Assembly (NCBI GenBank): GCA_037379345.1
Contig: CM074511.1
Location: 30,758,862-30,822,861, forward strand
Direction: 5' to 3'
DNA length: 64,000 bases
Source: Perna viridis
Lineage: Eukaryota
The notes beneath the pieces are model-generated. The model was not told where the DNA came from. It did not search any database and saw nothing but the letters and a program-made list of their open reading frames with translations. Both the position numbers and the translations under genes were made by a program. Position 1 is the stretch's first letter, and the number at the start of each line of letters is the position of its first letter. Below are positions 1-64,000 of the stretch, piece by piece.

Positions 1-372
1 AAGCAATTTTAAAAAGGTTGGATAAATGGGAAGACACCGAAAGTTATATAGCAAAATTTGAAATAGAATACTTGATATTAAAAAAATGGACTTTCTAATA
101 TATAAGAAAATCCGTTGGAATAAACAATATGAAATAATATACACATCATACGTGACCTTGGGCTGACATTTTTCATCCCGGTGGGATTTATCTATTTGAA
201 ATATTCACCATATCCATTCGCGTTTAACTTATATCATACACATGTACGTGTATGGTACATCAAATACTAAGTATGAACTTATGAAGGATCCAGATTTGTA
301 CAGGGAAGGCAAAATATAATCTTGGACTCCATTTCTTATTAAAAGCTTTGACTATGCAAAAGCTCGGCAAAA

Positions 373-869
373 AGAATAGGCCTGCAGCAGCGCTAAGCTT
401 GTCGTAAAAGGCGACTAAATAGTGCTCAGAACCCTAGCCGGGGACTAGGGCGCTCTGCCCACAGAGCAACTGGGTTATGTGCCCCAGGTGGTGGAATGGG
501 GTACCCCTGGCGTGTTACATGCTGGGGTTGTCAGGCTATAATACGGAAAACCTGACCGCAAACCATAGTGGTGCACCGTGTTGGGAAAGATGCCACGTTC
601 CTCGCACGTTAAAGAATCCTACTGTGGTATTCTCCCGGAGTAGGAACCATAGGGCTCTGCCACAGGAGGCTAAATTGCCCGACCCTACCCACCTCCCACT
701 ATTTCCAGTAGCAATAAAATTTTTTCTACCCCGTTGTCCTTGTGTCCCATCCCATTTTTCATTTCATCATCATTCAATGTTCATTTTATCATCCACTTCA
801 TGTTCATCGCCTAAATATAGCTGAAATATTGCTGCTCGGGCGTTAAACCTCAACAAACAAACAAACAAA
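373..869 (+). mobile_element. SINE-like non-autonomous retroposon, 5'-truncated copy
   Basis: Highly similar to 55621-56126. Contains the GTCGTAAAAGGCGACTAA motif and the 3' end ATATAGCTGAAATATTGCTGCTCGGGCGTTAAAC followed by a (CAAA)n tail. Confidence 0.8.
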
Positions 870-2899
870 TGTAGCAGGTGCAATTACTGCTTAAGATTCG
901 GCAGACTCATACCAGCTTTAGATTGACTATAAGAGGGACGACGAATGCAAAGCTTTGTAGCGCAATGTGGGTCAAATGTAAAGGAATCAATACAATTAGC
1001 AATACATTTTATTTCCCAAGTACAAAATACTTTATTGCATACAGAAGTCATTAAAATGGAGCAATCTCATTTCAAGTGGGGTAGGTATGTGACAGTTGCA
1101 CTAACCTTGTTGGAACAGCTAGGCTATTCGCAATGTTGGACTAGAAATTAGTCCTCAGACAATTATGAAAAGTTGACAAAGTTATCTTATTCAAATCTAT
1201 AAATATTCATTGAAAAGGTGAATAATAAATCATAATACTTCAATGTCTGAAAAAATCTGTTATAAAATATATCAATCTGGATAAAGTTTATTTTCATTTT
1301 CAGTATCTTTAGATTATCTAAATAAATTATCAATGACTTAAATCTCAAAACACAACAAAATTAATTAAACTGAAATAAGTTAATCAAGGGACATAAATCA
1401 AGCAGTTCTGCCACACAAACAAAGCTCGGCAAAATTTAAGATAAGTTCACTTACCTTTCGATACACGAACGTATCTTGCTTGTCCCATGATTAAGCAAAT
1501 GTTATACATAGTGTCTACAAATTCAGCATTGTTCCGTTGTCTAGACGTGCTTCTCACATCGGACAGCTCATATACATGTCAAAATTGTTTACAAACGCAC
1601 ACATTTTATGAATGAACATAGTCACATGGCAACTATAATTTCCCTAACCACACCGTGGCCCAATTCAACGGGTTCATGGTTGTACCTCCGAGGGGAATGG
1701 CGGGGGCATTCCAATACTTCTTTGATGCAGCTGCCATTCTGTAACCCCATCCTATATATATAATAGGTAACTATTCCAGCAGCACGTCCTATCCCCTTAT
1801 ATATAGGAAGGTATTAGATCGATTCCTTTATGGAAGTGATTAGAAATTTGGTTTGCTGCTCTAGTATGTTGCCAACCATCTTTTTGTGACATAAGAATAT
1901 CTATGTACTTGGACATAAAGGACTTTATGATGTAAAACAAACTATATGTAATGATTTTCATATAAAGCTTTAAACTACATGCCAACTATTGTCCTTAGAT
2001 TTGGCTATATAGTTATGGCTAAATAAGGAAGCAGAATTTTAATTGGTCAACCAATCAAAGAAAAGGAACCAGCCTTGCATTTTCTGTCTGGACAGTCTGA
2101 TAAGTCGTCTGCAGACACAAGCGCTATTTTGGTGGAGTAAAACATTTTAGAAGATAAGTACCAAAATGCTGTTCATAATGAATAATTTAATGTTGAAAGT
2201 TTTTTTTTCATTATTCTGTAATGGTCAGCCAATCTTGCTACCTCCTTTCAGGATGTGAAAAAAAACATTAGTTTTGCTCCCAGGGTGGGAGCTGTACTAA
2301 TATTATTTGTTGGTATGTCATGCAGTACCTCAAATTCTTGTAAAAAATAAAACAAAAACAAAAACACATGGTATTTTACTCAGTAACTAATTAAAACAAG
2401 TTCCAACATACATGTTCGTTATACGTGTCGTACAAATCGAGATTTGGGGTGCTACGCCTCTCCCCTTTTTATATTCAAATGGCACTCGGGGGGGAGGGGG
2501 CATAAGCAGGGTCAGCTACAAAGGGCTGCCTGCCTGTTGTATATGACGTGACGCCAGTCCTGGTTATGCTGCAAGTTGGGTCTACTCTTTCGGGGTTGAT
2601 ATTTATGGTATTTGATTTGTAAAAATTACAGGTATTTATAGTTTTTCACTTTAGATTGAAGTGCTTGTGAAATCTAGGGGTCAAACTTTGCAGTCTATTA
2701 ATTCAAATTAATTTATCTAATAAAGCATATTGAAGAACAATTTACATGGATTACAATATTTGCAAAATCCAATACTTATACACATTTTACATATATTGAC
2801 ATATACGACATGTAATTATCATTATTACATAGTATATTTTTACGTGTTCAGTATATATATTACAGCACACCCACTATATGGAAAAATAAATATGTTATT

Positions 2900-3350
2900 A
2901 TATTTATTCTAACCATAAAAAAGGATTTTGAATAGATACTGTCATTTGTCATTGACTTAAAAAAGTCCTTTAATTACTGTGATGTGGTTGGTTTTAGAGA
3001 CGGTTGACTATCTCCATTGAAGATTCGTTAGAATTTTTAATAAGCAGTGTGAAAATGTTCTTCCCTCATTGAGAATGGGGCAATCGGCTAAAAAATGATG
3101 CTCATCTTCCAATTGATCTTTACATGATTTACAAAATCTTACACTGGCTAGTTTTATGGGTTTGCAATACCTACATGTTTCAATGGATAGGATGTGCACA
3201 CTTAGCATAAGTCTTGTAAACTTCGAGCGTAATTATTTATTAACGTTAAATGTTAAGTATTTTTATAGCTCATAATTTGATACAATATTGCTATAAAATC
3301 TGTTTTCCTTATTCATTATTTCTTATACGAGTTAATTGATTCATAAATTT
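2900..3350 (-). mobile_element. 3' relic of a CR1/L2-group LINE ORF2 (C-terminal Cys/His region)
   Basis: Translation LSVHILSIETCRY...RFCKSC...EDEHHFLADCP matches the RLSxHxLxIExGRY...CxxC...EDExHFLxxCP LINE C-terminus. Upstream decayed frame reads NRFYSNIVSNYEL.KYL. Confidence 0.7.
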
Positions 3351-3351
3351 A

Positions 3352-3394
3352 CAACTCGGTGGGTGTTTCTATAAAAGCAGAGGACGCTTACCCT
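3352..3394 (+). mobile_element. Short fragment of Naiad-type Penelope-like element 3' end
   Basis: CAACTCGGTGGGTGTTTCTATAAAAGCAGAGGACGCTTACCCT matches 21601-21643. Confidence 0.65.
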
Positions 3395-3520
3395 AAAGGT
3401 CTCGGTTTATGAATATAAGTGTTGGATCGGTAACAGCTATTGGTTGATAATGTCTTATAACGTTTAACAAGGACAAACGTGTACATTAGTCTAGAACATT
3501 GTTTCCGTATATGTCTGTTT

Positions 3521-6037
3521 CTATAACAGATGCTCCATTTCAAGAAGAAACTTGAAAAATGATATATTCAGTTCCATGGCAGCTGCCATGATGGGTGTTC
3601 TGCCGCTATTGTTACGATCATTTTTCATTGATATACACTTAAGTACTATATCTTTAACTACATCAGAAAGGAATTTGCTATTTTTCGCAAGAAGATGAAA
3701 AATAGAGTCTTCATTATTGTCCAGAAAAGTCAGTTCTTCCCCCTTTTCGAAGAAGTATTTCAATGCATCCTTATTTGTTGAATATACTGCAGCGAGATCC
3801 ATTATTGCTGACCGTCCAAGTTCCGAGTGTCTAATAAAGAACAATTTTTCCGAAGTATATCTTTTACATTCTCAATCCAACCATTTTTCATCACAAGATG
3901 GAGAATGCTATTTCCATAAATATCACATGGACTTATATTCCTACAATATTTAAACAATATATCAAATATTTCCTGCTTATTGAGACGTGCTGCAAGAAGC
4001 AATGGTGTCATGTTGAGGAAATTGCCTCTTTTATTCAAAATTGTAGTATCAAAATCCAAAAGTGTGTTGTATATTGGCAGACGCGTAACTCCGTTTAAGA
4101 TTGCAAAGTGTAGCAATGTACCATCTATTGTATCAATGTTCATACAATCTTTTTGATTGTTTCATACATTCAAGAGAATTGTTTGATATCGTGGACATCA
4201 AAGGCGTCCTACCTTGTTTGTTTCTTTCATTTAACAAAGATTGATCTCTTTCTATTATCTTGGACATTAAAATTTCCGATTCGTCCCTACAAAGGTGCAA
4301 AATGCAGTTTTTCTGATTGTCCTTTTTTTGCAAGGAAAATAATAATTAAACTTGCTTTCGGATTGCAAAAGACAAGACAGAGGTGCTTGTAAATAAGCTT
4401 ATAGATATCTATAGCAAACAGGAAAATTGCACTGAGCTAGAGAAATTATTTCACATACCAACAGGAATAATCATAGCTAAACATCCTTCATTTGATGATC
4501 CGTCTGTAGTTGAATATCTTAGATTTCTGCTTACAGAAAACAAAACTCTGCAAAGTTATCACAACTTTCAAAGATAATTTGTCTTTGCATACCAGTTTGT
4601 TCGAACAACATTATTGCATATGCTTCTAAAATCGACAAACAAAAGATGGAATATTCCAGGTGAATAATGTAAATCGTGTCGATATGGTAGGAGCTGTATC
4701 ATTACTGTTTGCATGTGACGAGGGTAATATTTATTGTTGTTATTGTTGAATTTATGTTGCAGTATAATAACGACTTTTCACTTAAAACCAAAGACGGTAG
4801 AACTATTTTGCACATTCTTTGAGATGAATTTCACACAGACTGTACAGATATTATCAATAAGTTAATTAAGATGGATAAAAACCTGCTATATGGCCAATGC
4901 AACGACCTACAGACCGCTTTAATGACATTTAGAAATAAGCAACGCCCGTGTTTTATTGAATTGGGATCCGATTCCTGATATTAATGTCATAGATAGTTTT
5001 CAGATGACAATTTTCCATTATTTCGCAATTAACGATTGGGATGGTAGAAGAAGTATTAAGAAAAAATCCGAATTACACAAACACATGCAATACAGAAACT
5101 ATCTTGATAAAAAACAGTACTAAATAGATCACCGAAGTCCATTTCTCTCCTGTTGGACTCAGATGTATATATAGAACTAACAAATAAAGAAAATGGAGCG
5201 GAATGAGAGCCTATAGGATAGGTAAAACATATATGGGCAAATTACCATAATGGTTGCTGCCTCAGATGGAAATGGTGCTTGTGGAATATAGTTATTGAAA
5301 CTTGGCGCAAAGCGTAAACGAAAAAGGCCGTGCGAATTCTGCAATAATGTCATTTGTAGCATACTCAAATATCGCATTTCTCTAATCTTCTTCCTCTGTG
5401 TATGAAAGAAGAACACTTTCTAGAATTGTTCGATGATTGAATTCGAAGATTTCGACAGAAAGTGGCTTCTTTTCAATAAAATGCGTTTCTCTTTTTAAAA
5501 TGCTTTTTATTTCAAGTTCTCGTAATGTAACATCTAACGATGTGCATATTGCCCTCTTTATGATCACAGTTTTTTCTACTTTGAAGATTGAAATGTTTTG
5601 AACTGCAAACTGATTTTCACTTATGACACTGTTGCGAGATGGCACAATCAAACAACTGTTCTTTTTAATAACCTTTTCAAGCATTTTTAGATGTTTTTCC
5701 CACTCTTCACACTTGCTCATAAGGAAGTTCGATTTACCGAATGGGTCATCGATAAATATAATGATATTTTTTTTATATTTTTAGCCCTTATCACTTGTTT
5801 AAGGTCATGCGTGTCAGTCACAATCACTGCTATAAATACAGCCTCGCCTGAATATAAGCATACTTGGTGCATTTCGTCTATCAAATGATAAGCAAGCGAA
5901 GTTTTTTCATCCCCTTCTTTCCCAGTTAAGCAAAGAACACTTCGCGAACGAAGTGTTTCCATTGCTTCTATCGTTGTGGCACGTGGTTTCACGTATATTT
6001 TCATTCTGTTATATGCTAATATGCTAGCTGTCAACTC
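3521..6037 (-). pseudogene. Disrupted STAND-class (nSTAND3-like) P-loop NTPase + C-terminal ankyrin-repeat gene
   Basis: Walker A-like VLCLTGKEGDEKT (5717-6034 ORF), Walker B IFIDDPFG near 5735-5760 in another frame, then CLIVPSRN. Several ankyrin repeats (GRTPLM, GTLLHFA, MTPLLLAA, GNSILHL, GRTPIMAA) in ORFs 3521-4333. Many frameshifts and stops. Putative acceptor TTTTAG at ~6038 and donor GTGAGT at 6137. Confidence 0.8.
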
Positions 6038-6204
6038 TAAAAATGGAACTAAAATTTAAAAATGCGATAGACACTAATGTTATATGTTACCCAAAATGAA
6101 GAAGCCTAGCAATATGTCATCTTTTTAGTCTACTCACCCACCAAGAGTTAGTACAAGGCCAATAATTTAACGAGATTTCTTATGAAGTCTATGATTGTCA
6201 ATTA

Positions 6205-6257
6205 TGCTTTTCTAGAAACAGCCGCCGAGTTGCTCATAAAAGTCAAGTCCGGGGTAT
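6205..6257 (-). mobile_element. Naiad 3'-end fragment
   Basis: TGCTTTTCTAGAAACAGCCGCCGAGTTGCTCATAAAAGTCAAGTCCGGGG is nearly identical to 13350-13400 and 16877-16926. Confidence 0.75.
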
Positions 6258-7599
6258 CAATAGAGCTTAGTGACAGCGTATGGCGTGTTCACTGCTTTTT
6301 AAATGATTACTTGACGTATGCCAAACGCTTGCACTATATTTGTCTTACATTCACCTAGCGTGTACATATCTTATACCGTATTGATTCCTCAAGAACCTGC
6401 CATATCTTTTTCTGTAGAACTAAACAAATGTGACAAGAATCCAAACAAATCATAAATATTTTTTTTATGACACAACATTTTAACTTACAGCTCTAAATGT
6501 AAATTGTCAGGTAGTAAGACAAACGTTAAGGGCGTTGGTATACGTTCGAGGAATGTTTGATCATTATCCATCCCACGCATTATCATTGTACAAGAAACTA
6601 CTATACAGCGTTTATGAGCGTGTGTATCTTACCTCCGGTGTTTATCTAACGCATGCCAATCTTATAAATAGCACATTGGAACACGTTGAAAATTTTTAAG
6701 AGTTTTTAAGATAATATTGAAAATAGTTATATAAATCAAAAATACATATCAGGAATTTATATCACAATTAAAATGATTTTAATAAAAAATGACTGTTTTA
6801 AATTAAAAAATCATAGCCTATTTTAGTCATTAAAAGGAAATCTGACATTTCTAATTTTTATATGGGCTAATTCAAAGGCTTTCATATAATCACTAAAAGA
6901 GTGAGGACATTCTTGCTTTTCATATCTAGAGAATTGACGTTGTTAATGCATAAATACATACAACGTATTTCGGCATGTAACGCGTTTAGAACATATACTA
7001 ACGTTAGCATGTACTCACGCAGTCAAAGGATAGTTTGATACTGTTAAAGGTTTCAAATTTCTGTTATCAATTCCTATCTATTTGATGACAAATGTTGAAT
7101 AGAACACAGCTTGATATGGTTAAAAAAATTAAAAAAAACAACTAACACACAAAAAAAAAAAACAAACGTCAAAAAACCTAAAAAAAAAAACAACAAACAA
7201 ATTGAATGCAAAGAATTCAATTAAATTCAACGGTAATTGTTGAGAACAGTTCTTTTCATTACCATCGGTAGGTGGGTGCGAATTTATAGGTAATTACTGA
7301 TAAAAGTACATGGATTTTGACATCAGTCCATGACCTAACAAAGACAGCAGTTCCAATCTCTATTTTACCTAGACGAGCTAAAAAGTTTCTGTAATGCTTG
7401 ATTCGAGCAAGATCAGCAGACGCCATTTTTTTCAGCTGCCAGTGGAAGATGGTCATGCCCATTGATTGGTTTTTAGGTAGAAGACAGGTTTCGTATCAGG
7501 CATATTATCAAGGTAATATCAAAATTGTCCGATTTGGTAATACCTGAAACATATTATTTGAACATATGAATTATTTCAATTGCTGATGTAGGAAATAAG

Positions 7600-7910
7600 A
7601 AAATAAGTGTATTCCAATATTAAAATGATATTTTAATATTACAAATTCATTTTCTAATATTAGTAATTAGATTTCTAATGTCACAAAACACTTTTTTGAT
7701 ATTATAAATAAATTGAATTTGTAATATTAGAAAATGAATTTGTAATATTAGAAAATCATTTTGTAATATTAAAAAAATGTGACTGATTTTACAAAATTTC
7801 TAATATTACAAATTCATTTTCTAATATTGCAAATTCAATTTACAAATTCATTTTCTAATATTACAAATTCAATTTACAAATTAATTTTCTAATATTACAA
7901 ATTCAATTAT
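7600..7910. repeat. ~21 bp tandem minisatellite (TTTTCTAATATTACAAATTCA) in both orientations
   Basis: Units are directly visible, with an inverted block at ~7715-7790. Related array at 20050-20200. Confidence 0.85.
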
Positions 7911-8715
7911 GTACCGTAAAAATCACTTACTCGTGCACCATCATGTATGAAACCAAATAATAATATCAATCGTCAATAAATGAAAAATTGTCCATGTGTT
8001 AACACATTGACCTGTAATGCAAACGACTATTACCCTTTCCTTCATTATAAAAAAAAAATACAAAGCAAAGTTTCACTAGCGACCACTTCAACTGACATAA
8101 CGTAAAGTATACAGCCAAATATGGAAAAATATGGTGGGTTAGGTTATCGTGTTAGGTCATGAAAATGTAACAAAAGTACCGTTATTGTCCTATTAGAATC
8201 GAAGTAAATCACGGAAACTCCATTTTATCATTGTTTTACCACGGGCAGACTATTTATGCTGATATTTTACACCTATCGCTCTGGGGTAAGTAAAATAAAG
8301 GAGCATAAATGGTCAGTCTGTGATAAAAAATTGCTAAAATGGAGTGGTTGTTACTATGGTAACGGTGAAAACATTTTTCATTTTTTATTTCATTAATAGT
8401 TTTTCTTATATATCCAACTGATTTAAAGTCAATTTGGATAAAATACCTGACATCAATAAATCAATCACTTTCAGTGAAAATTGCATGCGTCTTAGGCGGA
8501 TTGCTACTTAAAATTAATTGCTATAAATGTTGTATATTATAATGTTTGATCAACATGTACAACAAAATAAGGTTTATCTCAAAGCAAACAAGTTCGTAAA
8601 ATTTTCGGCTGATCTAAAAATATGTATGTATCTTGGTTTTAAAGCTTTTATTGAATGATATTCATAGCACTGTTAAAGTCATAAACATATACTTGATGTT
8701 TTAAACTTGTCATTG

Positions 8716-11700
8716 ATGGATATACGCACTGAAAGGACACTTAGGTTGTTAGTCATTTTGTTAATGGGTACATTATGTACATCTGAATGTATATGTTCAT
8801 GTAATGAAATCGAACGCATCGACAAACTTGAGACGCTGGTTCAAAATCTAGAAACGGTCTTGGAAAGTTACAAACTGCCGAAGCAAGGCTACAGAAGAAA
8901 GAGGACAGTAAATATCAAAGATAATAATGATTTGACAGTAACCCGAATGATGACAACTCTATATTAGATGTCCCCGGAAATCTCAGTAAGTTTAATTGTT
9001 TTTATCGGAATGTTTGCGTATAACAATAAACCCTGAAAAAAGAACGCATAGCTATACTAAATTTTTCAAAATACATATTATATATTTTCCCAGGTAAATC
9101 GAGAAGTTTATTTGTATCCATGATTCAAACTTTAAATGCTGGTTTATTTGACCATCCGTCACTTCGGTGACTCCGAAAAAGTGAATGTCACGAAATGTCG
9201 CTAGTGTTTATCACGAATTTTTGTAGTTAGTTCACTTAGCTAACTAACTAGTAGAAAAAGACCAAGTTTGAGGATTTGATTTTGAGTGACGTTTAAATGC
9301 TGCCATGAAAAGGTCTTCAACATCTCGAAAATTTGCGTCGATCGTCTCCAGGTTTTGGTGTCCCAACCCAACGTGAAATAGCTTGAACTAAAGATCAGTA
9401 CACAATTTCACGATTTGAAACAGATTCTAATGGCCTTGTGTAATAAAAATTGCCCAAAATCGCCCAAGAAATAACAACTCGTGGATGAGATCATTACATT
9501 TTGGTCTTTTATAAATGGTAAATTCAAATCATTGCTGCAACAACCACTGCATTCGAGATACATAGACTACCAGGAAGGAGCTTGCAAACAGTCTGCAACG
9601 ACTTAAAAGCAACATTGCATTAAACTGAGAAATCCATAATATGGTGCAGTTTTACGCCATTACACAGAATGAAAAGTGTTCATTGGTGCAACATAATGAG
9701 AGACTTGACATTAAATAACTCGCATAGAATCTTTTTTTTTTCAGCGACGGGTCACTTTTTCAGCTTCAAAAAACGTGATAAAGCCTTGAATATTGGCACA
9801 GAAATAGGTGTTTAAACTCCTCATGTGTCGAACAGGTGGGATACTTTGTTGATGGCAGCTTTACGATATTGATAGGTTTCTCACACATGACCGCAAAAAC
9901 AGTACTGACGCATGTTCTGTGAAGTTTTATGGCTTAAGTTTTCGAAAAGAAATTATCCAAACTATGGATGGCGATAGAAAGAAACGACTAGTTTGAGCAC
10001 TAGCATTTTTCGTGTGCTACCTCCATATCGAAGCCAGTACTTTTTATAATTATCTCACTCAAGTTATTTTGTACCTGTTACAAACCACCAAACCTGATCA
10101 GCTTATGTTTGTAATGTAGAACTAAAACCATGATGATCATTACTGGTAGGGAGAGAGGGAATGTTAACATTTTCGACAAAAATGTTTTTTTTTCTTCGCC
10201 TACCGCAGAGACACAAAAATTAATACAGTGGCCCATTCCTATCATCTGGGAAAAGATTCATACATTAACCTCAGTTCCGAAGACTTGACGAATGGAAGGC
10301 AATATAAAAAAAAACTGGAGCACATGGCCTCCAACAGTCGGTGCTATTGAAAGAACACCGTGAAACATTTGTCGACATGCAAAACCGATCCACAAAAACT
10401 TCATTGCTCTGGACACGTGTATTTTCATACACTTAAGTCATTGTTGATAAAACAGGGAAACATTTGTCATATATTCAGTCTGGATTTATTGGATATTACA
10501 ACTACGCTCAATAATTTTGAATGATGTCCCTTATCGGGTATATTGCCGAAAGTTTCCCACAAAACGCAGTACTTACTATTAGCAAATAAGAATTATCCCT
10601 ACACTTATGACACCGTACACTCTCATCAACAACGTAATTTGCGCCCCTCCCCTCATTAAGGCTATGAAAATGTAGAAACTAAGTCAGCTGGTTTCACAGT
10701 AAAGGGTAAAATATGATACAAAGTTATTGGCACAGTGTATGTGGCGTTCCCCAAAGGTAAAAATGAAGCGCATTGTACTACTACATATATGTGATGCATG
10801 GACGTTGGTAATTTTTGTGCTATTGAAATTAATACAGAAAAGAAAATCTTTAAAAAATCATTTTTGAGATCACCCCTGAATTTATTTACCTTGTAGAAGT
10901 ATTTTTCAATGTACGAATGTGAGTAAGATTGTTTTTGAAAACATCAATTAGTTATTGTATTATGAGTTTTTTTTATTGTAACATAAGACCATGTACCCTA
11001 ACAACTTCATTATGTATGAATGATATTGAGAAACAAATATCAGAGGAGATCGTTTCCTCTGTTTTTACTAAAGTGCTGTTTTTACTAAAGTGCTGTTTTT
11101 AACTACGCTGGTTGAGATACCCAACCGTACACATCCCACTTATCAATTTCTGTATGATTTACAGTTACCCTTATAACAACCTGCTTAAGTAAAAAAATAA
11201 AAATAAACAAATCATCTGAAGCAGTGTTATACCTTGACAAAACACAACAAATATGATTTTTATAATGATATTCCTAGACAGCAAGCAAATCAACAAACGA
11301 TGCACGATGTCTCAGTTCTCATTTTTAAAGAAAGACGCAACAACAATATTCCATCGGTGTAAGAGTTAAGGTGCAAAATGTGTCCTCCTGGTCCATTGAA
11401 GATCGCTTAAATTGACCAATTGTAGACGAAAGCCATTACATTATGCTTCATGATGTAACATGTATTTGTTTCGTTATTTGTAATGTTCAAGAATGACTAA
11501 GAAGTTCGAACAACTGAGTTATGAAAATCTTGGCTTTATGACCCTGTGAAACTCATTAAGACTTTTGATCCCTCCAAAAATCGAGAATATTCTTAAGAGG
11601 CAAATTAATTTGTGAAATGAGAGGTAGAAAAGTATGGAAAAATTACGCGAAGTTGATTGGTGGAGATTACTGCAGATAAACTGCGATACTCAAGTCTAAT

Positions 11701-12197
11701 GAAACCATAAACTTAAAACGTGTTTTTTTTATGGGGGTTATAAATCTTATTTGGAATATTATATTTTCTATTACAGATGAACGTTCAGGGGATAGTGTGG
11801 CATTTTATGCAAAAATTTCGGCACACAGTGAAATCGCGACAGGAAAAGGACAAACTATCATTTTTAAAGACGTTGTTACAAACAGTGGTGGACACTATAA
11901 CAAATTCGACGGTATTTTCACTGTTCCATCTACTGGGTATTATGTTTTAGTTGGTCCATTGTTACAGGACATGGATATTGTTCATTTACGCAAATAATGG
12001 TCAATTCTGATGTCAGGGGCAACATACTAACAGACAGTATGAACAATGTTGGCTTCGAAACTGTTTCGGGAATTGTTGTTTTGTACGTAGCTCAAGGGGA
12101 TGTTGTTGTCATCAAAACACATCCTACGAATTACGCCGGTCATATTAATTGTTTCCCAGACCAGCATTCATCATTTCTTGGTTGGAAAATAATGTAA
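8716..12197 (+). pseudogene. Two-exon secreted C1q-domain-containing gene (signal peptide + coiled coil + gC1q), frameshifted as assembled
   Basis: Exon 1 (8716-8985): hydrophobic LRLLVILLMGTLC, then coiled coil ERIDKLETLVQNLE, donor GTAAG at 8986. Exon 2 from 11777 after TTACAG (phase 1 at both ends): VAFYA...IIFKDVVTNSGGHYNKFDGIFTVPSTGYY...SGIVVLYVAQGDVV...SSFLGWKI. One T missing at ~11945, plus a shift late in exon 1. AATAAA at 12203. Confidence 0.85.
9950..10760 (+). mobile_element. Decayed PIF/Harbinger-type DDE transposase in the C1q intron
   Basis: Pieces read IQWP, TVGAIE(R)T (cf. VGAIDGT), QKLHCSGHVYFH (cf. FYSGHxxxH), VIVDKTG..SYIQSGFIG, and LLLANKNYP..LMTPY (cf. LLADxGYP..LxTPY). 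Confidence 0.65.
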
Positions 12198-13145
12198 TCA
12201 TAAATAAACGAATGACCATCAGTATTTTCAAACTCAATATTAGATTTAAACGAAATCTATTTCATCGTGTGAACATGTATACATAACAGTTTTTTATGTG
12301 TTTAATATCTTTAAATTGTCCTTTTTCATATTCCCGACTTTGTCTTTGTTTTTTTTTGAGATTTTAAGCACAGGGGAGTAACTTTCTACAAATTTGTCAT
12401 CTGTCAGACTGTTTACCTTCAAAATGAAACAATGGAGAGCAGTATACTTCAAATTCAAATATTCCATTTATTAGAGCCGCGATCTTTTTTTCCTTATCTA
12501 AAAGTCTTATGTGTAATCTTTTTCTTTGGTTCGCTACATTGAGTATGTAATATAATGTATGTTTCGTGTGTTCATGTTTAAGCCACATTTTTGGATTTTG
12601 ACGTATTTGAATCACCAACTGCTGACGCGTCGGTCTTAATTTTTGCAAATATCTTGTTGAAAAAAAAGGATGGTGGTTGTTGAATAATGCACCTTTTCAT
12701 AGCCCGAAAAAAAAAAAACAAAACAAATCACACCAGTCAATCGTTTCATTGATAGCAGTCTGTATTGCTCAATTCGGCAAAATTTATATTGCGGCAAGTG
12801 TGATCCATAAATAAGGTTATGGGGCATGACAAAGCTGTAGTGATGTTAAATCGCTTTCTGAATTTTGCACCAATTACACAAAATGCACCTTGTGACATCG
12901 ACATTTTGGGTATGACAGTTCACAATAAGAATTTTGTTGACAAAATGCTATCTTCGGTGCATTTTTTAGTTGTTCGGTTAGAAATGTGTTACAATGGACC
13001 ACACTGATAACACTATTTAGTTCTTTGAGGCCTGTCTGTTGATTGAGTTTGCATCTAGTCAGTATTAAGGTATTACGCTTATAACGCTACAGGCTACATT
13101 AGATTACAACGATAATGCAGTACCTCTTTCAAATGCAAAAATAAA

Positions 13146-13760
13146 AGAGTAATCGACAAGGTTATAGCGGTAATTAAAAGAATGTAATCCAGGGACCAGC
13201 ATGAAAAACAAACATACACAACAAAGAACATAAAGTAACTGAAATCATACATACAAAGCAAAAAAAAAAAAGCAAATGTGCAACTCGTGATCGGACTCCA
13301 CTAACAACTGGGAGCGTGGACCAGGTGAACCGGTAGGGTAAGCGCCCTCTGCTTTTCTAGAAACAACCGCCGAGTTGCTCATAAAAAGTCAAGTCCGGGG
13401 AAGACGAAAGAGGAAAGGAAAACTATGACCCTTTGAATAAATCAGTTTTCAAGGCGCAGATGGATGCAGTGTAGCGATTAACGAGTTCATGATGACGACC
13501 ATAAAACTTCTGTAGTGATGACTTCAATGTTGTTGCAACATAACCCAGTTCCACAAGCCTATTTGCTAGAATTCTAGCGCGATACAAAAAATCTGCCTAG
13601 TTTCGACAAGCTCTGGCATAACGGATGAGCTGTTATATGAACACTCCATACGCAGGTGCTGAAGGGATGTTGCCACGCGATGAAGGGAAAGTTGACAATT
13701 GAATGAAAAGTCATCACGTTTGTCGTAAAGTTTGATCAATAGAAGAAAACAACAATGCAG
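13146..13760 (-). mobile_element. Naiad-type Penelope-like element, 3' part of RT + 3' end
   Basis: IKLYDKRDDFSFN motif. Homologous to the reverse complement of 21245-21835. Confidence 0.8.
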
Positions 13761-14815
13761 AAATGAAATGCGGAGTGAGAAATTATTCATCTGGAAAGTT
13801 GAGATTTGTTAATTGGTCAGTTTTCTTATTTCCATTTTCGAAATTCTTTTGACATTTTGAAAGGTTACTGTTAAGGATATTGTCGCTTATTTTAATACTA
13901 CACTTATAATTCGTTATAAATTTAATTATATTGAAATGCCAAGTAGTAATCAAGTCAACTCAAAATTTTCCCAGTTTTCATAGAAAAAAAAATGCATTTA
14001 TTCAAACATATTATATGATATTAGTGAAAACGTAAACTTCAGCGACACGACCTCTTACATAACACTGTCATACAATTATAAGAAGGTTGTGATTTCCCCA
14101 TTACAATATTATATAATAATATAATTATTCAGTATTGAATAAGTTAAGTAGATACATGAGCAGTTTGATAATAGTGATACAGTTTGTCTCCTGTTATCAT
14201 AAATATTTATCAATGCTATCTGATGAAGGTTATATAACATATAATTTTTAAATAATATTTAAATGTATCACCATCTGCGAAATTCTAACACGGAAATGTA
14301 CTTAAAATGAATTGATCAAACGGAAGTTACTTCTGAAACAGAACAAAAGTAATGAACTTTCAGTATTGAGTTTAATCAGGTTGAGAGTTTTACTGTATAA
14401 GGACAGAGATATCACTTGAATAAGTACATAATGCATAAAATAGTATTTCAATGAACCCGTCAGTACATTATTTACTGCGAACTAAAATTTCCTTATTTGA
14501 GCATGGAATCGATAGAATATCATATAAACCCAATATGCTTAGGAAATAAGGTGGAATGGGAACTAAAACATAACCGGAAACTTAAAAGAGTATTTTGTTT
14601 TATCATTTACACGCTAGAAACTGTCAATACAGGTCATTTGATAACAAGTCAACCGAGAGTATTGTTTTGCTCTTTATTTAGTCATAGAGACGTAACATTT
14701 TTGGGTACGTCAGACTTCTAGAGGTCTCGACCTATTAAACTATTTATCAAAGTTAACCAGGAAACAGATAAAGTATATATCAGTTGTGTTATGAAGGGTA
14801 AAACATTCTGTCATT

Positions 14816-15952
14816 ATGAACAATAACAATCAGACTAACATGACAATTCCGGAATGGAACGAAAGGATAATGAAGAACCTTCTACCAAACATTGTCATAT
14901 TGTTTATCTTTATATTTCTAGCTGCCTTTGGAAACGTTTTGGTGATTTTAGTTTACACTTTCCGGATGAGAGGATGTTCGGAAGAGAGATATTTCATACC
15001 AATATTGGCCGTTTTTGATCTTCTCGCTGCAACGTATTGTGGGGGCTTTATGATCTATCAATATTTCCATCAAGTTACATTTCAAAACGAATTCACTTGT
15101 AAGACATTACAGTTCTTAGCCGGTTTTGTAACTTACATTCCTATAATATTGTTGCTTGTTATCTCTGTACAGCGATATCTGCGAGTTTGCCAGCCGTTGA
15201 AACCAACAATGACTACTGCAATGAAACGAAGTCTAGTTGCAGTTAGTGTCTTTGTATCATTTGCTGGCGCTTTACCTTTAGGATTCGTTTTTGATACCGT
15301 TCCATTTGAAAGTTTACGTTACAATTTAACTGGTAGTCGATGTGGAAAAATCAAGACAGGATTTCGATTAGTGCGAGCAATTTATTCGATAGTTTTAGGA
15401 GTCCTTGCTATTACAGTTTTCTCCTCACTTGTTTTTCTTTATTTCAAAATAGGAAGAGTTGTTTATAAGAACCACAAAAAGACAAATAAGAACAAAATAA
15501 ATAAAAGAGAAAGAAAGAAAAACTGTGGTAGTAGTAGAGAAGTGTCTGTTGAAACAACACAAAATACTGAATATTCGACAGATTCAGACACCAAATCAAC
15601 AGGCACCGAGAACGCACAGTTTGAACCGTCAAACACCGAAACATCAATGCCCTCTGTAAATAATTTAAACAGACTTGGTGAAAACAATCGTCGATTAACA
15701 TACAAATTATCAATAATATTTTTTATCATAACTGTAATATTTTTTATGAGCTACGTACCCAAGGCTTTGATTCTTTTTGTTGAAAGTGTGAAAAAGGAGC
15801 TCTGGGAGGAACTTTCAGATAAAGAAAGACCATGGGTCATGTTTGTGTATCATCTATTTATTCTAAACAATATCGTAAATCCTTTTGTTTATATGTTGAT
15901 GGATACAAGGTTCAGAAAAGAAGCAAAAACCTTGCTTGAAATATTTCCTTAA
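14816..15952 (+). CDS. Intronless class A (rhodopsin-like) orphan GPCR, 378 aa
   Basis: Seven hydrophobic segments. TM1 GN, TM2 LAxxD, TM3 Cys and QRY (DRY-like), TM6 SYVP, TM7 NPFVY and helix-8 FR. N-glycosylation sequons NQT/NMT. Confidence 0.93.
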   Translation: MNNNNQTNMTIPEWNERIMKNLLPNIVILFIFIFLAAFGNVLVILVYTFRMRGCSEERYFIPILAVFDLLAATYCGGFMIYQYFHQVTFQNEFTCKTLQFLAGFVTYIPIILLLVISVQRYLRVCQPLKPTMTTAMKRSLVAVSVFVSFAGALPLGFVFDTVPFESLRYNLTGSRCGKIKTGFRLVRAIYSIVLGVLAITVFSSLVFLYFKIGRVVYKNHKKTNKNKINKRERKKNCGSSREVSVETTQNTEYSTDSDTKSTGTENAQFEPSNTETSMPSVNNLNRLGENNRRLTYKLSIIFFIITVIFFMSYVPKALILFVESVKKELWEELSDKERPWVMFVYHLFILNNIVNPFVYMLMDTRFRKEAKTLLEIFP

Positions 15953-16663
15953 AACAATGATAAACTAACAATGCTCCTAAGAACTGCATGCATGCTATCT
16001 GTGAGGTATGCAATTTTATGTTACTGCATATATAACAAATGATGATATATTGCATCTGCCTATTCTAGGAATAATTAACGGTTAAATACACTTGTATACA
16101 TTTACACGTACAATTAATGATAAACCCGTGTTTGAACGGTCTCTCCACTTTAAAGGATATATCCAATCAGTCTGGGGAATAAATATAACAATAATACATA
16201 TATTTATATAACATTAACCTTAAAGTGTGGAGGGATAATAATACACAAATGTATATTCAATCAAATATATCGATTCAACATTTAAATTCATAGAAGAAAG
16301 CTCAAATTTGTTTTCCTGTGTTTTTGACTCTTTATAAAACCAACACAGCATGGATGAATCTATCATGTACATTTAAAAACCTTTAATTTGCATTAGTTTC
16401 ATTGATTTGAAATTTAATTATAGTGAACTATGGAATCATGTATAAAAATGTTGATGTAGTTATTCCGGTGTTTATGTCAATGACGATTTTTCATGGCTTT
16501 TAGTTCCTAAATCCTATAACAATCCATCATATTCTTTGAATAAATTAAATATCATTAGGTAGAGTGTGTTTCAATCCTGAAATTTGACACAATTTTTATA
16601 AAGGATTTACAATTAAGTGTCAATATGTTACTACTATAATATCTGCATCACGAACATTTTGTT

Positions 16664-17018
16664 CAAGAGTAATCAAGGGAACCAAGGTTATAGCGGTAAT
16701 CAAAAGAATGCAATTCAAGGACAAAGACCAGACATGGAAAACAAACAGACATACACAACAAACAACATAAAGTAACTAAAATCATACATACAAAGTAACA
16801 AAAGCAAATGAGCAACTCAGACTCCAGTAAGAACTCGGAGCATGGACCAGGTGCACCGGTAGGGTAAGCGTGCTCTGCTTTTCCAGAAACACTCGCCGAG
16901 TTGCTCATAAAAAGTCAAGTCCGGGGTAGATAAACGAGGAAAGGAAAACTATGACCCGTTGAATAAATCAGTTTTCATGGTGCAGATGGATACACCATAA
17001 CGATCCACGAGTTCATGA
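16664..17018 (-). mobile_element. Naiad 3'-end insertion
   Basis: Homologous to the reverse complement of 21485-21835. Absent at the paralogous position (~40210) of the duplicated segment. Confidence 0.85.
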
Positions 17019-20000
17019 GATTTAAATTGATATCAAAACCATGTCCAAGCACGATAATGCTACTTCTATTCAAGAAAGGGACATTTAATACATTTAACAT
17101 ATAATGTACATTAGTCAAAAAGTCACATGTTTTCTTCATGTCTATATAGCTGTATATTCTTGTGGAGTGAAATATCACAGGTGATTCTGAAATTGGATTT
17201 GTCATCTTGACAGTATATGTGAGACCATTTTAATGCGTTTTTGGCACGAGTGATAATATTTTGGTTAATCACGATAACCAATTGATTATCCTATTAATTA
17301 TATATATTTCCTGCATTATTCATTGTTATTTTCAACATAAAGTTAAAATTTTGTGAAAGGCGGATTGATATTCGTGTTGTGACGTTTTGGCGGGAGAAAG
17401 CGCCAGAGTGAAATTACCAAATTTATTTCACAGTGTGAATTATTGAAAAAAATTACACTGGGAACATTCGGTAAATTACTGATGTCTATGTAATAAATAC
17501 CGATATAAAAGAAGAATTTATTTTTAACCTTCATAGATGCATGCTCACTTTGCCAAGGTTAACTAAGGTTGTTACACGATAGATTTAAATTGACTTTATT
17601 TTACTTGATTTGTTATTTTTCAAATGCAAAACGACTGAATTGCAGGTAAAATAGCTATGTCACTCGGAAGAATAAAAAACAAAATGACCATGAGTCGCCT
17701 TAGTAACGAGCACAACGTTTCCTCATACTTCAAGAAATATAAACAAATTGTAAACATGTATCTCTATAAGGAAACAATTGTGTTGTCAATAAGTACGTTT
17801 ACGCTCACTTCCCTTGAAATACTTTAACTACCATTTCATGTTTAAATATTTCAGTAGAACTACAACTAAGAATCATGCAAAATGTGTTTCCTGGTTGGAA
17901 AAGCTACATTTTTTTAATATTATGTATAAAATGCTAGAGTAAAAAGAAATTGACGTATAATCCCTGTTCATAGGAGATATGAATGACAAAGAATGTACAA
18001 TAGAATTCAAAATTAAGGGAGAAAACTCTGTAAATGATACTGAAACGCAATAGAAACAATTGAGTTTTCAATTTAAATTTTATCCTAAGAACAGATAGAT
18101 TGGAATGAATGATTATAAATGTCATCATAAAGACCCACAAAACAACTTAATAACAAAAATAAAAAAGTATAGCCTTTTATTTGGTGTATCGCATATTACA
18201 GAATTTGCATGATCCTTACTAAGACTGTTACTTAAAATTTTTACAACATTAAATATTGGAACAAAATGAAGAAAATATAATTGTATCCGGCGTTCATTGA
18301 GAATGATGGAGTTTGTTTTTTTATCATATTTATAAATATGGGCATTTACCGCGTAAGCTGATTGATAAATGAAAACTAAGTAAATTCTTAGCACAGTCTT
18401 TCGAGTTCAACAAATGTTTTGTGAATATCGAGAAAGACGGTGCTATACATGATTTGTGACAAGAATTTTGCCACACCTATTAACCAACATCTGAAAGATT
18501 CATACCATTCTGACGCAAGGAGCTCGTGTTGTCGTTTGACGAAAAATATCCGCTTACAGCAGCCCTGTCGACTTAATTTACAAATTGTAAGACGATCAAA
18601 CCAGAAACCTAAATGAACAGTTTAGTGCTTTTTCGGGTAAGCATTAATATTCTAATATTTTGATAATGATATGGGTTTTTTTAAGGCGCAAATAGTAAGA
18701 ATTTTGTAGCCGCAAAAAATATTAAATCCGATCAAAAAGATTTTTGTTCTTTCATTCACTGAAAAACAAATTTGAACTCGCAAACGCATCGGCAAAAAAT
18801 AGAAGATGATGTTAGACTATCACCATTTGATCCCACTTTCGGAAATGATATAAGTATCTCCCAAGTTATTGACATGTTCGACATTGGAGTTTATCTAGAA
18901 AAGTAAGTTTTTTTTAATTATTTTATTGTTGTTTTTTTTTAATTCAGCATGTATTTGTGGAAATGGAAGCGAGTACATGTAGTGATTGCTTTGTAAAATG
19001 TACTTTGCTCAAATATAAATTACTTTAAAATTTCCTTTTGGGTTAAGGTTATATGCGGAAAAAAGTAGTTTTAAATCAATTTCGGAGGCTCATTTTTCTT
19101 AAAGTATATTATTTTTTTTATTCGAAACGAGGTTGTCCCTGTGCAATATTTATTCAAATGTAGTTGGACATTGCATTGCAGTTTCCATGTAATCCATGTG
19201 ATTATATGAACTTTCAGGCAATATTATTGTCAGAAGCGAAGATTGTACAATTTTGGTACTAAATAAAACGTTTATTTCGTACAATTTACTAACATGTCGC
19301 TTCTGAAAATTATCATCTATTTTTACTCCATGTGTCAAGATTTGGTAAAGATCTACAATTTACACAATAGACAGTTCAAATGAATTTTATTTTATCAGTT
19401 TAAGTAGCCTAATGTAAGAATGAAACAACTATAACGGCAGACGAAAATAACGATAAATATGATCCCAATCAACGAAATATGTGATATGTTTGTGGTCTGT
19501 TTAACAATACTTATAAAATTGTTATTGTATGCTTTCGTAGTAAAAAGGAAGTTTATAACCTGCGTTATTGAAATGATTCAATTTGTTTATTTAGAATTAA
19601 AATTTAGACTATTTTAAAGATATCTTTAATTTACCGCTTTATTTTGACGTATCATTGGCCACCTTGAGGGGCCTTAATCAGCTTTAAAATATATTATATT
19701 TACAACACTCACACAATAAAAAAACGCTGAGACTTCATTCATTATATTTCACAACGTCTCGATGCTAGATTTGGCTAAATGCTTCGATTTATTTTTTGAG
19801 TACTTCTTGTTAACAAACAAACTCAAAGTGAAAATAATTATAGAACACCAGCTATATAATAAATCAGGACTCTAAAATTTCAAGCATCTTTAGGTAAAAT
19901 TGGATAGATCTATAACCCAATGGAGCACCGTAAGAGAGTAAGAGAGCAATTGAATATTAGTTTCGGGTTACCGAGATATTTTCTTCTAGCACTCGCACAG

Positions 20001-20049
20001 TATTTAGATTTTTATAACAATTGTCTGTAAGCATACGAAACAGATTATA

Positions 20050-20200
20050 CATTACAAATTTGTAATATTAGACAATAAATGAATTTGTAATATTAGAAAA
20101 TGACTTTGTAATATTAGAAAATGACTTTGTAATATTAGAAAATCACTTTGCATTATTGCAAAATCAGTCACATTTTTTAATATTACAAAACGATTTTCTA
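20050..20200. repeat. 21 bp minisatellite, same family as 7600-7910
   Basis: TTTGTAATATTAGAAAATGAC units, plus the reverse complement of the 7750-7790 spacer. Confidence 0.8.
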
Positions 20201-21835
20201 CCTCTTCATTATACAAACTTGTGGCCATCATGTTGGATATTGGTTTCCGCAGACTCTTTATACCAGTTTGTTTTCAATGTCAAAATGAAGGAAAACGGCC
20301 ATTTCTTCGGCTACTGTTTGCAAACAAAGGTATAGATTGTTTTTGAATGCAAAACGATTTACATCCAATGTTTATTTTCAGAGATTGACATAGAAAATAA
20401 TAGCAGTAGTAAGACCTATTCCTCAATAGAAGAAATCTTGGAAAATCATAAATTTGTGCTATCCTCTTTAGGCTTCTCTACCATAGACGATGTGATCTAC
20501 CGACTATGTACTTGATTCTTAAGAACTCCATAAGAACCATGCAAATAACGCTACATAGCTGGATCCGCAAAATGTACCACAAAACCTCTTTCAAAACTTT
20601 TAACTTCTATACTCACAGTGACAGGTCTCCAGTCCTACCCGACACTTGTTACTCCCGTAGTGGTATTTATTAAATGTGGACCCCAAAGAAAAAAAATGAA
20701 AGATCTTCTGGAAACCCTCTGTTCAAGACAATGCTATTGTATTCAAAGTTAGAATACAATAGCATTAAAACCTGTGATTTTTCATCTCTCTGTACGTCAA
20801 TTACCCATACTCAGTTAAAATCCCGACTCAAAAATATTATTCATCGTTGTTACACCAAAAAAGACGGTTCGCTTAGATACAAATATGTTGTTCTTGGTAG
20901 ATATTCCTCATACTTTGTAAATATTAATTTCGATTCGTCTTGTAAATATACCGAAGAAGATGTTTTCAAAATGCTAGAATTTTTGATCAACAACATATTT
21001 GTCCAGTGTGGTGAACGGTTTTTCAAAAAACTGATCTGATACAAAAGAATGGACATCGTTTAGCTAGGTCCTTAAATCTCAGTTTCTTCTATATAAATGA
21101 CGTATTATCGTTAAACAATCCTAGTTTCGGTGATTTTATACATCGCATTTATCACAAAGAAATGAGATAAAGGATACTACAAACACTGTGAAGTCAGCCT
21201 CATACCTTGACCCACACTTAGAGATCGGTGATAAAGGAAACTCTTGATTAAACTATACGACAACGCGATGACTTTTTCATTCCGTATTGTCAACTTTGCA
21301 TTCATATGTGGCAACATCCCTTCTGCACTTGCGTATGGAGTTTTCATATCACAACTCATGCGTAGTGCCATAGCTTGCTGCAACTACACAGATTTTTGGT
21401 ATCGCGCTAGATGTCTTACAATTCGGGAACAGAGTTATGTTGCTACAAGATTGAAGTCATCACTACAGACGTTTTATGGTCGTTATCATAAACTCGTTGA
21501 TCGTTACGGTGGATTCATATGCACCATGAAAACAGATTTGTTTAACGTGTCATAGTTTTCCTTTCTTCTTTCGTTTACCCTGGACTTGACTTTTTATAAG
21601 CAATTCGGCGGATGGTTCTAGAAAAGCAGAGCACGCTTACCTTACAAATGCACCTGGCCCATGATCCCAGGTTTTAGTGGAGTCCGAGTTGCTCATTTAC
21701 TTCTGTTACTTTGAATGTATTATTTTGATTATTGTATGTTCTTTTTAGTGTGTCTATTTTTCTTTTCTGGTCTTTGTCCCTGAATTACATTCTTATGATT
21801 TCACCTAAAATCTAGGTTCTCTGTATTACTCTTTC
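20200..21835 (+). mobile_element. Degraded Naiad-type Penelope-like retrotransposon (C-terminal RT)
   Basis: Motifs FANKGID, RYIAGSAKCTTKPLSKLLT, KTCDFSSL (cf. KTFDFSTLY), LEFLINNIFV, YINDVLSLNN (YIDD), KLYD, AYGVFISQL, RLKSSLQTFYGR. Followed by the conserved 3' UTR. Confidence 0.85.
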
Positions 21836-22350
21836 AATTATTTCTCCACTCAAGATGGTTATAATAAAATCTGAAGAAATCTTGGATAATGTAAAATGGC
21901 GGGAAATCTCTTAGACTTAAATCAGCGTCTTGTTGTCAAAAAGTCATAGGCAAATGTTAAATACTCAACATGTGTAAGGAAAGAGTTATATATACAACCT
22001 TACAAAAAGGCAAACTAAGTAAAAATATTCAAATTACTTTTCTTTTTTATTACTTCTCAAAGTCATCCTATCTTACTATTTTAAATTTTAATTTATATTA
22101 CAGTGGAACTTGATTGTTTTAAATTTTTATTGTAAATTAGATGTTTTAATATCAATATGTATAAATATATTCTGAGACATTTGTATAATTTTGATTTGTT
22201 GTGATATGTATCGTGAATTTGGTCCTCTAAGCCTGCATAATAATACCTAGATGAGCTGTTCCGCACTATCATACTTCGTGTGATAAGCTACGCCCTAGAT
22301 TAATCCCACGAGAAGTAATGACCCGCCAGTGAAAGCTACATATTTATATA

Positions 22351-22510
22351 GCCCAGCTGGTCGAGTGGTCTAGGGCGCTGGACTTAGTACAGGCGGTGTT
22401 TTCATTAATGTCACAGCGGTACAAGTTCGAATCCCACGGAGGGAACGAAAAAAAAAAATGCTTTGCAAATTTCAGACCCTGCTGTATATATATATATATA
22501 AATATATAAA
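22351..22510 (+). mobile_element. tRNA-derived (SINE-like) head with A tract and (TA)n
   Basis: A-box-like GGTCGAGTGGTCTAGGGCGCTGGACTT and B-box GTTCGAATCCC at 22425. No complete cloverleaf is evident. Confidence 0.55.
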
Positions 22511-22717
22511 TTCTAAACCTTTTTTCATTGTGATCTACCGGGAAATATAGGTCCGTTCCCCCAGTTTTTCCTTTTAAAGTATGAGTATACATTAAAAAAA
22601 AAAAAACAAAACCGATAATGTCAGAGAATAGTTGATAATGAGTCAATATCCGTTTTTGACATGAAATGATAAACTAATATAATTGAATGTTGTCATCATT
22701 TTGAAAAGTTTACGAAG

Positions 22718-23836
22718 ATGTATAGCCATAATTTGACAAATTTAGCTATTTTGAAATGGAATGATAGAATAGTCCAGACTTTGTTACCGAACATTATCGT
22801 TTTAACAATTTTTATAGTATTAGCAATATTTGGAAACATTTCAGCTTAAGGAAATATTGAGGAGAGGTATTACATACCGATTTTGTCTGTTTTTGATCTC
22901 ATTGCTGCATCTGTTTCCGGTAGCATTATGACCTTTGAATGTTTTACGATTTTACGATGACGCCGTTTGCAAAACATTAGTATTTTTTGTCGGTTTTGCG
23001 ACATATATTCCAGTTTTATTGTTGGTAATTTTTTCGATCCAGCAATATTTACGAGTTTGTAAACCTAAGAAATTACCATTAAGCATACGAACAAAATGGA
23101 GTTTAGTTACACTTTGCATACTTGTAGCATTTGCTTTGGCAATGCCTTTAGGATTCGTTTATGGAACGCGTTCAATAAAAAGTACTCACCTTAACCTTAC
23201 AGGTAGCAAATGTACAATGGTTAACAGGGAAACGTCCGTGTTGGGGACGATTTATTCTATGGTGTTGGGACCACTCGTTTTTATTACTTTTTTATATTGA
23301 TCTTCTTGTATTCTAAAATAGGAACGGTTGTATATAAGAAGTTGAAAAGCGCAATTGAAAACAGCAAGTGTAATCGTAACAAAGGAAAAACTGAAGACAG
23401 TAAAATTTCAATGGACAGACAAGAGGTATGTACTTTAAAAGTGCAGGATATAAATTATTCTAACGATTCCAACATAAACTCGCATCAATGTCATGTTATT
23501 CAAACCATTTCAAGTTACGAATTCAATGCAGACGGTAAAGAAGAGAAGCAAATTGATCGGAACTAATCGTCGTTTAACATTCAAGCTAGCTTTGATATTC
23601 ATTGTTATAACTGTAATATTTATATAAGCTTCACCCCAAAGGCCTTGATTCTGGCGGTTGAAAGTGTAAATAAGGAGTTTTGGGAGAACCTGTCTGACGA
23701 CGAAATAACAGTGTTTATGTTTATGTATGGAGTTTTTATTCTAAATAACATTGTTAATCCATACGTCATCATGGATACAAAATTTAGGATTGAGGCCAAC
23801 GTTTCGCTTAAAAGAGTATTAAAGTTGAAATTTTAA
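22718..23836 (+). pseudogene. GPCR paralog pseudogene
   Basis: MYSHNLTN...LLPNIIVL...FGN, then deletion and stop. Further pieces EERYYIPILSVFDLIAA, QQYLRVCKP, AMPLGFVYG, LNNIVNPY, MDTKFR lie in different frames. Confidence 0.88.
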
Positions 23837-24189
23837 AATTAGGGACACGTCAAGACGGTACAAATATTACTATTAGAAAGTGTGACGAGTTGAAATATAG
23901 AAAGGATATGTACAATAGGAGAAAAATGAATATTATTGAGTGGAAGTCAATTGGTCGTAGTTTGTAAGATACATTAGTTCAATCCGTTATTTTTGTGTAA
24001 GTTTAAATAAAGTTTATTACTGTTTTCAAAAACAGTAAAACTTACCTTCTTGCTTTCATTTATTGTATTAAATAAGTAATTACATATATATATATATAAC
24101 TGATATATATCATCGACTATGGCACCCTCTCCACTACAGGAAATTTATGCCCCCGTTTAAAAATAAAAGGTATAAAGTGATTATGCTGT

Positions 24190-24500
24190 ACTTCCGTTCA
24201 TTCGGCCCCAGTTCTAATCGGCAACTCCTCTGTAACCATTAGATGGAACTTGATTCAACTTTCAATAATTCTTTATCGATTGATTTCATTGTGTACCTCC
24301 AATTTGTGTTTTCCATTTCAATGACGTTTGGGATTTACTGATGTTAAACGTGGAGTTTTTTGTCGACCAGGGAAAAAAGGACATCTCTCCATCTGTTGCT
24401 CCTTTAAGACCGCTTAATGGAATTTATTAATATGTTTACATATTTTTATCACATGCCAATGTGCATCTTCTATTTTGTTTCCCGTCTGAATAACTTTCCG
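24190..24500 (+). repeat. Helitron/Helentron-associated satellite-like repeat units (decayed)
   Basis: Two related units, GCAACTCCTCTGTAACCATTAGATGGAACTTGA and GTTGCTCCTTTAAGACCGCTTAATGGAATTT. Paralog at 36120-36355. Reverse-orientation units at ~36390-36480 and ~50520-50760. Family assignment is by resemblance only. Confidence 0.45.
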
Positions 24501-24980
24501 GATTTTTTTTATGAAGATAAGGTTCTACAGAAGGAATAATAAAAGATAAACACAAGCATATTCATAACGACCAGACATGTAGCAATCGTCATTTGTAGTT
24601 GTATTCAGCTGTAATCATTTTGCATATAATTACTATCTGCATTGATAAAATATAATCCAGTGGATATTATTTCACATTTTTTTCTGGAGGATATGTTTTT
24701 TTTTTAATTTTGAAAAAATTTCCATACCCATTAAATTAATTCCACTGTTGAAGATATAACCATAAGGTATTAGGAATCAGGTAAAGATACTCTTATTGCA
24801 ATTGGGATATTATTTTATACCATTCAATAAAATCCAAAATAGTTCTCATATGGTGAACACAATTCATACATGAAACAAAATAATTCCAGAACTTGATTGT
24901 TCAATCATGATAATATTGTGTATATGGAAACAATTTAACAGGCACGGACATTTTACTATTATGAAATATCCTTGGATTAA

Positions 24981-25545
24981 AGGAGGAGGAGCGATAGGTG
25001 CCTTATTGGCCTAAAATTTATCTAAAATTAATCATGCAGTGTTGAATGATTTAATTGTGAATTTGGAGACTTGAATCCATCACAAATGAGAAAGCATAAA
25101 TACTTCTGATAATTCTTGAAAGGACAGACGAAATGCTTGAAGTTTACCAATATTTAGATATTCTGTCCACTTTTGTACTTTTCGTAACTTCTGGTCATAT
25201 TTGTGGCAAGGAAATGGTGTCCACACCCAAAAACTACATTTAGTCAATACGTTTATTATTACATAGTTTTTCACATGTTGAAAGATAATTTTTTTCTTTG
25301 GTGTGGACAAAGTTTTCTGGATGTTAATATATCAATTAACAACAGCAAAATTTACAATTTTCAGCATTTTTGCTAAATAACGTAAAATTGTGGCACCATT
25401 ATGACGTCATTAAACTGAATTAATGACATGCGTATTATTTTTCCTTATATGATTCTATATTTATACATTTTACCATGCACTTGTATGTTCATACAACAAA
25501 ATTGATATTTTAGTCCATATTTACATCTTATTGCGCCCTACACCT
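24981..25545. mobile_element. Kolobok-like non-autonomous DNA element (MITE)
   Basis: TTAA|AGGAGGAGGAGCGATAGG ... CTTATTGCGCCCTACACCT|TTCA: imperfect ~18 bp TIRs with AGG/CCT ends and a TTAA-like TSD. Confidence 0.5.
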
Positions 25546-26619
25546 TTCATATTATTTTTTTCCTGTGGAAAGTAAATCATCCATAGGATAGAATTGGATG
25601 TTACACATACATGCATTGTCAATCAAGTATTGAAAAAAAAGTGTGAATTCAAAGCCATTTCAGTTACATGTACTACACAAACACATGCTGGTTTAAGTTT
25701 ATAGCATAGCTTGGGGCTTCATTCTCTTGTAGCTTGATAATCTTTGATTTTATATTAAAAAAATAATATTAAATGTTTCCACTATTAATCAAGTTAAAAT
25801 TAATCAAGTTTAAAGTGAGCGAATTCCTATCAAAACACACATGTAAACTTTATTAATGTCATTCATTCTGTCACTAGATCATGCCAAAGATACCTCGTAG
25901 CTTTTTTTTAAATTCCAGCCGAAATTAAAGTCCAGTCAAAGCGAAATGCAAATTATGCATGTCAGTCATATCTGGTAATACTACACCCAAACACTAAATT
26001 CATTGTAAACAATGATTTTTTGTACATGCACGCATGTTTTGAAAACACGCTGACCTCATTATCTACCTAAAAAAAGCATATATTTCTATAGAATATTTAA
26101 TTGAGCATACACCAATAAAGTTTGAATTTGTGGTATTGGTTTCTATCTTTGAGAAAACGTATTCATTAATCCCATAATTACATGTTTTAAGGAATTGTAA
26201 TTTTATTAATTACATTGCAAAAATGAGCAAATTAATTGTAAATGTAATCATAAAATGTAAAGGCAATTGTAATTTAATCAATAACATTCTAATGTAGTGA
26301 ACCAATTTATGTGCCAAAATTTATGTGCCAAAAGATATGTTCACGTGTTCATTTTCAAATTAACAACCATTGCAACTACGTTTATTTCGGTTCCCCAAAC
26401 GCCTCCACCATGTGCTTTAATTATTCAATAATTCAAAATGTTCTATATATGATGTCAAGTCAAAAGGAGAAGTATAAGCTAGGTCATGACGTACTATGAA
26501 TGGACATTTGCACGAATAACACAAAAATGATTAATCAGTGACCACTTACACCCCATGTGCATTAAAATATTGGTACATAGATGATTCTAAATAATATTCT
26601 CCCACGGAATATATACTTA

Positions 26620-26955
26620 TATCTTACACCCAAATGCACTTTATTTCCTTCCTCGTGCAATTTCGTGCACTCAAATGCACATAAATTCCTTCTTTATGCA
26701 TTCTACTTGCCATTTGATACACTCATATGCACATAACTTCCTTCCGCATGCATTTAACATGCAATTTGACACATTCAAATGCGCATAACTTCCTTTTTCA
26801 TGTTTTACATGAAATTTTATACACTCAAATGCACCTAAATGTCTTCTTTATGTATCCCACATGCAATTTCATACACTCAAAACACATGAATACCTTCCTC
26901 ATGCATTCTACATGCAATTGCATACACTTAAATGCGCATAAATTCCTTCTTCATT
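26620..26955 (+). repeat. ~50 bp tandem minisatellite (CATTCTACATGCAATTTCATACACTCAAATGCACATAAATTCCTTC...)
   Basis: About six diverged units are visible. Second array at 36595-36910. Confidence 0.85.
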
Positions 26956-28064
26956 AGCTTAGCCGACATCTCGATAGAGTTTAGAGCCCTTCTCTTTAAA
27001 AATGAGATCTGAAAATGACGACAAAAGGCTGTATCACAACGCTGAGAAAGAGGGACTATATCATCATAGATCTAGACATGTCTTTCCTTGACTTAGCTAA
27101 TATAGGACCGATGGAACATAACTCTGCACCGTGTGGTTCAGTTCTACAATAACATGAGATGTTTTCACCTTTCTAAATTTGATGTTTGGTTATTTTAATC
27201 TGTTCTGAGGCTGGCCTTTTGTGCTATATCATAACGTTTATGTCAAAGTATTTAAGATATTTGAATAAATAAAAAAAAATGATAGAGACTATCGGATAAC
27301 TGACTTAACGAACGGATGTAACGTGAATAGTAATAAAAATACATTGTTGTTATCTTTTTTTTTCACGTTAATGTAAAAATGAAAAGTCAATATTGAGCGT
27401 CTTGACGCAACGAGTCCCAATTTCACATTAGTTTTACTTCCCTTCCGTTAGTTTTTGTTTCAAATAAGTTTGCAGCTCGCATCAGAAGGATCATGTAGGT
27501 TCCGAGTTCAATGCGAAACACTCAAACGACTTGTGATAAACACAATTAACTGAAAATTACGAAATTCAGCCGATACGGAATGAAATTACTGAGACCATTA
27601 CAAGTATATATATTTATTATAGTAAATTACAATGAAAAAAATTACGACGCTTGTCGGAATATTTACAAATCCGATGTCGGAACAATGACATCGGTGTAAA
27701 TACATTAAAGTATATCATTTGATTAATCAAAAAATAGAACAGTTGGTTTATTGTTTTTGTTTTTTTGGGCCTTAATCCTAATCTTAGAACCTGGATATGC
27801 TTCTGGAAAATGTATATCTACTTCAACAATAAGATATTTTAAGATACGTCAATATGACATTCAAAGAGATCCATTCACTTACAGTCAGTTATTGTTTAAA
27901 CATAATGAAAATCATGTGTTTGCTCTTTTGATCCAAGATGTCTAAGCGGTTACAGTCACAACCACCAAAATTAATTTGCCCTCCCTTTAAGATGTGATCC
28001 CGTTGCTAAAAAAAGATACACTCACGTACATATACACTCAAGGTATTATCTGGACACGATGCTT

Positions 28065-31000
28065 CCCCGATAGCAATAACCTTTTTCGAAATATTTTATT
28101 TAGAATTTATTGGTATTTTGCTGAAACATTTTCAACAGAACATTTGAAAATCGTTTATTAAAACATTTTGATTTGTTCTAATGTTTTGATAACGTTTTTG
28201 AAACATTTTACCATTTAAGTTTGGAAAAGGTTTTCAGAATAAGGATGTTTATATTACATTCCTTTGAAACAGGTTAAAACATTTCCAGTTATGGTTTTAA
28301 TACGGTTTTCTGAAATGTTCACTAAATAGTTGTAGAAATGGAAGAAAAACATTTTAATATATTATTTTTTTAAAACGTTTTAAAGTGAGTTTAGAAAATG
28401 TTTCTAAACTTTTTTAAATTACATATTAAAAAAAAGAACAATTTTCTCAATAAATATCAGATATAGAATAAAAAATAAATATTCCATGAATTTAAAATTG
28501 TGATAATCTAGCACTATAAGAGAATTAAGGTTATATATAATTACATCATTATTTAAAAATTTAAAAAAAATGATCGAACAAGGATACATGTATTTTACAA
28601 ATGCATTATATATGTACATGTAATACTAGTCCGTCATTCGTCATGCATATTCGATTTACAATTAATTCACCCCAGTTTACTGTTCCTTGTCTTTTAATTA
28701 ACCAAATCGATGATATATAGATGATGGCATCTCCATAGAAATAATAAGGTAATAGTGTAAGTGGTGTGCCACATGCTGTCATTGAAATAGGTAAGAGCAA
28801 ATCTTTATCAGTGTGCGTGTTATCCCACACACGTGTGCAAGGAGCGCACACTATTTTGAAGACGATTTGAAGAACTTGTGTAACCTTGTGTTCTAAACAT
28901 AGCTGGTCAATTAGTCATTTTACAATTTCCCAGTAACTAGACAACATCACGCCGTGAAGACAAACACTCAAGTGATTTCTGATTGTGTTTTAATTTTGTT
29001 TTTGTAATGCCCCGAAAATTTGTACTGCTTCGGGAAATTTACGTGTTTCCCCGTTTCCGGTTTTGTATAATATTGATGTCCGGAATGAAAAAAATTAACA
29101 TGTTAAAATTTATGTCAAACAATTAGTTGTTGACCCCGCACGTTTTTCACTTTTGATTATTTTAAGCGTCACAAAGAACGTTCTGGTGTCATTGGTTCTC
29201 GATAGCATATCAATGTTGTTTACCTGTTTGTTGAACAATTTATTGAAAAGCAACAATTGTAAATTCATTATAAGAACTGATCTTTGTTTTTATTTTCTCA
29301 GAAAATTGGCGAGATTGCATGTTTACATTGTGAGAAAACACATTTTAGTTAGGTGACCTATTAATGACTTTATGGGTACTACGTTATCAGTTCTCGATAG
29401 GGATATGACTTTCTGTATGGAGGGCATGAGAGACATAATTGGAAAGTGAAAATGAAGAAAATAAATAATTCAATATATTTTTACCGATGTTTCATATTCA
29501 CTAAAATTTATTGGATTATACATACTTTTATACGCAACATAGCATAATCAAAGCCCGATAGAATCAAGGAATTGTTCAGTTGGTTAATTCTTTGTGAATA
29601 GACCACACCTGCAATTTCGCGTTTTATGTCACATTGCCTATGCGCATCGCTATCGAGAACTCATGACTATCGAGAACAGATGAATGCACGATATAGATAA
29701 TAGTGTAAATGATGTGCCACATGCTGCTATTGAAATATGTCAGAGCAAATCTTTATCAGTGTGCGTATTATCTTACAAACAAAAATGTCCTAGATATTAA
29801 CCCGGTCACTCGTTTTGCCTATGTTTACATTCAAACTTTACGTTAATTCCTGACCAAACTTGGTAATTTTAAGGTATGTTTCAAAGTGAACAACAATCTT
29901 CTGAATGAATATTGACGTTTGTTGTCAACAGTTTTCAATAATTTTAAAGTGAGTATTTTCCAACAGCTTTGCATTGTAAATGTATCTTTAAACACTTTTT
30001 CGTCGTCATGATAGTTGTATGAATATTGTGATTATGTTTATGAGTACTTAGGCTGATATTTTGCATTGAATCTGACCAGGACATTTATTTTGAAACTTTC
30101 CAAGTTATTTTTAGAATTATAAAATTGCTTCGTGTCCTGCATATATGGAAAGCCAAATTGACAGACACTTTGAAGCATTTACACTATACATATTGTCAAA
30201 ATTGGGTTCATAATATTGAACACGTTTTGTTAGTTTTGAATATTAAGATTTTTTTGCATATTTATGGTTCTATTATTTTTTTGTTTATTGTAGGCTTTTA
30301 CCCTTTCGGGGGTTTGGATCGAGTTAATAAAGTTCACACTTTTGATTATATAATGCTTATCATTTTTAATTTATTTTTTATAAGAAATACACATGATCTC
30401 GCTCTTTTGCTGGAATAAATGATTACAAAAGAAGCTTATACCTAATGATTTAATGTTCCAAATAGATGATTAATTTTGTTTCAAAATAAGTTTTATATAG
30501 TGATGAAAATCTGATTGGACGATGACAAGTGACCATGGCATTTGTTAGTCTTTTAGTGTATCTGTTTGACCGCAATATGCAATCACTGTTTTACATAAAT
30601 CAGTAGCAGGTCCAGAAACTCCAAAAAGGTGGGTGAAATATGACCTTTGAGGAGCTCACTATTGATAATTTCAATAAAGTTTTAATTATAGAACACATGT
30701 ATGAAGTTTGGTTCAATGGATATCCACTTCCTGTTTGAACAGGATATACATTTTAAAGGTGTACATAGCTCTGCTCAATACAATTTCAGTTAAAAACTCA
30801 ATTCATGGTTTTTCAAAGTGCAAATAAAATCTTGACACCAAACAGCATGTTTTAATCTAGCCGACAATGATATTTCCATGATTGACACATACTTCTGTTG
30901 CAAACCTATCTTTGAAATTTCGATTAATATGTTGCTACATCTACAAAATATAGAGAACTCTACAAATGTCTCATCTCATGTTAACCCTGTTGTATGTGTA

Positions 31001-31211
31001 TGCAATTTTTGCATTAAATTATTCATAATTTTGATTGTTTTGTTAATAAAAAAACATTATAATAACATTATAGTGAATGATTATTTAAAACGTTATTATA
31101 ATTTTTCTCCAAACGTACAGATTTACGTTTAAAAAATTCTAAAAAAATGTTTTCCGTCTTTTTAAGAAAACGTTTCTAAAACATTTTTATAACGTGTTTG
31201 TGCTAGTTGGG
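28065..31211 (+). mobile_element. CMC/EnSpm-like non-autonomous DNA transposon, ~3.15 kb
   Basis: Left terminus CCCCGATAGCA; right terminus reads CCCAACTAGCA as reverse complement. Flanked by TT/TT (2 bp TSD). AAACATTTT/AAACGTTTT subterminal repeats at both ends. No transposase ORF. Confidence 0.6.
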
Positions 31212-31469
31212 TTGTTTCTGTATCTTCGTTGTTCTAATTACTAAATCATTTCAGTCCCAATATTTAATTCCTGCATACCTTTCTAGATATATCATCTTGT
31301 ATAACACAAAATGTATACTACTAAAAATGTTTATCAGGGTTTTATCAAGATATTTATAAATAAATGGGAATTCTGATCCTGGGGCCTGTTTAAAGAAGGT
31401 GTCTTAAGACTATGTTCTAGTTTCTGAAATAAATTGATACACTTCTTCTCACGCACATTACAAAATTCA

Positions 31470-33345
31470 TCCCTTTTTCCGTGACAACATTAAAAGTGTA
31501 GGAAACCTTTCAAGCCAATATAACAATACCATAAATGTGATAAATTTATTTGACAAAAATCCAAGACGAGTAAGGAGTCATGCCCATCGCCACTACAGAT
31601 CACCTAAGATGTATGATGTCTCCATATATGGTCTTTTACCTTTCATACAAAAACCTGTTGGACAAAATCACATTCGAACTAGACTCTATTCTATACCTCT
31701 CACTCTACTACACTCCCTTTACAAAACAAGTCTTGACATTCCTGTTTCTGAATCTACCTCATCATTATACAGACTTGTGTACATCATTTTAGAAATTGGT
31801 TTCCATATACTCTTAATACCAGTTTGTGTAATCAGTCAAGATGAAGAGTAACGATCATGTCTTCCACCACCGTTTGTCAACAAATGTATAAATTGATTAA
31901 CATCTTACATTACAAAAAAACATCACAAACAAAATTCCGATTATTTCATATTCCTATACTTCACCTATCGCATCCAAAATTTTCAATTATAAAAGGTTAT
32001 TGCAGAATCTCAAGATTGAGGACTTCAAGCTAACCCACCTGACTGATCTTGCAAAAACTCTCCATATAATCCTTCCGGTCACTTCATTACGGGAGATTTA
32101 AACATCATCGTAAACGAATCTCTTCTTTAGGTCCTTTCTAACGGTCCCAAGTACCGTGAACCACGCTCCATAGTTTTTTATGGATGCCGTTGGGGACAAC
32201 GCAAGAAAATGGATCAATGGAAACAAAAAGACATTAATTCTCCGTCAGAATGGGTATAGTCTGTGAGGTTTTTAATTTTGAAACTTATGAAAGTTTTACA
32301 TAGGTCAACGAGTGTCAATACTACATTAGTTTTCAAAGACTCCGATGTAGCAAAAAAAAACATTGCTTACTAAAAATGATAAATATGTTGTCGTACCAGC
32401 AGATGAAGCCCAAAACAAACATTGTTTTTGTCTGCAAAACGTATTACATCCAATGTTAATTATCAGAGATAGACGCAGCAAATAATAGCAGTAATAAGGC
32501 CTATACTGCCACTACTCTCCAAAGAAGACATAGTGGAAAACATAAATTTGTGCTATCCTCTTTTGGTCCTTTTTCAGAAGACGATGGTTGGAATATACTA
32601 GATTCCTAAACTTTACACGAATAAAAAAAACCTCGCTACATAGCTGGATCTGCAAAATGTACCACCAAACCTCTTTCAAAACTTCTAACTTCTATACTCA
32701 CAGCTGTCAAAGAGGGTTCCAAGTCCAACAACGACATTTGTTACTCCCGCAGAGGTATTAATTCGATGTCTATCCTGAAAAATTCAAAATGGAAACTCTC
32801 GATTCAAGATTTTTTATCGGAAAACAATAGCATTAAAATCTATGATTTTTCAACTTTTACCCCCTTACTCGGTTTAAACCCCGATTCAAAAACTTTAGAC
32901 GTCGTTGTTACTCCAAAAAAGACGGTACACCTAGATCCAAATATGTAGTTCTTAGTCAAGATTCCTTATGAAAAATAAATCCAAATCATTTTCCAAATAT
33001 ACCGAAGAAGTTGTTTTCAAAGTGCTGGAGTTTTTGATCAACAATATATTTGTCCAATGAAGTAGACGCGTTTTTCAACAGATCTTCGGAATTTCAGTGG
33101 GAACAAATTGTGCTCCTCTGCTTGCTGACCTATTTCTTCACTCTTATGAGGCTGACTTTATAGCTGATTTGATACAAAAGAGTGAACAGCGTTTAGCTAG
33201 ATCATTTAATCTCTATGTAGTTGACGTATTATCGTTAAGCAATTTTATGAGCAACTCGCTGATTGTTGCTAGAAAAGCAGCGGACACTTACCCTACCGGT
33301 ACACCTGGTCCATGCTCCAGGTTTTTAGTGGAGTTTCTCATTTAC
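31470..33345 (+). mobile_element. Degraded Naiad-type Penelope-like retrotransposon (post-endonuclease region, CxC linker, RT)
   Basis: DNIKSVGNLSS..RRVRSHAHRHY, linker PPD*SCKNSPYNPSGHFITGDLNII..GPKYREPRS, KYVVVPAD, IKIYDFST, GTNCAPLLADLFLHSYEADFI. Ends in the conserved 3' element. Confidence 0.85.
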
Positions 33346-33569
33346 GTTTCTTAATCTCTATTTATCATTGAACTGGAAATACACATGGTTTCCTGTAAAA
33401 ATTCGAAAAATGTAACTAGTTTGTTTGAAAGAATGTGTGATCGTTTTTGACAATTCAAATCTATGCATTTAGATCGCTAAGATTTATGCACTGATCAAAT
33501 CGGATTTGAACTGCTGGAATGGCGATAACTGTATACATAACTTCGTTGAGTTTCGGGAATAAAATTCTC

Positions 33570-35815
33570 AATGGATGACAAACGAAAACGCAAAAGCAAA
33601 TGCTCCTGATGACAAAAGTTCAACTGGTAACCATGTAGCGTCCTCTACAGTTTTTTTCATGTTCTAGTATGTCTACGTTTCGAAGCGCAAATGCGAAGCG
33701 TCTTGTAGCTGCACTTAAGTTTAAGAAGTTGAAACAAAAACGAGATCTTTAAAGACCCAACATGAAATAAACATTAAAAAAAACAAGCTCTCGAACAGGA
33801 AACGGAGATTGAAGTGGCAGTAAATGAGGAATTAGTGTGAAGAGGATAATGACATTATAAAACAAACCAAAATAAAAGTATGGTTCTAGAAGTAGCAGAT
33901 TTTCCAAACAGAAATGGCACTAGGACTAATAGTGACATTGGTGTTCGAGGTTTCAGTAAACTAATCGCGAGAACAAACTCCAAGACGAAGCTCGAAATCA
34001 CAGCCAATGTGTTGTTAGATTCTAAAGAATGGTATAAGCGTACTGAAGTTATATATTTTCACGCTACGGTAGACCACACGTAATTGCTAGGTCAAATGTA
34101 GAAAAGCTTGTAGATGGTAAACAAATCAAGTCACATGATTAAAATGCCTTGTCAAAATTAGCACTTGGTATCCAAAAGTGTGATATAACCCTGTTTCAGT
34201 TAGGTTTTATATCTGACATTGATAATACTGAAAACTTGAGAAAAATTCCTAAAAGATTGCAAATAAGGGTAAAGTGGGTTAATATGGCTCACAATATAGC
34301 AGAATCAAGAATGGCATCTTTTATGTATAGTATAAATCTGGTTAAAGGAAAGTCAGAAACTAAGGTAGTTGATAAGCGTATCAGTGGTGCTAAAGGAAAA
34401 ATATTAACGTTTAAATCGCGCAATATCAATCCTGCAGAAAATGTCAGGTTTGAACATAAATGTGGTTGTTAATATGATACTTGTAGACTTTTAGAGGACT
34501 GAGATACATTTCAATCAATGAACATGCCAGATAGATTTATACTTGTACGTAGATTAAAATTATGTTTCAACTGGTTGTAGGGTGAGTATTTCTCTCAGAA
34601 TTGTAGAAAGAGAATATACTGTTGAGAGTTGTCATTTTATGATACACAACTGGGAAAAATAATAATGATCACGCAGCTACAAAAGTAAGCATCAATTGCT
34701 TTTCCGCTGGTACTCAAAAACAGTGTTTAGATTATAATTGTAGAAATTGAAGTATCCAATGGAAAAGCATTTACAACGGAGAGGATGTGACTTTATGCGA
34801 CGAAATGTTATTCATCATATTTTTATTAGAGAATAGACCAGTAATATTTAAAAGCACTACCACAACATCGAAAAAGGTTGAACAAATTTGGGAGATGTAG
34901 ATTTATAAATAAATGGAGTTAATCCGCGAATTATCGAGATATTTGTCAGTTTTCACATTTATCAAATATCGAGATGACAGAAATCAATACCAATGATGTT
35001 CTTCTTCTTATAGGTACTAATGCACTGAAGCGCATATTCCTTTGGAAGTAAGATCCAGATATTGTAATGAGCATTGTGCCGTACAATTTCGATTGGGATG
35101 GATTGTGAGAGGTCCTGTTTGTTAAGTTGGAAACTTTAATGATGAATCAGTAAGCATCAATTTTAGGCAACACGAAAACGCATTGTTGTAACAACAGCTA
35201 GAAATAATTTGGACAATCGACTTTGAAGATTTTCGAGATAATGAGATAAATTGCATGTCCGTTGAGGATAAACGAGCATTAAAAACGATGGAGGCGACAA
35301 TGAATTATGAAAACAGGCATTAAAAACTGGACTTGCAGTGGTGCAAAAATGACTTGAAACTTACGAATAATATGCCTTAAGCATTCGCTCGGTTACAACC
35401 GGAAGTTGTCAAAACACAGGAGATGTATACTGCTAAAGTAAATGGTTACTTAGAAAAAGTTATACACGAGAAGTAGCAGAATGTAAAATTAATTCATCTC
35501 GCGTGTTGTATCTTCCACACCACCCTGTTATAAATGAACATAAACCCGGAAAAGTGAGAGCCGAATTTGACTGCACAGCAAGATATAAGGACGCATCGTT
35601 GCATAACAAATGTTACAAAAGCACTGATCTCATGAACAGCTTAATAGGAGTTCTGTTGAGGATTAGACAGGATCTCGTCGCAAAAGCAGTCGATATCGAA
35701 GCGATTTTCAATTAAGTTGGAGTAATCGACGAAGATCGAGATGCATTGAGATTCTTATGGTGGCCTGATGAGAACTTAAAGTTATAACCAAAATGCTATC
35801 AGATTGCAGGTTATA
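33570..35815 (+). mobile_element. BEL/Pao LTR retrotransposon relic (gag-pro-RT), 3'-truncated
   Basis: YLPHHPVINEHKPGKVRAEFDC..DLMNSLIGVLLRIRQ..DIEAIF..DRDALRFLWW is diagnostic of BEL/Pao RT. Decayed gag and protease region upstream. Confidence 0.85.
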
Positions 35816-36594
35816 TATATAAAAAGTACAATGGAATCAATGCATGTTATTGAGTGGAAGTCACTGGGTCGTATTCATTTAGATACATACATTCAATACG
35901 TTCTTTGTGTGTAAGATTATTGTTTATATGAAGTTTTTTGCTTTTTTTCCCAAATTGTACAACTTTCAGTTTATGATTTCATGTATTGTTTTGAATAAAA
36001 AATATATGTATTATGAGTATATAACTGATATACACCAAATCAGCATAACTCCCTCACCATTAGAGCATATTTAAACACCCACTTAAAAGTTGGAGAAATT
36101 AAGTTATTATACTACACGGCCGTTCATTTGCCCCCCCCCTCTCCTGCAAATCTTAATCACCAATGTTTGTAACCATTAGATGGGACTTAATTATGTTTCC
36201 AAGGATTCTTTATCTATTGATGTCATTGTGTTCCTCCAACTTGTGCTTTCCATTTCAATGACGTTTGTGATTTCCTGATGTATGAATGATTTTTTTTGTC
36301 GATCGAGGGGAAGAGGACATTATACCTCCGTTACTCCTCTAAGACCGCTTAAATTATTCAAATGAAAACAAAAACGAAATGAAGGATGGGCACAATGACA
36401 TCATGTAATTTGTATTTATGTTTCATTGAATTCTATTCAGCGGTTAAAGAAGAGCTGTAGATTAGAAGATGGCTCTCCATAAGTCGGCAAACAAGATAAT
36501 CCATGTATCATTTCAGAAAACCCTTAACAATAGTCAGTAGGAAAAACGAGATTTAGAAAACAAAAATAATCACAGTCATATTAAGTTTCAGTCA

Positions 36595-36910
36595 CAATGC
36601 ATTCTACATGCAATTTCATACCTTCATGTATGCATAATTTCCTTCGTCAAGTGCTTTGCCTCCAACTTTATACTTTCTACTACATATAGTATCTTTTCCG
36701 TACATTCTACATGCAATTTTATACATTCAGATGGACATATATTCTTTCCTCATTCATTCTACATGCTATGTCATACACTCAAATGAACATAAACGCCTTC
36801 CTCAGTCAATCTACATAATCTACATGTAATGTCATACTCTTAAATGCATGCAGATTCATTCCTAATGCATTCTACACATATTTAAATGAAACAAAATCCT
36901 TCATGCATTT
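36595..36910 (+). repeat. ~50 bp minisatellite, paralog of 26620-26955
   Basis: CATTCTACATGCAATTTCATAC units. Confidence 0.8.
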
Positions 36911-37613
36911 TTGAACGACAAGAACTAAAAAAATCTAATATGGTAATGTTGTTGTACTACATTAAGTCCTTAACAAAATACAGAATTGTATTATTCCATT
37001 GCCATGTTTAGAAATTCAGCCTAGTAGAGGGCAAAAACATCTCTTAGTATAACTAGCCCTTTGCTAAAATAGTAATACTGACATCAGACAAATCGGTCTA
37101 CAGTTGCATTTTAAGAATGATTTGAATGTCATGCAATACGATTTTCTTCCAGAACATCTGAGTGGTTAAATAATTTTCATAGTATGCTCTTATTTATTAA
37201 CAAAAAGCTACATATGCACTTTCTGTAAGTAAATGTTTTACGTTAAAGCAGACCGTGACTTAAGAATTGTGCACTGCAGTGCATGTAAACCAATCGTACA
37301 ACGAAAACAAATTTAATAAACATACGAACGTACACATCATTCCCTCATAGACACACGTAAATTGCATTTATAGCAGACCACTGATTAAAACGTCATGGAT
37401 TTCCGTCCTGGCAATGGGAAATTTAGTTTTAGCTTATTACACATTTGATTTCATTTATCATAAAAAAATTTAAAGAAAAAATAATTTGTACACATATGCA
37501 TTAATTAGGAAATTGTGAAATTTGATAATCGGTCTGTTCTATTATTTCCATTTTCGAAAGTCCATTGACATTTTGAAAGATTATTGCTGAGGACATTATC
37601 CTTGTTTTAATAC

Positions 37614-37788
37614 TACTCCAGTTTTTAGTGGAGTTCGAGTTGCTTATTTGCTTTTGTTACTTTGTATGTATGATTTTAGTTTTTTACTTTATGTTCTTTG
37701 TTGTGTATGTCTGTTTTCCATGTCTGGTCTTTGTCCCTGGATTGCATTCTTTTGATTACCGCTATACCTTGCTTCCCTCGATTACTCT
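37614..37788 (+). mobile_element. Naiad 3'-terminal ~170 bp fragment
   Basis: CTCCAGTTTTTAGTGGAGTTCGAGTTGC...GATTACTCTT matches 21665-21833. Confidence 0.8.
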
Positions 37789-37789
37789 T

Positions 37790-38721
37790 ACATCTTGTTG
37801 GACAGATCCAGTTCTTTAAATCGTCTTCAAAATAGTGTGTGCTCCTTGCCCACGTGTGTAGGATAATACGCACACTGATTAAGATTTCCAGCATGTGGCA
37901 CACTATTTACACTATTATGTTATTATTTCTATGGAGATGCCATCATCTATATATCATCGATGTTGGTCAATTAAAAGACAAGGAACAGTAAACTGGGATG
38001 AATTAATTGTAAATCAAATATGCATGACAATTTAAGAAGACTAGTATTACATGTACATGTATAATGCATGTGTGTAATACATGTATCCTTGTTCGGTCAT
38101 TTTTAATTGTTTTTAAATAATGCTGTAATTATATATAGCCTCTATTGTGTTATAGTGCTAGATTATCAGAATTTTAATTTCATGGCCTATTTATTTTTTT
38201 ATTCTTTATTTGATATTTGTGAGAAAGTTTTTTTTTAATAGTTTAAATAGTTTGGAAACATTTTCTATATTCGTTTTAAAACGTTTTTAAAATATAATAT
38301 GTTCAAATATTTTTCTTACATTTCTACAACTATTTATTGAACATTTCAGAAAACCGTATTAAAACCATATCTGGAAATGTTTTAACCTGTTTCAAAGGAA
38401 TGTATTGAAAACATTATCACACATTTATTTTTTTCGTAATATATTAGAAACATTTTTATAAAATATTCAAATAATGATTAAAAATAGATCCAAAACATTA
38501 CAGTGACATGTTATTTAAACATTTCAAAAACATTTCAATAAACAATTCTGAAAACCTTTTTTCAAATTTCAACGGTAAAATGTTTGACAAACGTTATCAA
38601 AACATTTTGAAGAAAGACAAAATGTTTTAAAAACGATTTTAAAATGTTCTGTTGAAAATGTTTAAGCAAACTACCAATAAACTCTAATAAAAGATTTCGA
38701 AAAAGGTTCGTTCTACCTGGG
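37790..38721 (-). mobile_element. Inverted left arm of the CMC/EnSpm-like element
   Basis: Reverse complement matches 28065-28880. The terminus CCCAGGTAGAA abuts GPCR coding sequence. Confidence 0.75.
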
Positions 38722-39733
38722 GTATTGTTCATCTTTATATTTCTAGCTACTTTTGGAAACGGTTTGGTGATTTTAGTTTACACTCTCCGGATGAGAGGAT
38801 GCTTGAAAGAGAGATATTTCATACCAATTTTGGCCGTTTTTGACCTTCTCGCTGCAACGTATTGTGGAGGCTTTATGATCTATCAAGGTTTCTATCAAAT
38901 TACATTTCAAAATAAAGCCACTTGACAGACATTACAATTCTTAGCCGGTTTTGTAACTTACATTCCTGTAATATTATAGATTCATACTCCCAGTTTTTAG
39001 TGAAGTCCGAATTGCTCATTTGTTTTTGTCAATTTGTATGTATGATTTTAGTTACTGTATGTTCTTTGTTGTGTATGTCTGTTTTCCATGTTTGGTCTTT
39101 TTCCCTGAATTACATTCTTTTGATTACCGCATTGGTTCCATTGATTACTCTTTCGATTAGTGCGAGCATTGTATTCGATATCTTAGGAGTTCTTGTAATT
39201 ACAGATATTCTCCTTACTCCTTTTTCTTTATTTCAAAATATTTGTTTATAAGAACCACAAAAAGACACTTAAAAAGAACAAATGAAATAACTGAGAAGAA
39301 AGAAAACCTATGGTAACAGTAGAGAAGTGTCTGTTAAAACAACAAAAATATTGAATATTCGACAGATTCAGACACTAAATCAACAGACATCGAAAACACA
39401 CATTTCGAGCCGTCAAATACCGTAATATCAATGCCCTCTGTAAATAATTTAAACAGGCTTGGTGAAAACAATCGTCGATTAACATACAAATTATCAATAA
39501 TATTTTTATCATAACTACAATATTTTTATGAGCTACGTACGCAAGGCTTTGATTCTTTTTGTTGAAAGTGTGAAAAAGGAGCCCTGGAAGGAACTTTCAG
39601 AAAAAGAAAGGCCATAGGTCATGTTTGTGAACATCTATTTATTCTAAACAATATCGTAAATCCTTTTGTTTATATTTTGGTGGATACCAAGTTTAGAAAA
39701 GAAGCAAAAACGTTGCTAAAACATTTTGTTTAG
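38722..39733 (+). pseudogene. GPCR pseudogene, close duplicate of 14816-15952
   Basis: High nucleotide identity to 14898-15952. Lacks the N-terminus, has ~210 bp replaced by a Naiad fragment, and carries frameshifts and stops. Confidence 0.9.
38985..39152 (+). mobile_element. Naiad 3'-terminal ~170 bp fragment inside the GPCR pseudogene
   Basis: Same segment as 37614-37788. Confidence 0.85.
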
Positions 39734-42567
39734 CACTACGATGACCAATAAACTTAGAATGGCACCAGGGACTGTATTAAAATTGTCTTTGAGGTATACA
39801 GTTTTATCTTGCTGTATATAAATGATAACCTATTGCTTAATATCATTTTAAGTTTAAAACGCTTGTTTGTTAAAACGAACAATTTATAATATACCAATGT
39901 TTAAACGGTACATGTGTATAATATTGACAATAAATTCAATAAAATATTTTGATTCAACGTTATAATTTATGGAAGAAAGCTCAATATAGATTTCCTTTAA
40001 TTTTGACTCTTTTTTTAAACTAACGCGGCATGGATGAGCGTATCATATACTTTTAAAAGCCTTTAATTTCTATACGTTTGATTGATTTGATATTTAATTT
40101 TACTAAACTATGGAATCATGTGTAAACATTTCATTTAGTTTTTTTTAAAGAATTTTCAGGGAAGTGTCAATATGTTGCTACTGTAATATCATCACCACTA
40201 ACATTTTTTGTTTAGTTAACATTAAAACTATATCAATGCTCCATAATGGTACTTATATTCCTTTAAAACATTTATAATACCCTATACATTATTCAAAAAG
40301 TCAAAATTTTCTTTATGTCTACATAGATGTATATTCTTCTGGAGTGAAATATTCCAGCTGATTCTGCAGTTGGGGTTGTCAGCTTGGCAGGATTTATGAG
40401 ACCATATCCGTATTCCCTGGGCAAATCCAATATCTAAGCTTGTGGACATTCATTTATCCGCTCAGGAATATTTTTGTCAAGTCAAAATATTTGAATCAAG
40501 AGGTTATTTTTCATTGAGTGAACTTGTATTAATCAAAACACAGGAGGGTTTCAATTTTAAAAATTTAACAAAGAATGTGTGCTTCGTGCATATCATTAGT
40601 TTGAATTCATTATGAATTTTTCGAAAACACATACATTTATCAATACTGCCTTCTAGATCTTAAAGAATACCACTTATGATAAAAAGATACACTTCCTTCC
40701 CGACGAAAGTAATTTTAGTAATTTTCCACTTAATAAGTCCTTGACTGATAAGTTAGTACCGATATAAAAGAAGAGTTTATTTTAATCTTTATAGATTTTA
40801 TAAATTATAGATTCACTTTGCCAATGTTAACTGAGGTTGTTACACAATAGATTTAAATTGGCTTTATTTTACTAGATATATCCTTTTTCAAATGCAAAAT
40901 GACTTTGTTGCAAAACGTTTCCTCATACTCCAGGAAAAAAAAACCTATTTATAAAGATGAATCTCTATAAGAAAACAATTGTATTGTAAATAAGCATGTT
41001 TACGCTTACTTCCCTTGAAATACTTAAACAACCATAAACGGTTATATACTAAAATCTTAACAACATTACATATTGGGGAAAATGTATCTTGCGCTGGTTG
41101 GGAATATCTCCCAAGCCATTGACTCGTACAACATTTGATTTTGTGGAATAATAGAGTTTCTGTTTAAAAGTAACCGTATGAATTAATCGATTAAAGTGAT
41201 TTTCATTTTCAGAACGATTTAATTGAAATAATTGAGTTTCTGTTGAAAAGTAATGAATCACTTAATTATTTTTGTTAAATTCAGTAAGTGTATTAGGAAA
41301 CGGAGATTTTTTGGAATATGGCACTATACACTTTACTTAATAAAGAAACTTTTTGAAATATGCACTTTTTGGTGACATTTATATGCAGAAGAAAAAATAG
41401 TTTCATAACAAATTCATGGGTTACAGTTTTTCTCAAAGGCCGAGTTTTCCCCGGCAATACTCTTTTTTAATGAGGTTGAATATTACATGGTTGTTCTTCA
41501 ATTGTGTTATGGAAGTATGTTATCTTTCACGTAATATCACACATCACTTTTATTTAAGGCAGACATTTCCTTCTCTAAATTATTCTTGAAAAAGATCAAA
41601 CAAAAATCTTCATTCATCTTACAATATATGAAAGATGTTATCAAAACATCGGAACTGCAAAATTCAAAGTGAATTGAAAATCCAACAAGTCTTTTACAAG
41701 CAGAACAGAGATGAACTCTTGGAAGTATCTGACGTTAATTGACTCAGACAAAGCTCGGAAAACGTGTTTATACTGCCAAATGGTTTGCCAGCAGCATCTC
41801 TAAATGTTCGCTCCCAACTGCTGTTTGAATAATAAATCTTATCATTAAGTACTTATACACTATTAACCTTTGGCGATCAATGGTTGTATATTTAAGAATG
41901 GTATACAAATTTGAGTACATTTAAGAAACAAGCATTGTGGTAAAAGCAGTATTTTGGTGAAAGTTGATATTTATTTGGGTTGTGTAAAAAATTGCGGCAA
42001 TTCTAAAAGCGCTGATATTGTGTCAGTTTAAAATATAATGTAACGCCAGAAGTTGTAGTTTCATTTTGTCTGTTAATCGACATAATATGATTTTTTGGAA
42101 GAAGTAGGCAAGTATGTACTTGAGTTTTTTTTCAACGGTGCACCAGGTTCATATTTCAAGATTTTGAAGGCGACCAAATTAACAATTCAGTTTCCTTTCC
42201 TGTCCTTTTTTAATATATAAATGCTGAATAATACAAGGCCAGTGATTTTCCTTCATTGACTATGTTTATACACTTAACACTTGAAGACAATGGAAAACGA
42301 AATAGAGGTAAAACATATGTCACAAAAAATATTCTTATTTAAAGAGAGACCTTTCATAGTGTTAGCAGGGGAACATGTAGAAAAGACAGGAAAGGAATGG
42401 AAAGAATGGATCTTTTTTCTACTTTATATGACAATGACTTGGCACTTGTATCTGGCCTTGGTTTTATTATTTCAATAATGACTTACTTTTTAATTTCAAT
42501 AATAAAATGACTACATAAAAACTGACATTTCCTACGAGTAACCAAAACATATAGTACCGTAGTCTGG

Positions 42568-42740
42568 ACTATTGTGAAAGTACTATTATTCGTGGGTACC
42601 AATTTTCGTGGTTAAGGAAAAAATACGTCAGTTCGTAGATTCTTGAATGCGGGGATCTGACAACTCTATCATACAAATGAATGAGAAATATCTCTTTCGT
42701 TGGGAACCAAGTTTCATGGTTATGAAACTCATGAAAGAAT
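42568..42740. mobile_element. MITE-like relic with TTCGTGG internal repeats
   Basis: TACTATTGTGAAAGTACTATTATTCGTGGGTACCAATTTTCGTGG start, with related internal units. No clear second TIR. Confidence 0.35.
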
Positions 42741-43901
42741 TATGAAAGAATAAACCGGTTTGATATATAAAATATCGCAAATGACAGTCTAACAATATAT
42801 TCATAATAGTCACGCAAAACAATTTCACTGTGAGAATAGATAAATTTTCATTTTTATTGGTTTTTTTGTAATACAATATACTAACATGTCGCTTCTAACA
42901 ATTATCATACATGATAACTTCATGTGTCACCGACGAGATCTACACAATATACAGTATAACCGGGTTTCTATTTTTCAGTTTCAGTGGCTAATTATAGAAA
43001 TGAAACAACTAAAACGACAGACAAAAATAATGTCAAATATGAACACACCCGCTTGAACATTCTTGACGAATATGTCACATGTTTGCGGTGTACTTATCAT
43101 TACTAATAACAATTGATATTGTATGAATTCGTGGTAAGAAGGAAGTTTATGACAAATGAGTCAGACTGTACTTTGGAGGGTCATTTGTTTTTTTTTATTT
43201 TTGTACCTATGTTTCATTTTCCTAAAACAACATATTAGAAGTATTATTAAGTGGCACTCCCGCTAAGGATCATGCAAAATGTGATTCATGGGTAAAAAGC
43301 CTACGCATTTTATTTTTGATATTTTGTTTGAAATGTCATAGTAAACAGAAATAAACATGTGGTTTTTCATATAATTCGTGCTCTTAGGAGATAAAAATAT
43401 ATAGAATGCACTGTAGATTTCAAAGTTAAGGGAGATAACTCTGTAAATGACGCTCAAATACAATAGAATCTACTGTATTTTTCAATGTCGATTGTCTCAT
43501 AAGAGCAGCCATATTTGAATGAATAATTACACATTTCATAGTATAAACCAATAAAACAACTTAATTACAAAAATAAAAATATGTAGCTTTTTTTGGGGTG
43601 TATCACATTTTTCAGAATTTGCATGATTCTTACAAGAACAGATACTTAATTTGTTTTGCAATAAGATAGTTTTGGAAAACGAGAACATCTTACTCGAGTG
43701 TGTATGAACATTTGCATGAACATAAGCGTTGATAATTACAATCAATTTGTTTATTACGAATATTTTGAAGTAAACTATATTTTACACTTTTATTTTGACG
43801 CATCACGGGCCCCATTGACGGGTCATGCTCAGTAGTAAAATATGAATAATTTTGCACACTCACACAAATATAAATTCATCAATACTATTCATTTACTATA
43901 A

Positions 43902-43945
43902 TACTACTGATGAGAAGTTACTGCTTGGTACAAATGTACAGCATA
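43902..43945 (+). ncRNA. Degenerate hammerhead ribozyme copy (core GAAA mutated to GGTA)
   Basis: CTGATGAGAAGTTACTGCTTGGTACAAATGTACAGCAT aligns without gaps to 44224-44261. Confidence 0.6.
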
Positions 43946-44179
43946 CCGAAATTTGTATTATTCATATGATTGACACTTTAGCATCAATCATATGAATAAT
44001 ATCCCGAATAATATCACATTTTATCTACTTTATTTATGAAATCTTGCAGTATTCCAAATTTAAAAATACGTAAAACACCGAGGCTTCATTCCTTGAATTG
44101 TATATGGTAGAACGTCTCGGTGATGGATTTGGCTTCCTCTTTCGATAGATGTGATTATGAGTACTTCTTGTTTACAACT

Positions 44180-44465
44180 ATTATTTTGATTATGATCTTC
44201 CTACACATTTGATTTTAATGCTGCTGATGAGAGGTTACTCCTTGAAACACGTGTACAGCATATCGAAATTTACAATTATTAAAACTGGTGGTTTTGCATT
44301 TTTGTTTAGAAACTACTTGGTCGACCCCACTTGATCAAATGTGCCCGAGGGAATTCACAAGCACAGTAGTCACACTTGACTGAAAAAACACGTTCCAAGT
44401 ATACCGGACTATATTAATATCATTGGTATTTTTTTGTCTTCAATTTCATACAATTAATCGGAAAA
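44180..44465 (+). mobile_element. Retrozyme-like / Penelope-associated non-autonomous element carrying a hammerhead ribozyme
   Basis: ~285 bp insertion absent from the paralogous site (~19815). Non-coding and contains a minimal type I hammerhead. Confidence 0.65.
44218..44261 (+). ncRNA. Minimal type I hammerhead ribozyme
   Basis: Stem I AUGCUG/CAGCAU (6 bp), core CUGAUGA (44224-44230), stem II GAGG-uuacu-CCUU, GAAA (44244-44247), palindromic stem III ACACGUGU, and GUA triplet with predicted cut after 44255. Confidence 0.8.
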
Positions 44466-45396
44466 CTAGCTCAAAGGAAAACAAATAATCGAACACCAGA
44501 TACAATTGCATTAGGGATTAAAACATCTCAAGCCCCTTTTGGTAAGATATAAATGAACCATAACTCAATGAAAATCGTTAGAGAGCGATTGGATGTATAT
44601 TCCGGCCGACGGAGATTTTTTTTATTCTGTACTGGCACTGGTGTAAGATTTTTATGAATAATTATCTTTAAACATTAAAAATAGTTAAAAATGTGGTTGA
44701 TCAGAAATAGAAAAATCTGTAGTTATTTAAAGAGAACACTAAACTGAATTAGACAATATCAAGAAAACTGTTTTTTTATTGTCATGGAAACCATTATCGC
44801 ACACAAAAAACGTGAGAAGTTAAGCAAGAAGTGACCAGTTGCATTCATTCTATGAAATGTTCATTCAAAAACAGTATAAAACGTACTCGGTAAACTCGTT
44901 ATTTCATACATTCGGATGACTGCTGTTTCCTTATCATGCAGAAGGTATAGCAGATGTAGTTTGTAGAAATAAAAAAAATCGTTTGATCCTATATAAACGT
45001 AAATGCATTGCGAAAGAAGCAAGATAATCCGTCAATGTTGGTTTACTTTGGAATGTATGCCATCCTGATCGGTATTATCAATGGAAACTTAAACTGTTGC
45101 CGTTTTATTTCACAACATCTGAACTCTCCAATATTTCAGGTAATTTAAACTGTAACCCAAACACAAAACTAAAGGAAATTGATACTTTTAACTTCCTTAA
45201 ATTTCCCAGCTTAATATTGAATGAAAACTTACATTTATTTGAAACAATGTATAAAGCGGATATTTCTTATGAAACTTCAAACAGCGCACTATCGGTATCG
45301 GACATGGGCTATTTCAGCATATCTTATAGGAAACTGGTACCAGTAAAGAGAAATTTAACTGCGCATGAAGTAGAATGTGAAGAACAATGTGTGAAA

Positions 45397-46542
45397 ATGT
45401 ACCTTGATAATTACCCAAACATGACTATTCAAGAATGGAATGGGATGATTGTGGATAATCTTTTACCAAATATTGTAATATTGTTTATCTTCATATTTTT
45501 AGCAGCATTTGGAAACGTTTTAGTGATATTAGTGTATAACTTTCGAATGAGAGGCTATTCTGAGGAGAGATACTACATACCGATTTTATCCGTTTTTGAT
45601 CTAATTGCTGCAACGTATTGCGGTGGCTTTATGATCTATCAATGTTTCCATCAAGTGACATTCCAGAACGAGATTTTGTGTAAAACTTTGCAGTTTTTTG
45701 TAGGTTTTGTGACATATATTCCTATTCTACTTTTGGTTATCATTTCTTTCCAACGATATCTGCGGGTTTGCAAGCCGCTGAAACCACCGATGACTGTAGG
45801 AATAAGGCGCAGCCTAGTAGTAGTAAGCGTCCTGATATCATTTGCTGGTGCAATGCCTTTGGGATTCGTTTTTGGAACCATTCCACATCAAAGTTCACGC
45901 TATAATTTAACTGGAAGTCGATGTGGAAAAATTAACACGGGAATTCGATTAGTGAGAGCAATTTATTCGATAGTATTGGGCGTTCTTGCTCTTGCAGTAT
46001 TCTCTGTACTCATTTTCCTTTATTTCAAAATAGGAGCAGTTGTTTATAAGAACTACAAAAAGACAAACAAGAAGAGCAAGTTAAATCTCAGCAACGAAGA
46101 AAGTCGAAAGAACTCGGATGAAAATAAAGAAACGTCTGTTGAAAATACTGAATATTTGACAGATTACGAAACCAAATCTGTAGACTGCGATGACACAGAT
46201 TCAAAACCATCCAATACAACAATACCAATGTCTTCAGTTAAAGTGTCGAACAAACTGGGTAAAAAAAATCGCCGATTAACATATAAACTTGCAATTATAT
46301 TTTTTGTTATAACTTTAGTATTTTTTGTGAGCTTCATTCCAAAAGCATCGGTTCTTTTTGTTGAAAGTGTGGATAAAGAATTTTGGGAGACACTTTCTGA
46401 TGAAGAGAGGCCAGGAGTCGTGTTTATATATGATATATTCATTCTAAACAATATCGCAAATCCTATCATTTATATTTTGATGGATACTAAATTTAAGAAC
46501 GAAGCAACATTAATGCTGAAACAAGCATTTACGCTACAATGA
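45397..46542 (+). CDS. Intronless class A orphan GPCR, 381 aa from the paralog-aligned ATG
   Basis: 7TM with GN, LSVFD, QRY, SFIP, NPIIY. Strongly similar to 14816-15952. The frame is open upstream to 45097, with an alternative in-frame ATG at 45247. Confidence 0.92.
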   Translation: MYLDNYPNMTIQEWNGMIVDNLLPNIVILFIFIFLAAFGNVLVILVYNFRMRGYSEERYYIPILSVFDLIAATYCGGFMIYQCFHQVTFQNEILCKTLQFFVGFVTYIPILLLVIISFQRYLRVCKPLKPPMTVGIRRSLVVVSVLISFAGAMPLGFVFGTIPHQSSRYNLTGSRCGKINTGIRLVRAIYSIVLGVLALAVFSVLIFLYFKIGAVVYKNYKKTNKKSKLNLSNEESRKNSDENKETSVENTEYLTDYETKSVDCDDTDSKPSNTTIPMSSVKVSNKLGKKNRRLTYKLAIIFFVITLVFFVSFIPKASVLFVESVDKEFWETLSDEERPGVVFIYDIFILNNIANPIIYILMDTKFKNEATLMLKQAFTLQ

Positions 46543-48378
46543 AACATCTGGAGTGCCTCATGGAAGCTCGTTACTGATTATTAATTGTTAATCTATTATT
46601 ATTTGTGTCTTTCATCTTATATGAAGGAATAAGGCACCGATCATTTTTGTATTGAGGGGAGGGTTGGGATATTTTTGAAAAAAAATATTAATTTCACTTT
46701 GAAGAAAAATTAAAAAAATTGGTGTGGCAAGAAAAAAAAATATGAAGTTGCTTAATGGTGAAAAAATGATGTTGCATTCTGTTTTTCATAAAAAAAAAAA
46801 GCTTAGGTAGAAAAGGAAAGGAGAGGAGAGGGATCTCATGTACATATTGTGAATGTAGCAGAAACTGCCACTCAGCATGTTAAATTATGTATGAAGAAGT
46901 ATGTAACAAATATCTTTAATATTAAAATTTTACGGTTTATAGTCGAAAAATTCATGATGTGATAGTGAGCAACTAAATGGATATCAATATCCAGAGACTT
47001 TTGTTTTATATTAATCCAGTATGTTAAACAAACTATTAGAAAGATGTAACCAATTTAGATTTTATCTCTACTAGAGAAAAGATAAGAATACCAGGCCGTT
47101 CGATTTTTTCCCATTGTGGAATTTACTTGACTAATTTACTACCTATAGTTTAAGACCAAAGAACTTATGTATGCATGTATATGTTAGCTGCAATAAGCAA
47201 AATCAGGCATTAAGCCTAAAGCCTAGTCAATAAGCTATTGACTAGTCAATTACTAATTGCCTAAAAAATCAGGCTTTTGGCTTATTCCCTGAATTGATAA
47301 TGGTCAAAATCTACTTATTTCCTAGGCAATAATAAATAATGAAAGAAAGAAAATATTGAATTTTAATCTTTTATACAAGCATGTTCAATAATGAACAAAT
47401 TAATGCGGCTGAAAACGTTCTCTTTGAAATGAAAAAAAGAAGACTATGCTATACTTTTAAGCAGTGAACTTACTTCTTATATTATATTTTATAGTTCTAT
47501 TAGAATTAGTTCGTAATGAGGATGTCCCTAGCCCTGACATATGGGACAGAAGCGTAAGAACTTATTATCTTTATGGTTGAAAAGTTCCCAAACAAGCACA
47601 ACATAATAAGCTCCGAGATGATGGCTTTATTGTCTTTAATGAGTATTTTGATCAACTTCAAATGTTATTTAACATTGCTAATAAGAACCTGAACTACTAA
47701 AATTTACTTATAGGTTATCTAAGTCCTCATTAAATTTGAGAAAGTGTAATTAAATCCAAATGGAATATGGTGATACCTTACAACACTTTAGACTTAATAG
47801 TAGTCTAATGTGCCTAATGCACAATGCACAATCTTAAAAGTTTTAATTCAGTAGAAAGTTAATCGACTGTAAAATATACAGCTTCTGCTGCCCACTAGCA
47901 GAGCGTGTGCTCTCAGACTTAAAGTCAATAAAAAATTATAAAAAGTTATTAACATTTGTAACAAAATACTATCCAACATTACATACAATCTCGTATTTGT
48001 TAAGAAAGCACTGGTCTTATATAAATTTAATGAGCCTGAATGCTCTCAACTATTAGAACCACCACTAAAGCAGACCCTGGTCAAACCTTTATAATGCAGG
48101 TCTTTCATGAACAAATAAACTATAAATATTACTCCATAGCATTTTTTAGCTGTTGAAGCTAAGATCATCACATGTATATACCTTTCGTTATATATGCATC
48201 TTTTACATAATACATTTAATTACGGGACTAATTAATATTTTAACTTTATGATCTGAAGCCAATGCAACATTCCTGAAATATACTTGTGATATTTGTATAT
48301 GTATTACAAAATACATTTGATTTCAATTAACTATAATTTTTCATCCGTCAATGAAACTTTATCCCTTAGACTGCCTCA

Positions 48379-49275
48379 ATGATTGCAAGCTGGAGTGTGG
48401 AGACATTATACGAAACTGGAAAAGATGCCCAGGCTGCAATAGAAATGGAGCGCTACAACCTTGATATTTTTGGACGAAGTTCGAAAGACATCATCATGAG
48501 CGGTCATACTATCTTCAGGGCAAACTTTACTGCACTCCGCACCACAAAACGAGGATGGCAACCATTAACATGAGAGCCAAATCATCATTGATCGAATAGA
48601 ATCTTGTGAGTGAAAGATTTTTAAGATTTATGTCAAAGATACAAAACCTAACAGTCATTCAATGCTACGCTCCTACCAATGTAGCAGAAGAAGAAGGCAA
48701 AGAGTTTTACAACCAGCTCAAAGCTACCCAAGATTGAACAACACTTGAGGCACCTTGATTGTGTGACATGAATGCCAAAAAAAAAAAAGAAGCAATATTT
48801 CACCTGTTCTGTTGACACTCGGACCTGCACGGGGCTCTACATCACATTGCACGACCAGTTTGAAAACATCTGGGAAACAGCCGACATCCCTGAAGAGTGG
48901 AGTTTAAGCTGCATCATCATGGTTCCAAAGGGCGACCTCAGCAACTGCCAAAAACTTGAGAGGAATTCAACCACTCTCCAGATTCCGATGCGATCGATCA
49001 TGTATTGACCAAATTGCCACATTACGGGTCATCATCGAGGGGTAATAGCAATCAGCCCTCTACATAAACTTTGTGGACTTCAAGAAGGCCTTAGCATAGT
49101 TAACAGAAATGCACTTTGTAAGGTACTAAGACACTGTGGAATCCCTGCCAAATTGTAAAGATTATCCGAGGACTCTACAAAAACACCAAATGCCATGTCA
49201 TCCATTAAACATTCTCACCATCCTTCAATGACCATACAAGAAATACTCCAAGGTTGTCTCCTGTCACCCCTTGTT
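48379..49275 (+). mobile_element. Heavily deleted RTE-clade LINE (APE + RT)
   Basis: IASWSVETLYETGK..AQ..EMERYNLDIFG, VIQCYAPTN, IWE..IPEEW..VPKGDLSNC, DQIATLRVII, LYINFVDFKKA, GIP, QGCLLSP. Confidence 0.85.
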
Positions 49276-52200
49276 TTCTATATAAGTGTACAATAACTTT
49301 AATTAGATATAATATTCAATCATGAATATATTCATAGATTGCTTCTTACCTAATTGATGTATATTGGGGTGCTAAAGGGCTATAGACTCTAGATTGATCA
49401 TGTATAATTGATTGTGACATGGGCTGTTTCTCTGCACAAGTCCCAGACTTTCTCGTGTATCGCAGGGGAAACTTTCCGGCCTGCACGACTCCCAGACTTT
49501 CTCGTGCTCTGTATGGTTTAGAAAAAAGAAGCAGCTCCTCATCAATCCCTGGCTACATACAAAGCCATGACTTGTTTAGGCCAAGTAAATTTCATCCAAC
49601 CCTCACCAAAAATATGGGGTGGTTGGGAGGATATAAGTTTTTTTTTTACTCCTTACCAATATTTGCTGGCCTAATTTTACCCTTTTGGTGTATAGACATG
49701 TTCTACATCCATAGCCGCATCAGTTTCAGAGAAGAAACATTATTTTGGTCACTATGAATTGAAAGATTTGTATATTGTAGTCCCTAAGTACAAGAAACTG
49801 AAGTGAAAGAAATCCTGATTTTGAAATTCCCGTCCCATTTAAAAATAAAAATGTCATTTTTTTAGAAGCAGGAGCGAATGTAAACCTATTAATTAATTTT
49901 ATTTGGTTTTAACAAGAATACAATATCTGATTATCTGAATCTTGACTTCCATAAGTCCTCCCTTGATATTTATATAATATTTTACATTTATTGTTTTATA
50001 TAAATTTGACCAGCAAAAAAATTCAAAAAACCTGCCATACTCTTGAAAAAAATTTGCACCAGGAAACTACAAAAATCATTCAATTGAAACCAGATAATGT
50101 ATACGGAGGTAATATCATTTGATAAAGAAATTGTGAAAGAGAAAACCCATTCAGGTAAGAAACAAATTGGCGGTGCACAAAGGATTTTGTGGTGAAGAAT
50201 TTGTGAAAGTTTTATCAAATTTTATTTAGCATTTAAAGCAGATCTGCGGATTTGGAGATGCCCCACCTTACTCGGCAAATGGCACTTTCAATTTATTGAA
50301 TAAAAAATCTCTAAAAGTTATCTAAATGCTTAAACAACATATTACAGTTGCGATTTGATAAAGAAATTTAATTTCATAAATTTGCATTCAGTAGTTTTAG
50401 ATAAGTTGAGAATAAGAAGTTGATCCAATCTTGTTTGACTATTGCCTAAGTTCATGTATTGCATTAGTAAACCCGAAAAGGCCATTCCGGTCAAAAAAAG
50501 AAAAGAAAGAAAAACATAAGGTGCACAGTGACTTCATGCTATTAAAACATTGTGCTTAAGTTTCATTGAATTCTATTCAGTGGATTACGAAAAGTTGCAG
50601 ATATGAAGATGGTTACTCACTAGTCGACATAAATATAGTGCGTTCATGTACTATATTAGAAAATCTCAAACGTAATTCTATTGAAAAAACGAAATAGGTG
50701 CACGATAGCATCATGTAATAAACAAATTTGCAAAAGTGTTGTTAAATTCTAATCTGTAGTATTAAAGGAAATCCATATTATAAATCGGTCCCTTTTGATC
50801 GACCAATGACAAGAAGTAACGTTTTATACCAGAAAACCCCTACAGTCATTCAGATCACAGCATAGATAGTGCGGCAGTCATTCACTTATACACAAAATAC
50901 CTCCATGGTTACAACTATGAAGTTCAATACTCATTAACTCAGACCGACTTTACTCTTCTGAATACTATCAATAAACAATGATGCATAAACAAATTTCTTA
51001 TCTGGGAATAATATTATTTGAATAAAACTCAAATTATGAAGGTCAAAACATTTGGCCCTACAATAAAAACTACAATAAAAATTTCGCGACCTTTCTGAAT
51101 TTTTCAATTTCTGAATTAATAATTTGGTGAATTAAATGATTTAATAACCAAACGCACATAGGACCTACAATACAAACATCCAGTCAAGTTGAAAACAAAT
51201 CCCTCACTCCAAAAAAAAAAATATGATAACCGTGAGCAAGCTTTATTTTGGAAAGCTTTAATTTATCTTAATGTCTGCTTTGGATTTGGAAAGTTAGAAT
51301 TTTTCATATTATGACTGTGCAGATTTCACGACAATCTACTGATATTCTACTGATTGTTTCACATTAAAATGACATGAGACATGTTGATCGTCGATCGCGA
51401 ACATAGGATACTGTAATGTTTTTTGTACAAATACATTTTATGGTGCCAGTTGCTTGTTTCTTTTTTTTAAATATTTAGACAGCCATTCTAGAAATTAAAT
51501 GATTTTCTATATATTATTTCACCACAATAATAAAGCATAACTGTTAAGATATTAGCAACTTGTCACTATTACATTATTGATTTTGGGCTTCCCCGATTTG
51601 TCGTTTGTTTTTTCCGCTGTACATTTTTTATAACTCTAAGACGGAAGTTTCACTTTGTTATTACGATATCCAAATTGTTTGCAAAACTGTAAATAAATTG
51701 ATAGAGATCGGTGTGATGAACCAAGGAAATTGAAAGAACAATATACAAACTATGTGAGTCAGACACAGAAAGGCCGGACATTTATCTATACTTATCCAAA
51801 TGTTCAAGAATCGACTACAACCATTTTGCATATTATTAGTTAATATCAATATTTTTTTCTTTGCGTATGTTTAGTAAAATCACTCAAAATGAGGTTCCGT
51901 TAAAACAAAATGCCATATTTTTTAATGGTTTATGGAGTAAACAGAGTAATCAAACCGATGTATCAAGAATAAAATGACATTGATACATAAACTCTGGCTT
52001 CAACGTGGAGGTCCTAATTGTTACTACAGCTACAGTTTTCTCAATATCGGGGGACAATTTTCAGGGAAGTTTACAAGGGTTATTTATACTTTTAATAGCT
52101 TTTTTCAGATTTTTAACATATGAAAATAAATCATTATATACAATTCATTTGAGTGTTTTTGTCTCTGATGGAAATTAACAAGAACAGGAAAACTAAAAAA

Positions 52201-52329
52201 ATTATCGTAGCTATGATACCATTGTCTCAGCGATGTTCATCAGCTGTTTGCAGAATTCGGTAGGTAATCAACCAACATCGTGATGGTAATAAAGGACAAA
52301 CACGAGAAAAGGAGAAATTATTATTTATT

Positions 52330-52722
52330 GTTTGATATACAGCGCAGTATAAAAAAGTATGACACAAAAAAATCTTGTAGCAACATAACCCTGTTCCAGA
52401 AGCCTAATTGTAAGAAGTCTAGCGCGATACAAAAAGTCCATACGCAGGAGCTGAAAAGAAGTTGCCTCAAATGAAAGAAAATTCTGAATGAAAAGTCATC
52501 ACGTTTGACGTAAAGGTGCTCAATAGTTTTCCTTCACCATCGATCTCTAAGTGTAGGTCAAGATATGAAGCTGACGTCACAGTGTCTGCAGTATCCTTTA
52601 TCTCAAGTTCTTTGGGGTAGATGCGATGTATTAAATCCCCGAAACTAGGATTGTTTAGCGATAATTTGTCATCTATATAGCGAAAACTGAGATTAAAAGA
52701 TCTGGCTAACCAATGTTCGTTC
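52330..52722 (-). mobile_element. Naiad RT 3' fragment
   Basis: Reverse strand reads LARSFNLSFRYIDDKLSLNNPSFGDLIHRIYPKELEIKDT. Confidence 0.85.
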
Positions 52723-52869
52723 TTTGTTACTATTGTTCCTATTACTTTGTTGGTGATAATTTCTCTGAAGCTTTATCTAAGGGTCTGTAAATCTATGAAA
52801 CTACCACAAAGCATCAGAACGAAAAAAAGGTTAAAGTGCTCTTTGCATACTTGTGGCATTTGCTTTAGT

Positions 52870-55607
52870 AATGTCTTTAGGAGTCGTTTTTAGAACAGTT
52901 TCAATAGTGTCCACAAAACTATTACCTTAAATACATAATTGCTCATTCATATTACTTGAAATATGATCAGCTGAATCAATCGGAGGGCATTTTTTGCAGA
53001 TAGTGAATTTCAGATTATGATTTCTACTGAATGCCAACGTAGACCGCTATATCCTATCCAAGCAACTTGATAGCCATTTCTGTCTAATCCAATATAGGAT
53101 CCAGTTGGCCTTTGTTTAACATGTTCTGAGGCCCTATGAATAATAGACGAACCTAACATCCAAATGTCACCTGCATACCCTGAAATATTTTAATAATTCC
53201 TACGAATATAACGTTGAAAACATGTGGAGGACCATCGTCCTAAACGTTCGATATCATCCCCCCCCATTTTCCGATCAAAAAGGCTGAAGTAGCCGCATCA
53301 AATCTAAAAAAATGAGTATCAAAATTTTTAATTTCAACACAGAACGTAAAACGGTGTAAACTTGATAATGTGTAATAGGTTTGCCATTTAAGTAGCAAAA
53401 AAAGTGGACCGTCATTTCTTCGCTTTAGTTTTATAATTTCAATGAAAAATTCAACAGGATCTACAAGCATTTTTAATTTTTTTTTTTAAACTAATGTTGT
53501 GGATCTACCCTCTAATCAGTTTTTGAAAATTTTATACGTATACAGAGACACTCATTTTTGTCAAATATTGCGTCAGAATATTTTATAGTGTTTTTGTCTC
53601 CACATGTTGGCGTGATTGCAATTTCACCTACCCTTACAAAGGCATAAAATGCAGGACAAAATGCAGCCCTAAACAAAATACTTTCATAACTAGATGAACA
53701 TATATACTTTAAAACAGACACTAATGTCAATAATATGTCCTCAGTGGTTAATTTTCTCGTATCATGCCTCTTATGGATTTTATCAAAACCATCTTTTTGA
53801 TAATGAAACTATTTGTTACATCAATATATCCCTCAACTTTAATTTGGAAACTAATTCCTGAAATATATGATCTTACTGTTGACGGAGCATAATCTTTAAT
53901 TGATTAAAAAACAATAAGCTGAATTAATTGATCTAATGTAAGTGGCCATGAAAGTGGTAATCCATACTTCAATCTAAATTCATTGAACAATTTAACTGCA
54001 TTATCATACAATTTCTTTGAGTCCTCAACTGAAGAAGCATTTACTAATTTACTTCAATTTCAAAAGATCTAAGAAATCTAGAGGTACCTTCTTCGGAAAA
54101 TCTACTGCTTGTGAAGCTAGGTCTCTGAACTTCTGTATCTGTCCACTAGACAAAGCATCAGCAATTTTATCGCTTGTAGTGTACAAATGTTCAGCCTTAA
54201 ACTGAAAATTGTACTCTAATGTCCAAAGAACAATTGGGCTCAAAATAGACATAAGCCTAAACGATTTTGAAGTCTTCGTATTTGAAATGGACACAACTGC
54301 TTAATTATCACAATGAAATAAAAAATAGAAAATATATCTTCCCACAAATAAATAGCCATGGCAATTGGAATAATTTCAAGATACGTAATATCAGCCAGCA
54401 TTTCATTGGGCCAACTGGATGGCCACCTTAAAACTGCCCATTAACCATCTAGATAAGCTGCACGATTTACCACCTGCGCTATCAGTTTAGTTTCAATCCA
54501 AATTTAAAACCATCTAGTGAAATATTTGCATTATATCTATCTGGGCAGTTGTAAACTTCTCTTGTTCAATTATTTTTATTGCAGAATGTCCTAGAGACCA
54601 AATATTAAACTGATCATTATTTAGATCTGAAATTTCTTAAATTAATATCAATCAGAAATTTGTCTTGCATGGATTTTTCCTGAATTGATAGGTTTCTTTT
54701 GTTTTGAAAATGCATCAGATCTGTTATATCCAAATTGATTTACAACTTGTTGCTTGAAACCAGTATTAATAAATCTGATGCAATTAAAAGCAGAATGAAT
54801 CTTTACATTTAATGCATATATGCATGTAAAGGAAATTACGTCTAACACATATCCCTTTAAAATTGTAATCATAACATATCTTTGGACTATTGCTTTGTAG
54901 ATCATGTTGTTTAGTAGTTATAAACCTTAGCCACAACTGAATACCTATTTCCGACCACTTTTTGGTATGATTACGTGATACATGTAATCTGAATCGTTGA
55001 CCATATGTATACCACTGATCTTTTGAAGCATCTTTTGCAGCTTTTCTCATTGTACCCATATATGAACGCAGTTCAATAGCTTTTGTTTCATGTTTTATCA
55101 ACAAAATTTGAACGTAAGCAATGAATGCATCAGTCCAAGCAGCAATACCATCAAAATCATTAATTTTTTTCAACTTTATGCTTCAGCCACTCATTTTCCA
55201 CCATTAATTGATAAAACATTTTGGTTTTCATGGGGATTGTGAAAATTGCTTTTATGTAACAAAACGAGGTCAACGCACTCAAACTTCCATATATTTTTCT
55301 TTTGCAGCATTACTGACAAAAATATCTACTTCATTGAACTGTGGAACCAATTCAGGTTCATCAAAATTAGCTACATTAACCTCACCTAAAGGAACTTGCA
55401 TTTCCTGGTTCACAGGTTCTCCCTGCCTATCAGCTGCTGCAATCTTGGGTTGAAACTTGGATTGAACTGGTTCAGCTTCATTTTAAATCTGACCCCGTCT
55501 ACGCCTTGGTTGCCTATGGACTGGATTGTGCCTCGTCCCCTACCTCTCGGCATACTGCAATCTGCTAATTGTACAAAAGCATTTGCATTACCATCATTAA
55601 ATTGATT
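52870..55607 (-). mobile_element. Ngaro-like (DIRS order) tyrosine-recombinase retrotransposon, degraded
   Basis: gag-like ORF1 WTDAFIAY..WYTY.QRFR..LWL with Cys/His finger. RNase H FHCDN.AVVSI..KTSKS..IADALS. YR FYAFVRVGEI, IKFSKTD, HFFRFDAAT (HSFRIGAAT), GKW. Terminal SGNH-like ORF IWMLGSSIIHRA..WIGYSGLRW. RT core largely deleted. Confidence 0.85.
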
Positions 55608-55620
55608 ACTTAAGGCAAGT

Positions 55621-56126
55621 GACCCGTGCAGGTCCGGGTGTCAAATTATAGGCCTGCAGCATGTCGTAAAAGGCGACTAATTAGTGCTCAGAACCCTAGG
55701 CGGGGGCTAGCGCGCTTTGCCAACAGAGCAACTCAGTTGTGTTCCCCAGGTGGTGGAATGGGGTACACCTGGCGTGTTACATGCTGGGGTTGTCAAGCTA
55801 TAATACGGAAAACCTGACCGCAAACCATAGTGGTGCATGGTGTTGGGAAAGATGCCACGTTCCTCGCATGTTAAACAATCCTACTGTGGTATTCTGCCGG
55901 AGTAGGAACCATAGGGCTCCGCCACAGGAGGCTAAATTGCCCGACCCTACCCACCTCTCCCTATTTCCAGTGGCAATCAAAATTTCTCGACCCCATTGTC
56001 CTTGTGTCCCGTCCCATTTTTCATTTCATCATCATTTTATGTTCATTGTATCATTCACGTGAAGTGCAACGCCTGGATATAGCTGAAATATTGCTGCTCG
56101 AGCGAACAAAACAAGCAAGCAAACAA
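55621..56126 (+). mobile_element. Full-length SINE-like retroposon with 13 bp TSD
   Basis: TSD ACTTAAGGCAAGT (55608-55620) / ACTTACGGCAAGT (56127-56139). (CAAR)n tail. Paralog at 373-869. Confidence 0.85.
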
Positions 56127-59100
56127 ACTTACGGCAAGTAAACTAAATTGTTTGATTAAATTCGTATTGAATAAGATTGAGCTCAATGTGTATTATGTAC
56201 AATGAGATTTTATTAAATGTATAATATTTTAATTTGCATATTTGTACAATATATATGAAAATTGTTTGATGTTGATTTAATTGAATTATTATTTATAGAC
56301 TCAAGCGATATACACAGTATAATAATCGAACGAAACTCTGATATTTATGTATTTGTAAAGTTGAGGAATTTATGCATGTATAATTATATCAAATGTAATA
56401 GTCTCATTTAAGTAATGATTTTGCATATTCTTCCTTTCGTTATCATTACTAGTGTAAATATAAATGTAACGAAGCTTAAGTTCTATGTACTTATCTGCTT
56501 AATACAGCTACTAAACTGCATAGTGTTCTTTTACACTTTTAAGTTCAACAAATTCAGTTAAATTATTTTAAAACTATATTACTACTGAAATATACAAACT
56601 TGATGATATACAAAAATTGTATATTGAAATTATCAATTGCTCATTTTTCACAAATATTTCATTTAACAAATTGAAATAAAGTATCAATTACCGAAATGAT
56701 ATCATTAATTTACACTATTGAAATTACTTTGCAATAAAATCAAATAAATTTATATAAATAGAAGCTAATGAAAGGGAGGTAATAAATACAAATTTAGCAC
56801 TACATGCTAAGCATTATAATACATTGCATCTCTATTTGAAGTTATGAAATAACCAATAAATGTATGATTGTCATTGACAAAGAAAATTCACATGCGAATC
56901 TTACGTGCACTTAATTATTCTAAGGAATAAATATCTTGTATATTTGCCGAACTAAGACATTACATGTGTAACTTAAGTACCTTGTATTTCAACTGAAAGC
57001 GGGAAAAGTATATGCCTTTGCACGGAGTTAAAAGCGCGTAATCCATTATACCGTTTGAAATTCTTTTGATTGTCGCTTAGGTATTTTAAATATTTCAACT
57101 AAATGATAACATATAAAAGATAACAAATAGTACTAATGCAGTAAAATAATTTAAATTATTTAAATTTAGTTAACTCTGTCATTATTCCAACAAATGAAAT
57201 TCTTTCCAAATATAGCACAAAATAAACGAAATTCTTAACAAACGCTAGGGGTTCCCTCACCCGGAATATTCATCTGGATACGTCATACATGAACGTGCAT
57301 AAGGTAAATGAAAACGCGTTAATAGATGTGGCTAGAGCACTTTGTATAAGCTGTAAAACGTTTTTTTCTCTTTTATAGTTGCACAGTTCTCGAGGTCTAG
57401 AAAAAAGTAGTTTTTTTTAGATGGAGTGTCAATGTAGTTTTATTTACGTTTTATATTCTTGCATATTGTGACGACAGTAACTAACATATGAATAATTACA
57501 TCATAACAAAATTGCGGCTCCCACCACTTCATTAAATATTTCCTCTTTTGAAATGGGTAAATTTGAATAATGAATTCCAAACCAAAGTTATTGTTATTTT
57601 TTCTCTGTCAAAATAATAAAGTCATAACAGAAAATCAACGTCCAAATAATTTCCAAAGATCTTCTTAAATTAATGTTTATATTTAGGTGAATTTTTCTAC
57701 TAATAATAACTGCCGTCAACGTACTTGTACATTTATCAATATACAATATCATAACCAAAAACAAATCGAATGTTGTTTCTACAAAAAGATAACGTGAGAA
57801 ACAATCATATGATCTGAAGGTGTGCTCCAATCGTTTACAGCTTTAAATGAATATTTTATAAGTTCAGTCGTTTTATTTTTATTTTTGGTTGTACCAAAAG
57901 ATTCACACAACATATTTTCGTCGATGTTTTACCTGTATTAACTGGTTACAATCATATCATTGCACCTTTCTTTTGGCGAGGCAGATGATTTAATATTACT
58001 ATATGTACATTTTTAACACAATTGCGGAAATGAAATTAAATGTGCATGGTTCCTTCAATTGATCTTCTGACTGGTTCCTGCAGGTAGCAACTCCGCACTG
58101 TGGCTGCCTAAAAACACATCAAAGTCTGTGATCATTGTCAAATCAAACTGTTGTTATCAGTGGTTAACTTTCTGAAGTTATTCCCACCAATCTCTCCTAT
58201 AAAATGAAAAGTGAGTAAATAGCTGTCATCTTTGATAATAAGTTACATATAGGAAAATAATATGTGGCTGGTTAATGTGGTGCAGATGTTGATGGTCATA
58301 ACGTTCTTTTACAAAAATCTATGAGCAAAAAAAAAACTTACAACATAAATACAGCTTTTATACACACCAATAACTTCCAGAAAATCAACTTGTTTCAGAT
58401 TATTTATCTGATCCCCACTACAAAACGTCAGATAGAGATGTATCGCAACATGTAGAAGCAACAATGTCAACATGATCTGTGTTGAAAAATGACAAATTAA
58501 GTAAAAGTAATTGTCGGCCAATAAAATAAGAGAGAAATTTTTTTCGTAATAACTGTAGTGTTTTCTATATGCTGCATATACATGTACCACTTCATATCAA
58601 ATTGTAAATTTTGTGGTACATGGTTTATATCCTTCTGTTGGGTGTTTTTTATTTCCTTCCAGAAATTTTCCTGATGTTTACTTATTTCAAACCAGCAATT
58701 ATATATTTTTATACCGAAGGTTTCGATGTTGACAATTGAAAGTGTGAATACGATGTTTTGGGAAGAGCATTTTGATGACGAGTCATAAAAACGCGTTTGT
58801 TTGATTTTCTAAGTTTTATACAGAAGGTTTCGATGTTGACCATTGAAAATGTGAATACGATGTTTCCGGAAAAATTTTCTGACGACGAAAAACCAGGTTT
58901 CATGTTTTGTTTATCAGCTGTTTATTCTAAATGTAGTTATTCCCTTCTATTTTATTATGAAAACACTGTTTATAAAGGAAGAAAAATCTTAAAAATATTG
59001 ACCTTAAAAACGCGTTTGGGTTTTAAAATTAAGATCATTTGAGTAAGTGAAAAAGCTATTAGCTGATTCATTAGAGGTGGTGTGTGTCGGCAGTTTTCTT

Positions 59101-60364
59101 TTCAGTACTTTTTACCCCTAAAGAAGGCCGTTAGTCCGAAAATGTGGGCCCATATTCTTTATTTTGTAAAAACTATATTCTATTTGTTTGTTGTTCATTT
59201 CTACCCTTTAAACATGGCTATTGTTCACTTATTCATTATTCTTATTTACATTTAATTTGAGCCACTTCGCAACATAAAATATCTTTTTAATTAAGGAATA
59301 ATTTAACATCCATTAAAAAGATCAGTATCATTTGATAGTATAAGTAGCGTACCGTTCAGTAGCATATTTAGTATTAGTGTTCGACGAATAACCCCTAATA
59401 GAGAAAATCATCGGATATTTAAACATTTATTTAAAAACCTAATTTCATCTATGCTCTTCAAACAGAAGGTCGCAACAAGTTCACTCCATTTTACGCTGTC
59501 CTTCGCCACATGTTGTGTTCGTACCAAGGTGAACCCAAATCCTGCAGCTCATGCAGTACGGTTCTTTATTTCGTGTGTTGCAGTTTTGTTTCGTTCAAAC
59601 TTAAAACTTTTGTTATTTCTACTTCTATTTCAACCTTTGTCTTGTTTTGCCCACAAAAAATTAATAAATAAAAAAAAAACAAACAAACAAACAATCAAAA
59701 CCCGTCTCCCTCAAGTATTCTATCTTCCACATTGAAGGCGAGTTTTACCTTGACTGTTATGTCTTCCGATGTTTTACCCCTAACGGCAAACTAAACAAAC
59801 GCCTTGTATTACATAACAATATGTTTTATTTAGTAATCTAAATTATCTCATATAAACTTATACACTTAACTTAATGTTAAACCAATACTTCAGTATAAAC
59901 CTGGTATACAGCTTGATTTAGGTAATGAATCTGTCAATTGATGATTATTTGGTCTATTTGACTTTAAATATGGATAGATTTATTTATGAATTTACACCTA
60001 GTGAAGGTCACATGAACCTTAAGATAATTAAAAAAAAACTATTTTGAAAAACCATGTAGTTATGTGATTAAGTTCTACAATACACTATGTAACATTACAC
60101 ATGTTTCGATACCATCAGATCTTTCTATCATTATCTATGTCTATATTTGATCCTGTTTTTTATCATCTTAATTTAATTTGTCTATTTATGATAAATGTCA
60201 AACTTTCTGGATTATTATACTTTATTAACTTCTTGACACTTTGATGAATAAAATAACATCACTCACGTGTGAATCGGTTTTTCCTGGACCTGTTTATTAT
60301 CCGTGTCGGGGATATGCATCACGTTAACTAGACTATTACTGGATTATACGCACTTGCAATCTGA

Positions 60365-60420
60365 CAAGTGTTTCTAATGGAGAAGGACATGCTTATCCTC
60401 CCGGAGCACCTGATGTCTTT
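60365..60420 (+). mobile_element. 3'-end motif of a related Naiad subfamily
   Basis: GTGTTTCTAATGGAGAAGGACATGCTTATCCTCCCGGAGCACCTGA resembles the GTGTTTCT..GCTTACCC..CCGG.GCACCTG motif of the other copies. Confidence 0.45.
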
Positions 60421-62735
60421 CTCGGTATTTTTGTAGTCCAAAATGTTAGTGCTTTAGGTTTTTTTGTAACGTCTGTTTTTCCTCATCTTTTGTTTTTATA
60501 TGAAATATTTTTATTCGGTTAGCTACATTGTGCATGCATTTCGTGTTCACGTTCACGTTTGTTTTTTATTTTGACGTATTGAAATTATCCCACTACTGAC
60601 ATTTCGGTATTTTTGCCGATATTTAGTTCGCCATTATCAAAAGTATTCTCTTATGCTATGTTACAATTGTGTTGACGCAAAATCGTATGTCATTCAAATA
60701 TGTTTCTTTAAAATAAAATGTTTTCAATTATTTGGTCACTTCTTTTACTTTTATAAGTTTTGTGCAATAAAAGGTGAAAGTAAATCTAGCAACAATGGCA
60801 AATATATATACAGTAAAAATACAAATGCTGCATTATTGTTGCTAGTTCAAGAAATATTGCATTAGAACCGGTTTGTTAAGCTTTGTTAAGCCTCATTTGA
60901 ATTTTTCAACTGTAAATTCCTGCTCTTGTCTGTCATAAGTTCTTAAACGTGTGTTAATGACTAAACAAGACAAACATATGTGTGTATCTTCTAATTTATT
61001 GCATTCGAGTTTGAATGTTTTTTCTCGATATAACTGACTGTTTTGGGATTCTATTTTTATAGTTTGAATTTATCATGTTTTTGCACAATTATCAAATTTC
61101 AAATAAATATCAATCTTCAAAAATGTGACATGAAAATGGAATACAGAAGTTTCTGAGAAACACAATAATAAAGAAAAGAAAATAAACAGTTACAGACAAT
61201 TATAATAAAGTGCAACAATTTTTTAAACTCCTAAAAATTGAGCGAGTTCAGGGCAGTAATTTTTGTCGATGAAATGATGTATGAAATATAAGCTAAAATT
61301 TATATCTCCTTTCAGATTATGCGTGGAATGGTTTAATAAAATTTGCACTGAATTAGAATAAGTTGTTAAAATTACTTATACTGTAGAAGTTCAAAGGTTT
61401 GTCAAATTTATTTTAATCAACAATGTTGTTGTCTGCATTACATTACCCAAATCTATAACCATGGTTAATGTCCCCTTATGAAAGCTTATTCGTTATAAGT
61501 GGATATAAGAAAATGAAAAAAAAGTTCTATTTTAGAATAAACTCTATTTTAACTATATATACACAGTATTCATATTATACAATTTTTAAATATGAATTAA
61601 ATATTAAAACCATTCTACGTTATTCTTGAACTATTCAATTTAATGGAAAGCAATCAGCAATTTAAGCAGTTTTGCAACTACTGGGCATACAAATAGTATA
61701 TTTTTCTTTTCAAGGAAATAAAAAAAAAAGATATTAATTCTTTCATACCCATTAACATCAATGTTTAATATAAGTCATGAGCTACATAAAATGTTTAAAC
61801 GAAAGACATCACAAGCACGGTGCTTTGTAACACAATGATTGTTCTCTTGCAAGTCAATGTATGTTTTCCCTTAATGAAAAGATAAATACTTTACGTTGGG
61901 CCATGTATGTAAACAGTTAAAGGCAATCTAAAAAAAATAAGGGACAAAAACCATTATCTATGTTTTTAACAGAAAACCGGTCTACCCTGAAACATATTCT
62001 CAACAAGACCATCATGCACAAAAGGTCTCCATTTAAACGACAATAATTTAAATAAATCACATTTACCGCTTGGTCACAAATTTAAGGTGACAACCACAAT
62101 GCTTAAAACATGATGCTTTGGAATATGCAGATTTGAAGTGCATATACATGTCCGCTTGAAAGGAACAAATGTAAATTGTCAACTACGTATGCGTTAATTT
62201 ACACACACAGCTATGTGTTGAGACATAGCTTTTCGTGCACCCCCCTAAAAAAAGAGTATTGAATAACAGAATATAGTTCTCACGAGCGATTCGTCTTACA
62301 TCTTCGCTTAATGAGTTGCTCTCTATACATAAATGTTTTGTTTTTCTCTATCAAAAGAATAAAGCTGTTTGCTGGATTTTTGTTTTTCCTTTTGGTGTAT
62401 TTGTGTTTTGAGCTTTTGCAATTGGCTGCTTTAGATGATCAAACGGAATACAACTTCCTTATTTTATAGTTCACTGAAAAATTGTTGGTTGTGTTGTTTG
62501 AGTATTCGTGTTCCATGTAATGGGAGGTGGTAACCTATTTGTTTCTCTATATTTTTGTAATAATAATATTTATGTGTGTTTGATAATCATGAAAAGTTAC
62601 ATTTTTGAGCTTTTCAAACGTTTATTCAATATCGTATTGTTACATGTTTACATCGTAGTTATGACCTCGTCAGCCTACCGCAACTGAAAATATACATCAA
62701 ATTAATTTCATTATTTTAAGTAATAATAGCCTGGG

Positions 62736-62800
62736 AGAGTATTCAAGGAAACCAAATTTCTAGCGGAAATCAAAAGAATGCAATCCAGAGACAAAACCTA
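62736..62800 (-). mobile_element. Extreme 3' tip of Naiad element
   Basis: AGAGTATTCAAGGAAACCAA..GCGGAAATCAAAAGAATGCAATCCAGAGACAAAACC matches 16666-16730. Confidence 0.65.
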
Positions 62801-64000
62801 CCCTTTCTCTTGAACCACTATGCTAGTGTTGTACGATCTTTTCACATTTACAGTCGGTTATCTTTTCTTATGGACAAGTGGCAATCGACTGATTATAGAT
62901 TGTAATCGATTGTTCTTTATTCTATTTACAAATCATTTCAGTATAGCATTACTTTTAAACTTTTCCTCTTCATGTTCACATATATTTTAACATCAACATA
63001 TAATAAATTTTTGCTTTTTTCTGTAAACAATCGTTTTATGTATAACAAATGTACTACTCCATTGGCCAATATTTCCACTTCTACTTCTATCTATTTTTAA
63101 TCTAGCGTTGAAGTAAATGCCAAAAATACGCCCTAGATTTATCATTTACGTTTTGTTTAAGAAGAAAAAAACAGTGCCTAAAGTTTACCTGAATAGTGAA
63201 TAATGATTTTGACAGAGAATAAATTACTGAATCTCAATCGATTAATCGTATCTAGAAGGCAAACCACATGATTTGAGAGATTTGAGACTTGTTGATCATC
63301 AAAACACCACAGTACCCTCCGTAACACCCTCTTGTCAAAATATCTGCATAGACAGCCGTGAATAATTGACATTTGACAAATGAAATGTTTGACCAGCTGT
63401 CAATTGAGTAAAATACCCTTTAGTCATAATCACCTGTGTTGAATAAAATATATGTAAATCATTCTGTTTATGCATAGGAAATATATACATATGTACAAGT
63501 TAACTTTTATTTTCAAATTGTTCCATGGAAAAAATGACAATTTCATTTAAATAGTACCACTAAAGGAAGATGGAAAGAAACTAAGATATATATTAGATAT
63601 AATAAATCTAATAGTTAATGAGTCTAGGTTAAATTAAAATGCAAATTTCATTTCTAATTAATAGTAGAGCAATGACGATAATCAGACGACTTCATTCAAG
63701 ATTATATTTTATAGAAAAGTTAATTGCTCTTCTATTTCTTTATTTTTGTTTTACAATTTTCTGTTTCTGTGATTATTTTTTTTCAATGTATTGAATTATG
63801 CCGTATGCTCTTTATTTTTTTATTTGTGAATCGTTGGGATGGTATTGTTTTCCTATTAACTTTGTGGGAACTCAATATCCATCCACATAGCTGCATCATA
63901 ACAGTTATCAACTTTAGAAATCTGGTTGTGTCCAAGATGATAGATCCTCCATTGCTTGACTAACATCCTTCAAACTTAAATGAATGGCCAGCAGCAATTG

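Follow-up and report, generated by a model that had tools for sequence, protein, structure and literature searches.

Within the 64,000-nt stretch of the Perna viridis genome analysed here (the window), a 506-bp repeat at 55621..56126 begins with a putative RNA pseudoknot rather than a tRNA-like head, which raises two questions: what kind of element is this, and what does the fold do? The repeat (all of its features lie on the forward strand) is bounded by a 13-bp target-site duplication, with the 5' copy at 55608..55620 and the 3' copy, carrying one mismatch to the former, at 56127..56139, and the 5' end that an earlier note had fixed by this duplication is thereby upheld. Stem 1 of the pseudoknot consists of ACCCG (55622..55626) and CGGGT (55635..55639). 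By direct reading of the window sequence, the segment enclosed by these strands is TGCAGGTC (55627-55634) and its partner is GGCCTGCA (55651-55658); in the covariation alignment described below, stem 2 occupies the 7 nt at 55628..55634 and the positions 55651..55657, and the conserved loop-1 U (55627..55627) is most likely unpaired. Loop 3 (55640..55650) and a junction (55658..55662) complete the knot region, which is followed by a hairpin (55663-55677) and TAA. The hairpin and UAA together (55663..55680) are near-invariant, an invariance that is partly set by the search pattern. Both stems, the loop pairing, and the hairpin with its TAA lie where the earlier note had placed them, but stem 2 has seven pairs instead of the eight counted there, the eighth not being conserved. 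The hairpin drawn there as GTCGT-aaaa-GGCGAC is present in a different layout, with 4 bp and a 7-nt, possibly T-loop-like loop, or a U-G pair plus 5 nt.

In intact copies, an additional 7-bp stem (P3) and an internal loop lie beneath the hairpin, and loop 3 ends in an AGAAT that is invariant in intact homologues. In the window copy this linker is mutated, and a deletion of 10 nt between 55661 and 55662 has removed the 5' strand of P3 and part of the internal loop, leaving the 3' strand (55682..55688) orphaned; because of these two losses, P3 and the internal loop had escaped the earlier note. The window copy is thus damaged and probably neither functional nor active. Its body contains a decayed Nin-domain-like 16-mer (55866..55881), which matches Lsa_Nin_1 at 15 of 16 positions by eye, and its 3' tail (56060..56126), a probable LINE recognition tail, comprises a stem-loop and CAAA-type repeats. 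A second, 5'-truncated copy of the same SINE is located at ~369-869 of the window and retains the linker, P3, and the hairpin, the first strands of the knot being gone. The broken frames adjoining the insertion on the minus strand (53512-55182) resemble, by eye, the remnant of a tyrosine-recombinase (DIRS-type) retroelement, and a Pfam search of these frames gave nothing significant.

The family to which the window element belongs is abundant: exact matches to a 17-mer of the head number 8,448 genome-wide, compared with 0 for the reversed control, and the median divergence from the majority sequence is 5% over 70 copies with head and tail, the window copy diverging by ~9%. Target duplications were identified for 50 of the 70 copies, and the element starts 6 nt before the loop-1 U, the knot junction, in 37 of these 50, with the remaining starts at 5 nt (5 copies), 7 nt (4), 4 nt (2), and 8 nt (2); 30 of the 70 loci had been selected because they resemble the window head, a choice biased towards its first letters. 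Among copies chosen otherwise, 46 of 98 tail-reaching matches begin inside the first 10 nt. Three further families from animals share this offset of −6 (A in 60% of 35, G in 13/13, and G in 6/7), which is not clear-cut in a fourth (n = 7). The +1 base is variable (G or A, and C in the scallop alignment) and is a purine in four families. The ORFs of the element are short chance frames only. Contigs from four runs presumed to be of RNA extend upstream of the head, and such contigs show neither starts nor strand. SINE heads are strongly clustered around the LINE copies L353-L376, with ~50 over 212 kb, many of them nested in one another, compared with 2 in the whole 64-kb window.

Judged by its sequence features, the element is better filed as an LP-SINE than as the bipartite LINE-derived element proposed in the earlier note. 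LP-SINEs share a ~70-bp 5' end with Nimb-17_LMi, I-3_DR, and RTE-9_CPB (Matetovici et al. 2016, PMC4758252) and, like the window family, have target-site duplications, a tandem-repeat tail and, in some LP families, a Nin fragment. The family has a Nimb-17-type head (by eye), the duplications noted above, a CAAA-type tail, and no ORF, and in the scallop ‘Nimb-17 homology’ block (suppl. Fig. S2 of PMC4758252) the C-run, the AGAAT-type linker, the hairpin, and the knot match the window head by eye. The A/B-box head of tRNA- or 5S-derived SINEs is absent: no tRNA gene, no B box within two mismatches in the first 180 nt, and no meaningful Rfam match was found. The earlier statements that Pol III boxes are not evident and that a LINE-type 5' module takes the place of a tRNA or 5S head therefore agree with these results, the same head being present on two LINEs (L170 and L178). 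Bipartite non-autonomous LINEs, which have been reported for RTE, Ingi, Vingi, and R2 (Kojima 2018, PMC5786205), likewise combine a LINE-type 5' end with a LINE-type tail and have no small-RNA head, but no single parent with both ends was found for the window element among the LINEs sampled, and its body, which contains the Nin-like 16-mer, looks SINE-derived.

In L170 and L178, the motif is located at the 5' end and is followed by an ORF whose homologue is ORF1 of a young LINE in this genome (L355 699-6780, G000:C8:23537000-23546000, with kin L353-L376), the copies of which are ~99% alike. The young LINE encodes ORF1 (491 aa, stop to stop) and ORF2 (1247 aa, with endonuclease, RT, and RNase H), and this domain layout points to an I-group/Nimb-like element. 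Past the motif, the 5' UTRs of L355 and L170 can be aligned with each other (blastn E 3e-8). The L355 family itself starts with a sequence that can be parsed as an HDV-type nested double pseudoknot (7+8+3 bp, without a clear P4); Rfam gave no match for this LINE end, which is a predicted HDV-like ribozyme. Because homologous LINE 5' UTRs bear either the knot (L170 and L178) or the HDV-like fold (L355), the two modules appear to be interchangeable ways to make a 5' end.

A protein search for the partner LINE yielded 150 matches, and the 24 regions fetched represent one family or its close kin, all without the knot head. A pattern for other head-bearing families in the genome recovered four mutated SINE copies. 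The SINE tail is weakly similar to that of L355 (21 of 2000 shuffles were as good), and the SINE body has no match to the LINEs compared. An autonomous LINE carrying both SINE ends, as anticipated in the earlier note, was thus not found in the one LINE family sampled or in the head-pattern search of the genome, and only the 5' half of that expectation, a LINE-type module on L170 and L178, was borne out. In L168 and L177, the motif continues into a sequence which we take to be an RTE 5' UTR. In L100 and L109, it directly precedes a tRNA-like head that has both an A and a B box. The module is 5'-most in every retroelement where it was seen, and in pectinid MESC SINEs (PMC4758252) it likewise precedes an A/B-box tRNA head. 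A direct fusion ahead of an A/B-box tRNA-like head was also observed in a further animal locus, L127.

Comparative analysis argues that the head fold is real and conserved at the RNA level. Dinucleotide shuffling of the 40-nt head (3000 shuffles) never produced an H-type knot with 5+7 bp or more and no more than one G-U. The nested MFE fold does not stand out (z −0.99), as is to be expected when the folding program does not handle pseudoknots. Twenty-eight chosen loci were parsed and 21 stretches were then aligned by sequence alone, L191, L043, L113, and the first L076 copy having been dropped as redundant and L049, L100, L129, and L173 as unparsed. In this hand-picked set, which favours intact knots, 90.4% of stem 2 is paired and double-sided changes occur at all seven pairs. 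Neither the paired share nor the covariation score was matched by any of 500 shuffles, the count of double-sided pairs being equalled by 28 of them, and slid registers of stem 2 are only 20-54% paired. In stem 1, 82 of 84 cells are paired against a mean of 70.2 on partner swaps (0/20000), with few pair types, and P3 totals 86 bp against 58 (0/5000), with at least 4 bp in 14 of the 21 sequences and fewer in seven. When the window family is taken together with six viral copies, 48 of 49 stem-2 cells are paired against a mean of 30.9 on partner swap (1/5040 permutations). A blind parse, in which stem 1 was placed ignoring stem 2, picked another hairpin in 4 of 20 sequences, three of them viral, and gave the weaker result of 109 paired cells in 140 (34/49 for the window family and the viruses, 20/5040), which is still beyond the control. 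The covariation proposed as a check in the earlier note is thus present in both stems of the knot. The mollusc variant TGAAGG/CCTTCA named there was not met in a mollusc context; other compensatory variants were. Over 128 genome copies, which are not independent, pair 3 of stem 2 is A-U in 116, G-C in 4, G-U in 4, A-C in 1, and other in 3, both changes being CpG-type transitions.

The first loop nucleotide is U in 20 of the 21 sequences and faces A in 8, C in 5, U in 4, G in 2, and a gap in 1; it is most likely an unpaired 1-nt loop rather than an eighth pair of stem 2, which was rejected since covariation is absent. Pairing of the UAA with the linker was rejected on the same ground. In every one of the 21 aligned sequences, loop 1 has a single nucleotide and loop 2 has 0-1 nt; only 8-9 nt separate the strands of stem 1, and among the parsed loci stem 1 ranges from 3 to 8 bp and loop 3 from 7 to 23 nt. 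About 20 letters are invariant across the aligned sequences, those of the hairpin being imposed by the search pattern, which fixes them, and variation in the hairpin loop is restricted to its third and fourth positions. A T-loop is a 5-nt turn closed by a trans U-A pair, with a 2-nt bulge, and the pattern of the hairpin loop is compatible with this consensus.

The spread of the motif was assessed with an 18-letter hairpin pattern, which matched 9 viral stretches, at least 122 metagenome stretches, and 19 stretches in prokaryote assemblies. About half of the last resemble animal repeats and probably represent host contamination, and about half consist of the hairpin letters alone and were treated as chance. 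Animal SINE or LINE ends within bacterial genome assemblies (L167, L168, L169, L170, L171, L173, L177, L178, and L179) are probably host contamination or misassembly. An AGAAT-like word (at most one mismatch) lies 10-45 nt upstream in 128 of 142 metagenome and prokaryote hairpin matches, a loose test that has no control. Many homologues are decayed or 5'-truncated repeat copies in which the knot is not parseable. A looser viral pattern returned at least 120 stretches, and among the 121 matches listed the whole motif occurs only in the already known L031 contig; another loosened pattern (49 stretches) yielded one new match, L406/L431, and four further ones added no true match. Rfam gave nothing meaningful for six viral loci, nor for the window or an intact copy, the last two having no match at E≤10. 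Tandem double copies of the motif were observed in a viral 3' UTR (L031) and in animal repeats (L076 and L377).

Seven of the first nine viral matches contain the knot; the other two (L035 and L039, which are identical) were rejected as chance occurrences of the hairpin letters. Five RNA viruses with Pfam-supported proteins bear the fold, in sense orientation and 3' of the last ORF. The upstream ORF encodes an alphatetra-type capsid in L032, a toti-like RdRp in L034, a noda-type capsid in L036, and a tombus-like RdRp in L038, and the held-out match L406/L431 has RdRP_3 and an S-domain capsid (tombus-like), with an imperfect knot in L431. Two tandem copies lie behind an ORF without a Pfam name in L031. 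In the viral set without L431, the linker is 25-119 nt past the stop codon (25-42 nt in three of the RNA viruses) and the hairpin is 27-119 nt from the contig end. The motif lies 92 nt past the stop in L038, ending 27 nt from the contig end, and more than 200 nt past the stop in L431, ending ~14 nt from the contig end. The letters of stem 2 differ from virus to virus, with pairing kept. A 212-kb DNA-virus contig (L033) also contains an intact motif at 1455-1520, which lies between two genes in AT-rich sequence, ~150 nt ahead of an ORF, and no target duplication flanks it. On the minus strand of L031 (255-1601; also L181), a 792-aa open frame has an SDD word ahead of a D-x-S-x-x-D word, which by eye suggests a permuted RdRp; the frame has no match in Pfam, PHROGs, or PDB.

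Taken together, the element is of a known type, its fold is uncatalogued, and the spread of that fold is unexpected. The fold is undescribed in the literature searched and may be in print elsewhere, for instance in subscription journals, Repbase, Dfam, or preprint supplements. The word ‘pseudoknot’ occurs 0 times in the main text of PMC4758252, in which the LP head was proposed as a ‘LINE promoter’ with experiments pending; that source treats the head as a putative promoter only, whereas a covarying fold and viral copies are described here. The earlier proposal of a functional and possibly uncatalogued 5' RNA motif is accordingly supported for the family, by covariation and by the lack of an Rfam entry, and probably does not hold for the damaged window copy. 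It had also set the pairing order apart from the HDV double pseudoknot, and the 8-9 nt between the stem-1 strands and the lack of an Rfam match concur.

The value of the fold appears to lie in RNA, because RNA viruses have no DNA promoter and the stem letters swap freely. Of the three roles suggested in the earlier note, that of a DNA promoter leaves the RNA-virus copies unexplained; processing, or recognition by a protein at the RNA level, remain. The explanation that we favour, at a probability of about 0.4, is that the first ~78 nt act as a blocker of a host 5'-to-3' exonuclease, trimming by which would leave the exact 5' end of the element. SINE copies would be transcribed within host Pol II transcripts, and Xrn1 or Xrn2 would degrade a decapped or cut transcript and halt at the foot of stem 1, perhaps through docking of the 3' hairpin back on the knot. 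A LINE reverse transcriptase would then bind the 3' tail and copy the trimmed RNA, giving rise to the full-length insertions with target duplications that are observed (the partner itself was not found). The corresponding product in viruses would be a short 3' fragment.

An exonuclease block was chosen because it needs no conserved cut site, tolerates variation in the lengths of stem 1 and loop 3, explains the replacement by a ribozyme in a homologous LINE, and matches the halt of Xrn1 at the base of P1 in class 3 xrRNAs (PMC12397905). In its favour, the start is fixed while the +1 base, the length of stem 1, and the length of loop 3 vary. The class 3 xrRNAs of plant viruses, like the knot head, are compact pseudoknots of 7-9 bp in viral 3' UTRs, their stop at the base of P1 corresponds to the element start, and both may use a T-loop. 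They consist, however, of P1 and P2 with a long apical loop that contains L2A, the PK strand, and an L2B T-loop (PMC12397905), whereas the knot head has a loop 1 of 1 nt and a loop 2 of 0-1 nt in 21/21 sequences and a hairpin 3' of the knot, and occurs in animal retroelements. The three-way junction and double pseudoknot of class 1 and 2 xrRNAs are also absent: there is no junction, and the six viral loci have no Rfam match. An H-type knot with a 1-nt loop 1 alone forms no ring around the 5' end, which counts against a block. Such a ring is the defining trait of known xrRNAs, and the docking that might close one here is conjecture. Also against it, ~20 invariant letters resemble a catalytic or binding site more than a topological block, a +1 purine in four families would fit a transcription start too, and the L431 knot is imperfect and P3 falls below 4 bp in 7 of 21 sequences. 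Such failures of topology, here and for the HDV-like class, lower the case for membership of a class but not for working like one.

The strongest of the alternatives, though itself unlikely, is that the fold serves as a binding site for a conserved host factor or polymerase (the ribosome, an initiation or elongation factor, or an RT/RdRp), perhaps by tRNA-elbow mimicry of the T-loop-like hairpin; binding would aid cap-independent translation or RNP packaging, with SINEs riding along. The invariant loop and flanks would be expected of such a site, and the restriction of loop variation to positions three and four is compatible with a U-A closed T-loop. The position of the motif also agrees: in L170, L178, and the DNA-virus contig L033 it precedes an ORF, and it is at the extreme 3' end in L038 and L431, where the fragment protected by a block would be tiny and a terminal replication or translation signal therefore fits better. 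On the other hand, ORF-less SINEs still keep compensatory variants (G-C at pair 3 in 4/128, weak and CpG-type), the polymerases and capsids of the viruses are unrelated, and the start fixed at 6 nt is unexplained by binding unless a promoter is added.

A reading that we regard as doubtful is that the fold is a self-cleaving ribozyme of a new class, which would cut immediately 5' of stem 1 and release the element from a read-through transcript. HDV-like ribozymes reportedly free R2, L1Tc, and RTE elements from such transcripts. The knot occupies the same place as the HDV-like fold in a homologous LINE 5' UTR, the 5' end is precise, many nucleotides are invariant, and ribozymes occur in the UTRs of linear toti- and tombus-like viruses (PMC13725137). 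However, the putative cut site has no conserved nucleotide and, because stem 1 and loop 3 vary in length, has no rigid position. Cleavage within the 3' UTR of a viral genome would remove its replication end, and the helix order matches no known class. HDV-like ribozymes at LINE 5' ends (R2, L1Tc Pr77, and RTE; PMC6765202, PMC5786205) share the position and probably the job of the knot head, but form a nested double pseudoknot (P1-P2-P3-P3'-P1'...P2'), whereas the knot head is an H-type knot plus a separate hairpin, with stem 1 free in length. In the pistol ribozyme, the loop of a hairpin forms a pseudoknot, followed by an A-rich linker. The knot head resembles this layout in both respects, but has no P2 between the linker and the 3' strand of the pseudoknot and no GU cleavage junction.

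An internal Pol II promoter starting at +1, the ‘LINE promoter’ idea of 2016 with the RNA fold as a second function or by-product, is improbable as the main role. It would agree with the 5'-terminal position and the +1 purine in four families, and L1Tc Pr77 is both promoter and ribozyme (PMC4758252). A promoter may also be a second function beside an RNA role. However, RNA viruses have no DNA promoter, stem-2 letters interchange freely while pairing holds, and the distance from the start to the invariant blocks varies by ~15 nt between families. It is very improbable that the copies in viruses arose as chimeras of assembly or by neutral capture of SINE RNA from the host, with the fold mattering in retroelements only, for although the viral contigs are mostly metagenomic assemblies and host SINE RNA is abundant, the copies have virus-specific stem-2 letters that still pair, are always in sense orientation after the last ORF, and have no SINE body or tail downstream (by eye), two separate contigs (L032 and L037) represent one and the same virus, and the tandem copies of L031 differ by a compensatory change (by eye).

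Alongside the preferred exonuclease block, a broader proposal that covers processing of either kind stands at slightly better than even odds on the present sequence comparisons: the ~80-nt module would represent a new class of xrRNA or a new class of ribozyme, traded among LINEs, SINEs, unrelated RNA viruses, and a large DNA virus, which gives promoterless retroelements their 5' end from host read-through transcripts and is interchangeable with the HDV ribozyme. To our knowledge, the LINE 5' processing modules known so far are ribozymes. The xrRNAs treated in PMC12397905 are all viral. If true, the use of one fold by RNA viruses and animal retroelements alike would settle what the LP head does, a question raised in 2016, and how LP-SINEs can be transcribed when they have no Pol III head. 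It would also add a class to the short list of nuclease blocks or ribozymes, and would mean that a functional RNA has been exchanged between genomes and viruses.
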